A stretch of 64,000 nt of DNA, taken from contig BCIN01000001.1 in assembly GCA_039545335.1 (NCBI GenBank), positions 3,943,347 to 4,007,346 on the forward strand, given 5' to 3'. This DNA is from Kondoa subrosea (taxonomy: Eukaryota). The position numbers were made by a program, and so were the translations under genes. Positions within the stretch are counted from its first letter, which is position 1; each line of letters begins with the position of its first letter. Positions 1 to 64,000 of this stretch are shown here, one piece after another. The notes under the pieces are model-generated. The model made no database searches and was not told the DNA's origin. It saw nothing but the letters and a program-made list of their open reading frames with translations.

Positions 1-381
1 GCATATCATGTCGCACAGGCCAACTTCTTTGGACAAAAAAGCATCGATGAGAAGCTAGGTCGAGGCAAAGACAAAAGTGGATCAAGAGGAGGTCGNGAGT
101 CGAATGGAAGATCGGATCGTGGGAGAGGGGATAGAAGAGGTGGTGGTCGAGGTAGTGGAAACAGCAGAAGAGGCAACAACCGTTCGCCAAGGAAAGACAA
201 AGAAGCCTCTTCGAAGGCAACAACGGAAATCTCAATTGCACCTTTCGAAGAGACTGCTGCTCCTGTACCTGCCAAGACCGAAGCGAAGTCTTCGTTGAAG
301 CGAGAGAGGGAAGCAGGTGAAGGCGAATCTGCTGCGAAGAAGGCGAAGACTGAAGATTCGACCAAGACGGAAAGTACATGA
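1..381 (+). CDS. 3' end of a gene (partial); RGG-rich then basic/acidic low-complexity C-terminus, possibly an RNA-binding protein
   Basis: Open frame from base 1 to TGA 379-381: AYHVAQANFFGQK...GRGDRRGGGRGSG...AKKAKTEDSTKTEST*; NLS-like KREREA...KKAK; AT-richer 3' UTR follows. Confidence 0.6.
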   Translation, partial: AYHVAQANFFGQKSIDEKLGRGKDKSGSRGGXESNGRSDRGRGDRRGGGRGSGNSRRGNNRSPRKDKEASSKATTEISIAPFEETAAPVPAKTEAKSSLKREREAGEGESAAKKAKTEDSTKTEST

Positions 382-499
382 TACAGTCTATTAGAAATCG
401 CACTTCTTCTCACCTTGTACTATTGTGCTCGAATCAGCTTTACATGCATCTGCTTCATTGAGTAGAGCCTTTACACTGTTGTCATCTTTGTCTTGTCTT

Positions 500-1800
500 T
501 TCGACTCAACGACCCTTCTCAGTCACCGCTGGTAATTGCGAAATCGGCTCAAGCTGTGGATTTCGGATCCCTAATGGATGCTGCAGCCACACGAAGAAAG
601 GGACTCGAGCTGTCTCGAATGCTTCGAAAACCTTGTGTACTTGAGCAGCAGCCGTGTGTCCAGCGTCCTTGCCGCTTGGCTCGTCTCAGTGCATACTAAG
701 CTCGCAACGTATTGATATCCCAATCAGATGCCTGCCTTCAAGAAGATTGCTCCTGTACTTTGCAAATTTCCTACGGTCGATTATGCAAATGTGTTATGCA
801 GTCATTCGGCTGTCGCAAATGTGCGCTAAGGCTACTCGCCATCGACTGTCTACCCGTCTGTATCGATTAGGCGCGCCCTGCCCTCAATCGCTTCGCGTGT
901 CATTCCGTTTCCAGCGTATTTACCAGCTTTGGGCTTTCGACTGGTTCGCTCGTCGACTTATCGCAACACTAGCTGGCTTGAGTCAGCCACACAGCTCGAC
1001 CTTGATTGACCTTCGCTTTTCAGAGGGGCTTTCTTCTTTTCCTCATTCGGTAATGTCGAGAAGAAGTCGCTCCTCACCTCTCGGTCCGCCCCGCCTTTCA
1101 GTTGGTCAGCTTCGTTTTGGTCAGATCGATGCTCTAGTTTCAGCTCACTCTCAGCTACGAACGCATCAATTACTTCCGAATAGATCTTTGGCTGACTTCG
1201 GTATTGATAACCTTGTCCCGAGTCCGGTACATCTTGTTATGCCTTGCATAACTTGTGTTGGAAAGACGGAGGTTCTCCAAGGACAGCTCTTCTCTGGGAG
1301 ATGTCTGTTCTGGACAGGTTTTTACTGAACGGGGCGGACCTTAAGACTGTCGCAAGACAGGTCTAAGGGGTGAACAGGACGACATATCTGGCTGAAGTTA
1401 AACTCTCGACTCCGGATGAACAAGCTCCCTACGCATTAATTCGAATCTACAACCGAAGCTGTCGCGTATGAAAGTAGATTCACTTCCAATCTTCACTTTC
1501 CCATGAATTTCTTTGCTGTGCTGTTCAATCTCATCAGTAGGTCACAGTGCCTCTTTAAGATCAGCAGCCGGTTCTCAACGGAGCTGGCTTGATATGAAAC
1601 GCCTTATTGATATGGCCAACTAAATCGTACAGCCCGTTATATGGGATCGTGTGCCATTTCATAGCAATAAACCATGAACCATGAGAGTATAGAAGCCGTG
1701 GTGCAATAGGGGCCAATCGAGAAGACTCCAATCGACCGAGCTGCTTCCCAGACTGAGAAATCCAGTTTCTATTATGCCAACATCGGAACAAAATACTCTC
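500..1800 (+). ncRNA. Candidate large structured non-coding RNA, class unassigned
   Basis: Many nested complementary segments (e.g. 528-540/915-927, 547-553/640-646, 1083-1093/1330-1340, 1055-1061/1404-1410, 1683-1690/1793-1800); G-U pairs favour the + strand; GCAA-capped hairpin at 1347-1360; no convincing coding or splice pattern. Confidence 0.5.
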
Positions 1801-1994
1801 GATATCTAAATCTCTTCTAATAAATAGCAGAGCCTGTGCAGTAATTCAAGAAGGCCTAGTCCAGAGCTTGAATTTTCCCTTTGTTCCGATTTTGGAAGCC
1901 TCCCTCTATTCCTTCCCATCTCTATTCATTTATCTTGGCTCTTTTGCTATCCATCAGCTACTTTGACTTATCTATCTACCAAAGACTCGCCGTC

Positions 1995-3587
1995 ATGCGT
2001 TCATCAGCTGCTATACCATTCATATTCTTCTTGATCAAAACAGCGCAAGCTGCTTTGACGGATCTGACAGCTTCTGCTGATATCACTAGTCCCGACAAGT
2101 CAATAACTGGAACAGCTAAATTCGTCTGGGATGATACAGACGGTGTACAAATCGAACTTGAGCTGAAGGGCCTGACTGATATGGATGCTGATGCTGGTTG
2201 GGCGCCTCCCGGAGCAAAGGGTGGCTATGCATATCACAGTTGGTTTCATTTCATGGCCTGTCAGATTCGAGGCTGACTTACGAGTTTTAGTACATCAATT
2301 TCCTTCTATCGCAGGCGATTGCTCGGATATAGGCGCTCACCGTTTGTTATTTCATTCCACAGCTGGCTCATATTGATTGACCTTATATGGCCTGCTCAGT
2401 TGACCCAACAGGAATCACGCCGAAAGAAGGCTATTTGAAAACTCAGAATCACGATGAGCGTGAGTAGTACTTCAATTTCGCCTTTCAACTCAAGCTCATG
2501 AATGTCTCTTATAGCATGGCTGTATCAAGAAGGCGATCTCAGCGCCCGTCATTGGGGTTTGCCTGCAACACAAAGCGGAGACAGCGGAAGTGAGCTGCCT
2601 TAAGATCCCTATGTGATTCAACAAGCGACTGACAGCTAAGACAGTGGTCTCTTATGGTGATGGATACGTCAGGTTCTGGCCCTGTGACTTCTCAATCCTT
2701 GGCCGATCAATTGCGATCCACGATTCGAAATCTGGCAAACCTTTTGCTTGCGGCAGGTATGACCTTCGCTTTATTGTTGTCGGAGTCCAGCGCTGATACT
2801 CTCGTAGTATTGTGTCTACTGTAGATGGCACAGCAGATGAGAAAGGACCCGTAGCAAACGCGAAGTCTAGCTACCAAACCGTCAGTATTTCGCTGTGAAT
2901 CAGCACGTAAGAGCTCACAAGTACCATAGTATCCTGATAGACAATACAAACCACCCAAGCAAGATCTCCAGGTGTATAGTGTGCAAGAGAAACCTGACAG
3001 TCAGTAGAACTACTTTGGCATTAGTATGAGCGCAAATACTGATTTCTTCATGCAGTCAAGCTAGTCATCGCCGATGACGGCACAAGAAGCGTAGAAGACG
3101 TTACTCCGCCTTTTAAGTGAGTTCAATCCACTATACTGTTTCTCATGATTCAATGCTTTCCTTCAGGTGGGCCAAAGGTGCCAAGCTACCTGAATGCGGA
3201 GGCCCAACGAATGGAGGTGCAGCACCTGGAGGAACGAACTCTACAAGCGATGAACCGACAAATGATGCAAAACCTTCAGACTTCAATACTCTTTCAGGCG
3301 TTGCGGCACCTTCTGGTATGGCTGGAGGAATCGTCGATAAAGGAAGCAACTCTACAAATTCTTCTAGCTCAGCCTCGGGCAGCAGTTCAACTCCATCAAG
3401 CGGTGATGGTACATCTAGCACAAACGGTACTTCAACGATTGGCGGAAGCACTAGCACGACCGGATCTACCAACGGTACAAACTCTACCACTACAGAGAAG
3501 AGCAGCGGTACGCATGTAACCGAAGGCATTCCTCAAGGCATCTTGCTCGGGATCAGCATTGCTCTGTTCTTGTTCTCTTTGGCATAG
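1995..3587 (+). CDS. Secreted, probably GPI-anchored Cu/Zn-SOD-family protein (Cu-only SOD4/5/6-like), multi-exon
   Basis: Signal peptide MRSSAAIPFIFFLIKTAQA; spliced motifs YAYH-x-HQFP, GDCSDIGAHLDP, YQEGDLSARH, ILGRSIAIH...FACG; Ser/Thr-rich stalk and hydrophobic C-terminus GILLGISIALFLFSLA. Confidence 0.85.
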
Positions 3588-3838
3588 ATATATTATTTCA
3601 CCTGTAATACAGTATCATTATTGCATTGGTATCTAGTCTGAACTTCATCATACACCGGCAAACTTCGACGCGGAGTTTCTAGTATTGTTTCTGTTCGAGA
3701 CGATCACGATGTTTGACTGCAATTGATATCCGCACAACATATACCGAGAAAGATACTGCTCCTTCCCCTTTAAGCTGTGTTTACGAGCAGCAGTAATCAT
3801 TGTCCTGCACAAGCGCAATCACTGATCAAGTGAAAGTC

Positions 3839-5221
3839 ATGTCGACGGACTTCTCGGCTGAAGCCTTCTTCAGCTCCCAATCTGCACCAGACGGCTTAGA
3901 AGAGACCTTGGCTAGTTTAGAGACTTTCATTGCGTTTCATGCACAGCAAGGTCGTAAAGTGGTGCTTGTTACTGTTAGTCAATGTCTCAAGCTTCCTGCT
4001 AGAGTGCTCGAGCCAATGTCTGCTGCTTATAATAGAGTGGAGGAACGACTGTACCGCTGGAACGCAATGTGTAGGCTTTCCCTTCTAAGGGAGTTTCCGC
4101 AAATGCTCAGACTGCTTTTATGACTGAAGTGTGCGGTTTCTCGATAATTTCAGCGCCGGTATATTCATCACCAATGGTTCAAGAGTAGACATAGCTCAAT
4201 CTCTGTGTAGGTACTCGCGGAGCTTCTTCAGCTGAACACTTTCTTCGCACCGGCCAGTATGCAGTGATTTTCATGCATCGCCAATACAGTCTTCAACCTT
4301 TCAGTCGGCATTATTCCCACTCCACACATCCTTTTCTCGACCTTATAGATATAGAAGAGCCGCAACAGCTTCATGCAAGTACTTCTTCTACGCAAAATGG
4401 CTATCTCTTTCCTCTGCTTTCTGGCGTCTCCTCACCTTCTCGTCCATCAACACCTCAAGCAGGTAGCGAATTCACCTTCTCTTCTCCCCCCAAACAATCC
4501 TTTATAACACTCCGAGAACCAAACCTTACCCCTATGTTATCGTTATTGAGGTCTTACAAATTGGTCAAAGCGAAGAATCTATTACATACAGTCACTTTCA
4601 CAACAATACAAGAATACCTCTTCATGCTCAGAGGGGTTAGTCTGTTGATGGCTAAACATCTAGGACGGAATGGATTGTATTACATGGCTGCAGCAGTATC
4701 GGATTTCTTTATACCTCAACAGAGAATGGTGAGCGTTATCAACATGAGTTTGCCAGTTATGTATTTTGACCTGGTGCATGCGCTAGGAGGAGCATAAAAT
4801 CCAGAGCGGCAAAGGATCTTTAATCATAGAAATGGATCAAGTTCCAAAAATTTTGAAACCGTTAGTGCAAGATTGGAGTCAAGAAGCTTTTGTTGTTTCT
4901 TTCAAGGTGAATGAAAACCCTGATAATGAACAAAGCATGATCATTAGCTAAAACAGTATTTACCAGCTTGAAACGGACGATAATTTGCTTATACCGAAAG
5001 CTCGAGGTGCATTAGAAAGATATGGACATCAGCTAGTCATTGGAAATACGTTAAAGAAGCGCAAGCAAGAAGTCGTCTTCGTTGAAACCGCTGGAGAAGG
5101 GCAATATAAGGAAGAATGGGTCAAGCTGTCGAGCACTCAATTGCAAGATGGATCAGAAATGGAAGAACTCATCATTGAGAGGCTTGTATCGAAACATGAA
5201 GCATGGATATCTAGAGCTTGA
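3839..5221 (+). CDS. CAB2: Phosphopantothenate--cysteine ligase (CoA biosynthesis)
   Basis: Spliced motifs VVLVTSGGTTVPLE..VRFLDNFSAGTRG, IFMHRQYSLQPFSRHYSH, YYMAAAVSDFFIP, EHKIQSG, VSFKLETD, YGHQLVIGN. Confidence 0.93.
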
Positions 5222-5490
5222 ACCAGATTAGCTGCATTAGCCACGACTGCTTTACAGTTTTAAAGATCTGGTATGTTTGACAAGCTACAGATACGTTGGA
5301 GTACTATACCTGACCTGCTATCCTTCTTTGAGTACAGAAGCTGTAACTTAGCTTGTACCTGGTAGACAGACATTCAACACAGCAAGGTGTATACAGTAGA
5401 CCATATGATGAAGCAAAAAGTACATGTAGCTAGAATACAAACTGATGATTATCAATCCACTTCCGAAACAATAAGGTTTAATGGAATATG

Positions 5491-6902
5491 TTAACCCATT
5501 CTAGCGAATGAAAGCATGATAAGAGCTCCAGCCTATGGCGAAAACGAGCGTCATACCTCTGACTTAGATCTGAAGGAGGTCGAATGGTTTGCGAGAAGGT
5601 CATGAGCCTGTGCAAAACAAGGACATGAGAAAGCTGGGGAAAAAAATTCAGCTAATCATGATTATATAGCGCACCTCTTTAAACTCTGGATGTACTTTCG
5701 AGAGACTTCGTCATTGAGCACATGAGCTACCTTGTTGCTGTGGATATTTTCTCTTGCACTAGATTCATAAGTCAGCGACGGCGACGAGAGCTTTAGAAAA
5801 GACAAAGGCTTGCCTGCGCTCGTGAATACCAACCATAGTAACTCCGATAGGCCAAGGAGCGTTTCCGATAGAGAGTTTCAAGTACGCATCGTTTGCTTTA
5901 AGGTATTCTCTAATTTGCATATTGTAAACGATTTCCGCTATTGATGCCAAAACGTCTGGTTCGAGTTCTCTTTTCCTTAGTGATTTAAAGAGAGGTTTGA
6001 GGTATTCGCCGGATTGAACTTGAGTTGCTGCCGCTAGTTTACCCTGAGTTGAGCGACGAACATGTTCTGGTCTGTCGAGCATGAATTGTTCCCATTCTTT
6101 CAGGACTTTCTACAGGGTTGTCGTACAGGCTCAGCATATGTGGAATGTCTGGGAGGGAAGGAAAGAAACATACTTTGAGAGCAAAGTAAATTTGGGGATA
6201 GAGTTTGTGAGGATTCGTTTTGATGAGATCCAAATCCACAATAGTATCACCATCTTCTTTAACTTTCACATCCTTCGTTGCATTATCTTCCACACCAGAG
6301 CTTTCCGCTGACCCGTCACCTCCGTTACCCAAAGCAGCTTCAGCTTTCAATCTTCTGACCACATCACTATCTACTTTCCCTCTTCGGGCCAATTCATCCA
6401 ACACCGCGTTTCCATCATCCATTTCTTTCAGGGCCTTCATAAAATCATTCCTTTGACCTGCAGAAGAAGCATCCCTCGTTCTACCTTGCAACAACTCCAA
6501 AGCTCTTAATCTCAACCTTCGATCTTTATCGGATTCAGCAAACAAACGAATAGGTTGATTTTTAGCTCGAAGTCTTTTAACTGCTTCTTCGTTTGATACT
6601 TGAAACTTCTCTGCTGTATTGCTAGAGTCCGAAGTAGAGAGTAGTTTCTGTACAGCTTCATTTGTAGCTTCAGAAACGGTAGGAACTGGTGATCCAGTTC
6701 TGGCCGTCGTTGGTGGAATAGCAGAAGAAACAGGAGAAGCAGAACGAGAAGCAGCAGCAGCTCTTGAATCCAGCTTTGCCTTTTCCAAATCCACCCGTTT
6801 CACATATTTCGTTGGCTGTTGTTGGTCTGAATCTTCCGATGCTGCTACAGGTGTTGCGGTCTCTTTACGTTTACGCTCGATTTCTGCTTTGAGTCGATTC
6901 AT
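5491..6902 (-). CDS. PRP18: Pre-mRNA splicing factor Prp18
   Basis: PRP4-like motif RLRAKNQPIRLFAESDKDRRLRL; Prp18 domain [51 protein letters not shown]; introns near 3' end. Confidence 0.95.
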
Positions 6903-6972
6903 GTTCGTTCCAAGCAAGTAAGTTGGCCGCGAGGGGTTGACCTGCACCGACCGAGAATATTCAATACAAAAG

Positions 6973-7926
6973 ATGTCTGTAAGTTGTGGCTATCTGTTCT
7001 GCTGTTCACGTATCAAGCAAGCAACGAGAGGAGTCAAGCGAGAGATGCCCAGGGCTGTTGCCCGTTTTCAAAAGCAATAATCGAACTTTGGCCTGCTACT
7101 TGGGAGTCTTAGCTGCATTGTGCCGCTCCTCTGGCCTGCACCTGTACATCCTTCTGCGGCAAATCGAGCACCAAATCAGTCCTACCACAGAAATCTCGCT
7201 TATTTCCCGATCATCCCATTTCAAGCGAATACAGATGAACAGGAGCTGACTTGTATCTTTGTGTGATAGGACTCGGAATCTGATGTTCAACCTAAGAACT
7301 ACGTTCTGCAAACCGCAGGCTTTGATGCCCGATTCGTGAGTTTCCGGGATCCAGCTATGAATGATCCTGTTCTGAGCCTGACTTGGGACTTACAGCCTAA
7401 CACAAACGTTAGTATCTTCTGCTCGTCCTGTCGACTTCGACTCACGAAGCTTCATGGTACTAACAGCAAACTAAACATTGCGTGCGTTTGACGGGTTTAA
7501 AGATTGAGGTTGTTCTCATTCTTTGATCTCCCATATGTACAGTGGCAAAACGTACGCTACTAATCCTCGTATGTCAACATTCAGCTAATCCGTCCAACAG
7601 TATGTAGATTATTACCGATGCATCAACGCAAAGGGCGAGGACTTCAAGCCATGCAAGCAGGTGCGCGACATTCTCTTTCAGCTCAATCTCGAGCTGACGG
7701 AGTCGTCGAATCACAGTTCTTCAGAACTTTCCACTCACTTTGCCCTAATGAATGGATCGGTTCGTTTCTCTCAGCTTATTCCACTGAAGGGATGTACGCT
7801 AAAGGAGGAGCAAACAGCTCGGTTCGATGAACAAAGAGAAGGCGGAAACTTCCCTACTGTAAGCTATATCTTGTCACTTCGCTTGCCAAGCTGATTCTGG
7901 TAACAATGCTGCAGGTTCTGGAATAA
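6973..7926 (+). CDS. COX12: Cytochrome c oxidase subunit 6B, 9 coding exons
   Basis: Spliced product MSDSESDVQPKNYVLQTAGFDARFPNTNQTKHCWQNYVDYYRCINAKGEDFKPCKQFFRTFHSLCPNEWIARFDEQREGGNFPTVLE with twin Cx9C/Cx10C. Confidence 0.93.
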
Positions 7927-8074
7927 TTTGGCAAGTGGGTTTGAAGATAGCATGCAGTAATGGTTAGGATAGATGGAAATGCATGTTTCATAAGCTCGCA
8001 TAGCTTTGCCGTAACCATTGTATAGCTGGATCACTTTGACTCCAAGGCTCGTCTCATAACAACGCTTTCACAAG

Positions 8075-8824
8075 ATGCTCTGGCAGATGCTCTCGCGACT
8101 TCAGCGAACCGTGCTGCAAACGTACATGCGCTCTAATGCTGTGCATCCTCAAGTCCAGCATTGGCAGGCCTTCCATTCGTCCGTCTTTCTTACCATTCAA
8201 TGTATTTCGTGCTGACTTTCGCCCAGCTTCCCCTGCGTACCAGCTCCCTCACCTCGTTCTACAACAAATAGGCCACGTCGAGCAACTCAATCGCTACAAG
8301 CAAGTCTAATGGAACAACATTACACTCAACCCACAACACCTTCTTTATTTCCCGAATCAGCAGACTCTATCCCATTTGACGCCATAACAGCTTATATCGA
8401 ACTCCGAGATTCTCATCCATTACATTCAAAAGATCCTAGCCCCTTCGCTCAATTATCACCTTTATGCGTAGCCAAAATGTCTTATGATCTAGTTGTGGAT
8501 TCTTTTGAACATTATCCTTTGATCATTCATAGCTTAAGAATGGATTTATTACATTCTCCACTTCCTCAAAGAAGTGCAGGCTTGAAAGCTGTTAAAGAAG
8601 GTTTACAAGTTTTGCAAGGAAAGACGATTGTTCAAGGTGTTCAAGAGAGGATCGAAAGTCAGTTGGAGTGGTTAGCTACTGCTACGGGAAATGTTATGGT
8701 AGAGCAGAAGAGGAGACAAAAGAAGTTTGGGAAAGCATTCAATAGAGTTAGGGAGTTGTTGGAAAGGTCGTTTGAGGAGCAAGAGCGGGAAGAATTGAAG
8801 GTTGCGCTGGGAAGCAAGGTGTAG
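8075..8824 (+). CDS. Hypothetical protein (possible mitochondrial presequence)
   Basis: Long 3' exon ORF 8309-8824 with natural composition; upstream ATG 8075 (MLWQMLSRLQRTVLQ) followed by GT...AG introns; start uncertain. Confidence 0.55.
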
Positions 8825-9482
8825 GAACAAAGAAAAGCAATCGAGAACATGTGGGTTTGAGAGATGCGGAAGTTGTAGAATGTGCTAGGAATGGTCAGTT
8901 CAAGTTAGGTATGCTCATTGATCCAATAAGGTGCTGAATGACGCTTACTCTTGCCAGGGCAGTCTTTGTCAATGTACTAGCTCTTCACTGTACATTGTCG
9001 AGCATCAAGAGCAGCAGGCATGTTCAGACTCTGAACAACTGGCAAAGATTGGTCTATTGAAGGCAACATGCGGAACGCTGTATCAATAGGAGTGTATAAG
9101 AGTGTATAACCATTACAAAGAGAACGAAGAGTAAGCTATATAACAGTAGATCAAATGTAGTGTTCAATGGCAGCCAGGAAGGGATGCACGGACAATTGAG
9201 ATCCGGGCTACTCGTTACAACGAAGCATTCTCTAGATCTGCTTTGTACCAGATCGTACGCGTAACTTATGCTGGTACACACTGAGACGCAAAGACATTAA
9301 CCAAAGCGAGAGAAAGAAAGAACAGCCAAGGTACAGCAGAAAGGAACAATGATCACTGCGACTTTCTTAGCTATTTTGCTTTGTTTGATGCTATTCACAT
9401 TTCGATTGCCGAGATACATGTTGCTCAAGGGTTTCCCTGTATTAAAAATGTCAATACCGACTGTGAGTGACAGTTGTTCGAC

Positions 9483-11374
9483 TCATACCATGAGATAGCC
9501 ACCCTGATCAAGAGAGGAGACACATCATCAGCAATCAAAGGAGCAGTAGCCGGAAGAGACAATACTAACGTCAACAACTACAATTTGGCCAACCATGTAT
9601 TGATTGCAAGCCAACATGAGTGCAGCTTGAGCCATGTCTTCTTCTCTACCAGGTCGACCAGCCGGAATTCCTTTTTCGTTGCGGAACTTGTCACCATCAG
9701 CTTCGATGTGAGATTTCTGCTCGTGATTAGAACTGTCGATCTCTGTAGTCATTTCTGATGGGAATATCTGAAAGCAAGGAACGATCAGCATGTGCAAACA
9801 TGGAAGCTAAGCGGATTTTGGCTAACCCCTGGCGCAATGGAGTTCACACGAATCTATGGCAGTTAAGAAGCATAGACATGAGCGAACGGAATTACTATCG
9901 GAATTTCTTGACATACTTTGACGCCTGCAGAAGTTGTGATTGTAAGTGATACACATCTCGCTAAAGTGTTGTAGCTTACCTGGGCCAGAGAAGATCTTGC
10001 CTGGCACCAAAACATTAAAACATCAATTACAGACAAGATCATTGAACTGAGAGAATCATACCCAACATCTGAAAAACATCTTAGCAATCGATCACTATTG
10101 CCTATCAGCAAACTAAGTACTCACTTGGTTAAGCTGGATGATTGCAGCCTTCGAAGAGTTGTAGGCGAAGTGCTGGACTACATTTTAGCGGACTTCGATA
10201 ATTGTCGAGCCGACTTACATGCTGAGGCGAGGCCAAGATACCAGAGATGCTATCCGAAGTTGCTGTGAGACTGTGCAAGCTTGCGAATGGTGATAGAGAC
10301 TTACGACGAAATATTGATGATACATCCGGAATGCTTGGGAGTGTTCTTGGTTGCAGCGGCCAGCATCGGCAAGAAGGCAACAGACATGAACTATGGAGAG
10401 CCTATGTCGGCAGTAACCTTGGCGAAAAGCGCGACTTACGTAGTAGCCGGTGCAATTGGTCGCAAAGACATCTTGCCATTCAGAGAATTCTTCCTTCCAG
10501 AGCTCATCTTTGAGTTCAGTAGCAGACTTCTCGCTCAAAGAGACATCAGACGTGGGTCCAGCTGCAAGATGGAATCTTTAATCAGCCCTCGAGCGGTCAT
10601 CGAAGTACTTACAGATACCGCTGTTGTTGACCAGAATGTTGAGATGCTGTATTTGAAAGCCTCAGCGAAAGAAAGATCGAGTAATTAACGGCTCACTTTT
10701 TCCTTGCTAGAGATTTGATCAACGAGTTCTTGAATACTCTCTTTGGACTTGATATCAGTACCAGGAATAGGAATAATAGAACCACCCTTGTAGTAAGAAA
10801 GCGTGACCATGAGCGAACAGACAAGGTGCTGAATTGTAGCAGCTCTCTACATACGAGATCGTTTGGCGAGTGACTTTCGGCAGCTCGCTTGAGTGCATCT
10901 TCCTGTAATCGTCACCAGACCGTATAACCTTGTATACTACGGACATAAAGGGACAAGCTTGCTCTGCGACCAGTAATGTAGACCTATTGATGCTGTCTCA
11001 GTAAGCTGTTCTTTCAGGATTACGGGAAAGAGTCACCTTTGCACCATTAGCAGCCAAAGTTTGAGAGATCATAAGACCAACTACACAATGTCAGCGATGA
11101 GCTGGTAACATAAAGAGTCTGGACTCACTTCCAGTACCGCCTAATGTCTCCATTGAGCGAACGATCACGCTACATGAGCTCAGACTAACCTCCAGTGACG
11201 ACAGCGACCTATAACGCAGCTCATTAGTCCAGGCAAAGCGCGAGCCAAGTCCGAGAAACTTACTTGGCCTGAAAGATCGAAGAGCTTGTTTGCAGTAAGC
11301 TGCGAGGTAGATTTTCCTGCTGACATGTTGCGCGAGATGATGCGAGGTGCTTGTTGCAAGACAGCAGAAAGCAT
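9483..11374 (-). CDS. Short-chain dehydrogenase/reductase (SDR), many introns
   Basis: LFDLSGQ-VAVVTGG..TGIGLMISQTLAANGAKV Rossmann start, ELWKEEFSEWQDVFATNCTGYY, IPAGRPGREEDMAQAALMLACNQYMVGQIVVVD-GGYLMV*; alternative ATG at 11326. Confidence 0.88.
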
Positions 11375-11585
11375 GTACGATCGGGAAAGAAGAACAATGA
11401 CGGTATTTCAAGAAAATGCGATTTCAATGATTATGTAATCTATATATGCGCCATTGTCGGGAAAGCCAAAGGTAAGGAAACTGCCAAAGATATTTCTAAT
11501 ATGCTCGGATACTATGTACAAAGATCTAATGATATACCGCATGAAATGAATGAAATGATGTCTAATGTATCGACTCTAATACGCT

Positions 11586-13541
11586 TCAGTCTTGCTCAGT
11601 CTTGGGCCAGCCAAGCCAAGCCATGATCTTGCTCAACGATCTTCCGCCCGTGATAAGCGATTCACCTGAGGCAGGAAATGAGAACATTGTTGATGTCAAT
11701 GCGAATCTTACCGTGAGCTGCTTCCGGTTCCATATACAAACCACCAGTTTCTTCACTTACTCCGCCTGTGGAATGAAACAAAGCATCAGCTACTTGTAGG
11801 CAGCATAATTTGTTCAAACGCACGTTCCAGCAGATACGCTCTGGTTCGAGGTGTGTACGCTACGCCATCATTGCCAGCAAGGAAGAAACAGGTCTTAGAG
11901 CTGTACGGACAAAATGGTTATGAAGCTGTGAACCAGCTGCGCAACCAGACACGTACGGATCAGTGAGATTTGGAATTTCATGAGCCCAGAGTAGATTATC
12001 GGCCCCTGTCAGTCAAATACTTTGTCTTAACTAATATATAGCAGAAGAAGAGGAAAGACTGACAATCGAAATATCGCTGTATCGATAACGCTATTCCGAT
12101 TTCTCTCGCGACGAAGAATCTGCATGATTATCTGAGCCCTTGTTAGGTGGCCAGAAAGAGGTGAAATGTACCGCATGAGCCGTTCAATGCCGCTCTCAGG
12201 GATCTTATAGACGAAACTGTAGCCGAGAGCTCGTATCAGAAGAGTCTAGCACTCTTTGATTGCCTCGCCTACTTGTGCGGTATCTGACCAAGCCAGAATG
12301 TGAGCTCAATTCTCGAATTAGCGAGCTTTGCACGCACATTAGGTTCCCAAAGGCAGAAACAAACTGGATCAACGAAGCAAGATCTCCTGACCAACCCAGG
12401 TTGCGCCTTCAATAGCTGACCATGTACTATAGTACCAAAAGAATGACTGAGCACTTCCACACCCGTTTCTTGCCACCCTAATTGCTGCATGATATCTAAT
12501 ATTCCAGCTTGTACTGTTTGTTTCGAAGGTGGAGCTAGATGATATCGATTACCCAAAGTCATTGAAATGTTTGGTTGTAAGAGGATCAGAATCGGTCGAT
12601 CGCCTTTTGGCATTTGACCGGGATGCGATAACGTTTGAATGAGGGATTTATATTGCTGTCGATCCCACCATGTATGATATCAGCCAAAGACTGAAATCAT
12701 ACAAGCGAGGACTGACCGCAAAGCCTAGTCCTAGACCATGCAAGAAAAGCAAAGGCAATCTTGTCTTGTGCTCATTCCAACCAGGCGGTATATGAAGCAA
12801 CCCTGTTATCTCATTCCCATCTCTGCTCTTGATCCTAATGAACCCTCTCCGCCTCAAGTCTATTTCCCAAGCAGTATTCCAAACCCAAACCCCAACATAA
12901 AGGAAGAAAGGTCTGGGAGCCACTCTTAAAGGATCAATAGTCAATCGAATAGACTTGCAACCCGATTTGCCAGTTTTAAACTTCCAAACCGATCTTTGTT
13001 CTACCAAACCCAAACATTCTTCGCACACTTTTCGATCTTCTCCAGTTGTAGGTAATTCCGAATCAAACAAACTCCATGCTAACCAACTCAATACATCTTC
13101 TCTTCCTAGATCTTCAAATCGATGTTCAAAGAACCAAGCGGAGAAAGTTTTCCTGAATTGTTGAACTGCTTCATTTTGTTCTTTCAAATCCTTTGGAATA
13201 GATTGTCCTTCCATTTCCAACGGTAGACCATAAGATAGTGCTCTAGTGAAGAGTTCTAGGATATGTTCTCTGTTCCGACTGAGGTTGAGGACTCTGATTT
13301 GTAAAGTTGAGGCTTTGTAAATGTACCAAATGTAGAAACAGGTTTCGAAGGCCAAGTAGAAGAAGAGTGGGGTTGGTAAAGAGATGAGATTGATTAGGTG
13401 GAAGAGAGTACAAAGAGCTGCTAAGGGTGGGAAGATCTGGAAAGGTGCACACAAGAGAGCAGCGGTGATTGGATGACAATGGAAGAGATCAATGAAGATG
13501 AGACTCTTGACGAGTGTGAGAGGATTGAGTAGCGACCCCAT
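11586..13541 (-). CDS. Membrane-anchored alpha/beta hydrolase-fold protein
   Basis: N-terminal TM segments; PLLFLHGLGLG oxyanion motif; VLSHSFGTIV nucleophile elbow; CFVDPVCFCLWEP; C-terminal HGES...KIMAWL. Confidence 0.8.
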
Positions 13542-13767
13542 GTTCGCTTACGTGCGGGAACCAGCTCAACAAGAAAAAGCAAGCGAATGCACTTTGACAG
13601 AGCACACGTGAATGTGTGATGAAGAAGCTGCAGTAGCTCTTGGGTATATCAGTACTGAGCTCTGTGGTATATATGAGAGCCCTCTAGACTACGTTGAACG
13701 GCAAGCAGGGAATCCCTCGAATAATACGTCACACTCGTCTTGTCTCGAAACCATAACTTTGCCTGTC

Positions 13768-15023
13768 ATGTCATTCACTGCTCCAGCTCTTCGCTCTTCC
13801 CTTCGCAATGCTCCCCGTAGAGCAGGTGCTCGTGGCTATGTCACTCCTCAACCGCCGCCAGTTTGTGAAAATCAGGCAAAAAGTTATAGCAAAGAAAGGC
13901 TGAACAGCGTTTGATAGGGCCCTGGTGTACACAGCAGACCTCCTCCTCCTCCTCCTGCCCAAGCTAGTGGAGGTGGATTCAACACTGCAATCATTGCTGC
14001 CATAGCCGCGGGTGGTGCAGGCGAGTCGCTTTCTCCATTTGCTCTCTATAATGAGCTGACGTTGCAGGCGGCACGTAGTCGGCGCTTACTTCTACTTCAG
14101 CGACGACTCTGCTGCTGTCGAAGCCAGACAAAAAGCCCAATCCGCTGGTCAAGATCTTGCTCAAGCAGCTGAAAAGGCTAAAGGTGCGTCTTACACTTGG
14201 CTGGCTATGTACAGAGGAGTACTGAGCTCATTGCATATGCGCACAGATGCTGCTGCTCAGAAAGCTTCGGAACTTGACCGAGATGCACATAAATTAGGTC
14301 GCTCCATTCAGCAGCAAGCTGATTCCTACAACAACGAAGCTCAGAAATAGTGAGTGCAGTCTGAGATTGCGTCAGCGCTAGACTCAGATAGTTCCTACAG
14401 TTGGGAAGCTACCAAAGCCAAGTCTGGCGAAACTTGGTGCGTCAAATCATATTTAATCGTTCTACACTCGCTCATGCAATCTCTCTAATAACAGGGAAGA
14501 AGCAAAGAAGTCATATGAGCAATATAAAGACAAGGCTCAATCTCAAATGGATGAAGCTACTGCCAAGGCTGAAAAGGCTTACAACGATATTCGCAACAAG
14601 GTTTGTCTTGCTACTCTTCACTTTTTGTGATCAGTAGGTAACAATCGGACAAACAGTCTGAGACTCAAACTGCTGAAGTCAAGGCTCAAGCTGAAGCTGC
14701 CTACGCCAAAGCTCTATCCAAGACTTCTAGCTTGACAAGCGACTTGACTAGCCGTCTAGTGAGCCCAAGTATAATCATATCGTCACTCGTTCTAACAATC
14801 TTGCATAGGACTCTGAATATGCGAAAGCCAGAGCTGTATGTTGTTGCATCTTAGTCTTACGATGTTTTGCTGATCCAACCTTTCTTTTATAGAACCAAGC
14901 TGCTTACAAGGGCGAGAAAGTAAAGTCTGAAGGAAAGGGATGGGTGAGCTCAAGGTTCTAGATTGTGTATTACCTTTACTGACTCTTCAAATTAAGTTCT
15001 CCTGGTTGACTGGATCAAAGTAA
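13768..15023 (+). CDS. Mitochondria-targeted, single-TM, Ala/Lys/Gln-rich LEA-like helical protein, multi-exon
   Basis: Presequence MSFTAPALRSSLRNAPRRAGARGY, TM TAIIAAIAAGGA-VGAYFYF, then AEKAK/AAQKA-type repeats; C-terminus EGKGW(FSWLTGSK) if the last intron is spliced (otherwise stop at 14961). Confidence 0.7.
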
Positions 15024-15190
15024 GAAGTTAATGGGTAGCAAATTGTACACACGCGTTTAAATGACAAGCAATACAAACACTCGCCTATTCACAGCCTGTT
15101 CATCGCAGATCTTCTGTTTATTCATGCGCAAGATTGACGTCAATTGGTTGTGCATCTAATTTTCGTTGTATCCTGTTATGCTGGACAGCC

Positions 15191-17753
15191 ATGCCTGCAG
15201 CGGACTCTACAATCGACTACTATCCAGCCACAGTCTCTGTTCCACTGGATGGAACAGTCCAAGACGCTCTAGATCCAGTCACGTCCCAGCCTGTTGCTGT
15301 TCAACACTCAGTCGCTAGTGGGCATGTAGTCCAAGCCCCTGGTCAAGAAGCTCGAGATCTTCATGCAGAGCACACGAATATTCATGGCATTCCTCACAAT
15401 CTCAAGCACAATGCGCCGGCAGGTAATAAGATAATTCATCAGACTTATCAGATTTATAAGGCTGAAAGCCAAAATTGTGCAGCGGCAGTACCTGAAGCTA
15501 AAGAAGTTATAGCCTCTGCTCAAGCTGAATTACTCTCCAAAGCTGCTGCGGACCCGAATACGAACTCAGTTGGATGGGATGAGCAAGTAGCACTTCAAGG
15601 TTTGCATTACGCTCTATGCTGATTTCTTGGATTTCTCAGTGATCCACACAACGTGCCCGCAGATATCGTCAAAGGTTTGCCAAACGATACATTGTGGATG
15701 CTTATAAGGCGTTTCAATGGTGTGAGCTTGTCCACTACTTGAGCTTTTGCTGCTATGTAGCTAAAATATGGATACAGCAAATGCAACATGTTAAAGCGAT
15801 ACCTCACACTTCTATTCCAAAAGGTCACTTAGATCTAGAATCCAACCTCGATGAAGAATTCTCTCCTGACAAACTTCGAACCCAAATCGAAAGAGCATAC
15901 TATACAGTCTTCATCGGTTTAGCAGGTATGGCGAATCATATAGCTCGTCTAAGATCATGGAACGAAGTTCGCCGATCTTCCATTTGGTGCGCGACTTATT
16001 TCGTCGCTTGGGCTTTGAATCTACTCTGGCCAATGATTTACCTCTTCTTCATCTTACTTATCGTTCATCCTCCTGCAAGACCTTTTCTTTTCCCTCCTGC
16101 TCCTATAGCAGCAATCAATGCCAAAACTGGGAACGTTCAAAAACCAAAAGCTGGTGTTTTAGGAAGCACGGATTCTATGACTGGAGCAACAGAGAAACAT
16201 AAAGGTGAAGCGGCGGAACAAGAAGCCAAGAGTTTCGTCACTTCTTTCGCTAGTGTTGTTGTTGGTTCCGCTTTAGGCAAACCACATCCTGATGATCAAG
16301 GAGAACATGCGGAGAAAATGGATGACAAAGTACCTGATCCAACTAAGATCTTGACGAATGCCGGTCAGTCTGTTTCCCGGTAACGTCAGTTTGTACTGAT
16401 GTGACGAGTGCATGGTGACAGTCGACGCCAAACAAAACTCATCTGGCATAGATCCACCTCCTGCTGAAGATCATACCAAGGAACCAATGATGGATTCGGC
16501 TTGGAAGAGTATCAGACCAGCCCAGAGAGCACTGGCAGATCTGACAGATGGCTGGGAGAGGTTCGCAAAGTAGGTTTAGATCGCTCACTGTCAACTTCCG
16601 ATTGTAGAAGCTGATCTCTCGCTACAGCGCCCTCTCGCCTACACTACCTTTCCGAGATAGTGTACGACTCAAGATCGCTGGGATCTTCCTTGGACTATTC
16701 TTTGCTTCTTTGGTCATTACACCAGCTATGATCTCTCGCGGAATGGGTTTCGGTGTCGGTTTTGGTTTCTTTGGTCAACCTTTGATCTCACGAGGTATCC
16801 ATTGGTTGAATGTGAATATACCCAATTGGCCACAATATCTTGAATTACGAAAGTGAGTTTACATCGATTATAACCCTGTTTTAGGGTAGGTGTTGATTCC
16901 TGTGTCACAGCACTCTCTTACTTGGCGTACCCACTAACGCCCAACTTACTCTCACTCTACTACGACTGGGCGAAGCGGAAAAGACCCCTCTTCCACCACC
17001 GCCAATTCATGCTGAATCCCCTGAGCATGCAAAAGCAGACGAACCAGATATACCAAGCGATTACGAATACGAAATGGATGATTTAGAAGATCATCATGAT
17101 CTAGACGCGAACACAGAAAACCCAATAGAAGGTGAAAAGAAGCCGAAACCGGGCAGAAGAATTGTGAATGCTATGAAGAAAGTAGCAAAAGGAGGAGTAT
17201 CGACTGCTTTGGGAGTGGACAGGGTGAAAGCTTCCGCTGGTAGTGAACATGCCAAACAGAGATTGGGTGCTTTACCTGGTGCTTCAGCTGCTGAAAAGAT
17301 TGCGGATGGTCCAAGTCGTACGTTATCCATCTCTTTATATGCGAAGAATAGATCTTGACGGTCTTGTGACAGTATACAAATGTCGCTTACACGGCAAGAA
17401 AGGCTACCTCATCATTTCTACTACTGCTACAACACCTTGTGTTTCTTTCATCTACGAGAAAGTCATGTCGAAAGACGAAACAGCTTTCTCTGTTCAGCTA
17501 GACGATATCAACGAGCTGAAGAAGATTGGTGGTCTTGGCTTTAAGTCGAAATTAGGTTAGTCTTCCGGTTTCTGCATAGGTTCATTCCTTATAGGAAGCA
17601 GTTGTTGGCTATCTGCTTGGGAAAGAAGTCGCAGATGCTTTGACTATCGCAGATACCCTCGGTCAATCGTATACGGTCACAGCCATTCATCGAAGGAACG
17701 AACTCTTCAATCGCTTGATCGCGATGACAGGTACAGCATGGGAGAGTTGGTGA
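15191..17753 (+). CDS. DUF3292-like fungal membrane protein
   Basis: LWMLIRRFN, GHLDLESNLDEEFSPDKLRTQIERAY, HIARLRSWNE, PPAPIA..GVLGSTDSMTGATEKHKGEAAEQEA, WERFANALSPT, LLGVPTNAQLTLTLLRLGE, RRNELFNRLIA; family recalled from motifs. Confidence 0.8.
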
Positions 17754-18041
17754 TCATTTTGTCATGGGTTGGAGGCTAGAAGATATCAAATGAGACACTA
17801 CATATCGCATATCCTGAACTCACAGACATGTCCCGTAGCAACGATTTGACTGCCATTCTCTGCGCAAACCCGGCATCGGACAATCTTGCAAGCTAGCATA
17901 TCGATTTCAGTGTGATTCTAAAGGCGATATAAGAAGAAGAACGACTCCTTTGTTGTAGTTTTTATGTAAAAGCAGTACAGCGTGATGCTGTGCTTCTGAA
18001 CCTGATTCCTTCGTTCATTTGATTCTCTTCTCTGACCTGTC

Positions 18042-21000
18042 ATGTCTGTTTGCACTGGCGAATGGGTATTCGCTGCTGGGCCAGCTTCCAGATGTCGTAT
18101 TCTGGATTTCAATCTTTCCTTCTCTGCCTCGATTCTGTCGATGATACCCTCATGTTGTTTTCTGCTGACTGCCGCGATTCATTTCTATTGGGCTCGGCGG
18201 ATGAAAGCTTGTTGCTACAATATGCAGGAAAATCGGAAACAAATACTTCTCCCCTTGAAGCTGCTCTGCTCCTGCCTCCTGGTGATATTTCAGCTCGCCA
18301 CTGCTGTCATATGGCTGAAACATGGTAAGAAAGAATACTTTGACGGAACCTCAGGCAGATGTGCGGTTTTGTTTTCATTTTTCTCAAGTGTAAGTCTTCT
18401 CTTACAACGCCGGTGCATATCACTTAATACTATTGCAGGTTATGCTCGCCTTAGTGGTCTATCGTGGTCATATTTACTCGGCAGGATCGCCCCCTTACAC
18501 TTCACTGTATCTTCTTGTTGTCGTATTGTTCGAAGCTGCTCGCCTCCGCTCATTCGTCATCATTGGCTTACTTCAACACGAGCGACTCTTCGTCATCCTT
18601 TTTATTGTTTCTTATATCTGCTACGCACTTCTGCTTTTGCTTGAACAACTACCAAAGAAGACAATATCAATCAACACCCTTTCACCTATGCAAACGTCTA
18701 GTCCAGTCTCTCGAATTACGCATTTTTTCATCATTCCCTTGATTCGGCAGGCAAGAAAGGTCAAATTACGATTACAAGATATGCCTTCTTCGCCCGTCGA
18801 TTCTGAAGCGGTTTATGCAACATTCGAAAAGCAGTGGCAGCGCGCAGATCGATCGACCCGTAATGCTCTTCTAAAATCGATTGCCTGGACGTTCCCTTGG
18901 CAAGTGGTCTTGAGCCCAATCATCACGAGTTAGTAAATATACTTGACCGAACTTTAATAGGGCTGAGGCCGCAACGTAGTGCAATTGCATGCCCTCACAA
19001 AAATGCTTCCCATTCTTCTATTGGTAGCCACGCTCGACTTTCTCAGGTGAGCTGTTTAGCTTAATTGGCGAAAATTGGCTCCTAATCTGATTTTCTGCTC
19101 GCAGAACATGGCAGAACAGCACTGTTGAGCCGCAGCCCGTTCAATATGGGTACGCATTGATAGGAGCCTATGCGATAAGCAGCCTCATGTTTGCGCTGAC
19201 GGAATTGCTGCACAGTAAGTTCAGATAGAGCTTCAATCCTACTTCACTTCATCCTGTATCCAGTGCGCTATGTGCTAAGTGGCGGCTGTCATCTCAGGGC
19301 TATACTCGTACAGGCCGTCTATCGCAAAGCTGTATGTCGGAACGGTCAATTATGACTATCACTGAAGATTGTCCGTTTCTAGCTATCAGTGAATGTGGAC
19401 GTTATCCATGAGATCGGCTCCATCGCTTCCTATATCTCTTTAGATACTGAACGAATTGTTTTCGCCAATCAATTTCCTTGCCTAATTCTACATACGCTCA
19501 CCATCATCGGTATCGGTTTGGCAATAATCAATAGTCAATGTGGATGGATTACTGTAGTCGCTACAGCAGGAGCACTTCTTTTCAGTTTTATCATTATTCC
19601 ATCAACAGCCACTCGCTTTGCGACTGATCAAGCCCGCTGGTCGAAAGCATCAGATTCAAGAATTCGTTTGATTGGCTCCATTCTTTCTTGTATGCGTGCT
19701 ATAAAGCTATCTGCACTCGAGAACATCCTGTCTCTTCGATATCTTGAGCTTCGCGAGGCGGAACTGAAGCAGATGAAGCAGTATCAGCTGGTGTCTGTCA
19801 TGCACGGTTGGGCGTATAGTAGTACTTGTGAGTATTGCTGCTACCGCTTGCTCTTGATTGACGTAGGGTTGGTCAGATGAACTTGTGCGAGTGATTGGTA
19901 AGACATTGTCGGGAGTACCGGTACTGTTTCTGATGTCCAAGGCAGCGGTCGCCTCTTTCGCCATTGTATGCAAATACTCGATGACTCGTTCCTTCTCCTT
20001 CACAAGCCTATTCGTCATGGTGGCTGTACTTCAGACCTGGTCGACTTCTTATTTGCAGATTGCTTCTGACTTCAGCACGATTGTCGGTAGTCTCGAATGC
20101 TTTCGTCGGATTCAAGCGTTCTTGATCAAGTCGTCGGAGTATCAACATCCTAGTCTACATACGACAGATTCTCCAACGAACGAGAAAGAAAAGTCTCAAG
20201 ATGCAGCACCTTCAGTAGTATTGTCGAATCTCACAGTGTTGGGTCAGGAAGACAAAAAACTGCTCTCAAAAATCAACGCCGTCTTCCCTGCAAAAAGACT
20301 ATCTCTTGTAGCTGGACCGACTGGTTCATCCAAAACAACTTTGTTAGCGTCCATTCTAGGAGAAAGAATATTGAAAGAAGGCTCCGTTACTTTCGCTGGA
20401 GCTTGTCCGACTATTGGGTACTGCTCGCAAACGCCTGTATTGAACAGCAATATCTCCATACGAGACAACATCATTGGAGGCAAGGAAATGAAACTTCTCT
20501 GGTACAGTCAGTTCAGCTGATCCACATAGCGTTATCTCTCTTACGCATAGTGCAGGAGAATGTTTGGGAGCATGTGCACTCCTGCAAGATCTTGCCGATG
20601 AAAGAGATATATCTCTGGCCGTTGGACTATCTGGCGGACAGATGGCAAGAGTCGCTTTGTGCAGAGCTATCTACTCCTGTCCGAATCTTGTAATTCTTGA
20701 CGTAAGTTGAGATCTGTTTCGCATAAGAAACTTATCGAGCTTCACCGGCAGGATGTTTTCTCCGCGCTAGACCGAAATACGGAAGACTTCGTGTGGAATG
20801 CGCTTTTCAACAAAGAAGCAGGACTACTGAGAGATGTGACGGTACTGTTATCAAGGAATGACTTCGCAAGATTTCAATATGGCGATCATATCTTCCTGCT
20901 ACAAGCCGGAGAGATGATCGCCCAAGGCACCTATATTGAACTCCAGCAAATCCATAATACTGCTCCGACGCTTTCGCGAATACGAGAATCGACATGCCGA

Positions 21001-23417
21001 CAGGCGTCTAAATCAGTATCAATTAATGATAATGGTGAGAAGAATGACGACGGAAGCAGTCACAAAGATAATATCGATCCGGTCAAGAGCAGAACATTAC
21101 ATGCGCTGTCACTCTTCTTCCGCTCTGCAGGCAGAACATCCCTGCCAATTTTCACTGGCACCCTGGTCATCACCTTTACGATCTGGTCATTAGGCTTCCT
21201 GCTGTACTTTAGATACTGGTCAAGATCTTCGGCAGCTGAAAGCAAAGCTGGAGCATTTATAGGCGGATTGATAGCTTTAGAAGCGATCTTCTTGCTTTGT
21301 TTACTTGGGTAAGGTCAATTGCTGTCATGCTATCTTTGCTGATAAGCTGAAGATTACTCCAGATGGCAATTCAGTACGTCTGACTGGCTTGAAACAGCGC
21401 TGTAAAGAAAAATCTTCTTTGTAGATATCGGCGTACTGCTAACGCTATCAGCTAACCGCAAACTACATCGCAAGGCTCTGAATGGCCTGATGCGCGCACC
21501 TCTGGCTATTACAGAGGAAGCATCGAGCGGCTTCTTCCTCAATCGTTTTGCGGGAGACAATTACTTGGCGGAGCGAGAATTTCCTGCAGCTCTCCGTCAG
21601 CTGGCTCAGCAATGCGTCATACTACTATGTGCTTCGCTGTAAGCGTGTTTAAAGATCAGTCGATACCGATGTTAAATGGTGCTTTAGCATCAACGCAGTT
21701 ACCTCTGTTTGGGTGCTTATACCTCTTGCCGTTGTAAGGTTCAAGGGTCTCAATCAGCCTCAGTCAATGGTGCTGATTTCCAGGTAGACTATCATGTTCT
21801 GTGAAGCGCTGCGCCGCCTATACCGACCTTTCTCTGATCAACTTCGTCGAATGGAGCGGTCTTCAGTAGATCCAATTCTCAGTCAATTTGCCCAAGCTAC
21901 CAACGCCGACAGCCTTGCGGTCCTCCGAAGCGGTCAGATGGAGCACAAGCTGATTTCGCAATTGGGAACAAGCATAAATGCACAGAACAACGCGTACTAT
22001 GTCCTTGGTTTGGGTCGTCTTGTAAGTCTACATTTGCGCCATTATTGATGGGATTGAGGATCAGTGCAGTGGTTGTTCTTCGTCTGCTGCATCGGAGTAC
22101 TCGCTGTTCTATGCGTGCTGGTTTCAGTTGCAGTAGTTCAGCGAGACCAGAACAGTCTATTAGCAATTGCTTTGGTCAACATGCTAACTGTCCCTTTCGT
22201 AAGTTGAAATATCGTACCGCAACTAGAGGCATAGCTGACTCGACAATAGACTCTAGTGAATGTTTTCGTCAACCTTACAGGCACGTTTTACGCAAGAGTG
22301 CACCAAATCAGTCTGATGGACCTGTGACAGAGCTGCAAGTATCCAGTGTCGCTATCTCTCGATTATCGAGCGTCGCAGATCTCGCGCCGGAAGATCTTCA
22401 AGCCTCCGTACAGCCTACTCCAGACTGGCCTGCGATGGGCAAGATCATTTTCGATGCAGTCGTACGTATAGCTGCCGCGATGAGATACCGTTCTCACAAG
22501 ATGTCAGAGTCTACGCTTTGGCGAGAAATCTACTCCAGCTTTAGACTCTTTCAGTCTTTCTGTCAAAGCTGGTCAGCGTATCGGGATAGTCGGACGAACA
22601 GGAGCAGGCAAAAGCAGCATTCTCAATGTGCTTGCGCGTATCGTGGATGTGTCTGGCGGTCGCATTCTGAGTACGTATCATACCACTGCAAATATCTCTG
22701 TACAGCGCAAACACTGACTCGCTTTGTGCAGTTGACGATGTTGATCTGCTTACATTGAACAAGCACGCTGTGCGAAGCAAGTTGAATTTCATACCGCAAA
22801 TGCCACTCTTCTTACATGGCCTTACTCTCCGCGATAATCTGTCGCCTGGAAGAGCGCATTCTGATGAAGAGCTTTGGGCTGCTTTGGAAGTTTGTCACTG
22901 CAAAGTTTTGGTCGAGCAATTACCCGGAAAACTGGATTCAGTTGCTGCTCATACTTCGCTTTCGCATGGAGAACTGCAGCTTATTGCGCTGTGCAGAGCT
23001 TATTGTGTGTTCGATGTCTGTCCTTCAAGGATCCACTTTAGCTAATTGTGGTCTATTAGTACTCAAGCGCAAGATTGTCTGCGTAAGTAGCTCAAAATTT
23101 CAGCTTCTAGAGCGATCTGAATGCTGCGATGCAGCTGGACGAAGCGTCAGCAAGTCTATCGGTAGATTTGGACAAGCGAATTCAAGACACTATCAAGAAG
23201 GCTTTTGATGGATGCACTGTCTTGATAGTGGCACACAGAACAAGGTGCATTGGAGCTCTCCTTCGCATGTCGCTTTACTGATTGAGGAAACAGCACGGTA
23301 CTCGATGTTGACCACCTGATTGTCATGGATCAAGGTAAGATTGTAGAACAAGGCAATCCGCAAGAGCTGCTGAAAGCGGAGGATGGCCATTTCAGACGAT
23401 TGCACGACCTGTCTTGA
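18042..23417 (+). CDS. ABCC/MRP-type ABC transporter (TMD0-TMD1-NBD1-TMD2-NBD2), divergent
   Basis: NBD1 GPTGSSKTT, YCSQTP, LSGGQMARVALCRA, ILDDVFSALD; TMD2 FLNRFAGD; NBD2 GIVGRTGAGKSS, IPQMP, LSHGELQLIALCRA, LDEASA, IVAHR. Confidence 0.88.
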
Positions 23418-23761
23418 GCAGATGTGGGAAAGGTGCTGCGGTCATTCAAAATACCACTATATACAATGAACGCGAGCTTTCGCGAGAGCTCTTCTGTTAG
23501 GCTCTTGTCTGTATGAGTGCTGGACTTCTCTGGGAGATCAATGTACGCGACTGCTTTGTTATGAAAACGCCACTTCGCCGTGACCAAGTTCTGCTGCCTT
23601 CTGGGTTTCGATGCACGAGCATTTCCTAACAGCTCACTACCACTGATTGAGCTCAGCTCATCTCTCCAGAACTTGCCAGCTGTTGCAACTTAGTGAGTCC
23701 ACGCGTTGGGGCTCAGAGTCGTCAAAATCTCATCACTATTTCTCTGCAAAGTTTCAACAAC

Positions 23762-26700
23762 ATGGCAGCTTCTGCTCAAGTATTATCAGAGGCTCGTCGA
23801 AGCTTATCGAGAGCTCCTGACGAGTGAGTTCGACGCGCTGAGGGAGGTAAACGTACTGATTGGGCATCACAGCACAACCTATGTCCATCCTGCTATCGTG
23901 TCTCAAGTCGCTCGAATGCTACAGAAGTTCCCTCACGACCGGGAATATCTTTTGGAAGTCTCGCCTGGCGATTATGGTGTCATTACATGCTTAGCTTGCT
24001 TTGCCGATACACCTTTGACTGCCAATCTCGATTTGCCAGATGGAGGAAGGTCTTTGGGTATTGGCAGCTTTGATGCTTTTATGGCTCATTGTGCCACTCC
24101 TGGTCATGCTAGTCAAAGTCATGATCAAAGACAAGCCGCAAAGCAGAAAGTACGCATTGATCTGACTCTGTATTGGCAAAGTCTCACGAGATTGTACAGG
24201 ACAACATCAACAACTCACGACCAGTCTCAAAACCTCTTAGTCGAACTGCTTCAGCTGAATCTAATGGAACTTTTTCTTCTCGAGTTCCTGCACCTCCTTC
24301 TCCGGCTGCTGCGGCTCGCGCTGCTGCAGAACGACGAGCTGCTGAAGCCGCTTCTCGTCGCAAAATTATTAAGCCAGAAGTGATTTCTGACGATGATGAA
24401 GTAGTCATGACTGCTCGCAACCCTGGTCCATCCTCTGGCGGATCTCGCAAACGTACTTCCGACGCTGTTTCTTCCGATGACGAAGTCTCCTTTGTCAGGA
24501 GCAAGCCTGCCAAACAACCAAAGAAGCCTTCTAGTACCAACAACAATCCTTTAAAAAAAGCAAAGACGGAAGAAGATACTCAATTGACTGGCTTACGCTC
24601 TCCCATGCGTGCTTTATCTCCCAACAAAGCCAGCGAAGCACCGAGAGCTGGCCCTTCTCACGCTCCTGCACCTCCATCAACAGCTGCCGCAGCACCTCGA
24701 GTCGGCCCAGGCGGTCAAGTCTTCTACACCCAATTCGAAGCCAATCAAGCTAGAGATCAAGCTCGAATTCAATTGACAACTGCAACAGCTCAAATAACTA
24801 GTTTCCGACGATTGAGCAAAAACACGCAGAGCAAGGATCTAAAGAAGCACTACAAACAACAAAGACGAGCTCTGGAGGACGTCCTAACTAGAGCTCAGCT
24901 TGCCTACTCTTACGCTTCTAACTGGCGTCCCACAGATGCCCCTGCTCGTCCACCTCCTGCTCAAGTCAATCCTTTCTTGGCGAACAGAGATGTGAAACCC
25001 GATATCAAAGCCAAGAAAGAACCTGGTATGGATTCTATGGACACGGATGCTGAAGATCAAGACAGTGCTGCACGTCAATTTGATACTGATGAAGAGCTGA
25101 ACATGACTATGGAAGGTATTCAAGGTTATCGGGGCACAACCAATAAAGAGTGACTTCAATTTGTCAACCATGGAAGAGAATGCTGATATCTTTCACAGTC
25201 TCGAAGAATTCATTGCCAATGCCTGCGATGCGGCCGAATTCGAGGGAAGCGCCGATGTCAACAAGGCTCGCAAGAATCTAGGTATCGATGGATCAGAGGG
25301 CGATCGTATCGACGGTCTCGCCGAGGAAATGACTTTGATGCCTCATCAGCTTCTAGGTGTCTCGTGGATGCACAATCAGGAAAAGGTATGCCTTCTTTGC
25401 TCTGAATAGCCTTTCACGTTCATAGCAAACTGATTATGATGGCAGGGGAAGACCAAGGGAGGGCTTCTCGGTGAGGATAAACTCCTGTTCTGTGAAGTTT
25501 GCTTACCTTGGTCACAGCTGATCAAATGGGTCTTGGCAAGACTGTTCAGGCTATCGGTACGCTTGTATCTATCGATATTCCTGCAGATGCTTACTTTGTT
25601 CTAGCTTGCATGCTCATGAATCGACCCGAAAAGAAGAAGAAGGACATTCCTCGCACGACCCTCATTCTTGCACCTCTCGCTCTTCTGCAGCAGTGGGCTC
25701 AAGAAATCGAGGACAAGGTAGGCTTTCCACTCTTATGCTGACTTGCGCTCGGCTCACGGTTTGGCCAGACTGAAGCGGATACCTTCAAAGTTCTAATCTA
25801 TCATGGTTCTAACAAGCCAAAGACGAAGAAAGACATTGAAGCTTACGATGTCGTCCTTACTACCTTGGCTACCATGTCCTTGGAATGGGCTCCTGATGAT
25901 GCCTTGGCTAAATCTCAAGCCAAGCGAAAAGACAAGAAAAAGGGCAAAGAATGGGACTCTGGTGATGAGGCAAATTGGAAGCCGGCAAAGAAGAACGGAC
26001 CTCGTACGTGCTGATGCGCAAAATATTCAATCAATGCTTATGCGGAATGATTGTAGTCGTTTCCATCAAGTATCATCGTATTATCATTGACGAGGCGCAC
26101 AACATCAGAAACAAAGTAAGCAGTCGTACTTACTGTTATGTATATATGGCTCATTTCTACATCAGAATACTAGAGTCTCTCGTGCCGCTACTAGGCTGTA
26201 AGTGAAACACTGCCACCATGTATGCAATTGATGTTGACTACTGTATCTTTGTAGTAAGGCGACTTACCGCTGGTGTCTTAGTAGGTCATGCATGCTGATA
26301 GCCTGACTTGTGCTGACACCATGTGAAGGTGGTACTCCCATCATCAATTCGACTGGAGATCTCTTTGGTTTCCTTCGTTTTCTTCGCATGTTTGTGTTTT
26401 CCCCTAGGTATAACAAATCCTCGTTGAGTATCGTCCTCTAGCAATCCTTGGTATGACTGGAAAGTGAGCTCAAAATCTTCCAAAGCCGATCTCTGTACTC
26501 AAAGACCACCATGCAGGAATACAGTTCTCATGTTGTCAAATTCGAGAAAAAGAATCCTAACTACGCTGTCAAAAAGGCTCACGGTATTTTGAAGGTTTGC
26601 ATGCTGAGGTGTGCTTTATTCTGTAGCCTTTCGCAATGGATGCTGATCTGCGAGGTATCAAATAGACGCAAAAAGGATACACTGCTTGATGGTAAACCTT

Positions 26701-29492
26701 TGGTTACTCTACCCGAAAAGCACCTCGAAACACAATCGCTCGAGCTTAGTCATGAAGAGCGAGAAATTTACGAAGCAGTACAGACAAATGCCCAGGTGAG
26801 CCTTTTGCGGTTCTTGGCGAGTTTCTCGCTAACGAGGCCATGCTAGGTCAAATTCGGCAAGTTCTTGAAAGCTGGAACGTACGTTGCGCTTGAACAGCGT
26901 GATATATAAGTATGCTAAATGCATTAATAACGCAGCGTCATGAAGAACTATGCCCACGTCTTGGTTCTCCTTGTCCGTCTTCGTCAACTCTGCCTACATC
27001 CAGCTCTCATCACTGAAGACCCAGCGTAAGTCTAATCAGTTTCGTGTGCGCCTTTGGTCTCTCATGTTGAATGTAACAGCGATGCTGCTCTAATGAAGCT
27101 GGAAGACGAGCTTGAGAGACGACGCAATGAGCTCGAACGTGCTCGCGAATTGCTGGGCGATGCTGTTGTCGACAAGATGATCAAGCGCCAAATGGACAAA
27201 GGTTTGTCATGATCTGATGTCATTGAACGGTGCTGATATTCTGCTGAAAAGCTGTCGAACAAATGGCTGCCGAGAAGGAGTCTGCTGATGCTGTGGGCTC
27301 AACACTTTTTCCACATTTTGCTTTAAGCTGATCTTTATCGCTTTCACGACTTAGGAGATCGAAGATGCAACTTGTCCAATCTGCTTCGACGTGCTCGATG
27401 CCGAGAGTGGACGTATTACTGTCAGTACTGTCCGTCTGTCGCGCACGTATCATTTACTGTTGCTCCAGGCTTGTGGTCATACCTTCTGTGAGAAATGCAT
27501 CACGGACGTTCTCGATCGAGATGTTGCTCCGGAAGGCGATGCAGATGGCAACGATGCTGCAGATAATAGGTATGCTCAGGACCTTGGCAGTGTGACGACT
27601 CGTCTGACCAGATCTTAGCGCTCATCCTTGCCCAAACTGTCGAACCAAATGTCTTACAAGAGAAAAGGTTTTCTTACTCTCTGCCTTCATGCCCTCAGAG
27701 GAAGATCTTGATGAGATCAAGGGCGATGCTGCGTAAGTGTCGAGCTCAGTATCTGCATATTGTTTCCTTATTTGTGCACAGTGAGGAGGAAGAAGAGAGA
27801 CGCGAGCGTCAAGAACAGAAGAAGGACAAAGCCTTCATTGCCGATTCAGACGAAGAAGAAGATGAGCCCCGCAAGCGTCGCGAGAAGAAGAAGAAGGAGA
27901 AAGCTGTTATCGCCGATTCGGATGAAGAAGACGATGATTTGCCCGACATTGGCAAAAAAGCGAGCAAGAAGTCGAACAAGAAGAAGACCATAGAAGCGTC
28001 TTCTGATGTCGAAATGGCTATCAAGCCAGGAAAACGCAGCTTGCGTACCAAGAAAGCTACCATTGCTGATTCTGACGACGAAGATTTCATTGTCGATGAT
28101 TCCGACGAAGATATGCGCGACAACAGGAAGGAAGCTCATACTTCGGACGAAGACGGCCCTTCAGAAGCGGAGGAAGATTCCGCAGACGAGACTCAGGATA
28201 AGAAGAAATTGCGCGGAATGGCGAAGGTGAACTCCCAATTGTTTGTGCGTTGCATCCTAGTTGACGTGTGATCTCACAGGAAATGCTCAAGGCTGGTGAA
28301 CGAAAGAAGATCGTTGAAGTCAAGAAGATGAGCTCCTTCATCCCTTCAACCAAAATGAAGAAGATGATTGAACTGTTAGTGAAATCCTTGTCTGCTATCT
28401 CCAATCCAGCTAATGCACGAAGCAGTCTCGAAGAAGCCAAAGAGGAGTCTGGCGGCAAGGACAAGACCATTATTTTTTCGTCTTTCGTCGGAGCTTTGTG
28501 AGTTTTCCATTCTCTTCCTATGAACTCATCTGAAGCCTGCTTCAGAGACCTTATCGACAGTTACTTGGAAGAGAAGGGTGTCAAATTCGTCCGTTATCAA
28601 GGTGACATGAGCAGGAATGAACGGTTAGTCGACTTCTCGATGTACAATCCTTTCGACTGATACTTAAATGCTAGTGATCGAGCTGTTAAGGCCTTTATGA
28701 AGAACCGAAAGGTCACTGTGCTGTATGTCTTCCTCGTTTCTATGTTCAATTGTTGGCTTATCCGATTTTCTTTCTTCGCAGACTTGTACGGAAACTATAT
28801 GCTACTGTAGCAACGTAGTACCTGCTGACTCCTCGCTCCTAGATGTCGCTCAAATGTGGTGGCGTGGGCGTAAGCTTCCTGTACTCAAGCTGATTCTGGC
28901 TGACTTCTGTCGCAAAACAGCTGAATTTGACCAAAGCGAACGTATGCCAAGCTCTGTGCGCCCAGATATAGTCGCTGACGTTTCTACAGCGTGTGATCTC
29001 CATGGACCTTGCTTGTGAGTTGACTGAAATTGAGGTCTCACCGGACATGTCTGACTCTCAATGTAGGGTCGCCAAGTACCGAAGCTCAAGCTTTCGATCG
29101 AGTTCACCGTCTCGGCCAGACCAAAGAGACATATGGTATGTCAAGAGCCTCTGCAGTAGTAACAATGTTCGCTCATGTCGATGCTTATTCACTCGCTATA
29201 GTTAAGCGATTGGTTATCGAAAACTCTGTCGAAGATCGTCTACTCGCTTTGCAGGATAAGAAAGGTAAAGCGGCATTATTGAATGCATTGATCAAGCGCT
29301 GAGGAAAGCACAGGCAATTTGGCAAATGGAGCTATCGATGGTGAAATCATGGGTAAAGTTCAAAAATTGACTGTTCGGTGAGTCGCCCTTGAAATCGAAT
29401 CTTTGCCATACTCAAGGTGTGCTAGTGATCTGGCTGCCTTGTTCGGCCTCGACATCAATGGTCAACCTAAAGGAGAAGATTTGGAGGCCTAA
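23762..29492 (+). CDS. SNF2-family helicase with internal RING finger (Rad5/16-Ris1/Uls1-like), many introns
   Basis: LMPHQLLGVSWM, GGLLADQMGLGKT, TLILAPLALLQQW, IIIDEAHNIRN, RWCL-GTPIIN, RING CPIC..CGHTFCEKC..CPNCR, PSTKM, IIFSSF, SLKCGGVG-LNL, EAQAFDRVHRLGQ. Confidence 0.92.
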
Positions 29493-29710
29493 GGGCAAAA
29501 CAGAAGTAAAGATGGACTTTGCCATTTCCCGGGAAGCACTGGCTGCTGCTTATCACACACTCATTCAACATGCTAATCAATATCTCTTGTACACTATCTA
29601 GATTTATCGCAATGCAGCAAGCTTGTATAGAAACCTTTTGACATCGTGACTTGAGGGTACATTGGAAAGCAAAGGTATCGAGATGCAAGGTAATACAGAC
29701 TAGTCGAAGA

Positions 29711-30535
29711 CTATGCTTCCTCCTGTTCTTCTTCCCCTTCCCATTTCACTAGTATACTGAAATTATTCCGCTTCACACCGGCAAGCACTTCCTCTTTCCT
29801 CCACGACACACCGTCCCAACCAGCTTGACGAGTTCTTTGTACCAGATAATAGCTGAGCTTGGGACTATCATGCTGAGCAACTATCTTTTCGAAACCACAC
29901 GAAGCCAATATGTCTTTGAACCGATCGTGTGTCAAGTAGCGAGAATTCGTCAAGCATGCTAGAGGTAGAACGATAAAGAGGTAGCCTTCTGGCTTGAGGA
30001 AATCGTGTGCTCGTAAAATCATTTGACCTCGTTTTGAAATATCGCCCTCGAAGTTTAGGACCAGCGAAAGAGAGACAACATCGAAAGGTTTAGAAGGAGG
30101 TTCGAAATCCATGAACTGGCCAATACGAGTCAGAATAGTAAGAGATGTAAGATGTAAGGTACCTACATCTGCTTGTATCACCTTTTCCGATCTGGAATTG
30201 ATGTCAATCGAAACGCAATCCACGAGTGAATGTTCCCATTTAGCATATGCTGTGCCTGCGATCGATCCCACATCCAATATTCGTATCCTCTTTCTGTCTC
30301 TCAGGCTTTTGATTAACCATTTCGAACTTTCACCTCCTTGACTTGTCCCTTGTACAGAAGCGTCCTGATAACTTTTCAATCCTCCTAAAGCTTTTTCTTG
30401 CTCTTTAAGTGCTTTTAGCTTGATGGGATCTTTTTCAGTCTCGATTTGCTTCCGTAGAGCATGGAATTTCGAGATTGTCTTTTGCGATTCTGGTACAGCC
30501 GCCTTCTTTGCTCTATTCTTGCCGCCTCGAGCCAT
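29711..30535 (-). CDS. BMT2: 25S rRNA adenine-N1 methyltransferase (Bmt2 family)
   Basis: LGGLKSYQDAS, GGESSKWL, ILDVGS, IDINS, FDVVSLSLVLNF, RGQM, LFIVLPLACLTNSRY, RNNFSI; one in-frame 51-nt intron at 30116-30166. Confidence 0.9.
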   Translation of the reverse strand: MARGGKNRAKKAAVPESQKTISKFHALRKQIETEKDPIKLKALKEQEKALGGLKSYQDASVQGTSQGGESSKWLIKSLRDRKRIRILDVGSIAGTAYAKWEHSLVDCVSIDINSRSEKVIQADVGTLHLTSLTILTRIGQFMDFEPPSKPFDVVSLSLVLNFEGDISKRGQMILRAHDFLKPEGYLFIVLPLACLTNSRYLTHDRFKDILASCGFEKIVAQHDSPKLSYYLVQRTRQAGWDGVSWRKEEVLAGVKRNNFSILVKWEGEEEQEEA

Positions 30536-31213
30536 TTCAGTCCAATATATCGCGGTGTCAGGTTGAGGAATTTAGTTTTCGAAGGTTGTCCGATACCGCG
30601 GTCTTGATGTAGTCTTAAACTGCCAGCTCTGGTTGCTGCAATGAACATACGACCATTATACCAGCTATCCAGGTATAAAAGTAGCGCTGGCAATAGCAAG
30701 ATCAGAGCAAAGCTTCGGAAATCTCAGATATGTGGTCGCTGGTCTTGCTTCGCCTGCTCTCCCAGCGAATGTTCTATATGGATCTCAGTGTCGTCCAAAC
30801 ATTAAGTCGGATCACTTCTTGCATTGCATCGTGTCTGGGCTGCCGATCTCCAATCTGAACAATCCGCTTTGTCTGATTTGTCGCTTCGGTCTGTTCACAG
30901 TGTACGGCGCTTGCACCATTAAAATGTCGCTCCTGTCGACAGCCGATAAACAGACCTTCCCACCTTTCATTTTACCCATCCGAAGTCTTCTTCTGTCACT
31001 TGCGAAGTCAGCTTCCCAGAGTCAGCTGTTAATGAGTTCATCTTCTGTTCGTACTTTTTTCCCTTTCTGGACGAGAAATCCGTGTCTGTCTTCTCAGAGC
31101 AAGCGAGAGAACAAGGCCATTCTCTTTGGCACCCTTCCTTTCAATCCGTTCACTTCCCTATCAATCTCTCCTTGTCAAGAACTTCATAAAGGAACTCATT
31201 GATAGAGCTCGTC

Positions 31214-33482
31214 ATGTCAAGTGTGGCAGACTCAACTCCCTTCAGCCCTTCTCAGGTTGATCCTGCTCTTCTACCCATCCAAGATGTCCTTGCCGATGTG
31301 AGTGATACACTCAGTCGTATCGTCTCTACTGAAGCCTTGTACAATAGCCACTATCAAACTTCTTTGCTGTCGAACCACCTACACCTACAAATGGTCAATC
31401 TATGTCACTTGCCAATCTCAACAACGCACCGCTAGGAGACGATACAAGCTTTCTTGGATCATTTTGGGATGACGATGAGCGTGCTTCGTCATCACGAGAT
31501 CCTAGTCCTGCTGTTCTTGGCTCAAATCATTCAGATGCTGGATCTACTTCTACTTTGAATGACGCTTTCGCATCACACAACGTTTCGACTCTACCCGCTC
31601 ACGATGATGAACACACCGGACAAGTAGAAATACCTGAAGTGGAGCAGCAGCAACACCAAGAAGATTCTTCTGCTATTCCGCCTTCAACAGAATCAGAAGA
31701 AAGATTCCTCATACCTACTGCTCCAGCTTCTTTCATAGTCGGTCCTGGTCCTCGTCTCACTTCAACAGGCAAAGTCTCTCATGCTCGTAAAGTACCTGTC
31801 AATCATATCAAAAGGTAAGCTCTTTTTCTCTGCTTACAAAACATGCATAGCTGAGGGTTGCATTATAGACCCAGGAACGCTTTCATCCTATTCCGAAGTC
31901 ATGCTTGCGCAAATCAATTGGTTCCTACAGAATTGGGTATAACGGATCATCGACATATTTCGAGAATTGTTGGTAATCTATGGAAGAGTTTACCTGCGGA
32001 TGAGAAGAAGATTTGGGAGGAGATGGCAGAGAAAGAAAAGGAGGAACATAGATTGTGAGTTCTGCTGTCCGTAATAGAAAGAGGTACTTAATTGCCTTGT
32101 GTTAGGCAAAACCCAAATTACAAGTAAGGGCTTGAGACAGAACATGTCGATACAACAAGCTGATCACATATTCAGATATCGTCCTGTGTACCGTAGAGAT
32201 GGTGTTGTACGAAGGAGGAAAAAGAAACCGTCGCAAGAGGAAGAAGTAGAAGAGGAAGAAGTAAGCTTCTTCTCTGTCATTGATCGTGTTGTCATCGTGC
32301 TAATTACATCAATAGCGCAAGGCAGAAGTTGTCGCTCGAGTGTTGCTAGAAGGTGGTGAAATCGATGAATCCAATTTGGAGAAAGAGCTTGAAGCTCAAC
32401 GCGAGAAAGATGCTCTCGAAGGTCGTAAGCGTGGTTCCAAAAGTCGTTCTCCAGCTCGTCAACGTCAACGCCAACGCAGCCGTTCTACTGCTGGCGATGA
32501 TGAAGAGGAAATTGGCCATAACCCATACCCTGCCGGTGGGCGAAGAAGTCGGAGACCTCGCAATCACGTCTCGTACGATGTTGATATCGGAGATGCTACG
32601 TTGGATAATATCAACATCTTTCCTGGAGAAAGCGATATGTTTTATGGTCAAGGAATGCAACCGTTTCACGAGGGGCAATACAATCAAAACTATTATTATG
32701 GCCAAGAAATTTCTATGCCTACCAATTACGATGTTTCTGGTCAATATCGTCTACCAAGTCCCAACAACTATAATCATAATGGAGCTGTTTCACTCGATTA
32801 TCTTCCTGCGACTCCTCGTACATTTGCTATGCAGCAACACCAACAATCAATCCAGAACAGAATGCGTCCGAACGATGGTTTCGGTTCTCCGACGCGTGGT
32901 GCTATGGATTTGCCAGTCAATCCAATGCTCAGCCCAATGAAGGATCAATTTGGCAACTACCTGAACGGGCCTCAGACTTCTTTCCCTCAGACTTCTTTCG
33001 GTCCTCCTCCTACCTCATTCGGTGCACCGCCTACAGCGTACGAGAACAATATCTTTGGTAATCGTGCTGTTTCTTTGGACGCAGATGGTCGTCTCAACTT
33101 GCCTTCGCCCCGGTCGTTTTCTGCTCCTCATCAAGACCCAATGTGGCAGCCACAGTCAAACAACTACTACGATCAACATACAGCTGTTCCACATGGTATG
33201 CAAACGGACATCAACAGACTTTTGAACGATCAAGCTACTTCTGTTCCCTTCTCTGCCTTTGGCGAAATGGCCGCCGGTCCTGCTCACATGCAATACAATG
33301 GAGTTCAGAATGAAGAAATCGCTTTGCAACCTTCTCAAGAAGTCCAATATGTCTATCTTTCTCGAGAACAGGCGATGGACGCTCGTTTAGTAGAAGAGAT
33401 TCGAAGTCAAGGCTTCGGTATTACCTATCAAGTGCCTTCGGAAGAGCTGGGCCACAACGGAATGATTCCGATGCAAGCATAA
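31214..33482 (+). CDS. MATA-type HMG-box transcription factor
   Basis: HIK-RPRNAFILFRS...DHRHISRIVGNLWKSLPADEKKIWEEMAEKEKEEH..NPNYK-YRP; long Q/P/N-rich C-terminal region. Confidence 0.9.
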
Positions 33483-33704
33483 GGGTTGTCGAGTTGTTCT
33501 GATTGTTTTTGTGTTAGCTACGCGTGACTATTGTTGTATTGAGCTAGACTTGTATATCATTGGGCAAGATTCACTTGTGTAGCAGATCGGGTAAATTGTA
33601 GCGTGTCTCGGAAAGGGTATCATCGAGGTTCTTTTTCGTTGTACACGCCATACATTCAACAAACACCCAAGTCATATACAATTTCCTTTTGTCCCTGAAT
33701 ACTT

Positions 33705-35326
33705 TTAGTGTGCACCATTCGCCTTGCCCTTCAGGAAACCAGATAGGTCACCGAATGGAACGGTAAAAGGCTGATACAGAGATGTTATTCAATACCTCGA
33801 AGACATAAAGTGCAACTCACCATGCCAACGACTTGCATCATGATACCAAAGAACAATATATAGCCACAGAAGCAAGTCACCTAGAAAGGAAGATCAGTAT
33901 ATAAAGCGGGTAAGACAGTGAGGGACACGCACAAAGAAGAAGCCTCCAGCTACTGTGATGAGATGAAGACCTTGTGCAGCCAAGCCTTGTGCCAGTCTGA
34001 AGTATGCGGTAGCGAGGATGCCAAACTATTCGAGCATTAGCTTGAGCAAGATCGATGCAAAAGAATGTCTCACTCCGCTGTAAGTAGAAAAGAGGAATCA
34101 GTAAAGGCCACTGGACATTGAAAAGTGCTGCGTACATATCAAGACTGAAGAAGAGCACTACGAAGACAGCATTTCTGCAAAGGTTTGTCAGATGATGTTC
34201 GGACTGGTTCATGCGTGACTCACGTTCGTAGCGATGCGATCAGGAAGATGAAGGTGATAACGGTCCAGCCAATTAGGTAAAGACCGATACCGGAATTGTA
34301 AAGCGCTGAACCGTAATGTCTGAGCGCAAATTCAGGACTTAAGAGCAACATCGACTGACGATTCTCTGTTCCACTCGTGTATACATCGGTAACGAAAGCT
34401 GCAGCAGCTCCTTTTGATGGATCCAATAAATAGCCGAAACTGCGCATTCGCGTTTGAAATGATTACAGCGATCAAATGAAGTACTTACCCAAGATAGAAA
34501 CCGCCGAAAGCAAAGAAGACAACGGAAGGGAATCTGAATAGATCAGAAAGTCAACAATGTATGTCGCATGAGACGGTGAAATGACTTACGTATTCCCGAT
34601 GATCCATTCCACTGCGCAAAACAATGAGCTCAGGATGCTCTAAATCTGCAATGACAGCAATGGCTTACTTGTACCAGCAATGATTTCGAGCATTCTGAAT
34701 CCGAATCTCAGCGATGCGTATTTGGGATCTGAAGATAACTCACCCAGCAATGAAGTAGTAAGAGCTGACCATGACGACCAAACTACCAGGTCCAGCGTCT
34801 AGACGAGTAGTGTATCAGCTTTGTTAAAGCGGGAGTCGGATTACACTGACTTTGGCTGAAAGCAAGAAGCAGCATTAGGCAGTTATTCAACAGTGGTAGG
34901 TTAGGACAGCTCACAAGTTCAAGAACATCCATGTGGTAGGAGAGAAGCATAGCAAGAAAGCAACCAATCCAATTGGAGTACTGCGAAACGCGGATTCAGC
35001 TCAAACACGACTCGATGGAACTGCAGCAGCCCGTACGGGTTTCCTACACGTTTTGAGAGATCTCCTTTAGCTGTTTTGTCTCCACTGAAAGCAGAAGGAT
35101 GAATATTGGGTTCGGGACTTCTATATAGTGAATACGAACGGTTGCAAGTAAACTGAAAGTAATGAATCAGGAACGCGACTTCAAAGAGGTCGGAGTAGTA
35201 GGTCAACTCACGCTTCTCAAACTGTTCCGCTGTCAATTGGAAAGTAGGTTGACGATTCAAGTAAGATCCCGCGTTTCCACCTTCATGTTGAGCTTCTTCG
35301 TGTTTCAATTCGTGAGCTGAAGACAT
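33705..35326 (-). CDS. GPR1/FUN34/YaaH (Ato/SatP) family acetate/ammonia transporter
   Basis: LTAEQFEK, GDLSKRVGNP, EWIIGNT-FPSVVFFAFGGF, LIGWTVITFIFLIASLRT-N, VPFGDLS at C-terminus. Confidence 0.88.
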
Positions 35327-36090
35327 GGTTGATTGAAGAGGTAGAGGGAGACGGAGAGTGAGTTGAAAGATGGGGAAAGAGAGAGGAGAAGAGGAGCTCC
35401 GCGCGTCCGACTTTCAACATCGAGAATCAGCCTGATTTCCCATAAGGGTGAGGGGAAAAGGACCTGATTTTAGGTGGACAAACTCGACCTTGAGCTTAAA
35501 ATACCTTAACTAGGAGAAAATCCATCTACGAATTCACCCGCTCCAGCAAAGTAGCGTGCCCGTGAAGAAACGGCAGACCTGTAACCATCCGATGCATACG
35601 TCGGGGCAGCCTTGACACAATCGGATGGATACAGGACATCGGACAGACCACATGACGAAGTGCTGCCAGATAGCGCGGGCCTCGTGAGATCTCTTGCAGA
35701 CACTAAAGGCTTTTTAGGCAAGAACAGGAACTTGTGCGGGATTGCGAATTATGCAGGTGTTGACCGGATAAGACAGGATCAAACGAGAGTAGCCCAAGTC
35801 GTCTGATCACGCGACGAGTGCTAGCACTGCACTCGAGTCTCGGTTGAAATGGAATGGAAGATTTCAAACAATTTCCAATGCATGTACATTCAATGTAATT
35901 CTGAAGGTTTATTTGCTCTGATGTGACTCGCCAGGCGAGAGGTCCACACGTATGACTAGAGACGGAGAACCAGCTCACCTGCATATTTCTTGTGTTACAT
36001 TTCGAAGACCGACAGTAGATATACTAGTAGATGTTCTTTTTCAAGAAAGAGACGAGAGCGGGCTTGCTCTTGATCCACGACCATTGAGCC

Positions 36091-37338
36091 ATGTCACAGA
36101 ACCTACTGGATGCATCTCTGCCTCACACGGTAGAGCTCTCCTTCTTTGGTGCTTCTACTATCAAGTCAAAACAATCACCTCGCAAGCAAGCTCCAGTCAA
36201 GAGCTCATCGCCCTTGCGTCCAAGAGTTCTGAAACAGCAAGTAGCAGTCGATCAGGATCAGGATAAGTCAAGCCAATATGGCACTATCAAGCTGGAGAAT
36301 CTACAGACAAGTGACTGTTCACTGATTGCAAACGAAGGCTGCTCATTTTTGGCGGATACAACTACTCTGCTCTCTGCTAGCTTGTTTCAGGGAAAAGGTA
36401 GAAGAGTGGTGAGCGTAAAGGAGGATGATTTGATTGAGGAGCTGGATGAGAATACACCAGCTCGAGGGAATCAGAAAGTGTATGAAGGAAAGCCTGCGAA
36501 GCTGTTCAAAGAGTTCGTTCGATGAATCCATTGCTACTTAGAGACTAATTCGGTCTATAGACGTCCTGCACCTTCGGCTATCTCTCGCTCCGGAAGTACA
36601 GCTCGATTACCTCTATCCGCTTATTCTCCTTCGCGCTCTTCGCCCGCTCGCTCTTCTCCAATTCGATCATCTCTTTCTCCTCGTCCGTCAGTGGTTGCCA
36701 AAGTGCCGCTCACAGATTCAGATCAACGCAAAGAACGCTTGCAAAACCTCTTTTCTCAAATGCGATCTCAACCTGCAACTACTTCTCGTCGCACTGTAGC
36801 ACCTACACCTGTCCGTCAGACATCTAATCCAGCTGAAACACGGATTCGAGCATTGTTGGCATCCAAATCTCCTTCGCAGTTGCCAGCACGAGCAAGTAAC
36901 AAACCTCAAACAAGCGCTCAACCTCGATCGATGTTTATGGCTCCTCGAAGTAATACGCATACTGGCTCGTTGGCTGATTTGGCAACTCCTCGAATACCTC
37001 GTTCGGGATTGGCTACTCCATCGTCTCGCTCAATAGTCACACCTCGTGTTCTGCCTTCTTCGCGTTCAATGGCCTTACCTTCTTCTCAATCTATGGCATC
37101 TATTCCTCGTCCATCTATCTCATCTTCAAGATCTATGGCTACTTTAACAGCTCGAGTGCCAATATCGAACTCTCAACCCGCTCAAACACCAGTTGCCAAA
37201 ATGTCAAGCTCGAAATCGATGGCTAATTTGACTCCTCGAGTTCACCAAAAAGATGTCTTTTCTGTGACGAAAGAGAAGAGAATCAGTAGATTGTCGAATG
37301 AGGCTAATGTGGATGTGCCAGTGAGGAGAGTGAGATGA
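36091..37338 (+). CDS. Hypothetical Ser/Pro/Arg-rich, probably disordered protein
   Basis: Consecutive open frames joined by short introns; repeated S-S-R/K/Q-S-M-A motif in last exon; many TP/SP sites. Confidence 0.6.
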
Positions 37339-37615
37339 TTAGTAGTAAATAGTGTAATCCTTTAAGTCATGCTATTCATTTCAGTTCATGCCATTTTGTT
37401 TCCAATCTTGAATGAAAGAACATTCTGCTCCAAGTGTTGCTATGCTACTTCAAGTCCTCGGATGGTACCTTGTACCGGTTGACTACATACCATCTTAACA
37501 ACCGAGAAAATTTCGACAGCTAATTGTAACACAGTATATATTTGTCAATAGACGTTGGTTTCTTCAACATGCTTTACTTCCGGAGGAAGGCTACACGTCG
37601 TAGCAAGTGGAAATC

Positions 37616-37746
37616 GCCTTCATGGCTTAGTGGTAGAGGTTAGTCAACAATGTGTCTGGGCTGGCTTCACAACTAATGCTCAAGTTCTCATCAGCGTCGC
37701 TCTCGTAGCAAAGCGAAGATCACCTGTTCGAACCAGGTTTGAGGCA
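37616..37746 (+). tRNA. tRNA-Thr(CGU) interrupted by a 56-nt GT-AG intron in the D-stem (24/25) and a 3-nt insertion at 37/38
   Basis: A-box TGGCTTAGTGG, B-box GTTCGAACC; acceptor GCCTTCA/TTGAGGC+A73; D-stem GCTT/GAG-C restored by removing 37639-37694; anticodon stem TCGCT/AGCGA with CT-CGT-A; T-stem ACCTG/CAGGT; G1-C72 and C2-G71 Thr identity pairs. Confidence 0.85.
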
Positions 37747-37748
37747 CC

Positions 37749-37759
37749 TTCTTTTTTTT
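37749..37759 (+). terminator. RNA polymerase III terminator (T-run) after the tRNA-Thr gene
   Basis: TTCTTTTTTTT immediately downstream of the discriminator base. Confidence 0.8.
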
Positions 37760-38372
37760 GCTCCAGGCAAGGGACGCATCCCTGCAACTTTGAAAGCCTG
37801 TTTGAACGAGCGAGCGTGTGACTTTCCTTAGAAGCACTCCAGAAAGCGCAACTTCGCCTCGAAGGGTAGATCGCATTGATAACAAGTTTCCGATCCTGTG
37901 TAGTGCTTGGTAAGTAGAAAATGCAAGCAGAACGGTAGAACAAAAGAAACGTGATAGACTGCTCCAGCGTACCCAAGGGAGACTAGACACAGCTTTAAGA
38001 TCTCGAGTATTACGTAAGCGCGTCTTGCTTCGAAATGACGCGATGAGAAGCAGAAGAAATAGGAACATAGAAAGGAAAGGAAAGCACGAGAAGAGAAGAT
38101 CTCGTAAGGCACTGAATATCGAATACCAGAACTCGAAGCTGGTCCGCAAGAATTAGACATGATGAGGAACTGAGTTCTGCCTCCTAGTCCGTGCTGATTT
38201 AGACTGGCGATCACAGGCATGCTAAGTTCCTCAGACGAGAGGTCGAACCACGAGACAAACGCAATGATCCGAGTGCAGATGCTTCGCTGAAATTGCTCAA
38301 GAGGAAGGTCTTTCGCAAACCGTCTTCTTCTTCCACACATCCAATCCTTGCTCTCCATAACCTTTCACAGCC

Positions 38373-39651
38373 ATGTCAGGACGCACCAAAGGAGTGGGTG
38401 CGATCTCTGCAAGCCAGAACAGAACCAATGATGCATTGTTTTGATCGATTGATCAGCTGTCTTATGACCAGAAGCGCGAAAAGCGTGTGTTTTCCGTTCT
38501 CTAGGCTATACTACAACTCACCCATCGTATCTGCAGTGCTCGAGAGCATGCAGGAAACTCGTCAGTCCGCTGCACTCGAGTTTTAATGCTCTGCTGACCA
38601 ATGACATCCAGGCGAGTTCTACGTGCGTGCTACGGTCCTTCCCTTATCCTACACTGATTGGAAAGCATCCAGAACTTTAAAGACGTAAAGCATTAGTTTA
38701 TCGCTTAAACCTGACTAACTAAAGACGTAGCTTGAGAAACTTGGCCCAAAGAAAGGCATCATCGCCCAGAGCGTCAAGGAAATCTTGCTGTCACTGGTCG
38801 ACGACAACCTTGTGATAAGTTTTCAGGTGTCTGTTCTCAAAGATCAAACTGATCCGTCGAGCACTCGTCAGAAAAGATTGGCTCTGGTCAATACTATTGG
38901 AGCTTCCCGTACGTATTGTCTACATGTCCATTCCTTCTCCAATATCTCTTCGCAGTCAATTCACTCAAACCATCAAAACGCAGCACGAAGCTAAAGCCAA
39001 AGAAGTCGAAAAGCTTCAAGCTCAATTTGATGCTCTCGAAGAAAATGTTGAAGCTCAGACCAAAGACAAAGTTGACTCTGTGCGTCTTCATCACGCGCTT
39101 GTGTTGCGACTCATTGTGCTTCAGGAGGAACGACGACTCTTGCTTGAGCGATACGAAGAAGCTTTAAGTAAACGTGATGCTATTCGAACAGAGCTATCTT
39201 CTCACAGTACTGGTGATCCTGTCGCATTTGCAAAGAGAAGTGAGTTGCACTGTAGTAAGTATAGGTACTAATCCTGCTTCCTAAGCTCAAGACTTGTTAG
39301 CTATGCGTAAAGGTGAGTGTCCCTTTCCTCTCAATCTGACAGCTTGAGAGGTTGCGTCTTCCAGCCGCTGTCTATTGGACCGATTGTATTACCGATCTCA
39401 TGTCTCACGCTCAAAGACAATATCAAGCTGATACCGCTCAATTGCTTTATCTCGCTCAACTCAAGGATGATTTCGAAGATATTGAGCAAACTTTCTTATC
39501 CCTTGAATCCAAGCCTGCTGTATCAGTACCTATCATCGTCGTGACCAAGGAAGAGGAGAAGAAAGTCGTGCATGCTCGTTCTCAAACTCAGGAATCTACC
39601 ACTTCTTCAGCTGAGGATTCCGCTCGCGTACAATCGGAGGTGGAGGCGTAA
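38373..39651 (+). CDS. MND1: Meiotic nuclear division protein Mnd1, many micro-exons
   Basis: Spliced EFY-TLK-xLEKLGPKKGIIAQSVKEILLSLVDDNL..SEKIGS..YYWSFPS, coiled coil, GDPV, AVYWTDCI. Confidence 0.85.
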
Positions 39652-40279
39652 AATTGGAATCGAGGAAATATGGACAAACACGAAAATCCAATGAACCCCA
39701 ATTGGCGAAATTTGAACTGTCTCGACAGACTGATACTTAGCTGCCTTGTCATTGAGTCCCTTTCTGTGCCTACTCTATGATTGCGAGTCTTCTTTCTCAC
39801 TATGCATGGGTTTCTCCTGCTCCTTTACTCGTTCCCTTGTTGCAAAATCCTCGATTAGATGATATTCTTTCCTTGTAAAGTTCTCGTGCCAATGCACGAG
39901 AGACGAGAGACTGTGGCTCGGCGTCATTTCGCGTAGCACAGATTCTATCTCTTGATCTGCTCTAATGTGCGCCGCAGCATTCCGTTCATCTCTTTATAGT
40001 TAGAACATGCCTTGTCTGTCCAACGCAACCCACTGTTGTGTGTGCTATGCTGCTTCCAGGTAAAGCGCTGTATGTGGCCTTCCGTGTCGAAGCCTGCGGG
40101 AAAGTCATGCGAAACACGTTCGCGCGCGTCGAAGTTTACGGTCTTACTTCAGCAAAAAGCTTGAGCCTTTCTTTGGCGTTTCTTGCTTTCTCCTCCTCTC
40201 TCTTTCTCTTCCACCCACTTTCGCTTAGTCTCACTTTTACTCAAACTTCGTTCCCACACAGCACCAATTACAAGCAACG

Positions 40280-40599
40280 ATGGGACGCAGCTCTACTTCC
40301 TCTGATGAATCAAACACTTATGATGTTGGAGACACGTAAGTCCCTCTGTTCTCTTACCTCTGTTCATTCCACTTTGTACTGAACTTGCTGCCCAGTGTCG
40401 TCTACAAACAAGGTGCAAACGAAGCACAAGGAACAGTTAAAAGTATCGAAGATGAAAAGGTGCATCTCAAAGTAAGCTTTTATACCTTCCGAAGGTCAAT
40501 GAGATTCATCTGAAGCTGATTTTGTGTGGTTAGAACAACAATACTGGAAAGAAATTAACTCGCAGACCCAGCAAGATCTTGCGCGTTCTTAAAGATTGA
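40280..40599 (+). CDS. Small Hva1/DUF2945-like Tudor/SH3-fold protein (65 aa)
   Basis: Spliced MGRSSTSSDESNTYDVGDTVVYKQGANEAQGTVKSIEDEKVHLKNNNTGKKLTRRPSKILRVLKD*; two canonical introns; family assignment from recalled VGDxVxY..GTV motif. Confidence 0.7.
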
Positions 40600-40849
40600 G
40601 CTTGATTAAAGAAGAAAGGGGAACGACGGAAAGTGGGAAGCACCGGTTAGTTGTACAATAGAAATCTATCACAGTAGCGAGCCGAAAGGGAAATTAAGAG
40701 TACGATATCGAGACGAGACTACTGCGGCAATTCCATCGCTCGAGTGTCTTAGAATGCTATAAAGAGCGGAGAGTTCGTAGACAGAGATAGATATAGGACA
40801 GAGTGCCTTGAAGCAAAAGACGTCAGCCGTAGAAGAAGTGAACCGACTG

Positions 40850-41981
40850 TCATTGTCGCTGGTTGTATTTCACCAAATCATCGAAAGCTACTTGAGTTCC
40901 TCCAAAGATATCGAGCGCACTGTTAGATAGATCGGTACAGATTTTTGTGAATTAGGAACAACAGCTCACCTGCCATATGTCAAATCTACTTTCCCCTGCG
41001 AAAGTTTGTTGACTAGATCCAGATCCGAAAGATCTGGCAGACTAATCAAGCCCTCGTCTGAGAATTTAGGAGAGACCCGACCTTTCGCTCCTCCTGCATA
41101 GGTTGTTGGAATAGTACACCATTCGCCCAATTCTGAGCAGGCAATTAGTAATAGTCCAATAAGGCTGAACATTCAACGCACTTTGCACAAGTTCTTCATC
41201 TATACCTTGACAAAGACCTTCTACATCTGCTGCATGTACTAGGAATTCACTGAAAACGCAATGAGCAGAAGATAAAGAATAAGGCGATGAAAGCTACCTG
41301 CAATACTGAGCCAGCAGATCGAGCGATTCTAGAATATAGCTAAGTCAGTCTGCAGATAGCTCTGATTAGACAGGAAAGATGACCTTTGTTCACTTGCATA
41401 TCGGTCAACAATTGCCATCGATTCATAGCTACTATCCATTGATCGCCCTTCTTCCGACATCTATGTTCAGTCAGCTGTAGCGAGAGACGTACAGAGAGAA
41501 AGACTAACGAAACATCTACAACCAGACGATCTTTGCCAACCAAAGTCGACAATCTCTTTAATCTGTCCAGATCAAACTTGCCCTCTGGAAACAGGTAAGA
41601 AGTAACTATTATCTTTCCTTCTCACATCAGTACTCTACATCTTCTTCTTCGCCCCGAACTTGGACTGACCTTCTCTGCTCCAGCATCCAACCACTCTTTG
41701 GCATTATCTTCGTTGATTCCACCACCAACCTGCAACCCTCCAGGCCAAGTATTTAAAGCTTCTTTAGCAGCTTCAGTATTCCCTTGTCCAAGTTGTATAA
41801 CATGACCTCCTCTGAGATTATTTGACCGATACAACTGAGCATAATAAGAAGCAGGTTTGTTTGAAGTGAAATTCGTCTTGAGTTCTAAAGTATCTAAAGT
41901 TCCACCAACAATTTGTTTCACTTTTCCTGAATGTAAATCTATACAAGGTCGAAATTGACTTGTCCGTTCTTCTTTTCCCAT
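40850..41981 (-). CDS. HIS6: ProFAR isomerase (HisA), histidine biosynthesis
   Basis: [84 protein letters not shown]. Confidence 0.96.
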
Positions 41982-41996
41982 TTCAACCGCACACCA

Positions 41997-43164
41997 ATGC
42001 AAGCTATCAACGCAAGGCAGACTGTAGCAAGAGGAAGGATATGTTGCTGTGCTGCGAGGATGATGAATGGAAGAAGAGCTGCAAGTAATAGTAGTGCGAA
42101 AGTGAAAGGTGGAAAGAAAGGTGCAGGTCAAATAAATGGGAAGCAGGAGAAAGTTTTGGTCATGCCTTTACAGCAGGCTGCTACAACCCTCAAGGTCGGC
42201 CTTTCAAAGTGTTCGCTGTGTCATGCAGCTTACATTTTTAGAAATGGTCGACAGGCCTTGAATCCTCAATCAACTTCTTGGGCAGCTTATGAACTCACTA
42301 TCAATACCAGACTCAACACATCACAGAATCTAAACGCAGTCAGAGGTCGAATCTTTCCTCCCTTTTCAATTTCTGGTAATCGTTTCAAGGGAGAAAAGAT
42401 CTTAGTTTTCGCTCCTGAGGGTCCTGCTGCTGAAAGCGCTCGTGCAGCTGGTGCAGATTACGTAGGAGGAGAAGATTTAGTAGCTCAAGTGCGTTGCTTG
42501 CGTTCGTAAAATCTGTCCAGGCTTATACGTTTGTGCAATAACGTACAGCTTCTGGATGGAACAATCGAACCTACTCGAGTTATCGCACATCCTTCTATGC
42601 TAGCTATGATAGGACGATCAGGTTTAGCTCCCTTCTTGGGTCCCAAAGGTCTTATGCCTTCGACGAGAAGAGGAACGGTCACTACGGAATTAGCTAATGC
42701 GATACAAGAAGCTAGAGGTGGTTTGGATTGGCGGGCTGATGGTCGAGGAGTGGTCAGGAGTCGTACGTACTTGTCTTGGGCTTAGCTGTATATCAGCTTA
42801 GCCATTGTACTTGGGTACAGGAATTGGTCGAGTAAGCTTGACAACAGTTTCCTTTGCTGAAGCCTAATTCTCATGTTGTGTCTAGTTGCATCTTCCGCCT
42901 GAATCACTTGAAGCCAATATCAGACTATTGGTATCAGAAGTAGCAGATCTAGCAGGTGGATCAGGTGGTCAAGGTGCAGCAGCGATTGCAGCTTCTTCTT
43001 TTTCAGCTACAACTCCTTCCCCCAAGACTGTAAAGAAAGGTCAGCCTTTCAGGGGTCTCTGTAGTATACATTACTGACACCCTTCTGGTTTGATAGGCGC
43101 TGTCACTAGTGTTTTACTCAGTAGTACACAAGGACCTAGTATTCAGCTAGCGGATGTGATATGA
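41997..43164 (+). CDS. MRPL1: Mitochondrial large-subunit ribosomal protein L1
   Basis: Arg-rich presequence; [54 protein letters not shown]. Confidence 0.9.
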
Positions 43165-43557
43165 AACGTACAATCTTCTTCTCGCATCCTCTTGTGAACG
43201 CTACCTTTTGCTCTTTCCGCTCAACGCCAAGTTCCACTTCCCATCGCCCTGAATGCTCTTTTGCCGACTCGTGATTGACAACACAACACATTTCATCCCA
43301 CCTATGTAACGAAAAGAACTGGTCACAGCATAGCTCGTGCCCCAAAAATCAGGTGAATAAATATGAAATGCAAATACAACAGCTTAAACCCAAAAATTAC
43401 CACCTAGGTACTATGAATATGATATGACAATCTAAAATGAATGTGATCTCTTGCTTTCCCTGTATATGCTGAGCCCTCTGTCTCTTTGAAATTAATGTAG
43501 TGTATAGGTGAAGACGTTTGTAGCATTGACGCTCTGTTGCAATTCTTGAAGGTGCGA

Positions 43558-45125
43558 TTAGAGCTTATAAACTGATAAATGACTGTCTCCGCCTATAAGA
43601 GTATAGTCAGCCCCAATGTAAGATAGCAAGACTAGAGAAGACCAACCGCAAAGTTGACCTGATGAGCCATCGCAAGAAAGACAGCATTGGCTTTCAGTTG
43701 CGATCAAGCCAGTATTGGATGAACCACAGTAGCATTCTGCGCATTCGCTTCAGTCAGATCATATGAACGCTGATGAGACAGAGCTGACCGCGATAATACT
43801 CCAAACCAGCATAAGTGAAGCCCTTGCTGCGACAGAAATTCTGACAAGTTGATATTTGCATAGATCCCTGTGGACGCCAACAGACTCAGGAAATTGATCG
43901 CATCTGTAAGTGAAGGATGTAGACTTACATGGGCTTTCAGGTAGTCAACGCCAGCGGTTCCTGTTCCTAAGGCTCTACTGGCTCCAGAGCGTTCACGATA
44001 GCAACCTTGGTAAGACGCTGCGCCGTTCTCTTGGTTATTTGAGCATGTCCCTTGGTAAGTACAAGTAGAACCTGTTCGAAGGCCTTGATTAGCTAACCTA
44101 GTCTGAAGAGAAGAGCAATCACTAACCATCGGGGCATAAAGATCCTTTAGCGTTTCCTCCCGAGCAGACAGTCGAAGTTGAAGGCTTGCAAGCACCCATA
44201 GAACAAACGTTCCCGCTTGGACATTGAGCATTGATGGTGCAAATCGAGCTGCAAGTTGATGTTGCTGTATTACAGAATGGCGTTGTTCCGGAACACTGAG
44301 CTGATGTAGTGCATTTCGCAACGCATTTGCCAGCTGAAAGAGTGAAGCCAGGATTACAGGTTGCGCAAGAACCGGAGCCATCAGCGCTTTCCACACCATC
44401 TGCGCAGACACATGTGTTGACTCCGTTCCGCTGTAAGTGATATGTCAGTGCTCAGGCAAGCAAAGACCATCATTGTTCACTGACAGAGCTAGAGCGGTAA
44501 CCCTGTTATGAGGATGAGATGCAGTCAAAGCAAGGAACCTGAATTACGTACAGGATTACAGGTTGTGCATCGACCTAGAGTATCGAAAGCGCCGAACGAG
44601 CAAGAGCAAAAGGGTGCGCCGCTCGCAATTGTTGACTTAGAGTAGCCAGGCAAGCAAGTAGGATTTGTTGAGCAAGCACCATCTGATGCCAAAGTAGCTA
44701 CAGAATGGCCATATGAGAAACTGAAAATGCGACGAACCATAGATAAACGAACCAGATTGAGCATTGGCACATGAACAATAACCAACACCATTTCTGCTCA
44801 GTCCTTCGTATCCTGGCCTGCAGGTGCAATCCGTTCCCGCTGCATTCGGATCCGAATTTGCTGGACAAGAAGTACATCTTCCAGCGCTAGAGCAGTACTG
44901 AGCGCCCACACATTTCTTTACAGCTGAGCAACCCGGTGAAGCTGTTGTTCGCTTAGCACGAAGAGGTCGACTGGCCCGGCGAGGATTATATTGGTTCTTG
45001 ACGTAAATATCAGCCTTAAAGCCCTTTTTGAAAAGAGACTCTGAGTTCAGATGATCATCTGGTAGGACAAATGCACTTGTTGAGAGCGCGAAAGCCGAAA
45101 GAATGATGAAAGTGTCGCGAAGCAT
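43558..45125 (-). CDS. Secreted Cys-rich (EGF/furin-like repeats) protein with C-terminal WSC domain
   Basis: Signal peptide MLRDTFIILSAFALSTSA, KR site; repeated CxxC/CxCxPGY; WSC motifs YQGCYRE..CQNFC..GFTYAGLEY..ECYCG..CDG...CGG..HLSVY. Confidence 0.85.
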
Positions 45126-45794
45126 TGTGTAGGAGAGAGAAAAAGAAGTAGGAACGACAAACACCGAAAAGAGACAAGCAGAAAGGAAAGAAAGCCAGAA
45201 AAAACAGCGCGTTCAGACCCTCTACTACAAAAGCTGACACTACACAACTATTCGGGAGCCTGAAGAGGAAATCCGTCTCTGATGACGCCCTTGCAAAAGA
45301 TTCTATGCCAAGGTACCTGAAATTTGTCAAGCCAAAGAGCGACAACTACTTTTGCGCGTGATAGAAAGCGCAGAGCATAGATACATGATATGTGAGAGAC
45401 CGCTCGAGAAGCCAAGACCGATGAGCTGGAATCCAGATTCTTGAAAATGCCTAATCCGGCGAAAGGATGAAAAGAAAGTTGAGCTCCCGTAAAGAAGCAG
45501 GGGCAGGCAACATGATAAGCAAGAGCGAAGACGCGACAGCGCTAGAAAACAGACCAGCGGTCTTCTCAACGGTTCTTGGTTTTGATAGAGCTTGCGTGCT
45601 ACTTTTTCAATTTGATTCTGCATTTGACTGTTGCCTCTGAGACTTTGTATTCCAATGTATTGATGACATAGTATCAGCCAGATATCAAGATCAGGAGTTG
45701 TATGACATCGATTCTTCAAACCGATTCCCTTTGTTATTTGGTTCTCATTTGACTTGGACTCATCTTGCTCAATTTCTTTTCCCATATTACGAGC

Positions 45795-46390
45795 ATGCCG
45801 TCGTCTTCAAATTCGCAGCTTGATAGTATAAGATCGGCTGAACCCATCTCAACAACCAGATCCAATTTATCAGCGTTAAATGATGGAGGCGAAGATAAGA
45901 AGAATAAAGAAATCATCTTGACCATTGTAGTACTAGGATGCGTAGGTCTGGCGGTACTTCTACTAGTGGTAAGCGTTTCCGTTTTTAATTATTTCCTGCT
46001 CTGTCGATAAATCGGAAGCAGGGTTTGGTGATATACGGCTGGCGTAAAGATTCGGCTCTTGGTCGTTTTATTCGACGGATCTTCTTTTGCTTCAATCGCT
46101 CGTCAGGCAAGGATCGTTTAGAAGATATCAAATTACCGGAAGTTCTTCCCAAATCCGCTCGACCTCCATCTTTCTTAACTGATCGACCTCAATCTCGGAT
46201 CTTTCGTGCAGTAGAAGCTAGAAACAAGATTGATTCGTTCCAGAATGAAAGACGAAAGAAGAAGACCCAATTATCAAGAGCACCAGATCTTTCGCCCATG
46301 ATGGAAGTAAGCGAACCGCCTACTGCTGTGTCAAGATTGCCTTCGGTAGGGATTATGCCAAGGGTAGATGAAGACAAGTCTCTTAGCTAG
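45795..46390 (+). CDS. Hypothetical single-pass membrane protein
   Basis: Ser-rich N-terminus, TM IILTIVVLGCVGLAVLLLV-GLVIYGW across one intron (GTAAGC...GCAG), basic cytosolic tail. Confidence 0.6.
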
Positions 46391-46887
46391 CTGAATGATT
46401 CGCTGCGTTGTTTGCTGTTAATGGATTTCATACTCACTTTTGCTCCGTTTCGTGCTACTTTGATCTTCTTCGCTGGAAGGGAAACAGGGGGAGTAAAACG
46501 ATTCCAATATGAGGTTGACACGCAGTAGCGCCCCAGAAAATGAGCATAGACTTCTAGAGCTGACGAAAGACGTGGATAACAGGTTGTAGACGATTCAGGC
46601 GATTGAGAGATTATCGCCTTCGCAGGTCATACAGTTCCCGTCTGAAGTTCTTGTAGCGCTGTTGACAGCGAGACATACAGACACACGTCGGACTTCAAAT
46701 TCGTGATTCCTTCGAGACCAACTGGTGATCCGCATTGAGGCCAACATCATCATGTGTGGTTATTTTGACTCGATGGTATATTCCTGTCAGGTGCCGCTAC
46801 TTCTGCATGCGAGATCTTGACCGTTCCAGGAAAACAGTGAATCCATTTCTTGCCCTCAACTCTCATCTGTGGCTCGCTCTGTTCTGT

Positions 46888-47791
46888 ATGCCTTCTCCTC
46901 GTGCTTCTACATCAAGACGAGGACGTTCTCGGTCACCAGATCGTAGACCAAGCAGACGCGATAGAGTCCGTCTTTTCTCTTTGAAATCTCACCTTGCTCT
47001 ATTTAATACTACTATCACAGTCTGAATCTCCTCCTCGGCGACGTCGTTCTCGTTCCCCTAAACTAGTAGCAACTACTTCTAAACCTTCAAAAGATTCAGA
47101 ACAAGCTGCGGAACCTGCTGCACCTAATTTCGCAAACAGTGGTAAACTAGCAGCTGAAACCAATACTTTCAAAGGAGTCGTACTCAAATACAATGAACCA
47201 CCCGAAGCTAGAAAACCTACAAAAGGTTGGAGATTATATGTCTTTAAAGGAAAAGAACAAGTTGGTTAGTTTGTCTCATTTCTTATCTTGTGGGTTATGA
47301 AGTTAAGCTGACTGATTGCGCCTGAGAAGATCTGATACATATTAATAAACAATCTTGTTATCTTATTGGAAGAGATCGAGTGGTCGCAGATATACCTATA
47401 GAACATCCTTCTGCTTCAAAACAACATGCAGTCATTCAATTTCGTCAAATAAGGGAGAAGAATGAGTTCGGTGATACAAAGAGTCTGACAAAGTGAGTCG
47501 TTTCTATCTTCGAGCATGTAATTTCTGCTGATGGCTTAAGCAGACCTTTCATTATTGATCTGGAATCGGCAAATGGGACTTTGGTGAACGAGGAAAAGAT
47601 GCCTGAATCGAGGTATTATGAGCTCAAGAATGGAGATGGTAGGCATCTCAGTATTCCAGTCGTGTACCAAGCTCATTCACCGATATAGTGATCAAATTCG
47701 CTTTCTCGACGCGAGAATGTAGATCTCTTCTTGCTCAACTCTGTCTCTTCGCTGATTGTGTGATCTAGATGTACTACTAGTAGACGGCTGA
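46888..47791 (+). CDS. PML1: FHA-domain RES-complex subunit (Pml1/SNIP1)
   Basis: RS-rich N-terminus; PNFANSGKLAAETN, LKYNEPPEARKP, WRLYVFKG, YLIGRDR, HPSASKQHAVIQFR, PFIIDLESANGT, STREY. Confidence 0.93.
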
Positions 47792-47894
47792 AAGACGAAA
47801 GTGTATGAATGACATTTTGATTCCCATATTTGCATATAATTCGTTCCACCCATGTTCTCGCATCTAAGTTTCAATTTCCTTCGATTGTATTTCC

Positions 47895-49643
47895 TTATGT
47901 CTCCAATGTCAGGTTTCCTTCTCTTGATACGGTAAAGATATGATCATTGATGACCCTCATGGCGAATCCTGCCGCGCAGTAATCGAAGTAATCTTTACTC
48001 GCCATCAGCTCTCAATATCACTTTCACCAAGCAATGCAAACTCACAGATCCATTTCCTCCTAAACACTTCCGCATCCGCTTTAGTCTTCAATTCAGGATA
48101 AGCTGATTTCAAAGCAGGTACGATTCTGGATTCATATCGCTCCACAAAACGTCTTTTCCATTCTCGTAAAGTAGGTGCGTAGTCTAAATTAGCATGTCAG
48201 CTCCAAAAACGATGATGAGAGAAGAAAATGAACGGACGAGGACCGATGTTGTCTAGCGCTTCCAGCACTAAAGTATTTTTGGACCCTTTGCTGATTGCGT
48301 TGGTAAGACAAGTGACTGAAGGTAGTACTCCGCCAGGGAAGATCTGCCATTATACTTATTAATGCCTTGACTGGGCGTGCAAATAAGTAAGACTTACATA
48401 TTTCCTGATGAAGTCAATCTCGCTGCCCCAACAGTATCAGATTAGTTCGCCATAAGGCGCGAATCGAAGGACATACTATTGATACCTCTCGAATCTTCTT
48501 TCAGGGATAGTAATGACTTGGAAAACGCCTACGCCAATATCGGGCTTCAAAGCGAAATCGACCATCTTGAAATAAGTTTCCAAGAATTCCAAGCCAACAG
48601 CTTCAATCATTTCAATGCTCACAACCCTATCGAAACTCTTCTCCCATTCTTTTGGCATGTTTCTATAATCCATCAAGTGTACAGTAATGGAATCAGTTAA
48701 ACCAGCAGCTTGAATCCTTTCTTCGGCTAATTTCTTTTGTTCGATTGATAAAGTCAAAGTATCGACCGTGCATCCTCTTGATTGAACAGCTTCAATTGCA
48801 AACGAGGCCCAACCAGAACCAATCTCTAGTACTTTATCGCCTTTCCGAATATTGGCTCTTTCTATAATGTGTTGAATTTTAGCATATTGAGCGTTTTCCA
48901 AGTCGTCTTCGGAACGCTTGACAGAGGAATTGTAGATCCCGCAAGAATAAGTCATATCCTTGGATAAGAAAGCTTGAAACATTTCGTTGGAGATATCGTA
49001 ATGCGCTGAGATGTTGGAAATTGAGTTTGAGATGGAATTAACGAATCGAGAGTTCATAAGGTATTGTAAGCCCGTGAAGATTCGAGATGTAGAAGTACCG
49101 AGTTCGGATAAGTGTTCTCTGTTGAGGATAAACATCTGTCGTAGCTTATTAGACTTGTCAATATTCCAGCATATTGAGAACCTACTTTGAAGACATTTTC
49201 TAGGTTATCGACCTCGATATCTTGAGCCATGTACGCTTCACTGAAGCCTGTCAAATCCGGTTTACAAATGAGCAACAATAATGCATGACATCGAAGCAGA
49301 ACTGACCCAAATCACACAAGACCAACATCCTAACCCAGAAAGCATCGTTAACGACTTTGATCTCAGCTTTCAGTTCCCCATCTTCTTTGACTCCAGGTAC
49401 ATGGCTACCAACTTTCGGGTTGCCAAACGTATAAATATCGCTCGTCGTCAACACTCTCAATTGACCGTATTGAATCTTTTCCATCAAAGCCACAATCGTA
49501 GTACGGGCGATAAGGACTAAAGGACCCCAGGAACGTCCTACTACAGCTTCTTTGGTTCCATGAAAAGCTCGATCGGCTAAAGAAACCAAGCCATTGGAAG
49601 ATTTATAATTGGGAGTCTTGAAGTAGCCCTCGCTGGTCGACAT
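47895..49643 (-). CDS. Cyclopropane-fatty-acyl-phospholipid synthase-like SAM methyltransferase
   Basis: GFSEAYM, NISAHYDISNEMF, MTYSCG, VLEIGSGW, MDYR, FDRVVSIEMIEAVG, DFIRKY-IFPGG, YYFDYCAAGF. Confidence 0.92.
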
Positions 49644-49881
49644 TGTGTGCTTAATAGGTAGAGAAGATATACTCCTGTTGAAGAAGGTATATGCAAGATC
49701 TTGAAGGTGGTTGGGGACAACGTAAAGCTGCTTACTTTCTCTAATTCAAGTCATCAGAGACATATTGCAGATCGCACAATGCCGAAAGATTCGTCACTTT
49801 GAGAACAGACCCTCTGCCCATCTAGTCTATACAGTATACACTTATACAAGGAGAATATTCTTCTGTGACGAAGAAGAAGCA

Positions 49882-52567
49882 TCAGAAACCCAAACTAGCT
49901 TTCGCTACTCTACTCATGATCCCTCTCGCAGCATTACTAGCCAAATTCGACGCCTCGTTCAAGCCTTGACTAGCCAAATTGGACGCTTCACTCAATCCGG
50001 CTTCTAAATGAGGTCGAGCGCTCTTCAATCCTGCTTCAAGTTGCGGTCTGGCATTCTTGGCATTGATATTCAGACTACCGATCTGTAAGTTAACGCCGCC
50101 CGCCGGGAGCGATAAAGGAGCTGTTGAAGAAGCTGCAGAGGTTGTAGGGCGTAGTGAGAGGGAAGAAGAAGTCATAGTGGCCGGGAATCGACTTGCTGCG
50201 TCCCGCAAGACGCCAAGGAATCTGTATCATCATTGATTATGCTATAGCACAGTAGATGACTGTTAGACTTACGCTTTGGAGTTGATGACGCCTGTTCCGC
50301 CTAGAAGCACACGAGCGGACACTGCATTCTGAGGTTGACCGTTTGCTTGCGATCCCTGAGCATTGATGAGGGCTACAGTGCGAGCTTCCTCAAACGTCGT
50401 GCCGCCAATCATGAAGACGATGATATCTTGCGGTCTGTCAACGAGCCTTTGTTTGAATCACTGGAGAGCGAAAGAAACAAAGATCACTGACCTCATTGTT
50501 GCGGTTTGGGGTAGGACGGTACTCTGACCCTCCAAGAAAGGATAGCTCGTCTCTTTGAGTTTTCCTCGCATGAGTAAATCAAGAGTCTGAGCTAGATGAG
50601 GTGTATGTTGTGTGTAGACGTTATCGACGCCCTGTAAGACTATGGTTCTGAGCTTTCTTTGCAAAGATGATCAAACAAGAGCTGACCTTCAAGCCTTTCA
50701 GAGCTGATTTACCTCGAGAGAAAAAGTTTTCGTTGAGGAAAAGATCATCCTGCCGTTGATCCACCCCGGCGAAGTTGAGCATGACATGGACGAGCTATCA
50801 CTCTCTTCTCAGCCTCAAATCATAGGTGCAATAATCGTCTCACAGCAGCATCCCCTTCCTGCACACCATTCTGAGTTAAAGAAGAGATAACGCTGTTAAT
50901 TGCGTTGCCTTGATATTTCTGATACCGCAGTGCATAGAGCATCGCTAAACGCAGCTTGCTTTCTGACGGTACATCAGACATAGCTATTAAGTCTTGTAGG
51001 CTCTGTGCAAGATCCCAGCAATGAAGCCAATTTAAGGGGCATTCAGCAGGGATCTACGCACCTTCAGATCAGCAGCATGATTCTCTTGCGTAGCTAAACT
51101 CTGTTCCAACTCGCTCACTTCCAACAATTTGTTCTTCTCTACCAACCGACTCAATTCACCTACAAGCGCAACGTGTTTGCTGACGTTTCCACCCAGTTTC
51201 CGAAATTCAGGGTAAGTTTCAATAAACCGTTTCATATCGGCTACGGTATCAATCTTTTTCATAGAGGAGGAAGTAGATTTGTTTTGATATTCCGATACAT
51301 AGGTTTTGACGTGCGCTCCGAGATCGCCGAAATTGTCATAGAGGGTTTTAGTGAAGAAAGGGTCTTGTTCAGGTGAGAGGACAATTTCCTGTGCGCGAAT
51401 GGAAAGCTCGCATAAGCTATAGGCTTATATAGAGCTGCACTCAACGGACCTTTAAATCGTCTGGTATATCAGGAGCGTTTGACAGATCGACTCGACCATT
51501 TGTGATGCCTATCAGCTCGTGTACCATAGCTTGATAAGTCCACTGCGAGAGTAGAGGCGTAACAGGATCGTTCCGCCTGTCTAGAATGAGGAGAATTGGA
51601 GGTGAGGCAGAAGGTCGGAAGTCAAAGAGTTGCGGTTCAGCCGAATATTGGTACTGCAATGTTCAATCAGCTCAACGAACTCTACTCTGAACAGATCAAA
51701 GCTACGAGAAGATCTTGCCCGAGCTTCTTGGCCATACTGCTCATTCGCTCATATCGTATTACGGGTCTCTTCTTGAGTGAAAGCAGAAGAGCTGTCAGAG
51801 CTTCGACATGTCGATCGAAGCTACCTGATAAAGGCGATAGATCCCATTGAGAAGGTACATCAGCGTATAAACGATGCCGCCTGAAAGTTCAATCAGCACG
51901 AGCAGCAAGATGAGGTTCCATGGCTTACCGTGCAGGCTCATATGGAGATAAAGGAGAAGGCAAGAGATTCAGAGAGAAATGCGAAGGAGTTATTGGTAGA
52001 TAGTCAGCGAAGAGTTCCTGCGAAGCAATGAAAGCCATCAAACACAATAGTGTTGGCGAACCCTTCAATGCTCACCTGTACTTCTTGAACCACTTCATGT
52101 TCATCTGCGTCAGCCAATCGTTCTATAGCTGATTTCTTGAGTACATTAGTGAAGACTGTCATGCGAACCAGATTTCAGTCCATCTCTCTTCGAATCCTAG
52201 TTGCTATTCCCAAGTCACGCACATAGCCAATATTCACCGTATCTAGGCTTCTCCAATTCCCTTTCCAAAGCCATCAAGCTCTCAGGCGAAGGTCTAAGTA
52301 GAGCAATGCATTTCAAGTAAGGCATCCGATCACGGCCTGCATTCTCTATTCGATCTGTTAAGTAGACCTGTTGAGCGAGAAGTTGAGAAGTGGTAGCCGC
52401 TAGGGAAACAGTAGGTGTCTGTTCTATCGCTTGGTCAATGTTTTGCCAAATGACAGTCTTATTCATGGACAGCGTACAGTCTCTGCATCTAGCAAGAGTA
52501 CTTTGATGCCAGGTGTAGCAGATGTGAGCTTATTGGTATAGTATTGGATTGCCTTGAGAGCATCCAT
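49882..52567 (-). CDS. VPS45: Sec1/Munc18 family protein Vps45
   Basis: [92 protein letters not shown]. Confidence 0.96.
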
Positions 52568-52702
52568 TGATACATTCGTCGTTTGAAGCAAGCGAGAGCG
52601 GGTCATAATATCATAAGTGAAGACGAGGTGAAGAAGGCAAGATGCGCGTTAGAAGCAGAGTATATGACAATACAAAGGTCCGCGAAACAGCTAAGGAAGA
52701 TC

Positions 52703-55700
52703 TTATGAGCCCTTTGCTTCCAGCTCACTATCCTCGTCCATGAGTTCTGATGTACGCAATTTCTTATCGGGATGACACAGTACAGGAGAAGTACTCACTC
52801 TTAGTAGTCTGCTTCTCGCTTTCTGATAGACCAGTCTCATCAGTAGCATTGGCAAGTAAGAATGAGCTGCTCGAGAAATCAGCTTAGCATTTGGCGTCGA
52901 TGCCTGAACATACTCGATGTCCTCCATAAGATTGCTGTACGACTGTCAGAATGACTTTAAAAGAATTCAAGGGAAAAACTTACTCGTCAACCAATCCTCC
53001 TGGCGAAGGTAGACCAATATCGAAATCATCCTCATCCTCCACAGCGGTATCAACTGCACGAAAAGAGAGGCTTGATAAAGTCGATAACGAGATATGTGAC
53101 TCCCTGACGTACTAGAAAACTGCTCTCTTTCAGGTAAAATGCTCGGCAATCGTTTGAGCGGCGGTGGTAATAACGAGCTGGAAGAAGTAGAGGCCGACAT
53201 CGCTGGCGAAGGAGGTCGCTCTGCAGATTTTGATGCTTGTTGCGGGACAGGTGAACTTGATACGCAGTGAGAGTGTGCAATGATATCGATTTGAATAACG
53301 GTACTCACTTTATTGCCGGTGAGCGCATCACCGGAGATTGTGAAACCAGAGGTGAAACATTACGAGGTGAGAAGAGTGATTCACGCGATTTGAGCTCGTT
53401 GCTACTTGCTAGAGCATCCGTTTTGCCTATTGAAGGTTTCTGCTCAATAGTTTGGATTTCAAGCGTTTGTCCAACTGCGTCTGCTAAGCGATTGAAACGT
53501 TCCTACAAAGATAATGAGTCACTTTCACGATGTGCAAGAGCCTACTCGCCTTATTTTCATCTGTGACAATCGCTTGGAAGAGACCGCCCAAGAATCCAGA
53601 CTTCAGAGGTGTTTCAACTACCACTACCTCAAGCTGCCAGGATCTAGTCAGATCAGTTTCGAAGAAGGCCTCCAGAAGCTCATCAGCCAAAACGACCATG
53701 CGGAAAGTTGCGAGCGAGAGGTAAGGTCTTCTTGGGTTTTCCGCTATTGAATTTGCTCGCGATCGAGTTGTAGCTATGGATGTAGGACTACCTGGAATTT
53801 GCGTTTCAGCGTCGGCACCGAGACTTTCTGCATATTCAAAGGCGTTTTGCAACAGCTGAGCTGGCATTAGCTTGTCGGATAGCGGCAGCAGAATAGCTCA
53901 CTCTGCTGACAGCTGCCAAGTATTGATCTCCTACTTCATTGCGGAAGATGAATAGAAGAGATTCGGAAAGTTGTAGGAATTCATCTTTCGTTAGGAAGCT
54001 ATCTTCGTCGTGATCATGCAAATTGAAGAACCAAGCAATATTTTCCAGCATATCGTTGAAGACAACTTGATTTAGGCCATCTGTCACGTCCTACATAGGT
54101 GTTAGTCTATCGAACACACAAACGGGAATTAACCTACCTGAAGTGAAAGTGCACCTTGCCGCGACTTATCCCACTCATAGAACAGACGATTTATGAGCTC
54201 GTGATCAGCACAACGTCGCACAGTGTGATTATGAAAAGCATTCTTGACTACATGTTCATCTCGAGCCCATGTAGCGATATCGGCGAGGAAGAAAGCGAAA
54301 GTAGAAGCATCGATCCGCACTTCTGGCCGATCGCTGGAATCGGTGAATCTCGCGCCCAGTAGCGCGGCGGCTGGAGTCGAGCCACTACTTGATCCCTCTT
54401 TGGCCTTGAGGATAGCTGTTTGATATGTATCATAGACAACTGAGACTTGGGGCTTGCTCAAACGACCAGGTTGGAGATTTCGGATTGCCGTTCTTTTGGC
54501 GAAAGCTTCTATCGAGTCAATGACTTCTGCTCTGAACCTTTTCCGTTCATTTGTCACTGTCTCTTCTGTTATGATACCGCCAAATTCTCGGAAGGCAACG
54601 ACCAGAAGCTCTTGGAAGCGTGTAACTGATTTAAGACGAGGATCAGTCGAATTTGGGTGCGCAGAGTCGCCCAACGATGCAAAGTAAGATTTCATAATGC
54701 TGTAAGATTCAAGAGCTTAGCAGCTGAATAGTCAGTGCCGGCCCTTCTCGCTCACTTGATGAACATGCCATCATCGGTTATCTGGAGCAATTCTTCACCA
54801 TTGATCTTGAGAATAGCCAGACTGCGCCGGATCAGTACTGCCCATTGCAATCTACACTACATCTTACCTGACTTGGAACAAGACTTTCGGACCCATCAAA
54901 CAGAAACAATCAACAATACTGTCGAGCACAAATGCAGATGAGCACTACGTAACTCATAGATCTGGGTTATAACTGACCGAAAAGCAAATATGAGGGGCAT
55001 AGAGCTAAGGAAGAGCGAAAGAAACCAAGGTAAACTAGCGACTGAAAGCTGAACATCGACTGAGGTGAAGTGCTCGTGTATGACGGGTAAGCATCGTTGG
55101 ACAAGATGCTCGAAGACCTTTTCTAATATGCACTTATATCAGCACACTTCTGCTTCCGACAACAAGACGAACGATCTAGCAGCGTGCCATACATCGTCTA
55201 ACAAATCATATTAGCTTGATAGCCTTTCTCTCGTGAAGTACGCACGGGAGAATAATAGCCTGGTAACAAGCGATCGCATAGCACGTTCAATAACCAGAAG
55301 CATTGTTCTTCGCTGGTATATCTGTATTAACGAACACTCCTTCAGCAAAGCACATTGCAAGAAGTCATCGAACATACATTAGCAAAGCCGCTACCACGAT
55401 ATTCATTGCTTGACAATATCCGAGATCCTTGGTGTAGTATTAACAAGCTTTATTGCCAAAGATTGCACACGCTTACAGGATTCTTCCAACTATACGCAGT
55501 AAGTACTCTTCTGAGCGTATTGATGCCTTCTTCCGTCTGATATGCTCCGTATTCAGGTAACGACCTGTTTAGATCTTTCTCAATCTCATCTGTACTCAAA
55601 GATCGCTGTCCAGCATGTTTCGATAGGATTTCTTCGTATTCGCCAGGGAATTGAGCGCGCAAATGGATTGATCCAGAAGTCAGTTCCCATATCTCGCCTC

Positions 55701-56704
55701 GCAGCCTGTTTGGCAAACCAACTTGTACTAGACGAGAGAACGGTGGATAGCGTATAGTAGTGAGATTGCGGCCATGAGCTAGCATGTTGTTCAGACTTGC
55801 ACTATGCCTTACGAGAAGTGATCTCACTTTCGAAGTATTCTTGCCAGAGCTTAAGCTTCGATTTCTCTTTCAGCCTACAGATGCCTGTCAGGTCAAGAAT
55901 CGTGGGATGTTGACGCGAATCCTCACTTCTTCGGATCACCAGGATATTTGAACAGCTGGCCCAGTCCTCCATGCCAACCTTCCTCTACTCCGCTAACGGT
56001 GGTAAATTCAGGCTGTTCGACTTTCTTCTCGGTCTTTTCTTCCAGATCAATGAGCGATAGGGTAGGTGTTTCAGCTTTCTTGTTCTCTCCATCTTCGGCA
56101 ACCAAGATCTCAGAGTAGAAAGTTCGTGATAAAGGTTTGAGCGATTTCATAGATGGCAAGGCGGCCTTGAGTTGTGTTCGAAGTTGAGCAGCGAACTAGT
56201 TCACGCATTAGTTCACAAGCGAAGATCAAATCTAATTGGACATGCTTGATCACAAGAAGGTCGCAGGCCATTCAGCTGCAGGATCTACAGCCAGCGTGGC
56301 TTCAGTAACTGTATCGCTTCTGTCGGTACGAATGAATGACACACGATCCTATTCCCTTCCCAGACTCCGATTGACAGCGCATAAACGCCGACACTGATCC
56401 TCTCAAGCGGACTGTTGCTGCCCGCTGATCCAGTTCCAAGCTTCTCGACTCTTCGTATAGCATACAGAGGTAAGGAAACGCGACAAGATCTCTTGTCCAT
56501 GGAAGCGAAGCACAGATGTCGCTGAGATAGGTAGACTTTGCCCGCATAGACTTCATCCTTGCCTCTCAGACCAAAGACAGCGTTGAGCTCGTTCAATGAG
56601 GATTCTCCATCTGGTAAGCCAAAGAAATCACGGAAGAGCGTTTGACGAGTAGGTTCGACGAAGTACAGCTCAGTCCGGGACTTCTTGAGTGAGGCAGCGG
56701 ACAT
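52703..56704 (-). CDS. MDR1: Rab GTPase-activating protein, GRAM + TBC + EF-hand (Gyp2/Mdr1-like)
   Basis: [83 protein letters not shown]-hand [26 protein letters not shown]. Confidence 0.9.
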
Positions 56705-56927
56705 CTTGTATAGGTCTTATGCAGCTTTGCCAGCGGGGCACAGTACGCGGTCGAGCCAAGGCTATTCGAGATGCGTTCAAGTTCCCAGTCTAGTAGCTTC
56801 CTTGAAGTAGTCAGCAATAATAGCTCGGGTATTCGAATCTAGGTATAGCAGTTGCAGTGATATCAAGCTCGCATTTCATTGATTGAAGCAGTCACGGTTT
56901 GGATCAAGAGGTCTATGACACCAGAGT

Positions 56928-57902
56928 TCAAGGGCCCTTCGTTGCACGATGTAGGTCTTTCCTCTCTTGCATTCTGTCACGCGGAGAATGAGCGAGTGAA
57001 GAAGCAGCGAAGAGAAGACCTACAACGCGCTTGACCAGTTCTGAACTTCTTCCGACTTGATCTTATCTGTGAGACCGAAATCAACTCGATCTTTTGCATT
57101 CAAAGGTGAAGAAATCACGCTGCGTAGACTTGAAGAACGGTTCCAGGTCAAAGTCTTGATCTCGTTCGTACTCTACACCTTGTAATCCCAATTCGAACAG
57201 ATCCAAATCCTTCACAAACTTGGATTCAGGTGTTTGCCTATCTGTATCAAGAATCAGCTTAAACAGGACCACCCTGACAGAAGATATACCTTCATACTCC
57301 CGCCAAAGCGATCGTATTCTTTGAGAAGCTTTCGAATCTGCGGGTAATAATTCCGTCAAGAAATGTTCCATAGCTTCCTATATACTTGGTAAATTCCTGC
57401 GAAAGTCATGACAAGTGATACTTACTATCTCTCTCCTTTCTTTCTCTTCATCGCTCACACCATCCAAAGGCGTTATATCACCAATTTGAGCTTCCGCGAC
57501 CTGAATTTCACATTAGTCGGATCATCGTATGAGTAGCATAGACACACTCACATCATGTACCAATGCTAACATGACACACTTCCCAATATCCAATCCATCA
57601 TGTTCGCTAAGCATAGCTAACATACCCATCCTGCTCAGTTCCTTCAGTCGAGAACTAGAAACTGAAGAAAGGTCATACCGATACATATGATCCGCTATAC
57701 TTTCAGCACCCTTGACTCCTTAGGTCTAGTGTCAGTGGAAAGCGAATAGAAAATGAAGGAGACGTACCTTCTCTCACCCAACCAGTGCGTTTGGTTTTCT
57801 GATGATACGAAGGACATAGGCAAATCGAACCGGAAAGAGTGAATGAGACAGAATTACCTTGAGCATCTCAAGTATATGCATAAAAGCGAGCTTGTCTGAC
57901 AT
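56928..57902 (-). CDS. YGK1: HD-domain 5'-deoxynucleotidase (HDDC2/Ygk1 family)
   Basis: KTKRTGWV, ESIADHMYRM, MLALVHD-AEAQIGDITP, LWREYE, ESKFVKDLDLFE. Confidence 0.9.
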
Positions 57903-58370
57903 CTTTTGTGAATGATCAAAATCAAAGCAAGAGAAAGCGAGAGAGGGTAGCGAAAGAAACAAGACTGAAGCTTAGACAAAGACAATCGCTGACTGATCCT
58001 CAGCAAAAGACACGCAAAGAAAATGCTTGATCAGGTCAAACGAATGATTCTCGTTTGATAACATTTGGGTCTCGGTTGCAATGAGCGCGAAGACCGCTGC
58101 AGATACATAAAAGAGAGCTCTTCTCTGATTCTAATCAATTACACGAAACTAATACACACAAGAGTATACTGTACACTAACACAAGACGAAAGAAGACATA
58201 TACTATCCACACCGTGTGTTTGCAAACTCTTGATATTCTCTTCCTTGACAACCCTTGGGGTATTCCTTTCATGGTCCAGGTATTCTCTTCCGCTTTCTTT
58301 ATCGCGTAATCAGACCTGTTCTTCACATCTGCCAAAGCCGTTTAATCCTCCATCCGAAATTCAAAACCCA

Positions 58371-59751
58371 TCACTTGACGAGACCCATTAACCTCTCTCT
58401 AGCACTAGAAGCTTTATCGCTCGTTTTCCTCATTGAACCCATTTTCCTAATATCTCCCTGAGCATGAAAACTAGTTTCCATTTGTTTGATCAAATCTTCT
58501 TCTTTTTTCGTTTGATCTCTTTTCAACAACAAAGTGGAAGAATCTCTTCTTTGATGATGATTTTTGGGGGAGGAAGGAGATGCGAAAGTTGGTGAGGAGG
58601 AAGAGATGTAAAGTGGTGAAGAAGTAGAAACGGTCGTCACTGAAGTAGATAGAGATTGCCAAGATTGTCTAGGTCTTTTATGGACTTTGATTGTAGCTTC
58701 TGTGAAATGGTTGAACTCGTCTGAAGATGGAGTGGTGGAAGGTGAATTTGTTAATGAAGGTGTGGAAGGTGTTGGAGAAGTCAGTGCAGAGAGCACGTCA
58801 GAAGCTCTTTTGGGTGAAGGAGTGGATTTAGCACCAAAGAGGGAAGAGTAGAGCCACGAGGAAGTAGAAGGTAGAGGTGGAGAAGCAGGTCCTCCATGTA
58901 TTGATTCCTGAGCGGTCTGGAAGCTTGTTGATGTGGCTGAAAGAGGTTCAGGCGGTAGAGAGGTCTTGACTGTCGTATATCGCTCATGACCGGTTGAAGA
59001 AGAGGCGATCGAAGCAGTACGTATAAGTTCGGGAGGCTGTATAGAAAGCGAAGGTTGAACGCTACTTCGTCTTTTCTGCCGAGATATCAACTCTGAAGGT
59101 GGTGATTGAGATACAGAGGGAGATGAAGACGGATGTAAGAAGGAATTGACATCATGTTCCAGATTGAAAGCTTCATCATTGACCAGATCTGATGATGCCG
59201 CTCGTTCTCTTAATTGTGTTTCTTGTTTGATGATAGTTCTGTATGTAAATAAGTGACTGCGAATGATCAAAAGCAGGTGAAACACACCTTTCCAAGATCT
59301 CATCAAGTGCATGAAACCGTCTCAGACTCTCCCTTGCTTCTATGAGCCCTCCCAGACATTCTCCACTTGTTCTAAGTAGCAATGCCGTTTGATTGACAAG
59401 CACATCCAGATCAGACTCAAAGGAGTCTTCTTGTATGTCATCCTCAGAAGTTGTGTCCGCTTCAATGAACCTTTCTGCTGACAAAGGCCGTACTCGTTTC
59501 AAGACAGGTGTAGATTGATCTGACAGGGAGCAGCAGTAGATGGAAGAAGGAGGAGTTCGACTGGACGACACATGATCTTGTTTGGGTGAGTTCGGATCGC
59601 TCTCATTCGCTTCATCGTAAGGTGGCAGAGAGGCCCTATGTGAGGCATACTCTGGCAAGAGATCTGAGGAAGATGCAGAACAGTGCGAATTCCTTTGTTT
59701 GGCTGAAGTTGCTTTTGCCTTGTAACGTCGAGGACTGGCAAGACCTTCCAT
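58371..59751 (-). CDS. Hypothetical Ser-rich protein with a short coiled coil
   Basis: Two long open frames joined by an intron near 59232-59286; LPEY/PPYDE motifs near N-terminus. Confidence 0.6.
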
Positions 59752-60950
59752 GCCTTGTGATTGTGTTGTGATGATCAATAGGGATATATCCACCTCTTCC
59801 AAATGGTATTGACTACTGCGACATTGCTGTTTATGGAAAAGAATCGTGTCCTTCGAATGGGCTTCAAACATGGCAAAAGGGAAAGGAGTAGATCTTCCCT
59901 TTACAAGTGCCTTGAGGCTATGTGCCCTATTCCTTTATCAAAGTCTGGCTCCTTTTGCTTCAATTTCTTCCGCTTGCCTTGTATGTTGTTGCGAGTTGAA
60001 TGCAATGTATCCGATTGTGTTGCAACGCTTTTGCTGCTGCGAAGAGTTTCTCTGTGTAGTAACATTTCAGTGTCCTCTCATTCCGTGAATCATGATCTTC
60101 AGACTTGTCCTCAGGATGTATCTGCTTCTGTCGGACTCGACTGACATGCTGTTTCGAAGAGGCGAACGGCCACCACTGCAAAATACAGTGATCTGTTCGC
60201 TATCATGTGTGGTTCATATGACCCTCTGCAGTGCTTGCTGATAGTCAAAGCGGGAGATATCAGAACAGCAAAAAATCGATTTGTTATCCAAAGAGGTATC
60301 GAATAAGCTGTAAGTTCTGCTCAAGCACGATAAATTAAATCGCTAATCATTCTCCGAATGCTACAGGAGTCTACGAATAACTCAGACATTCGCACAAGGT
60401 ATGACAGATCACGATTTTTCTCCCTGAAGGCGATTGCTCAAGCAACATCTTGCAAGGCGGCTCTCGAGATCATTATACGGAGGCCCTCTCTGTCAAATGC
60501 CACTTTCTCTCGATTTAGCAAGCTCCATTGGACTCAGAAACGCAGCCCGCAGCATTTCGTTGCAATCGAAGCAAATCGGCCAAGAATCACAGGATAGGAT
60601 GAATAACCATCGCCGAATTCAATGCGACCAGTCCTATGGCTAGAGAGCAAAGCAAAAGTGTGTGCATCGCGTCTCTTTTGGAAGCGCGGTTACGCGTGAT
60701 CGAAAATGGAAGGCATCTTCCAGCATGAGGCAAGCCTTGACTCTCGCAATTTTCGCTCTGCTCTCTCTCTTCAACGCACCACGACTTTCACTTTCTTCAC
60801 ACAAACTTTCACTTTCACAAGCTACACATTAACAAGTGAGTACATCTCTCAATCTGCCACTGAAACTCGCGCTGACCTGCCTCTGATAGATTACAATCAA
60901 AGTCCGTGCACCACCGTAGCAAGTCTTATCTCTTCTGATCTTGAACAGCA

Positions 60951-61383
60951 ATGGGACGTCAAAGCAACGCTTCTTCTACTTCTTCCAAAGGATCAAGCGA
61001 GAGTTTCTCGGTTGGCGTGAGCTTTACTCTATCGTCTTCCAGAACATTCCTGTATATGCTAACGCGTCGTATGTTGTATGATAACAGGATGTTGTTGAAT
61101 ACGTTCAAGGAAAGAACGTCAACGCTACTGGAACTATTGAAAAGATTGGCAAATCTAAGGATGAAAGTAAGTTCTTTGTTTCGATGACTTCTGAAAGACC
61201 TTACTGAATTCTGCTTCTTTTGTTTTGCTGCAACAGGTACTACTTACACTATCAAAGTATGTTGTTCTCGCGTGTCACTATGATGTACACGTCTGATAGT
61301 GGATTGCCTAGACCGCTTCAGAGAAGACTATCACTCGTCGTGCTTCCAAAGTCTTGAAGCTCGCTGATGAGGAAGAAGAGTAG
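60951..61383 (+). CDS. Second small Hva1/DUF2945-like protein, paralog of 40280-40599
   Basis: Spliced MGRQSNASSTSSKGSSESFSVG-DVVEYVQGKNVNATGTIEKIGKSKDE-STTYTIK-TASEKTITRRASKVLKLADEEEE*; three coding introns plus a likely 5'UTR intron near 60836-60889. Confidence 0.72.
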
Positions 61384-62548
61384 ACGTCACTAAAATCGGG
61401 TCCCGAGCAAGAAGTAAAGAAGGATTCATCTAATTGTATTTCGGTTCTGAAAATTTGCATTGGCAGTAGCTCACTATCTTCGTATACTCTAACTGCTCTT
61501 TCTCTGCTACTTTGTCTTTTTCTGCGTCTTCTCCCTCGCTTACGCGGTTCTTTCTTTGTCTCAGTCTTTGTCTTTTTTGATGATCAATCAAGTTGTATTC
61601 TGCTGGCAAGCACCCGCTACGGCTCGCGATACGAGTGTAACACTAGAAGAATGAATGAAAGCTATACCATCCATCAAAATTCAATACACAAAAAGGGACC
61701 AATAAAACCATCAAGTGATATAGGTGTATTATTCTCAGCGCAATCAGTATCAGAAAAGCCTGTCGCAAGAGTGTACCTGAACTTGTTGGTACCGATCCAG
61801 CAAGACCTTGTTGGAGGAGCGCTTAGTTTCCCAAGACTCGTGTCCAAGACTTCAGAGCGAAAATCAAAATGAACACAAATCTATGTATCTTGAAAAGATA
61901 TCGGGAAAGTTAATGGCAACATCGCCCTAGCTTGGCTCTCTCCAATTTTCTTTTCAAGACACATAGTTGCTTCAAAGTCGAGGACACCCGGGAAAGGATG
62001 AAGAAGAAGAAGAGAAGAGAAGAATTTCGCGCTTTTGAGCTAATCTCGCCACCTCTACTCTCAGGAACAGGAAACAACGCTCTTTCGCAAACTGACTGAT
62101 TCGTGAAAGGTCTACTTGCAAGAAACACGCGAGAATGGCGCGCAGCTAAGACTAGCCAGCATATAGGAGCAGTACGAGGATTGATTGACAATTGACACGT
62201 GTAGTAAGCGCGTCTTTGCAGATGCGGAGTGAGCGAAAGTGGTAAAGAGTATGAAGAGACCGATTGATAAACTTGATTGGCAAGACAGCAATTAGTAGAT
62301 AGTCAGAGCGTGTAGCTACTTTGGAGGAGTATGGGATTGATCTGAAGTAGCTCGAAAATGGCAGAGCAGATTGTGAAGAACAGACGTGAGACATCGCTTG
62401 AAGCTCGCCAGCACCAGGATGCATTTCCCCTTCAAATAGGGAGTCTTTATAGACCTTGAGAGCTAAGAGCACCAACTGACAGCGATGACAATGTACTAAG
62501 CAAGGTCAAGAAATCACTGAGTCGAATGAAACCAATTCGAAGGTTTTC

Positions 62549-64000
62549 ATGATACTAGCGACCATCGGAACAGCAGATGGATTTCAAGCACATCTAATAG
62601 GACCAACGCAAGAGACAGGCATCGCTCATAACTATCCAGAGCCAATTCGCAAGCAATTTCAAGGCAAATCATCCAAGACGAATGCAGAGCATAGACAGCT
62701 ATCAGAGGCGGACAAGGACACTCAATCCTATCACGAGTCGATACAAGACTTTCTGAGCAATGCAGTAGCAGCAGTGAGGCAGGAATGGTGTTCTCGAGAA
62801 GAGTTCGACTGGAGTCACTGGACACATTTTGGAAAACATCGGCGCAAGTCAATCGTGGATGGCGATTCGCTGGATCTAGCGTCCTGGTCGACACTTGCCA
62901 TGGATATTGATCAAGACGCTCTGGTTCTGTCAGGTGAGTCTGATCTTCATCTCGAGCGCAGGGCAGAGACATTGATCCTTTCTTCCGTTAGAAAGTACCG
63001 GCACGATAGTCTCGATAACACAATGTGTTGGGCGTGTTGTGCTGAATCTCTCGAAGCAATATCATGAATTGACTCTCACCGGCGAGGAACACTTTGAGCA
63101 TCTCCCAGTCACCTACCTTCTTCCTCCTCGCTGTGCTATCTTGCTATCAGATATGAGTACCTGGGCGTATCAGCTCACCTTGCTATGTCAGTCTTTCCTC
63201 GGAATTTAGTAGTCCCTGCTCATCATTTCGCCGCATAGTTCAAAGTCAAAACCTTGATTCGCTCGATTTGGTTCTTCTTGTGGGTCTTTATCAATGTACA
63301 CCGTTGCCGCTTCCTGAATTCCGTTGAAGGATCCGCCTTGGCCTAATAAATCTGCTTCTCGCTCAACTTCATACAACGAGATCGACATCTACAACATATT
63401 CAGTATCGATCTACCTTCTATTCTTCGCCTCTCTAATCCTACAACGCCTTGTCTCGTCGCCGTGTGGATCACCAACAGACCGAAATTTCGTCGATTTGTC
63501 TTGCGACGCTTGTTCCCAGATTGGCATTTGACTTCGGTAGCAGACGAATGGTTTTGGATTAAGATCACTGATAAGCCCGAAGGAGCGCGTCTGGAAGAAG
63601 GCGGGCTACCTGTGTTTGATTTGGACAATGCGCATCGAAAGCCATACGAAGGTGATCTTCAACGTCTAAATGTCCCTTTTCAGAGCTGATCTCAAGCGAA
63701 GGGCTTCTCATTGCTCAGTGGAATCCTTCTTCAGGCACTTTGACTCCAACAATCCCTACACGTAAAGTCTTTGTCTCAGTCCCAACAGGTCATTCACGGA
63801 AGCCAGATATTCTAGGTCCGTAATTTTGCTTCCACCGTGATATCAGCAGCTCATCGCCTTATACAGATCTTCTTCGACCTTATCTAGCTAATCAAATCAC
63901 TCCGAACGTACTAGAACTATTCGCTCGTTCAGCTCGACCGGGCCCACAGAGTCAAGTAGGAGAGGAAAGAGGGTATTGGATCTCAGCTGGGAATGAATGC
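62549..64000 (+). CDS. METTL4: MT-A70 family N6-adenine methyltransferase, METTL4-like (runs off the window end)
   Basis: DPPWPNKSA, VAVWITN, EWFWIKIT, PVFDLD..HRKPYE, SVPTGHSRKP, LELFAR, GYWISAGNE; start codon uncertain. Confidence 0.85.

What the first reader, a model, noticed from the sequence alone, without database searches (positions are those of the whole stretch)
1022..1431. Extensively base-paired ~400-nt RNA domain in an intergenic gap
Seen, from outside in: GGGGCTT/AAGCTCC (1025-1031/1422-1428), TCATTCGG/CCGGATGA (1043-1050/1412-1419), GTCGAGA/TCTCGAC (1055-1061/1404-1410), GTCG-TCCT/AGGA-CGAC, TCACCTC/GGGGTGA, a perfect 11-bp GGTCCGCCCCG/CGGGGCGGACC (1083-1093/1330-1340), TTCAGT/ACTGAA. 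Branch arms: GTCAGC/GCTGAC, AACCTTGTCC/GGACAGGTT (1209-1218/1312-1320), GTTATGC/GCATAAC, and a CTGTC-GCAA-GACAG GNRA hairpin (1347-1360). All nest consistently and imperfect pairs are mostly G-U on the + strand. This fits a selected RNA structure better than a DNA palindrome. I could not match it to snRNA, SRP, RNase P/MRP or rRNA motifs. Inference: part of a large unannotated ncRNA; telomerase RNA is one candidate by size and architecture.
Basis: partly seen in the sequence, partly recalled or inferred. Interest (0 to 1): 0.8.

Follow-up and report, generated by a model that had tools for sequence, protein, structure and literature searches.

The report
Stable orphan RNA fold between genes
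A stretch of about 380-410 bases between two fungal genes can fold on itself much more tightly than chance predicts, but it has no relatives, no RNA data and no match to any known RNA family (telomerase RNA included), so its role stays open.

Summary
The pairings are real and sit at the stated coordinates. The + strand of 1043-1420 folds at -142.5 kcal/mol, z -5.8 against dinucleotide shuffles and -6.0 against shuffles that keep local composition. It is the most stable closed 300-420 nt domain on either strand of the 64-kb window; the 15 next-best domains reach only z -1.3 to -3.8. The + strand is mildly favoured. The region looks non-coding and is single-copy in the source assembly, except for a 51-nt piece of the 3' arm that recurs once elsewhere. 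It matches no Rfam family.

The telomerase RNA idea is not supported. No template for TTAGGG-type repeats lies anywhere in the 1.6-kb gap, and there is no P6.1-type hairpin.

The two tests that would settle it, covariation and expression, could not be run. The host is a basidiomycete whose nearest sequenced relatives share only about 40-47% protein identity. No syntenic or homologous DNA was found, and no RNA run is listed.

Best reading (about 0.4): a folded domain of an unannotated + strand non-coding transcript. Rivals: a hairpin-RNA locus born by inverted duplication, a decayed DNA repeat, a statistical extreme, or an orphan 91-codon gene.

The parts
1043..1420 (+). Core of the folded domain (378 nt): an interrupted closing rod, a three-way junction, two inner arms and a side hairpin
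   Evidence: MFE -142.5 kcal/mol, z -5.82. Block-shuffle z -6.0 and -6.1. Top-ranked closed domain in the window.
1022..1431 (+).
   Evidence: MFE -150.9 kcal/mol, z -4.82. The outer helix forms with U1426 bulged.
1066..1093 (+). 5' strand of the inner closing rod (GUCG, UCC, UCACCUCU, then the perfect 11-mer GGUCCGCCCCG)
   Evidence: Pairs with 1330-1340 and 1366-1383. Kept in the MFE and in the centroid in the 410-, 378- and 991-nt contexts.
1330..1383 (+). 3' strand of the inner closing rod, interrupted by side hairpin C
1104..1197 (+). Arm A: a 94-nt imperfect hairpin
   Evidence: On its own -26.4 kcal/mol, z -2.40, 6 of 200 shuffles as good; - strand z -1.85.
1198..1328 (+). Arm B: a closing stem (1198-1203/1323-1328 and 1209-1218/1312-1320) and a four-way junction with hairpins 1223-1262, 1268-1278 and 1280-1311
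   Evidence: On its own -44.0 kcal/mol, z -2.65, 2 of 200; - strand z -2.02. Hairpin 1280-1311 is absent from the centroid.
1344..1364 (+). Side hairpin C, capped by a GCAA (GNRA-type) tetraloop
   Evidence: In the MFE and the centroid.
1332..1382 (+). 51-nt piece of the 3' arm (including hairpin C) with a second copy elsewhere in the same genome
   Evidence: A 939-nt contig of about single-copy depth matches only this piece, with 5 differences. The rest of 455-1990 is single-copy at 80% likeness or more.
645..1328 (+). 227-codon stop-free frame crossing the 5' two-thirds of the fold; its first ATG inside the fold is at 1053 (91 codons). Judged non-coding.
   Evidence: No Pfam match. No homologue among near-length proteins. 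One marginal hit, E 3.2e-4, outside the fold among 1.84 billion representatives. Codon score 0.2-3.0 here against 5.4-8.1 in the flanking exons.
1002..1022 (+). Branch-site-like TTGAC, a pyrimidine run and CAG just before the fold: a possible intron 3' end. Read by eye.
   Evidence: Sequence. The 12-mer TTGATTGACCTT recurs at 2373-2384, in what I read by eye as an intron of the next gene; 2 matches against 0.55 expected, and 11 of 100 shuffles give 2 or more. Not significant.

Best explanation
The region is a folded domain of an unannotated non-coding RNA read from the + strand. That RNA is either its own RNA polymerase II unit inside the 1.6-kb gap, or an extension of one of the two + strand neighbour transcripts.

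Once transcribed, positions 1043-1420 would close into a rod of roughly 45 interrupted base pairs. The rod carries a GNRA-capped side hairpin and ends in a junction with two arms: a 94-nt hairpin and a 131-nt arm with a four-way junction. A closed, branched body of this kind most plausibly serves as a protein-binding scaffold, or as a nuclease-resistant core that defines a stable processed RNA.

Shown here: the fold potential, its rarity within the window, the lack of coding signal, the near-single-copy state and the absence from known RNA families. Inferred: that it is transcribed, the strand, and any function.
For: - Stability: z -5.82 and -6.0/-6.1 with block shuffles.
- Rarity: rank 1 of all closed 300-420 nt domains on both strands, more than 2 z units beyond the 15 next-best.
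- The sub-domains are each stable alone: z -2.40, -2.65 and -3.05.
- The core helices persist in a 991-nt context.
- The + strand is favoured: z -5.82 against -4.24; -6.0 against -5.0; -3.35 against -1.42 for 700-1690; G-U pairs 16 against 8; G.U against A.C 10 to 3. Both neighbouring genes also lie on +.
- The arms are not significantly alike as DNA.
- There is no other copy in the window.
- The full length occurs once in the source assembly.
- Non-coding.
Against: - There is no evidence of a transcript and no covariation test; both could not be run.
- The - strand also folds far better than shuffles (z -4.2 to -5.0), so a DNA-level origin of the complementarity is not excluded.
- A 51-nt piece of the 3' arm is duplicated elsewhere, which points to DNA-level copying.
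- The outer helices have competing local hairpins.
- The strand-bias counts are small: 10 against 3 and 16 against 8.
- The stretch was picked because it looked paired, so some selection bias remains even after the window-wide control.
Confidence: 0.4

Rival explanations
1. A hairpin-RNA or small-RNA precursor locus made by an inverted duplication of a fragment of another locus. The 3' arm is a copy of sequence that also exists elsewhere, the 5' arm is its decayed inverted copy, and the transcript would be diced into small RNAs aimed at the other locus.
For: The 51 nt at 1332-1382 recur in a separate contig of about single-copy depth, with 5 differences. The 5' strand 1066-1093 pairs with that same piece. 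Both strands fold well.
Against: The fold is branched, with two long inner arms and a four-way junction, not one long hairpin. The duplicated piece is only 51 of about 380 nt. The outer arms are not significantly alike as DNA. No small-RNA data exist here.
Confidence: 0.12
2. A functionless relic of an old inverted repeat or transposon fragment; the complementarity is left over from DNA-level events.
For: Both strands are much more stable than shuffles. Two short pieces of the gap (382-454 and 1332-1382) have second copies in the genome.
Against: No second full or near-full copy at 80% likeness or more in about 18.8 million letters of source contigs, and none in the window. No terminal inverted repeat of significant DNA similarity. 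No target-site duplication seen at 1015-1024 and 1429-1438 (by eye). G.U exceeds A.C 10 to 3, where neutral decay predicts parity.
Confidence: 0.15
3. A statistical extreme: an ordinary intergenic sequence that happens to fold well, and was picked out because it looked paired.
For: No orthogonal support of any kind. The margin in energy per nt over the next domains is small (-0.378 against -0.367 and -0.357). An 11-bp perfect complement within 400 nt is expected a few times per 64 kb (my estimate).
Against: z -5.8 to -6.1 against a best of -3.8 among the 15 next-best boundary-optimised domains. Three sub-domains are each stable on their own.
Confidence: 0.15
4. An orphan small-protein gene (ATG 1053 to stop 1326-1328, 91 codons) behind the CT-rich tract 1010-1047, with AATAAA at 1665-1670; the fold would be incidental or a translational control.
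For: It is the first ATG after a CT-rich tract, with A at -3. It lies in a stop-free frame of 227 codons.
Against: No Pfam match and no homologue. Codon score is 0.2-3.0, in the non-coding range. The + strand here is A-poor, which makes long open frames likelier (my estimate).
Confidence: 0.08
5. Part of the telomerase RNA of this fungus.
For: Only size and a branched junction with a long hairpin followed by a 4-bp hairpin (1223-1262, 1268-1278). In Ustilago maydis the telomerase RNA is cut from the 3' UTR of an mRNA (PMC9564094, abstract and passages), and this region lies downstream of a + strand gene.
Against: - No run of repeat length plus 2 bases (exact), or plus 3 (1 mismatch), for 7 tried repeat units on either strand of 382-1990, apart from chance-level near-matches for two non-canonical units.
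- CCCTAAC occurs once in the whole window, at 8747. TAACCCTAA with up to 1 mismatch: 0 of 64 kb.
- TAACCCC only at 4633 and 9823.
- The hairpin 1268-1278 has a 3-nt GUU loop, not the 5-nt NUNGN loop (PMC3592445 passages), and the junction is four-way.
- No Rfam telomerase family at E up to 10.
Confidence: 0.02

Closest known systems
Telomerase RNA distal domain (CR4/5, the three-way junction with P5, P6, P6.1) of vertebrates, filamentous ascomycetes and Ustilago
   Same: A closing stem, then a long hairpin, then a 4-bp hairpin (1209-1320, 1223-1262, 1268-1278). The host RNA would be several hundred nt long and lie downstream of a same-strand gene, as UmTER does.
   Different: No template anywhere in the gap. 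The loop is 3 nt (GUU), not NUNGN. A third hairpin makes the junction four-way. No Rfam telomerase match.
RNase P / RNase MRP RNA architecture
   Same: The 5' and 3' ends are closed by long-range helices, followed by a first long hairpin and then a domain with a four-way junction. This topology comparison is recalled, not computed.
   Different: No match to the RNaseP_nuc or RNase_MRP models at E up to 10. The recalled CR-I-like 8-mer occurs in this region only with one mismatch, on the - strand at the wrong end of the fold, and at chance frequency in the window (56 matches against 56.6 expected).
Young hairpin-RNA / MIRNA-type loci born by inverted duplication of a target fragment (a model known from plants; recalled)
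   Same: One arm shares a 51-nt, roughly 90% identical piece with another locus of the same genome. The opposite arm is complementary to that piece.
   Different: The shape is branched, not a single long hairpin. The shared piece is short. No small-RNA evidence.
MITE / foldback transposons
   Same: A self-complementary DNA of a few hundred bases lying between genes.
   Different: Single full-length copy. No significant terminal inverted repeat. No target-site duplication seen. Helices are short and interrupted.

Membership tests
Telomerase RNA | A template of about 1.5 copies of the C-strand telomere repeat | tested here: not met
   Searches find none for CCCTAA, CCCCTAA, CCCCCTAA, CCTAA, CCCTAAA, CCCTGAA or CCCTCAA on either strand of 382-1990, apart from chance-level 1-mismatch hits for two non-canonical units. 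Caveat: this organism's own telomere repeat is not known to me.
Telomerase RNA | A P6.1 hairpin: 4-bp stem with a 5-nt NUNGN loop (4-5 nt in S. pombe) next to P6 (PMC3592445 passages) | tested here: not met
   The only candidate, 1268-1278, is GGAG-GUU-CUCC with a 3-nt loop, in a four-way junction.
Telomerase RNA | A template-adjacent pseudoknot with triple helix; binding to TERT | not testable with these tools
   The folding tools used predict no pseudoknots, and no template exists to anchor a search.
Any Rfam family (snRNAs, SRP, RNase P/MRP, snoRNAs, ribozymes, telomerase RNAs) | A covariance-model match at the family's gathering score | tested here: not met
   0 matches at gathering score in 64 kb. 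At E up to 10 only SNORD77, SNORD57 and mir-4841, at 14.8-18.9 bits against gathering scores of 35-100.
MITE / foldback element | Multiple copies in the genome | tested here: not met
   One full-length record per run. Only the 73-nt and 51-nt pieces recur at 80% likeness or more. No copy in the window.
MITE / foldback element | Terminal inverted repeats with clear DNA similarity, flanked by a target-site duplication | tested here: not met
   Arm alignment z 0.67, with 81 of 300 shuffles as good. The flanks show no direct repeat (by eye).
Hairpin-RNA / microRNA-like precursor | Small RNAs of discrete size mapping to the arms | not testable with these tools
   No RNA run is listed for this organism.
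Protein-coding gene | Homologues, a domain match, or the codon usage of the genome | tested here: not met
   The - strand frames were tested against Pfam only.
Structured non-coding RNA (generic) | A fold more stable than chance on the transcribed strand | tested here: met
Structured non-coding RNA (generic) | Compensatory base changes in relatives; a discrete transcript | not testable with these tools
   No homologous DNA was found. No genome is held. No RNA run is listed.

The most novel reading that the evidence does not exclude
This is the core of a previously undescribed large structured non-coding RNA of an isolated basidiomycete lineage: a closed, branched scaffold of about 380 nt with a GNRA-capped side hairpin. 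It belongs to no catalogued family, and one 51-nt module is reused in a second RNA of the same genome.
Probability: 0.25. Interest if true: 0.6.

Novelty: new member of a known kind. Interest (0 to 1): 0.3.

Why it matters
Few large structured non-coding RNAs are known in fungi beyond the universal ones, and early-branching basidiomycete lineages are barely explored. If this fold proved to be transcribed and conserved, it would be a new family to characterise.

As it stands it is a well-controlled thermodynamic candidate only. The practical result is that the telomerase RNA idea can be dropped. The locus is worth a northern blot or RNA-seq look only if someone already works on this organism.

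Tried and rejected
- Expression: no RNA holder is listed. Only two DNA runs of one sample, probably the source, hold the stretch.
- Whole genome: none is held.
- Relatives by DNA or pseudo-protein seeds: the metagenome scan with the 227-codon frame matched 260 pattern stretches, and none was confirmed.
- Relatives by synteny: 80 metagenome loci around PRP18 (best 84% identity over part of the exon, mostly short contigs) hold no neighbour of our window and no DNA like 500-1800 by blastn or nhmmer.
- A covariance model of the 59-nt module found only itself in 543,170 bases; the other match had E 9.3.
- The genome contigs pattern scan for the 11-bp stem pair gave 25 hits, all in bacterial DNA of 67-80% G+C that shares only the pattern itself: chance.
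- The viral-contig scan for hairpin C gave 0.
- Earlier findings of this scan: nothing for this genome, its relatives or this sequence. The 8 notes returned by words concern phage and bacterial RNAs and were not used.
- tRNA: none.
- The bacterial promoter/terminator scan does not apply to a fungus.
- A simple intron-signal scan gave nothing coherent.
- The open-frame gap map was uninformative because exons are short.
- I first took the downstream gene for a Cu/Zn-SOD-like protein by eye. Pfam and PDB sequence searches of single exons gave no support, so the label is dropped.
- Literature: three full-text searches found no telomerase RNA or large structured ncRNA described for Pucciniomycotina. 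That is three searches, not proof of absence.

Full report
**Setting.** The window is eukaryotic. No prokaryote-type whole genome is held for it. Exons with short introns are visible. Conserved exons find their best named relatives among basidiomycetes:
- A Bmt2 methyltransferase exon (Pfam E 9.4e-50) reaches 39-47% identity to Rhodosporidiobolus, Rhodotorula, Sporobolomyces and Malassezia; 48 proteins were listed.
- The PRP18 N-terminal exon reaches at most 46%, with Austropuccinia, Pseudohyphozyma and Rhodotorula among the named hits; 385 proteins passed and 120 were listed.

So the host is a basidiomycete, probably near Pucciniomycotina, with no close sequenced relative in those collections.

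The finding lies in a 1.6-kb gap. Upstream, a + strand gene ends at 381 with an RGG-rich tail. Downstream, an unnamed + strand multi-exon gene has its ATG at 1995. Codon scores are 5.4-8.1 in those exons against -1.6 to 3.0 for the best frame across 900-1500.

**The observation.** 10 of the 11 appear in the computed minimum-energy folds. The eleventh, TTCAGT/ACTGAA, loses to an alternative partner.
- The best-bounded core, 1043-1420, folds at -142.5 kcal/mol, z -5.82, with 0 of 100 dinucleotide shuffles as good.

I ran two controls against artefact. First, the left arm is pyrimidine-rich and the right arm purine-rich, so I shuffled only within 25- or 50-nt blocks. The z stayed at -6.0 and -6.1, with 0 of 120 shuffles as good in each case.

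Second, the stretch was chosen by eye, so I ran a local-fold scan (span up to 420 nt) over both strands of all 64 kb. This domain ranks first by energy per nucleotide. The 15 next-best, equally boundary-optimised domains give z of -1.3 to -3.8. The margin in raw energy per nt is small (-0.378 against -0.367), but the margin in z exceeds 2 units.

The sub-domains are each stable on their own: 1104-1197 z -2.40, 1198-1328 z -2.65, 1022-1103 z -3.05. The 3' flank 1341-1431 alone is not (z -0.45). The inner rod, arm A, hairpin 1223-1262 and the GCAA hairpin survive in the centroid and in a 991-nt context. The outermost helices compete with local hairpins.

**Strand.** The - strand also beats its shuffles, but every comparison leans to +.

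| Measure | + strand | - strand |
|---|---|---|
| z, 1022-1431, dinucleotide shuffles | -4.82 | -4.36 |
| z, 1043-1420, dinucleotide shuffles | -5.82 | -4.24 |
| z, 1043-1420, 25-nt block shuffles | -6.0 | -4.97 |
| z, 700-1690 (only 20 shuffles) | -3.35 | -1.42 |
| G-U pairs in the MFE | 16 | 8 |

In arm alignments, G.U oppositions outnumber A.C by 10 to 3. These counts are small. They fit an RNA read from +, the strand of both neighbours, but they do not prove it.

**RNA structure or DNA repeat?** Aligned as DNA, the outer arms are no more alike than shuffled arms (z 0.67; 81 of 300 shuffles score as well). The complementarity is spread over helices of 3-11 bp separated by bulges. No part of 382-1990 recurs in the window.

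Laying the contigs of the two DNA runs that hold the stretch (one sample, probably the source) at 80% likeness or more shows the whole gap once per run, with 0 differences. There are only two extra pieces:
- 382-454, just after the upstream stop codon: 73 nt with 6 differences.
- 1332-1382: 51 nt with 5 differences, in a 939-nt contig of about single-copy depth.

So this is not a multi-copy element. But the 3' strand of the inner rod, together with the GCAA hairpin, does have one second copy elsewhere. This is the one fact pointing to DNA-level copying, and it motivates the inverted-duplication rival. The five differences were not listed by the tool, so I could not see whether they keep the hairpin paired.

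**Coding?**
- A 227-codon open frame (645-1328, +) crosses the fold. Its first ATG inside the fold is at 1053 (91 codons).
- It has no Pfam match.
- It has no homologue among near-length proteins; 445 candidates were scored and none passed.
- Among 1.84 billion representatives there is one marginal hit (E 3.2e-4, 27% identity, a 1321-aa protein with 12 matched stretches) that aligns to residues 23-65, outside the fold.
- Four - strand frames have no Pfam match; they were not searched in the large collections.
- Codon scores are in the non-coding range.

**Known RNA families.** Rfam gives nothing at gathering score in the whole window. At E up to 10 there are only snoRNA and miRNA noise matches, far below their thresholds. 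There is no tRNA.

**Telomerase RNA.** The Ustilago RNA carries the template UAACCCUAA and is cut from an mRNA 3' UTR (PMC9564094, abstract and passages). Cryptococcus and Kwoniella telomeres are TAAC(4,5), and the Kwoniella telomerase RNA is still unidentified (PMC11185503, passages).

Neither strand of 382-1990 holds a template-length run for any of 7 repeat units tried. The exceptions are one 1-mismatch match for CCTAA and three overlapping 1-mismatch matches for CCCTGAA, at the tandem AACCATG at 1670-1684. Window-wide searches put the nearest canonical fragments thousands of bases away.

The P6.1 rule is a 4-bp stem with a 5-nt NUNGN loop (PMC3592445, passages). It is not met by GGAG-GUU-CUCC at 1268-1278, and the junction is four-way. 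I rate telomerase RNA at about 0.02. The remaining doubt is that I do not know this organism's telomere repeat.

**What could not be done.** Covariation and expression are the decisive tests, and both were out of reach.
- No RNA holder is listed.
- The metagenome scan seeded from the region itself confirmed none of 260 pattern stretches.
- 80 loci around PRP18 show no synteny and no similar DNA.
- A covariance model of the duplicated module finds only itself.
- Pattern scans of bacterial and viral collections gave only chance hits or none.

**Verdict.** The general reading, a selected RNA structure in an unannotated non-coding RNA, remains the best single explanation at about 0.4, but it rests on thermodynamics and weak strand bias alone. 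The rivals:
- A hairpin-RNA locus from an inverted duplication: 0.12.
- A functionless DNA relic: 0.15.
- A statistical extreme: 0.15.
- An orphan 91-codon gene: 0.08.
- Telomerase RNA: 0.02.

Three full-text searches found nothing comparable described for this fungal group.

Noticed in passing
window 382-454: The first 73 nt after the upstream gene's stop codon recur, with 6 differences, in a 470-nt contig of about 1.7-fold depth. The contig also runs on upstream of 382, so the upstream gene's 3' end probably has a paralogous or repeated copy.
   Followed up: partly
window 785-793, 815-823, 809-821, 1346-1355, 1458-1470: GCAAATGTG occurs twice, 30 nt apart. A (G/A)CTGTCGC(A/G) core recurs at 809, 1346 (inside hairpin C) and 1458. 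810-831 and 1347-1368 are 73% alike over 22 nt. These may be a promoter or binding motif, or chance.
   Followed up: no
window 1670-1684: A tandem AACCATG x2.1, just after an AATAAA at 1665-1670. It has a template-like shape, but the repeat it would specify is unlike any telomere repeat I can recall.
   Followed up: partly
window 35330-35703 (+), 23899-24204 (+), 31476-31786 (-), 42729-43052 (+): These are the next most unusual local folds in the window, with z -3.3 to -3.8. I did not examine them further.
   Followed up: no
window 5765-6989 (-) and 29711-30571 (-): PRP18 splicing-factor exons (Pfam Prp18 E 9.7e-39 and a PRP4-like motif) and a Bmt2 25S rRNA methyltransferase exon (E 9.4e-50). 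Both are at most 47% identical to any listed protein, which marks an isolated lineage.
   Followed up: partly
window 96: A single N inside the upstream gene's RGG-rich tail; the source is a draft assembly.
   Followed up: no

What the first reader, a model, noticed from the sequence alone, without database searches (positions are those of the whole stretch)
37616..37746. tRNA-Thr(CGU) gene split by a spliceosomal (mRNA-type) intron in the D-stem
Seen: removing exactly 37639-37694 (GTTAGTCAAC...ACTAAT...CTCATCAG, 56 nt) joins G24 to C25 and restores the D-stem G10-C25/C11-G24/U12-A23/U13-G22 of an otherwise well-formed tRNA with A-box, B-box and T-run terminator. The insert has a 5' splice site AG|GTTAGT, a CTAAT branch point at 37673-37677 and a terminal CAG. 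Its length matches neighbouring mRNA introns, and CAB2 intron 1 starts with the same GTTAGTCAA (3974-3982). Established: eukaryotic tRNA introns normally sit at 37/38 and are cut by the SEN endonuclease; mRNA-type introns in Pol III transcripts are known for U6 snRNA of fission yeast and some basidiomycete yeasts. Inference: this pre-tRNA needs the spliceosome to mature, a route I do not know to be described for tRNA. Standard tRNA scanners would probably miss or discard such genes.
Basis: partly seen in the sequence, partly recalled or inferred. Interest (0 to 1): 0.92.

Follow-up and report, generated by a model that had tools for sequence, protein, structure and literature searches.

The report
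tRNA gene split by mRNA-type intron
A transfer-RNA gene in this basidiomycete-like fungus is interrupted by what looks like an ordinary messenger-RNA intron, and four other species carry the same arrangement in working cysteine tRNA genes, so some tRNAs may need the mRNA splicing machinery.

Summary
The sequence is as described. Removing exactly 37639-37694 (56 nt: GTTAGT, CTAAT, CAG) restores a cloverleaf with A-box, B-box and a T8 run. Of 1806 GTNNGT..AG deletions tried across the window, only this one gave a tRNA call.

"Otherwise well-formed" is overstated. The anticodon loop has 10 nt (CTCGTAGCAA), the acceptor stem has a C6:U67 mismatch, and the Thr(CGU) label is uncertain.

New evidence: a degenerate pattern for the exon 1/intron junction, scanned over metagenome contigs, gave 31 loci. 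Four are tRNA-Cys(GCA) genes with a 49-55 nt insert at the same D-stem site. Each insert has a CTRAC 10-12 nt before a terminal TAG, and that TAG holds the first AG after it. Insert interiors are unrelated. The four tRNAs pair at 21 of 21 positions, and 10 of 21 pairs show two-sided compensatory changes. The same pattern in prokaryote genomes gave 0 of 20. No complete bulge-helix-bulge motif was found.

A conserved class of tRNA genes with spliceosomal-type introns therefore seems real. Seven literature searches found no description of it. There is no RNA evidence. The window's own gene may be a working double-intron gene or a recently disabled copy.

The parts
37616..37638 (+). tRNA exon 1: acceptor 5' strand, U8, G9, D-stem 5' strand, D-loop and D-stem 3' strand up to G24
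   Evidence: cloverleaf drawn by ARAGORN after removal of the insert
37623..37633 (+). A-box-like stretch (tRNA positions 8-19), lying wholly in exon 1
   Evidence: read; the A-box consensus is recalled, not tested
37639..37694 (+). 56-nt spliceosomal-type intron between tRNA positions 24 and 25
   Evidence: Its length and signals lie inside the window's own intron set of 12 ORF-joining introns, 49-68 nt, median 52.
37639..37644 (+). 5' splice site GTTAGT, after exon ...GAG
   Evidence: GTTAGT heads 3 of the 12 strict ORF-joining introns of the window.
37673..37677 (+). branch-point-like CTAAT; its A (37676) lies 18 nt from the intron's 3' end
   Evidence: Window introns use CTGAT, CTAAT or CTGAC, mostly 11-17 nt from the 3' end.
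37692..37694 (+). 3' splice site CAG. An earlier AAG ends at 37684, 8 nt after the branch A.
37695..37746 (+). tRNA exon 2: C25, G26, anticodon arm, variable loop, T-arm, acceptor 3' strand and discriminator A
37702..37711 (+). 10-nt anticodon loop CTCGTAGCAA. It reads as CU-CGU-A plus 3 extra nt at or next to the canonical 37/38 intron site, or as U-AGC-AA with 3 extra nt on the 5' side.
   Evidence: two different ARAGORN readings; sequence confirmed
37725..37735 (+). B-box-like stretch in the T-arm
   Evidence: 2 mismatches to the typed consensus; T-arm drawn
37752..37759 (+). T8 run 5 nt behind the discriminator, a Pol III terminator-like site

Best explanation
The locus is a Pol III-type tRNA gene. 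It has a Thr-like body, and its anticodon loop contains CGU. A 56-nt intron carrying all the signals of this genome's spliceosomal introns interrupts its D-stem between positions 24 and 25.

Proposed mechanism:
- Pol III transcribes from the A- and B-boxes, which both lie in exons, to the T8 run.
- The spliceosome recognises GTTAGT, the CTAAT branch site and CAG. It removes the intron as a lariat and joins G24 to C25. Only then can the D-stem and the L-shape form.
- End processing follows.

Shown: the anatomy, the fit to the window's introns, the lack of a complete bulge-helix-bulge motif, and the same architecture in four diverged tRNA-Cys(GCA) genes that are clearly under selection as tRNAs.

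Inferred: transcription by Pol III, removal by the spliceosome, and function.

This member also has 3 extra nt in the anticodon loop and a C6:U67 mismatch. Either a second, tiny excision at or near 37/38 is needed, or the copy was disabled recently.
For: Window gene:
- Removing 37639-37694 is the only one of 1806 GTNNGT..AG deletions in the window that yields a tRNA call.
- Only 3 of 127,888 56-mers look intron-like by the same rule.
- The insert's length and signals fit the window's introns. The strict set has 12 introns of 49-68 nt (median 52) with 5' sites GTGAGT, GTTAGT, GTAAGT and GTCAGT. Branch motifs are CTGAT, CTAAT and CTGAC.
- All stems except one pair are intact (20 of 21), and a T8 run follows.

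The same architecture elsewhere:
- 4 of 31 metagenome matches to a degenerate exon 1/5' splice-site pattern are tRNA-Cys(GCA) genes with 53-, 55-, 49- and 52-nt inserts at the same site.
- After removal, each pairs at 21 of 21 positions and has discriminator U. Each is followed by T5-T10 runs.
- 10 of 21 pairs show two-sided compensatory changes among the four. Mature identity is only 52-65 of 72.
- All four inserts have CTRAC with its A 10-12 nt from a terminal TAG, and that TAG holds the first AG after the branch motif. These two features were not part of the search pattern.
- The insert interiors are unrelated.
- Two of the four also carry an ordinary 37/38 intron, so double-intron tRNA genes exist.

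Controls and alternatives:
- The same pattern in prokaryote genomes gave 0 of 20 loci with a tRNA in the same deletion test.
- No complete bulge-helix-bulge motif was found. The window gene has 2 of 4 central pairs in both registers. The Cys genes never have both flanking helices.
- Spliceosomal splicing of a Pol III transcript has a precedent in U6 snRNA (PMC5855946, passages).
Against: - There is no RNA evidence of any kind.
- The anticodon loop has 10 nt and the acceptor stem has a C:U mismatch. Together with the insert that makes three anomalies in one gene.
- The standard view is that eukaryotic tRNA genes with D- or T-arm insertions are pseudogenes (PMC4090602, passage).
- An AAG 8 nt after the branch A could compete with the CAG. 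The branch-to-3' distance of 18 nt is just above the 11-17 nt usual in the window.
- The supporting genes are Cys genes from unplaced environmental contigs. They are not orthologues of this gene or known relatives of this organism.
- The 5' GTNNGT and the insertion site of those four were fixed by my search pattern, so they are not independent observations.
- A 4-bp helix in bulge-helix-bulge register can be drawn in 3 of the 4 Cys genes, in one register each. A shuffle of the window's own insert put the chance at 3.7% per register, so an endonuclease route is not fully excluded for them.
Confidence: 0.62

Rival explanations
1. The locus is a dead tRNA gene. A duplicated or formerly functional tRNA-Thr gene picked up a 56-nt insertion (for example by stray reverse splicing or an introner-like element), a 3-nt insertion and a point change. 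It is not needed, and any splicing has no consequence.
For: The gene carries three anomalies: the insert, the 10-nt loop and the C6:U67 mismatch. The textbook default is that D- or T-arm insertions in eukaryotic tRNA genes mark pseudogenes (PMC4090602, passage). Standard scanners find nothing here.
Against: Only 1 of 21 stem pairs is broken. By my own reading the conserved D-loop and T-loop bases are intact, which is little substitution decay for a gene with two indels. Perfect splice signals would arise in about 2 of 100,000 arbitrary 56-mers. The same architecture is kept in four working-looking Cys genes. No copy of either exon or of the insert lies elsewhere in the 64 kb.
Confidence: 0.22
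2. The tRNA-like element belongs to a Pol II transcript. It would be the 3' UTR of the S/P-rich ORF that ends at 37338 on the same strand, or a non-coding RNA. It is spliced as an ordinary Pol II intron, and the cloverleaf serves as an RNase P/Z processing signal (mascRNA-like) rather than as a decoding tRNA.
For: The element starts 278 nt behind the stop codon of a same-strand ORF. Spliceosomal splicing is normal for Pol II transcripts. A deviant anticodon loop beside an intact acceptor, D- and T-arm is what a processing-only tRNA-like element would show; this comparison is recalled, not tested.
Against: A T8 run sits 5 nt behind the discriminator, as in the four Cys genes. The A- and B-box stretches are intact. 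The upstream ORF has no detectable homologue and no Pfam family, so it is not shown to be a gene. The Cys genes are plain decoding tRNAs.
Confidence: 0.08
3. The insert is removed by the tRNA splicing endonuclease and ligase at a bulge-helix-bulge-like fold, as in the non-canonical introns of red-algal and nucleomorph tRNA genes. The GT/AG ends would then be incidental.
For: Non-canonical D-arm introns cut by protein enzymes exist in nucleomorphs and Cyanidioschyzon (PMC4090602, passages). A 4-bp helix in the correct register can be drawn in 3 of the 4 Cys genes.
Against: The window gene has only 2 of 4 central pairs in both registers and 1 of 3 pairs in each flanking helix. No gene has the central helix plus both flanks. 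Branch motif, spacing and first-AG rule are kept in 4 of 4 Cys genes, which an endonuclease does not need. The heterotetrameric endonuclease of fungi and animals is described as limited to 37/38 (PMC10485636, passage).
Confidence: 0.05

Closest known systems
mRNA-type introns in U6 snRNA genes of fission yeast and other fungi (Tani and Ohshima 1989, 1991; Canzler et al. 2016), as summarised in PMC5855946 (passages read)
   Same: A Pol III gene for a stable RNA is interrupted by a short intron with canonical 5' site, branch site and 3' site. The intron interiors are not conserved between species.
   Different: The host here is a tRNA, not a snRNA. U6 sits in the spliceosome's catalytic centre, which is the usual explanation for how it gains introns by reverse splicing. 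A tRNA has no such proximity. For tRNA there is also a competing dedicated splicing system, and two of the Cys genes would need both systems.
Spliceosomal introns in U1, U2 and U5 snRNA genes of Rhodotorula hasegawae and in rDNA of ascomycetes (Takahashi et al. 1993, 1996; Bhattacharya et al. 2000), as listed in PMC5855946 (passage)
   Same: Spliceosomal introns sit in conserved parts of non-coding RNA genes of fungi. The best named protein matches of this window are Microbotryomycetes (Rhodotorula and its relatives) at 40-47% identity.
   Different: tRNA is not in that list. Whether this organism is close to R. hasegawae is not known.
Non-canonical tRNA introns of cryptophyte and chlorarachniophyte nucleomorphs and of Cyanidioschyzon merolae (PMC4090602, passages; PMC3728597, abstract in the listing)
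   Same: Eukaryotic nuclear-type tRNA genes carry introns outside 37/38, including in the D-arm. Several introns per gene occur. Introns as short as 3 nt have excision confirmed by RT-PCR, which is a precedent for the 3 extra nt here.
   Different: Those introns are 3-24 nt (nucleomorph) or bulge-helix-bulge-dependent and are cut by an endonuclease. The present inserts are 49-56 nt, carry GT-branch-AG signals and lack a complete bulge-helix-bulge motif.
Canonical 37/38 tRNA introns removed by the SEN/TSEN endonuclease and tRNA ligase
   Same: An intervening sequence must be removed from a pre-tRNA. Two of the four Cys genes also have such an intron.
   Different: The position is 24/25 instead of 37/38, and the signals lie in the intron rather than in the mature domain. 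The enzyme is described as limited to 37/38 (PMC10485636, passage).
   Same: It makes the same claim on other DNA: a nuclear tRNA gene with a spliceosomal-looking intron.
   Different: It concerns a different kingdom and a different tRNA. It is an unchecked AI note that I did not test.

Membership tests
Spliceosomal (U2-type GT-AG) intron | 5' splice site matching the genome's own consensus | tested here: met
   GTTAGT after ...GAG. GTTAGT heads 3 of the 12 strict ORF-joining introns of the window.
Spliceosomal (U2-type GT-AG) intron | Branch-site motif at the usual distance from the 3' end | tested here: met
   CTAAT with its A 18 nt from the end. Window introns use CTGAT, CTAAT or CTGAC, mostly at 11-17 nt, so this lies at the upper edge.
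Spliceosomal (U2-type GT-AG) intron | YAG 3' splice site that is the first usable AG after the branch | tested here: inconclusive
   The intron ends in CAG, but an AAG lies 8 nt after the branch A. In the four Cys genes the junction AG is the first AG (4 of 4).
Spliceosomal (U2-type GT-AG) intron | Length within the genome's intron distribution | tested here: met
   56 nt, against 49-68 nt (median 52) in 12 window introns.
Spliceosomal (U2-type GT-AG) intron | Signals kept while the interior diverges between species | tested here: inconclusive
   Met in four analogous tRNA-Cys genes. No orthologue of the window's own gene was found: the exact T-arm scan gave 0 hits.
Spliceosomal (U2-type GT-AG) intron | Lariat formation and dependence on the spliceosome | not testable with these tools
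   No RNA run is listed for the organism.
Nuclear tRNA gene (Pol III type 2) | Cloverleaf with intact stems and conserved D- and T-loop bases | tested here: met
   After removal of the insert, 20 of 21 pairs form and ARAGORN draws a cloverleaf.
Nuclear tRNA gene (Pol III type 2) | 7-nt anticodon loop with an unambiguous anticodon | tested here: not met
   The loop CTCGTAGCAA has 10 nt. ARAGORN gives ?(gtag), or Ala(agc) with a 3-nt intron.
Nuclear tRNA gene (Pol III type 2) | Oligo-T terminator just downstream | tested here: met
   T8 at 37752-37759.
Nuclear tRNA gene (Pol III type 2) | Detected by standard models on genomic DNA | tested here: not met
   ARAGORN finds 0 genes in the window. 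Rfam finds 0 at gathering score, and 0 at E up to 10 on 37500-37850. Of the four Cys loci, ARAGORN finds 0 of 4 and the Rfam tRNA model 1 of 4.
tRNA-Thr(CGU) | Anticodon CGU in a normal loop, and Thr identity elements | tested here: inconclusive
   CGU can be read only if 3 loop nt are set aside. G1:C72, C2:G71, discriminator A and the absence of G3:U70 fit Thr better than Ala. Those identity rules are recalled; no isotype model was available.
Endonuclease-type (bulge-helix-bulge) tRNA intron | Two 3-nt bulges holding the cut sites, 4-bp central helix, flanking helices | tested here: not met
   The window gene scores 2 of 4 central pairs, with flanks at 1 of 3 and 1 of 3, in both registers.
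Endonuclease-type canonical eukaryotic tRNA intron | Position 37/38 | tested here: not met
   The 56-nt insert lies at 24/25. Only the 3 extra loop nt lie at or next to 37/38.
tRNA pseudogene or tRNA-derived repeat | Several copies, or decay of conserved bases and stems | tested here: inconclusive
   No other copy lies in the 64 kb and only 1 of 21 pairs is broken. The 3-nt loop insertion could still be disabling. The whole genome is not held.

The most novel reading that the evidence does not exclude
Spliceosome-dependent tRNA maturation is a real, conserved trait in several eukaryotic (probably fungal) lineages. Pol III pre-tRNAs for Cys(GCA), and in this basidiomycete-like fungus a Thr-like tRNA, carry an mRNA-type intron at D-stem position 24/25. 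It must be removed as a lariat before the tRNA can fold. Some of these pre-tRNAs need both the spliceosome and the tRNA endonuclease. Standard annotation misses these genes, so the affected genomes would appear to lack an essential tRNA.
Probability: 0.6. Interest if true: 0.92.

Novelty: new variant of a known kind. Interest (0 to 1): 0.85.

Why it matters
Reviews treat tRNA splicing and mRNA splicing as separate systems: protein enzymes cut tRNA introns at 37/38, and the spliceosome handles everything else. The reviews I read list U6, U1, U2 and U5 snRNAs and rRNA, but not tRNA, as non-coding RNAs with spliceosomal introns (PMC5855946; PMC10275265; PMC10485636; PMC4090602).

If these genes are spliced as their signals predict:
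- The spliceosome acts on Pol III pre-tRNAs.
- An essential tRNA (Cys) depends on the spliceosome in some species.
- Some pre-tRNAs pass through both splicing systems.

There are also practical consequences. D-arm 'insertions' now dismissed as pseudogenes would need another look. tRNA finders miss these genes: ARAGORN found 0 of 5 and the Rfam tRNA model 1 of 5. The finding also gives a clean case for asking how spliceosomal introns enter RNAs that are not near the spliceosome's active site.

Tried and rejected
- No RNA holder is listed for window 36400-38600. Only two DNA runs of the probable source sample came back.
- Laying those two contig sets on 37586-37776 at 80% likeness placed one contig per run, with no joints and no second copy. 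I use this only to confirm the sequence, not as evidence on paralogues.
- No whole genome is held.
- The records behind the metagenome loci are not held. The 822-nt loci contain no ORF that I could place taxonomically. The four Cys contigs therefore remain unplaced.
- The metagenome scan with the exact 22-nt variable-loop/T-arm stretch gave 0 hits. The viral-contig scan with the junction pattern gave 0 hits.
- Six of eight look-ups in this scan's earlier findings were blank or unrelated.
- The fold of the unspliced gene is not unusual, with z = -0.34.
- The B-box motif is not enriched in the window: 30 matches against 40.5 expected.
- An unconstrained GT..AG ORF-joining intron finder was too noisy, with 1237 candidates. 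A pattern-only intron count was only about 1.7 times the shuffles. Both were replaced by stricter sets.
- Avoidance of T-runs inside the insert has no power as a test. The insert's longest T-run is 2, but only 1 of 12 mRNA introns has T4 or more.
- My first bulge-helix-bulge test used the mirror geometry. I discard it in favour.
- The ORF upstream (36526-37335) has no homologue and no Pfam family.
- Two scripts stopped on coding errors and were rerun (searches then 61; 63 then 64). One literature search was rejected for an over-long term and resent (searches then 21).
- Rejected reading, Ala(AGC): the acceptor stem has C3:G70, not G3:U70. The identity rule is recalled.

Full report
**The observation**

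Exon 1 is 37616-37638, a 56-nt insert is 37639-37694 and exon 2 is 37695-37746. A T8 run follows at 37752-37759. The insert begins with GTTAGT after ...GAG, holds CTAAT at 37673-37677 and ends in CAG.

Standard finders see nothing on the genomic sequence:
- ARAGORN finds 0 genes in 64 kb.
- Rfam finds 0 matches at gathering score.
- Rfam finds 0 matches at E up to 10 on 37500-37850.

When a script removes exactly the insert, ARAGORN draws a cloverleaf.

- The stem TCGCT/AGCGA encloses a 10-nt loop, CTCGTAGCAA.
- ARAGORN therefore calls tRNA-?(gtag), or, with introns allowed, Ala(agc) with a 3-nt intron.
- The acceptor stem has C6:U67 and U5:G68. That gives 20 of 21 pairs.

Reading CU-CGU-A and setting aside 3 nt at or next to position 37/38 gives Thr(CGU). 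The acceptor stem (G1:C72, C2:G71, C3:G70, discriminator A) fits Thr better than Ala by identity rules that I recall but could not test.

Two contig sets made from the probable source sample's reads carry the identical sequence. The odd loop is therefore not an assembly slip.

**Is it more than chance?**

I deleted every GTNNGT..AG segment of 35-90 nt on both strands of the window, 1806 in all, and ran ARAGORN across each junction. One deletion gave a tRNA call, and it was 37639-37694. Only 3 of 127,888 56-nt segments of the window carry GTNAGT, a CTRAY 8-22 nt from the end and a terminal YAG. No copy of either exon or of the insert lies elsewhere in the window.

**The organism and its introns**

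Pfam hits mark an intron-rich fungus: Prp18, DUF3292, Bmt2, CMAS, Sec1 and others. The best named relatives of its Bmt2 ORF are Microbotryomycetes (Rhodosporidiobolus, Rhodotorula, Sporobolomyces) at only 40-47% identity. The organism is therefore basidiomycete-like, with no close relative in that database. No genome is held.

A strict set of ORF-joining introns (GTNAGT, CTRAY, YAG) has 12 members of 49-68 nt, median 52. Their 5' sites are GTGAGT (5), GTTAGT (3), GTAAGT (3) and GTCAGT (1). A looser set shows CTGAT, CTAAT and CTGAC, mostly 11-17 nt from the 3' end.

The insert fits, at the upper edge for branch distance: 56 nt, GTTAGT, CTAAT, branch A 18 nt from the end. One blemish is an AAG 8 nt after the branch A.

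GTTAGTCAA stands at 3974-3982. A 62-nt GT..AG stretch there separates frames reading ...VVLVT and SGGTTVPLE.... I recall this as the phosphopantothenoylcysteine synthetase motif; I ran no family search on it.

**Related sequences**

A metagenome scan with the exact 22-nt variable-loop/T-arm stretch found nothing. That allowed a second scan, with a degenerate pattern for a tRNA D-arm ending in ...GTAGAG followed by GTNNGT. It returned 31 loci.

In the same deletion test:
- 4 of 31 (L001, L005, L009, L030) are tRNA-Cys(GCA) genes with inserts of 53, 55, 49 and 52 nt at exactly the same place.
- 1 of 31 (L018) is an ordinary uninterrupted tRNA.
- 26 of 31 are not tRNAs.

After removal, each of the four is a clean 72-nt tRNA-Cys with discriminator U, followed by T5-T10 runs. 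L001 and L005 also have an ordinary 37/38 intron, of 30 and 17 nt.

The four mature sequences share only 52-65 of 72 positions. Each pairs at 21 of 21 positions, and 10 of the 21 pairs show changes on both sides among the four. These genes come from different organisms and are under selection as tRNAs while carrying the insert.

The insert interiors are unrelated. All four have CTRAC with its A 10-12 nt from a terminal TAG, and that TAG holds the first AG after the motif. My pattern fixed the insertion site and the GTNNGT, so those two features are not independent. The branch motif, its spacing, the terminal TAG, the first-AG rule and the 49-55 nt length are independent of the pattern.

As a control, the same pattern in prokaryote genomes gave 20 loci, 0 of which yielded a tRNA in the same test. 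Viral contigs gave 0 matches.

On genomic DNA, ARAGORN finds 0 of the 4 Cys genes. The Rfam tRNA model finds 1 of 4: L009 at 46.3 bits, with the whole model matched over 121 nt.

**The endonuclease alternative**

I scored the bulge-helix-bulge geometry with the cut after the second base of each 3-nt bulge, allowing the one-base register ambiguity.

- The window gene has 2 of 4 central pairs in both registers, and 1 of 3 pairs in each flanking helix.
- Three of the four Cys genes can form a 4-bp central helix in one register. A shuffle of the window's insert gave 3.7% per register by chance.
- None of the Cys genes has both flanking helices: their flank scores in the registers with a 4-bp helix are 0-2 of 3.

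That partial complementarity between the D-arm and the insert's 3' end is unexplained.

The canonical introns of L001 and L005 also score poorly on the central helix (1 and 2 of 4). That argues the contigs are eukaryotic rather than archaeal. A review describes the heterotetrameric endonuclease as limited to 37/38 (PMC10485636, passage). An earlier test of mine used the mirror geometry and is discarded.

**How it most likely works**

Pol III would transcribe the gene from exon-borne A- and B-boxes to the T-run. The spliceosome would remove the insert as a lariat and join G24 to C25, and only then could the D-stem form. U6 snRNA shows that a Pol III transcript can be spliced this way (PMC5855946, passage). 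All of this is inference; no RNA data exist here. No RNA run is listed for the organism.

For the window's own gene, the 3 extra loop nt leave two options:
- A second, tiny excision at or near 37/38. Three-nt introns with RT-PCR-confirmed excision are reported from a nucleomorph (PMC4090602, passage), and two of the Cys genes are double-intron genes.
- A recently disabled copy. Reviews treat D- or T-arm insertions in eukaryotic tRNA genes as marks of pseudogenes (same passage).

I put the spliceosomal-type intron reading at about 0.6. Within it I leave present-day function of this copy roughly even.

**What is known**

Seven full-text searches returned no paper describing a spliceosomal intron in a tRNA gene. 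I read passages of these papers:
- PMC5855946
- PMC10275265
- PMC10485636
- PMC4090602
- PMC8450103
- PMC11146597
- PMC3879985

For PMC12530127 I read the abstract and outline only.

The U6 review lists U6, U2, U5 and U1 snRNAs and rRNA genes as non-coding RNAs with spliceosomal introns, and does not list tRNA. Subscription-only papers are outside the library, so an older description cannot be excluded.

This scan noted one similar case before on other DNA: an alanine tRNA gene of an Ostreococcus-like alga (e1-4091646). I did not test it.

**Verdict**

The anatomy is real and far beyond chance. The description of this gene as clean, and the firm Thr(CGU) label, are not supported.

I rate it a new variant of a known kind: spliceosomal introns in non-coding RNA genes, with tRNA as a new host. 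Interest is 0.85.

Noticed in passing
L001:394-571 (+) and L005:394-558 (+): Two environmental tRNA-Cys(GCA) genes carry both a 53- or 55-nt GT..AG insert at D-stem 24/25 and an ordinary 37/38 intron (30 and 17 nt). Their precursors would need two different splicing systems.
   Followed up: partly
L001, L005 and L009: the D-arm GGTAG and the last 4-7 nt of each insert: In 3 of the 4 Cys genes the pyrimidine-rich 3' end of the insert can pair over 4 bp with the D-loop/D-stem bases just upstream of the 5' junction. A shuffle of the window's insert gave 3.7% per register by chance. It is neither a complete bulge-helix-bulge motif nor explained.
   Followed up: partly
window 37598-37606: The 9-mer TCGTAGCAA of the odd anticodon loop (37703-37711) recurs in the same sense in the 5' leader, 10 nt upstream of the tRNA start. 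The preceding CGTCG also resembles the start of exon 2. Rough chance is a few percent (my estimate). No role is known.
   Followed up: no
window 3974-4035 (+): A 62-nt intron starts with the same GTTAGTCAA. Its branch region has no CTRAY.
   Followed up: partly
window 5768-6989 (-): ORF pieces with Prp18 and PRP4-like domains, that is, a splicing-factor gene, lie about 30 kb from the intron-bearing tRNA gene. This is probably coincidence.
   Followed up: no
window 36526-37335 (+): A 270-codon open frame rich in Ser, Pro and Arg ends 278 nt upstream of the tRNA on the same strand. It has no Pfam family and no homologue in the protein database.
   Followed up: partly
L018:395-464 (+): An uninterrupted tRNA that ARAGORN calls Asp with the unusual anticodon ATC. 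It matched the search pattern by chance.
   Followed up: no

What the first reader, a model, noticed from the sequence alone, without database searches (positions are those of the whole stretch)
37702..37711. Second, 3-nt insertion at the canonical 37/38 site of the same tRNA
Seen: the anticodon loop is 10 nt (CT-CGT-A-GCA-A) between perfect stem arms TCGCT/AGCGA. Deleting GCA (37708-37710) gives the standard CU-CGU-AA loop. Inference: either an ultra-short SEN-type intron, so that one tRNA needs two different splicing machineries, or a retained expanded loop that would alter decoding, or decay. There is also a C6-U67 mismatch in the acceptor stem.
Basis: partly seen in the sequence, partly recalled or inferred. 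Interest (0 to 1): 0.7.

Follow-up and report, generated by a model that had tools for sequence, protein, structure and literature searches.

The report
Three extra bases in tRNA loop
A fungal threonine tRNA gene that is already split by an mRNA-style intron also carries three extra bases in its anticodon loop; they are real in the DNA, but are more likely an unprocessed small insertion than a record-short intron, and only RNA data or the rest of the genome can settle it.

Summary
On the + strand, 37616-37746 is a tRNA-Thr(CGU)-type gene followed by a T8 run. Its anticodon stem TCGCT/AGCGA encloses a 10-nt loop, CTCGTAGCAA (37702-37711). Two Logan assemblies of the probable source sample read the same letters, so it is not an assembly slip.

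The "37/38" placement is not unique. Removing AGC (37707-09) or GCA (37708-10) gives the same product. Five of the 8 possible 3-nt deletions give alanine anticodons, but the body has C3-G70, not the alanine G3:U70.

The companion 56-nt D-arm insert (37639-37694) matches this genome's own short spliceosomal introns.

I could not test the 3 nt functionally: no genome is held, no RNA run is listed, and four collection scans found no relatives.

The GCA register formally meets the one conserved rule of eukaryotic tRNA introns, a C32:G pair at -3. It cannot form an anticodon-intron helix and is far shorter than ordinary nuclear tRNA introns.

My estimates:
- Unprocessed insertion in a crippled or dead gene copy: about 0.55.
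- True micro-intron: about 0.17.
- Retained but functional loop: about 0.1.

Interest is moderate. The D-arm intron is the more remarkable feature.

The parts
37616..37638 (+). tRNA 5' part: acceptor 5' arm, U8, G9, D stem 5' arm, D loop and G22-G24. Contains the A-box region (37623-37633).
   Evidence: Conserved T8, A14, G15, G18, G19 and A21 are present.
37639..37694 (+). 56-nt insert between positions 24 and 25 of the D stem (the register can shift by 1-2 nt). It has mRNA-type intron signals: GTTAGT at the 5' end, CTAAT at 37673-37677, and CAG at the 3' end 18 nt after the branch A.
   Evidence: it is one of 70 pattern hits, and window introns peak at 47-61 nt; 3 of 428,564 random 56-mers match the pattern; a homology-backed intron in the His6 gene has the same GTTAGT start; no convincing bulge-helix-bulge.
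37695..37707 (+). C25, G26, anticodon stem 5' arm TCGCT (37697-37701), then C32, T33, anticodon CGT (37704-37706) and A37.
37708..37710 (+). The three extra bases, GCA. The alternative register AGC (37707-37709) gives the same product.
   Evidence: enumeration of deletions; ARAGORN; same letters in two Logan assemblies.
37711..37746 (+). A38, anticodon stem 3' arm AGCGA (37712-37716), 5-nt variable region, T arm with the B-box region (37725-37735), acceptor 3' arm, and discriminator A73.
   Evidence: G53, T54, T55, C56, G57, A58 and C61 are present.
37752..37759 (+). Run of 8 T, six bases after A73: a Pol III terminator-like tract. There is no run of 4 or more T inside the gene.

Best explanation
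The three extra bases are an ordinary small insertion mutation in the anticodon loop of a nuclear tRNA-Thr(CGU) gene copy. No enzyme removes them. Any transcript keeps a 10-nt loop. This copy therefore contributes little or nothing to decoding ACG: it is a crippled or recently dead copy.

Shown: the insertion is real in the DNA, and the tRNA body around it is otherwise intact.

Inferred: the insertion is not processed. The gene is either redundant with another tRNA-Thr(CGU) gene elsewhere in the roughly 19-Mb genome, or it was already disabled. The lesion is recent, because almost nothing else has decayed.

A sub-case I rate as most likely within this explanation: the D-arm mRNA-type intron is older and may be (or was) spliced, and the 3-nt insertion is the later hit.
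For: (1) The gene has three departures from a working tRNA at once: the 56-nt D-arm insert, the 10-nt loop and the C6.T67 mismatch.

(2) The review PMC4090602 (passages) states that short insertions in eukaryotic nuclear tRNA genes mostly occur in one of many synonymous genes and are taken as pseudogenes.

(3) A 3-nt intron cannot form the anticodon-intron helix that stacks on the anticodon stem in TSEN-bound pre-tRNAs (PMC10485636, section 7). At most C32:G and U33:A37 can pair. That fold costs 1.2-2.1 kcal/mol more than the open loop (-17.8 and -16.9 against -19.0).

(4) The extra bases have no unique register and give no unique product. ARAGORN itself excises TCG and calls Ala(AGC). All 8 possible deletions leave a loop with T33 and A37. 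The 'clean 37/38 intron' look is therefore partly a property of this loop sequence.

(5) TSEN contacts the D arm and the acceptor stem (PMC10485636, passages). SEN action on this precursor would therefore need prior removal of the D-arm insert, a second unproven step.
Against: The rest of the gene shows no decay. 20 of 21 stem pairs are standard, and every conserved position that I checked is kept, as are the A- and B-box regions and the T8 terminator. The D-arm insert still has perfect splice signals. Under neutral decay, two insertions with at most one substitution is an unusual mix, so the lesions must be very recent or selection is still acting (inference).

The GCA register satisfies the A-I pairing rule.

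3-nt tRNA introns are removed in the Guillardia theta nucleomorph, by an unknown route (PMC4090602).

Standard finders miss this gene, so the lack of precedent for such genes is partly a detection bias.

I could not check whether another tRNA-Thr(CGU) gene exists, because no genome is held.
Confidence: 0.55

Rival explanations
1. Micro-intron. GCA (37708-37710) is cut out of the pre-tRNA by the tRNA splicing endonuclease (Sen2 at 37/38, Sen34 after the third base), and the halves are joined by the fungal ligase Trl1. This would probably happen after the spliceosome has removed the D-arm intron. One tRNA would then need both splicing systems.
For: Removal gives a textbook CT-CGT-AA loop, and ARAGORN then calls tRNA-Thr(CGT) at default thresholds.

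[quoted passage not shown] With that pair, the 3' site sits in a 3-nt bulge (C, A, then A38) next to the stem.

The tRNA body and the Pol III signals are intact.

Precedent: 3-nt introns in Guillardia theta nucleomorph tRNA genes were shown to be excised by RT-PCR (PMC4090602).
Against: By chance, a G at -3 opposite C32 is expected about 1 time in 4, so the A-I match is weak evidence.

There is no room for an anticodon-intron helix, and the two cut sites would lie only 3 nt apart.

The nucleomorph 3-nt introns are in the T arm of a very reduced genome, not at 37/38 of a free-living fungus. I recall ordinary nuclear tRNA introns as starting at about 11 nt; I did not check this in a paper here.

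The reading requires a second unproven step, spliceosomal splicing of a tRNA precursor. There are no RNA data.
Confidence: 0.17
2. Retained and functional. The 10-nt loop stays in the mature RNA, and the molecule still works. It could act as a poor ACG decoder, as a frame-shifting or otherwise altered decoder, or in a non-translational tRNA-like role.
For: U33, the CGU anticodon and A37 keep their normal order on the 5' side of the loop, and the extra bases lie 3' of A37. The body is intact. tRNAs with enlarged loops can bind the ribosomal A site and decode: SufJ is a tRNA-Thr derivative with an 8-nt loop (PMC4238358, passages).
Against: Known natural suppressors add one base, not three. I found no natural nuclear tRNA with a 10-nt loop in the listing. 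A frame-shifting threonine tRNA would be harmful genome-wide. The 32-38 interaction and the context around position 37 are disrupted (inference).
Confidence: 0.1
3. The locus is no longer a Pol III tRNA gene at all. It is a tRNA-derived fossil lying in a Pol II transcript, either the 3' UTR of the upstream gene (stop codon at 37336-37338) or the 5' UTR of the downstream + strand gene. The 56-nt intron is spliced as part of that transcript, and the 3 nt are plain drift.
For: The tRNA lies 278 nt after the stop codon of the upstream + strand ORF, and upstream of + strand ORFs that begin near 38.2 kb and carry intron-pattern hits. A spliceosomal-type intron is most easily gained and kept in a Pol II transcript (inference).
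Against: The A-box, the B-box and a T8 tract placed 6 nt after A73 are all intact, and 20 of 21 stem pairs are kept. A drifting fossil would not be expected to preserve these. No transcript data exist.
Confidence: 0.1
4. The ancestral gene was an alanine tRNA (loop CT-AGC-AA), and CGT is the inserted triplet.
For: ARAGORN's own solution excises TCG and names Ala(AGC). 5 of the 8 possible deletions give Ala anticodons.
Against: Pair 3:70 is C-G, not the G3:U70 that defines alanine identity (the identity rule is established knowledge, recalled). The GCC acceptor start, the AGATC variable region and A73 fit threonine tRNAs as I recall them. That comparison was not tested against a reference set.
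Confidence: 0.03

Closest known systems
Short insertions in single copies of eukaryotic nuclear tRNA genes, regarded as pseudogenes (Yoshihisa 2014, PMC4090602; passages read)
   Same: A few extra bases in an arm or loop of an otherwise recognisable nuclear tRNA gene, with no evidence of removal.
   Different: The review speaks of the D and T arms. Here the insert is in the anticodon loop, in a gene that also carries an mRNA-type intron and is otherwise undecayed. Whether synonymous copies exist is unknown.
3-nt introns of Guillardia theta nucleomorph tRNA genes (Kawach et al. 2005, as described in PMC4090602; original paper not read)
   Same: Same length. They occur in genes that can hold more than one intron, and their removal has been shown, so a 3-nt tRNA intron is not impossible.
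   Different: They sit in the T arm of tRNA-Cys, tRNA-Val and tRNA-Leu, in a relict red-algal nucleus with many non-canonical introns. Their mechanism is unknown. Here the host is a free-living fungus, the site is the anticodon loop, and there are no RNA data.
Canonical eukaryotic 37/38 tRNA introns cut by the Sen2/Sen34/Sen54/Sen15 endonuclease (PMC10485636 and PMC8479045)
   Same: The position is compatible with 37/38. An A-I pair (C32 with a purine at -3) is possible. The 3' site could lie in a 3-nt bulge.
   Different: No anticodon-intron helix is possible. The length is far below the usual range. The register is ambiguous.
Frameshift-suppressor tRNAs with enlarged anticodon loops, e.g. 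SufJ, a tRNA-Thr with C31.5 (PMC4238358)
   Same: A threonine tRNA with extra loop bases that is still able to read its codon.
   Different: Suppressors carry one extra base (an 8-nt loop) and arise under selection in the laboratory. Here there are three extra bases 3' of position 37.
mRNA-type (spliceosomal) introns in non-coding RNA genes: fungal U6 (Pol III), U1, U2 and U5 snRNA genes and rDNA (PMC5855946, passages)
   Same: This applies to the companion D-arm insert: canonical 5' site, branch site and 3' site inside a small structured RNA gene, in U6 even a Pol III gene.
   Different: I found no report of such an intron in a tRNA gene. This comparison does not concern the 3-nt insert itself.

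Membership tests
SEN-type (tRNA splicing endonuclease) intron | Lies between positions 37 and 38. | tested here: inconclusive
   The GCA register (37708-10) is at 37/38, but AGC (37707-09, at 36/37) gives the same product. 8 of 8 possible deletions leave a plausible loop.
SEN-type (tRNA splicing endonuclease) intron | A-I pair: a pyrimidine at -6 from the 5' site pairs with a purine at -3 from the 3' site (PMC8479045). | tested here: met
   C37702 can pair with G37708. This is expected by chance about 1 time in 4.
SEN-type (tRNA splicing endonuclease) intron | Anticodon-intron helix extending the anticodon stem (bulge-helix-loop or bulge-helix-bulge). | tested here: not met
   Only C32:G and U33:A37 could pair. 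Those folds are 1.2-2.1 kcal/mol worse than the open loop. The MFE of the arm is an open 10-nt loop.
SEN-type (tRNA splicing endonuclease) intron | Absent from the mature tRNA. | not testable with these tools
   No RNA run is listed for this DNA, and the one read-laying run showed DNA contigs only.
tRNA pseudogene | Structural defects incompatible with normal function. | tested here: met
   A 56-nt D-arm insert, a 10-nt anticodon loop and a C6.T67 mismatch. Neither ARAGORN nor Rfam detects the native gene.
tRNA pseudogene | General decay of stems, conserved bases and Pol III signals. | tested here: not met
   20 of 21 pairs are standard. The conserved positions checked, the A/B-box regions and the T8 run are intact.
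tRNA pseudogene | An intact synonymous gene exists elsewhere in the genome. | not testable with these tools
   No genome is held for this window. The window has no other tRNA.
tRNA-Thr (isotype) | Anticodon with G35 and U36, and no alanine G3:U70. | tested here: met
   The CGT anticodon is in the Thr register, and 3:70 is C-G. Isotype-specific models were not available.
Spliceosomal intron (the D-arm insert; context for the 'two machineries' claim) | GT..AG ends, with the 5' hexamer, branch motif, branch-to-3' distance and length typical of this genome. | tested here: met
   GTTAGT..CTAAT..18 nt..CAG, 56 nt. 3 of 428,564 random 56-mers match, and there are 42 hits of 45-65 nt in the window against 11.0 +/- 2.8 in random sequence. 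A His6 intron backed by alignment to 2agk_A has the same hexamer.
Spliceosomal intron (the D-arm insert; context for the 'two machineries' claim) | Shown to be spliced. | not testable with these tools
   No RNA data.

The most novel reading that the evidence does not exclude
This is a working, possibly the only, tRNA-Thr(CGU) gene of a free-living fungus. Its precursor is matured by two unrelated splicing systems in sequence. First the spliceosome removes a 56-nt mRNA-type intron from the D arm. Then the tRNA endonuclease and ligase remove a 3-nt intron at 37/38. That would be the shortest canonical-site nuclear tRNA intron I know of. It would also show that standard tRNA finders hide a class of doubly interrupted tRNA genes.
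Probability: 0.12. Interest if true: 0.85.

Novelty: new member of a known kind. Interest (0 to 1): 0.4.

Why it matters
If the three bases are only a lesion, the finding is a footnote: one more damaged tRNA gene copy.

It matters for two other reasons. First, the gene is invisible to ARAGORN and Rfam. An annotation of this genome may therefore report tRNA-Thr(CGU) as missing or undercounted.

Second, the same gene carries what looks like a genuine mRNA-type intron, a feature that I did not find described for tRNA genes. If the gene is alive, the 3-nt insert would test how short an intron the eukaryotic tRNA endonuclease can handle. It would also test whether the A-I pair alone suffices to define a splice site. 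The question is open even for the nucleomorph 3-nt introns, whose removal mechanism is unknown (PMC4090602).

Tried and rejected
Detection tools
- ARAGORN on the native window: 0 genes (at default with introns allowed).
- ARAGORN at an 80% threshold gave 154 calls in 64 kb, which is noise. One call reads 37616-37748 as Leu(CAG) with a 43-nt intron at 31/32 and a long variable arm. I rejected it: the anticodon stem is mismatched, position 37 is C, the intron site is non-canonical, and it appears only below threshold.
- Rfam: no tRNA match at E up to 10 on 37300-38000, only two chance-level rows (Flavo-1 and U6, 12-14 bits). Nothing at gathering score in the whole window.

Data I could not obtain
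- Whole genome: none is held.
- RNA evidence: no RNA holder is listed.
- Read laying showed only DNA contigs of the probable source sample.

Relatives
- Two metagenome pattern scans found 0 stretches each.
- One genome-contig scan and one viral-contig scan with the 3' half found 0 each.
- Earlier-findings look-ups by place and by sequence returned nothing.

Origin of the D insert
- Introner-type repeat: blastn-short of the 56 nt against the window found only itself, and the repeat finder gave no family covering the locus. This covers the 64-kb window only.
- Bulge-helix-bulge at the D insert: the best register has 3 of 4 central and 3 of 4 outer pairs, with an internal mismatch. I estimate about 7% of random cases would do as well. 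Rejected in favour of the spliceosomal reading.
- Coding intron: no long + strand ORFs flank the insert, and flanking ORFs have no Pfam family.

Intron profile of the window
- A first ORF-bridging intron finder was too noisy: 1,025 candidates.
- An ORF-joining test of pattern hits was mixed. The longest ORF grew in 3 of the 6 regions tested and shrank in 3, so I relied on the His6 alignment instead.
- Pfam on the later His6 exons gave nothing.

Other
- A simple tandem-duplication origin of the 3 nt is not supported by reading the sequence. AGC recurs 5 nt downstream but is not adjacent.
- Literature searches for spliceosomal introns in tRNA genes found none. (Rhodotorula hasegawae and snRNA or rDNA introns) added nothing for tRNA. 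These cover only the held open-access library.
- timed out and one search failed on an N at window position 96. One search is the corrected run.

Full report
WHAT IS THERE

On the + strand, 37616-37746 reads as a tRNA gene in three pieces:
- 37616-37638: acceptor 5' arm, D stem 5' arm, D loop and G22-G24.
- 37639-37694: a 56-nt insert.
- 37695-37746: C25 through the discriminator A73.

A run of eight T follows at 37752-37759, and there is no run of four or more T inside the gene.

The anticodon stem TCGCT (37697-37701) / AGCGA (37712-37716) is perfect. It encloses ten bases, CTCGTAGCAA (37702-37711), instead of seven.

With the insert and three loop bases set aside, 20 of 21 stem pairs are standard; two of these are G.T. 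The exception is C6 (37621) opposite T67 (37740). The conserved bases that I checked are all present: T8, A14, G15, G18, G19, A21, G26, T33, A37, C48, G53, T54, T55, C56, G57, A58 and C61.

IS IT REAL DNA, AND IS IT REALLY A tRNA?

Logan contigs of two runs, at word depth 143 and 54, cover 37400-37900 in one piece each, with no differing letter and no gap. Both runs belong to one sample that may be the source of this window. This rules out an assembler slip but is not independent evidence.

Standard tools do not see the gene:
- ARAGORN: 0 genes in the window (at default settings with introns allowed).
- Rfam: nothing at gathering score.
- Rfam at E up to 10 on 37300-38000: no tRNA match.

I gave ARAGORN four variants:
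- Native sequence: nothing found.
- Only the 3 nt removed: nothing found.
- Only the 56-nt insert removed: a tRNA with a 3-nt "intron".
- Both removed: tRNA-Thr(CGT).

The tRNA frame is therefore not a chance resemblance.

THE PLACE OF THE THREE BASES IS AMBIGUOUS

When ARAGORN resolved the 10-nt loop it excised TCG, not GCA, and named the gene Ala(AGC). I enumerated all eight contiguous 3-nt deletions. All eight leave T33 and A37. Three give anticodon CGT, three give AGC and two give CGC. The loop reads as two triplets in tandem, CGT then AGC.

The body decides for threonine. Pair 3:70 is C-G, not the G3:U70 that marks alanine tRNAs (the pair is; the identity rule is established knowledge). 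I had no isotype-specific models with which to score this formally.

THE COMPANION INSERT

This insert bears on whether the gene is alive. The 56-nt insert starts with GTTAGT, has CTAAT at 37673-77, and ends with CAG 18 nt after the branch A.

The window is rich in short introns of exactly this design:
- A pattern for a 5' hexamer, a branch motif and a 3' YAG finds 70 hits, against 40.6 +/- 5.4 in shuffles. Lengths crowd at 47-61 nt, and 9 of the 70 start with GTTAGT.
- In the 45-65-nt class there are 42 hits, against 11.0 +/- 2.8 in random sequence.
- Only 3 of 428,564 random 56-mers match the pattern from end to end.

One such intron is backed by homology. The His6 exon frame 41340-41621 (- strand) aligns to yeast His6 (2agk_A, E 1.3e-13) with a 16-residue gap. 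That gap corresponds to the 48-nt GTTAGT...TAG pattern hit at 41461-41508.

Other origins for the insert have no support:
- No convincing bulge-helix-bulge can be drawn at its ends.
- No copy of it occurs elsewhere in the window.
- No coding exons flank it.

It is therefore best read as an mRNA-type intron in a tRNA gene. Such introns are known in fungal U6, which is a Pol III gene, in U1, U2 and U5 genes, and in rDNA (PMC5855946, passages). I found none reported for tRNA genes (searches; held library only). An earlier unchecked note of this scan reports one in an algal tRNA-Ala gene (e1-4091646).

WHAT I COULD NOT TEST

- No genome is held, so I cannot say whether another tRNA-Thr(CGU) gene exists, or whether other tRNA genes show small loop inserts.
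- No RNA run is listed.
- Four collection scans for relatives of this tRNA found nothing.

The organism is a fungus with no close relative in the protein collection. A Bmt2-like protein from the window has its best matches at 35-47% identity, among them Pucciniomycotina yeasts, Malassezia and Hyaloraphidium.

WEIGHING THE READINGS

For a micro-intron:
[quoted passage not shown] In the GCA register these are C37702 and G37708, which can pair.
- With that pair, the 3' site would lie in a three-base bulge next to the stem.
- Three-base tRNA introns are removed in the Guillardia theta nucleomorph, by an unknown route (PMC4090602).
- The rest of the gene is undecayed.

Against a micro-intron:
- The A-I match is expected by chance about one time in four.
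- Three bases cannot build the anticodon-intron helix seen stacked on the anticodon stem in TSEN complexes (PMC10485636, section 7).
- The alternative folds cost 1.2-2.1 kcal/mol over the open loop.
- TSEN also grips the D arm and the acceptor stem, so the D-arm intron would have to be removed first. That is itself an unproven step.
- The same review notes that short insertions in nuclear tRNA genes are usually taken as pseudogene marks.

An inference about timing, not a computation: two insertions plus at most one substitution, in a gene whose other roughly 85 constrained positions are intact, do not look like long neutral decay. Either both insertions are very recent, or selection still acts on the gene. 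The most economical mixed scenario is that the mRNA-type intron is tolerated and older, and the 3-nt insertion is a recent hit in a redundant or newly disabled copy.

My estimates for the three bases:
- Unprocessed lesion, including the case of a fossil in a Pol II transcript: about 0.65 in total, of which 0.55 is for the stated best explanation.
- True micro-intron: about 0.17.
- Retained but functional loop: about 0.1.
- Alanine-ancestor or other: the rest.

COMPARISON WITH KNOWN THINGS

The feature behaves most like the short insertions that mark damaged copies of nuclear tRNA genes.

It resembles the nucleomorph 3-nt introns in length only. Place, host and context all differ.

Tested for membership of the SEN-type introns, it gives this result:
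- Passes: the A-I pair.
- Fails: the anticodon-intron helix.
- Inconclusive: the position.
- Untestable here: removal from the mature RNA.

It differs from frameshift-suppressor tRNAs, which add one base to the loop (PMC4238358).

VERDICT

The finding's own interest is moderate (0.4). The interest of the locus comes mainly from the D-arm mRNA-type intron, and from the fact that standard annotation would miss the gene.

Noticed in passing
window 37639-37694 (+): The 56-nt insert in the D arm of the same tRNA has full mRNA-type intron signals (GTTAGT, CTAAT, CAG) and the modal length of this genome's introns. I found no report of a spliceosomal-type intron in a tRNA gene. This is probably the more important feature of the locus.
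   Followed up: partly
window 37702-37711 (+): The 10-nt loop reads as two anticodon triplets in tandem, CGT (Thr) then AGC (Ala). ARAGORN resolves it as Ala(AGC) by excising TCG. An automatic annotation could therefore mislabel the gene.
   Followed up: yes
window 37616-37746 (+): Neither ARAGORN (default, with or without introns) nor Rfam detects this gene. A genome annotation may therefore list tRNA-Thr(CGU) as absent or undercounted.
   Followed up: partly
window 40966-42167 (-): A His6 (ProFAR isomerase) gene is split by several short introns. The intron at 41461-41508 (48 nt, GTTAGT...TAG, in frame and without a stop codon) is visible as a 16-residue gap against yeast His6 (2agk_A).
   Followed up: partly
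window 37324-37419 (-): A weak U6-like Rfam row (12.1 bits against a gathering score of 44, E 5.2), just upstream of the tRNA. It lacks the ACAGAGA box in the alignment, so I take it as chance.
   Followed up: partly
window 96: A single N in the window sequence.
   Followed up: no
window 29714-30526 (-): An intron-less Bmt2-type 25S rRNA adenine-N1 methyltransferase gene. Its best database relatives are only 35-47% identical, so the organism has no close sequenced relative in the protein collection.
   Followed up: partly
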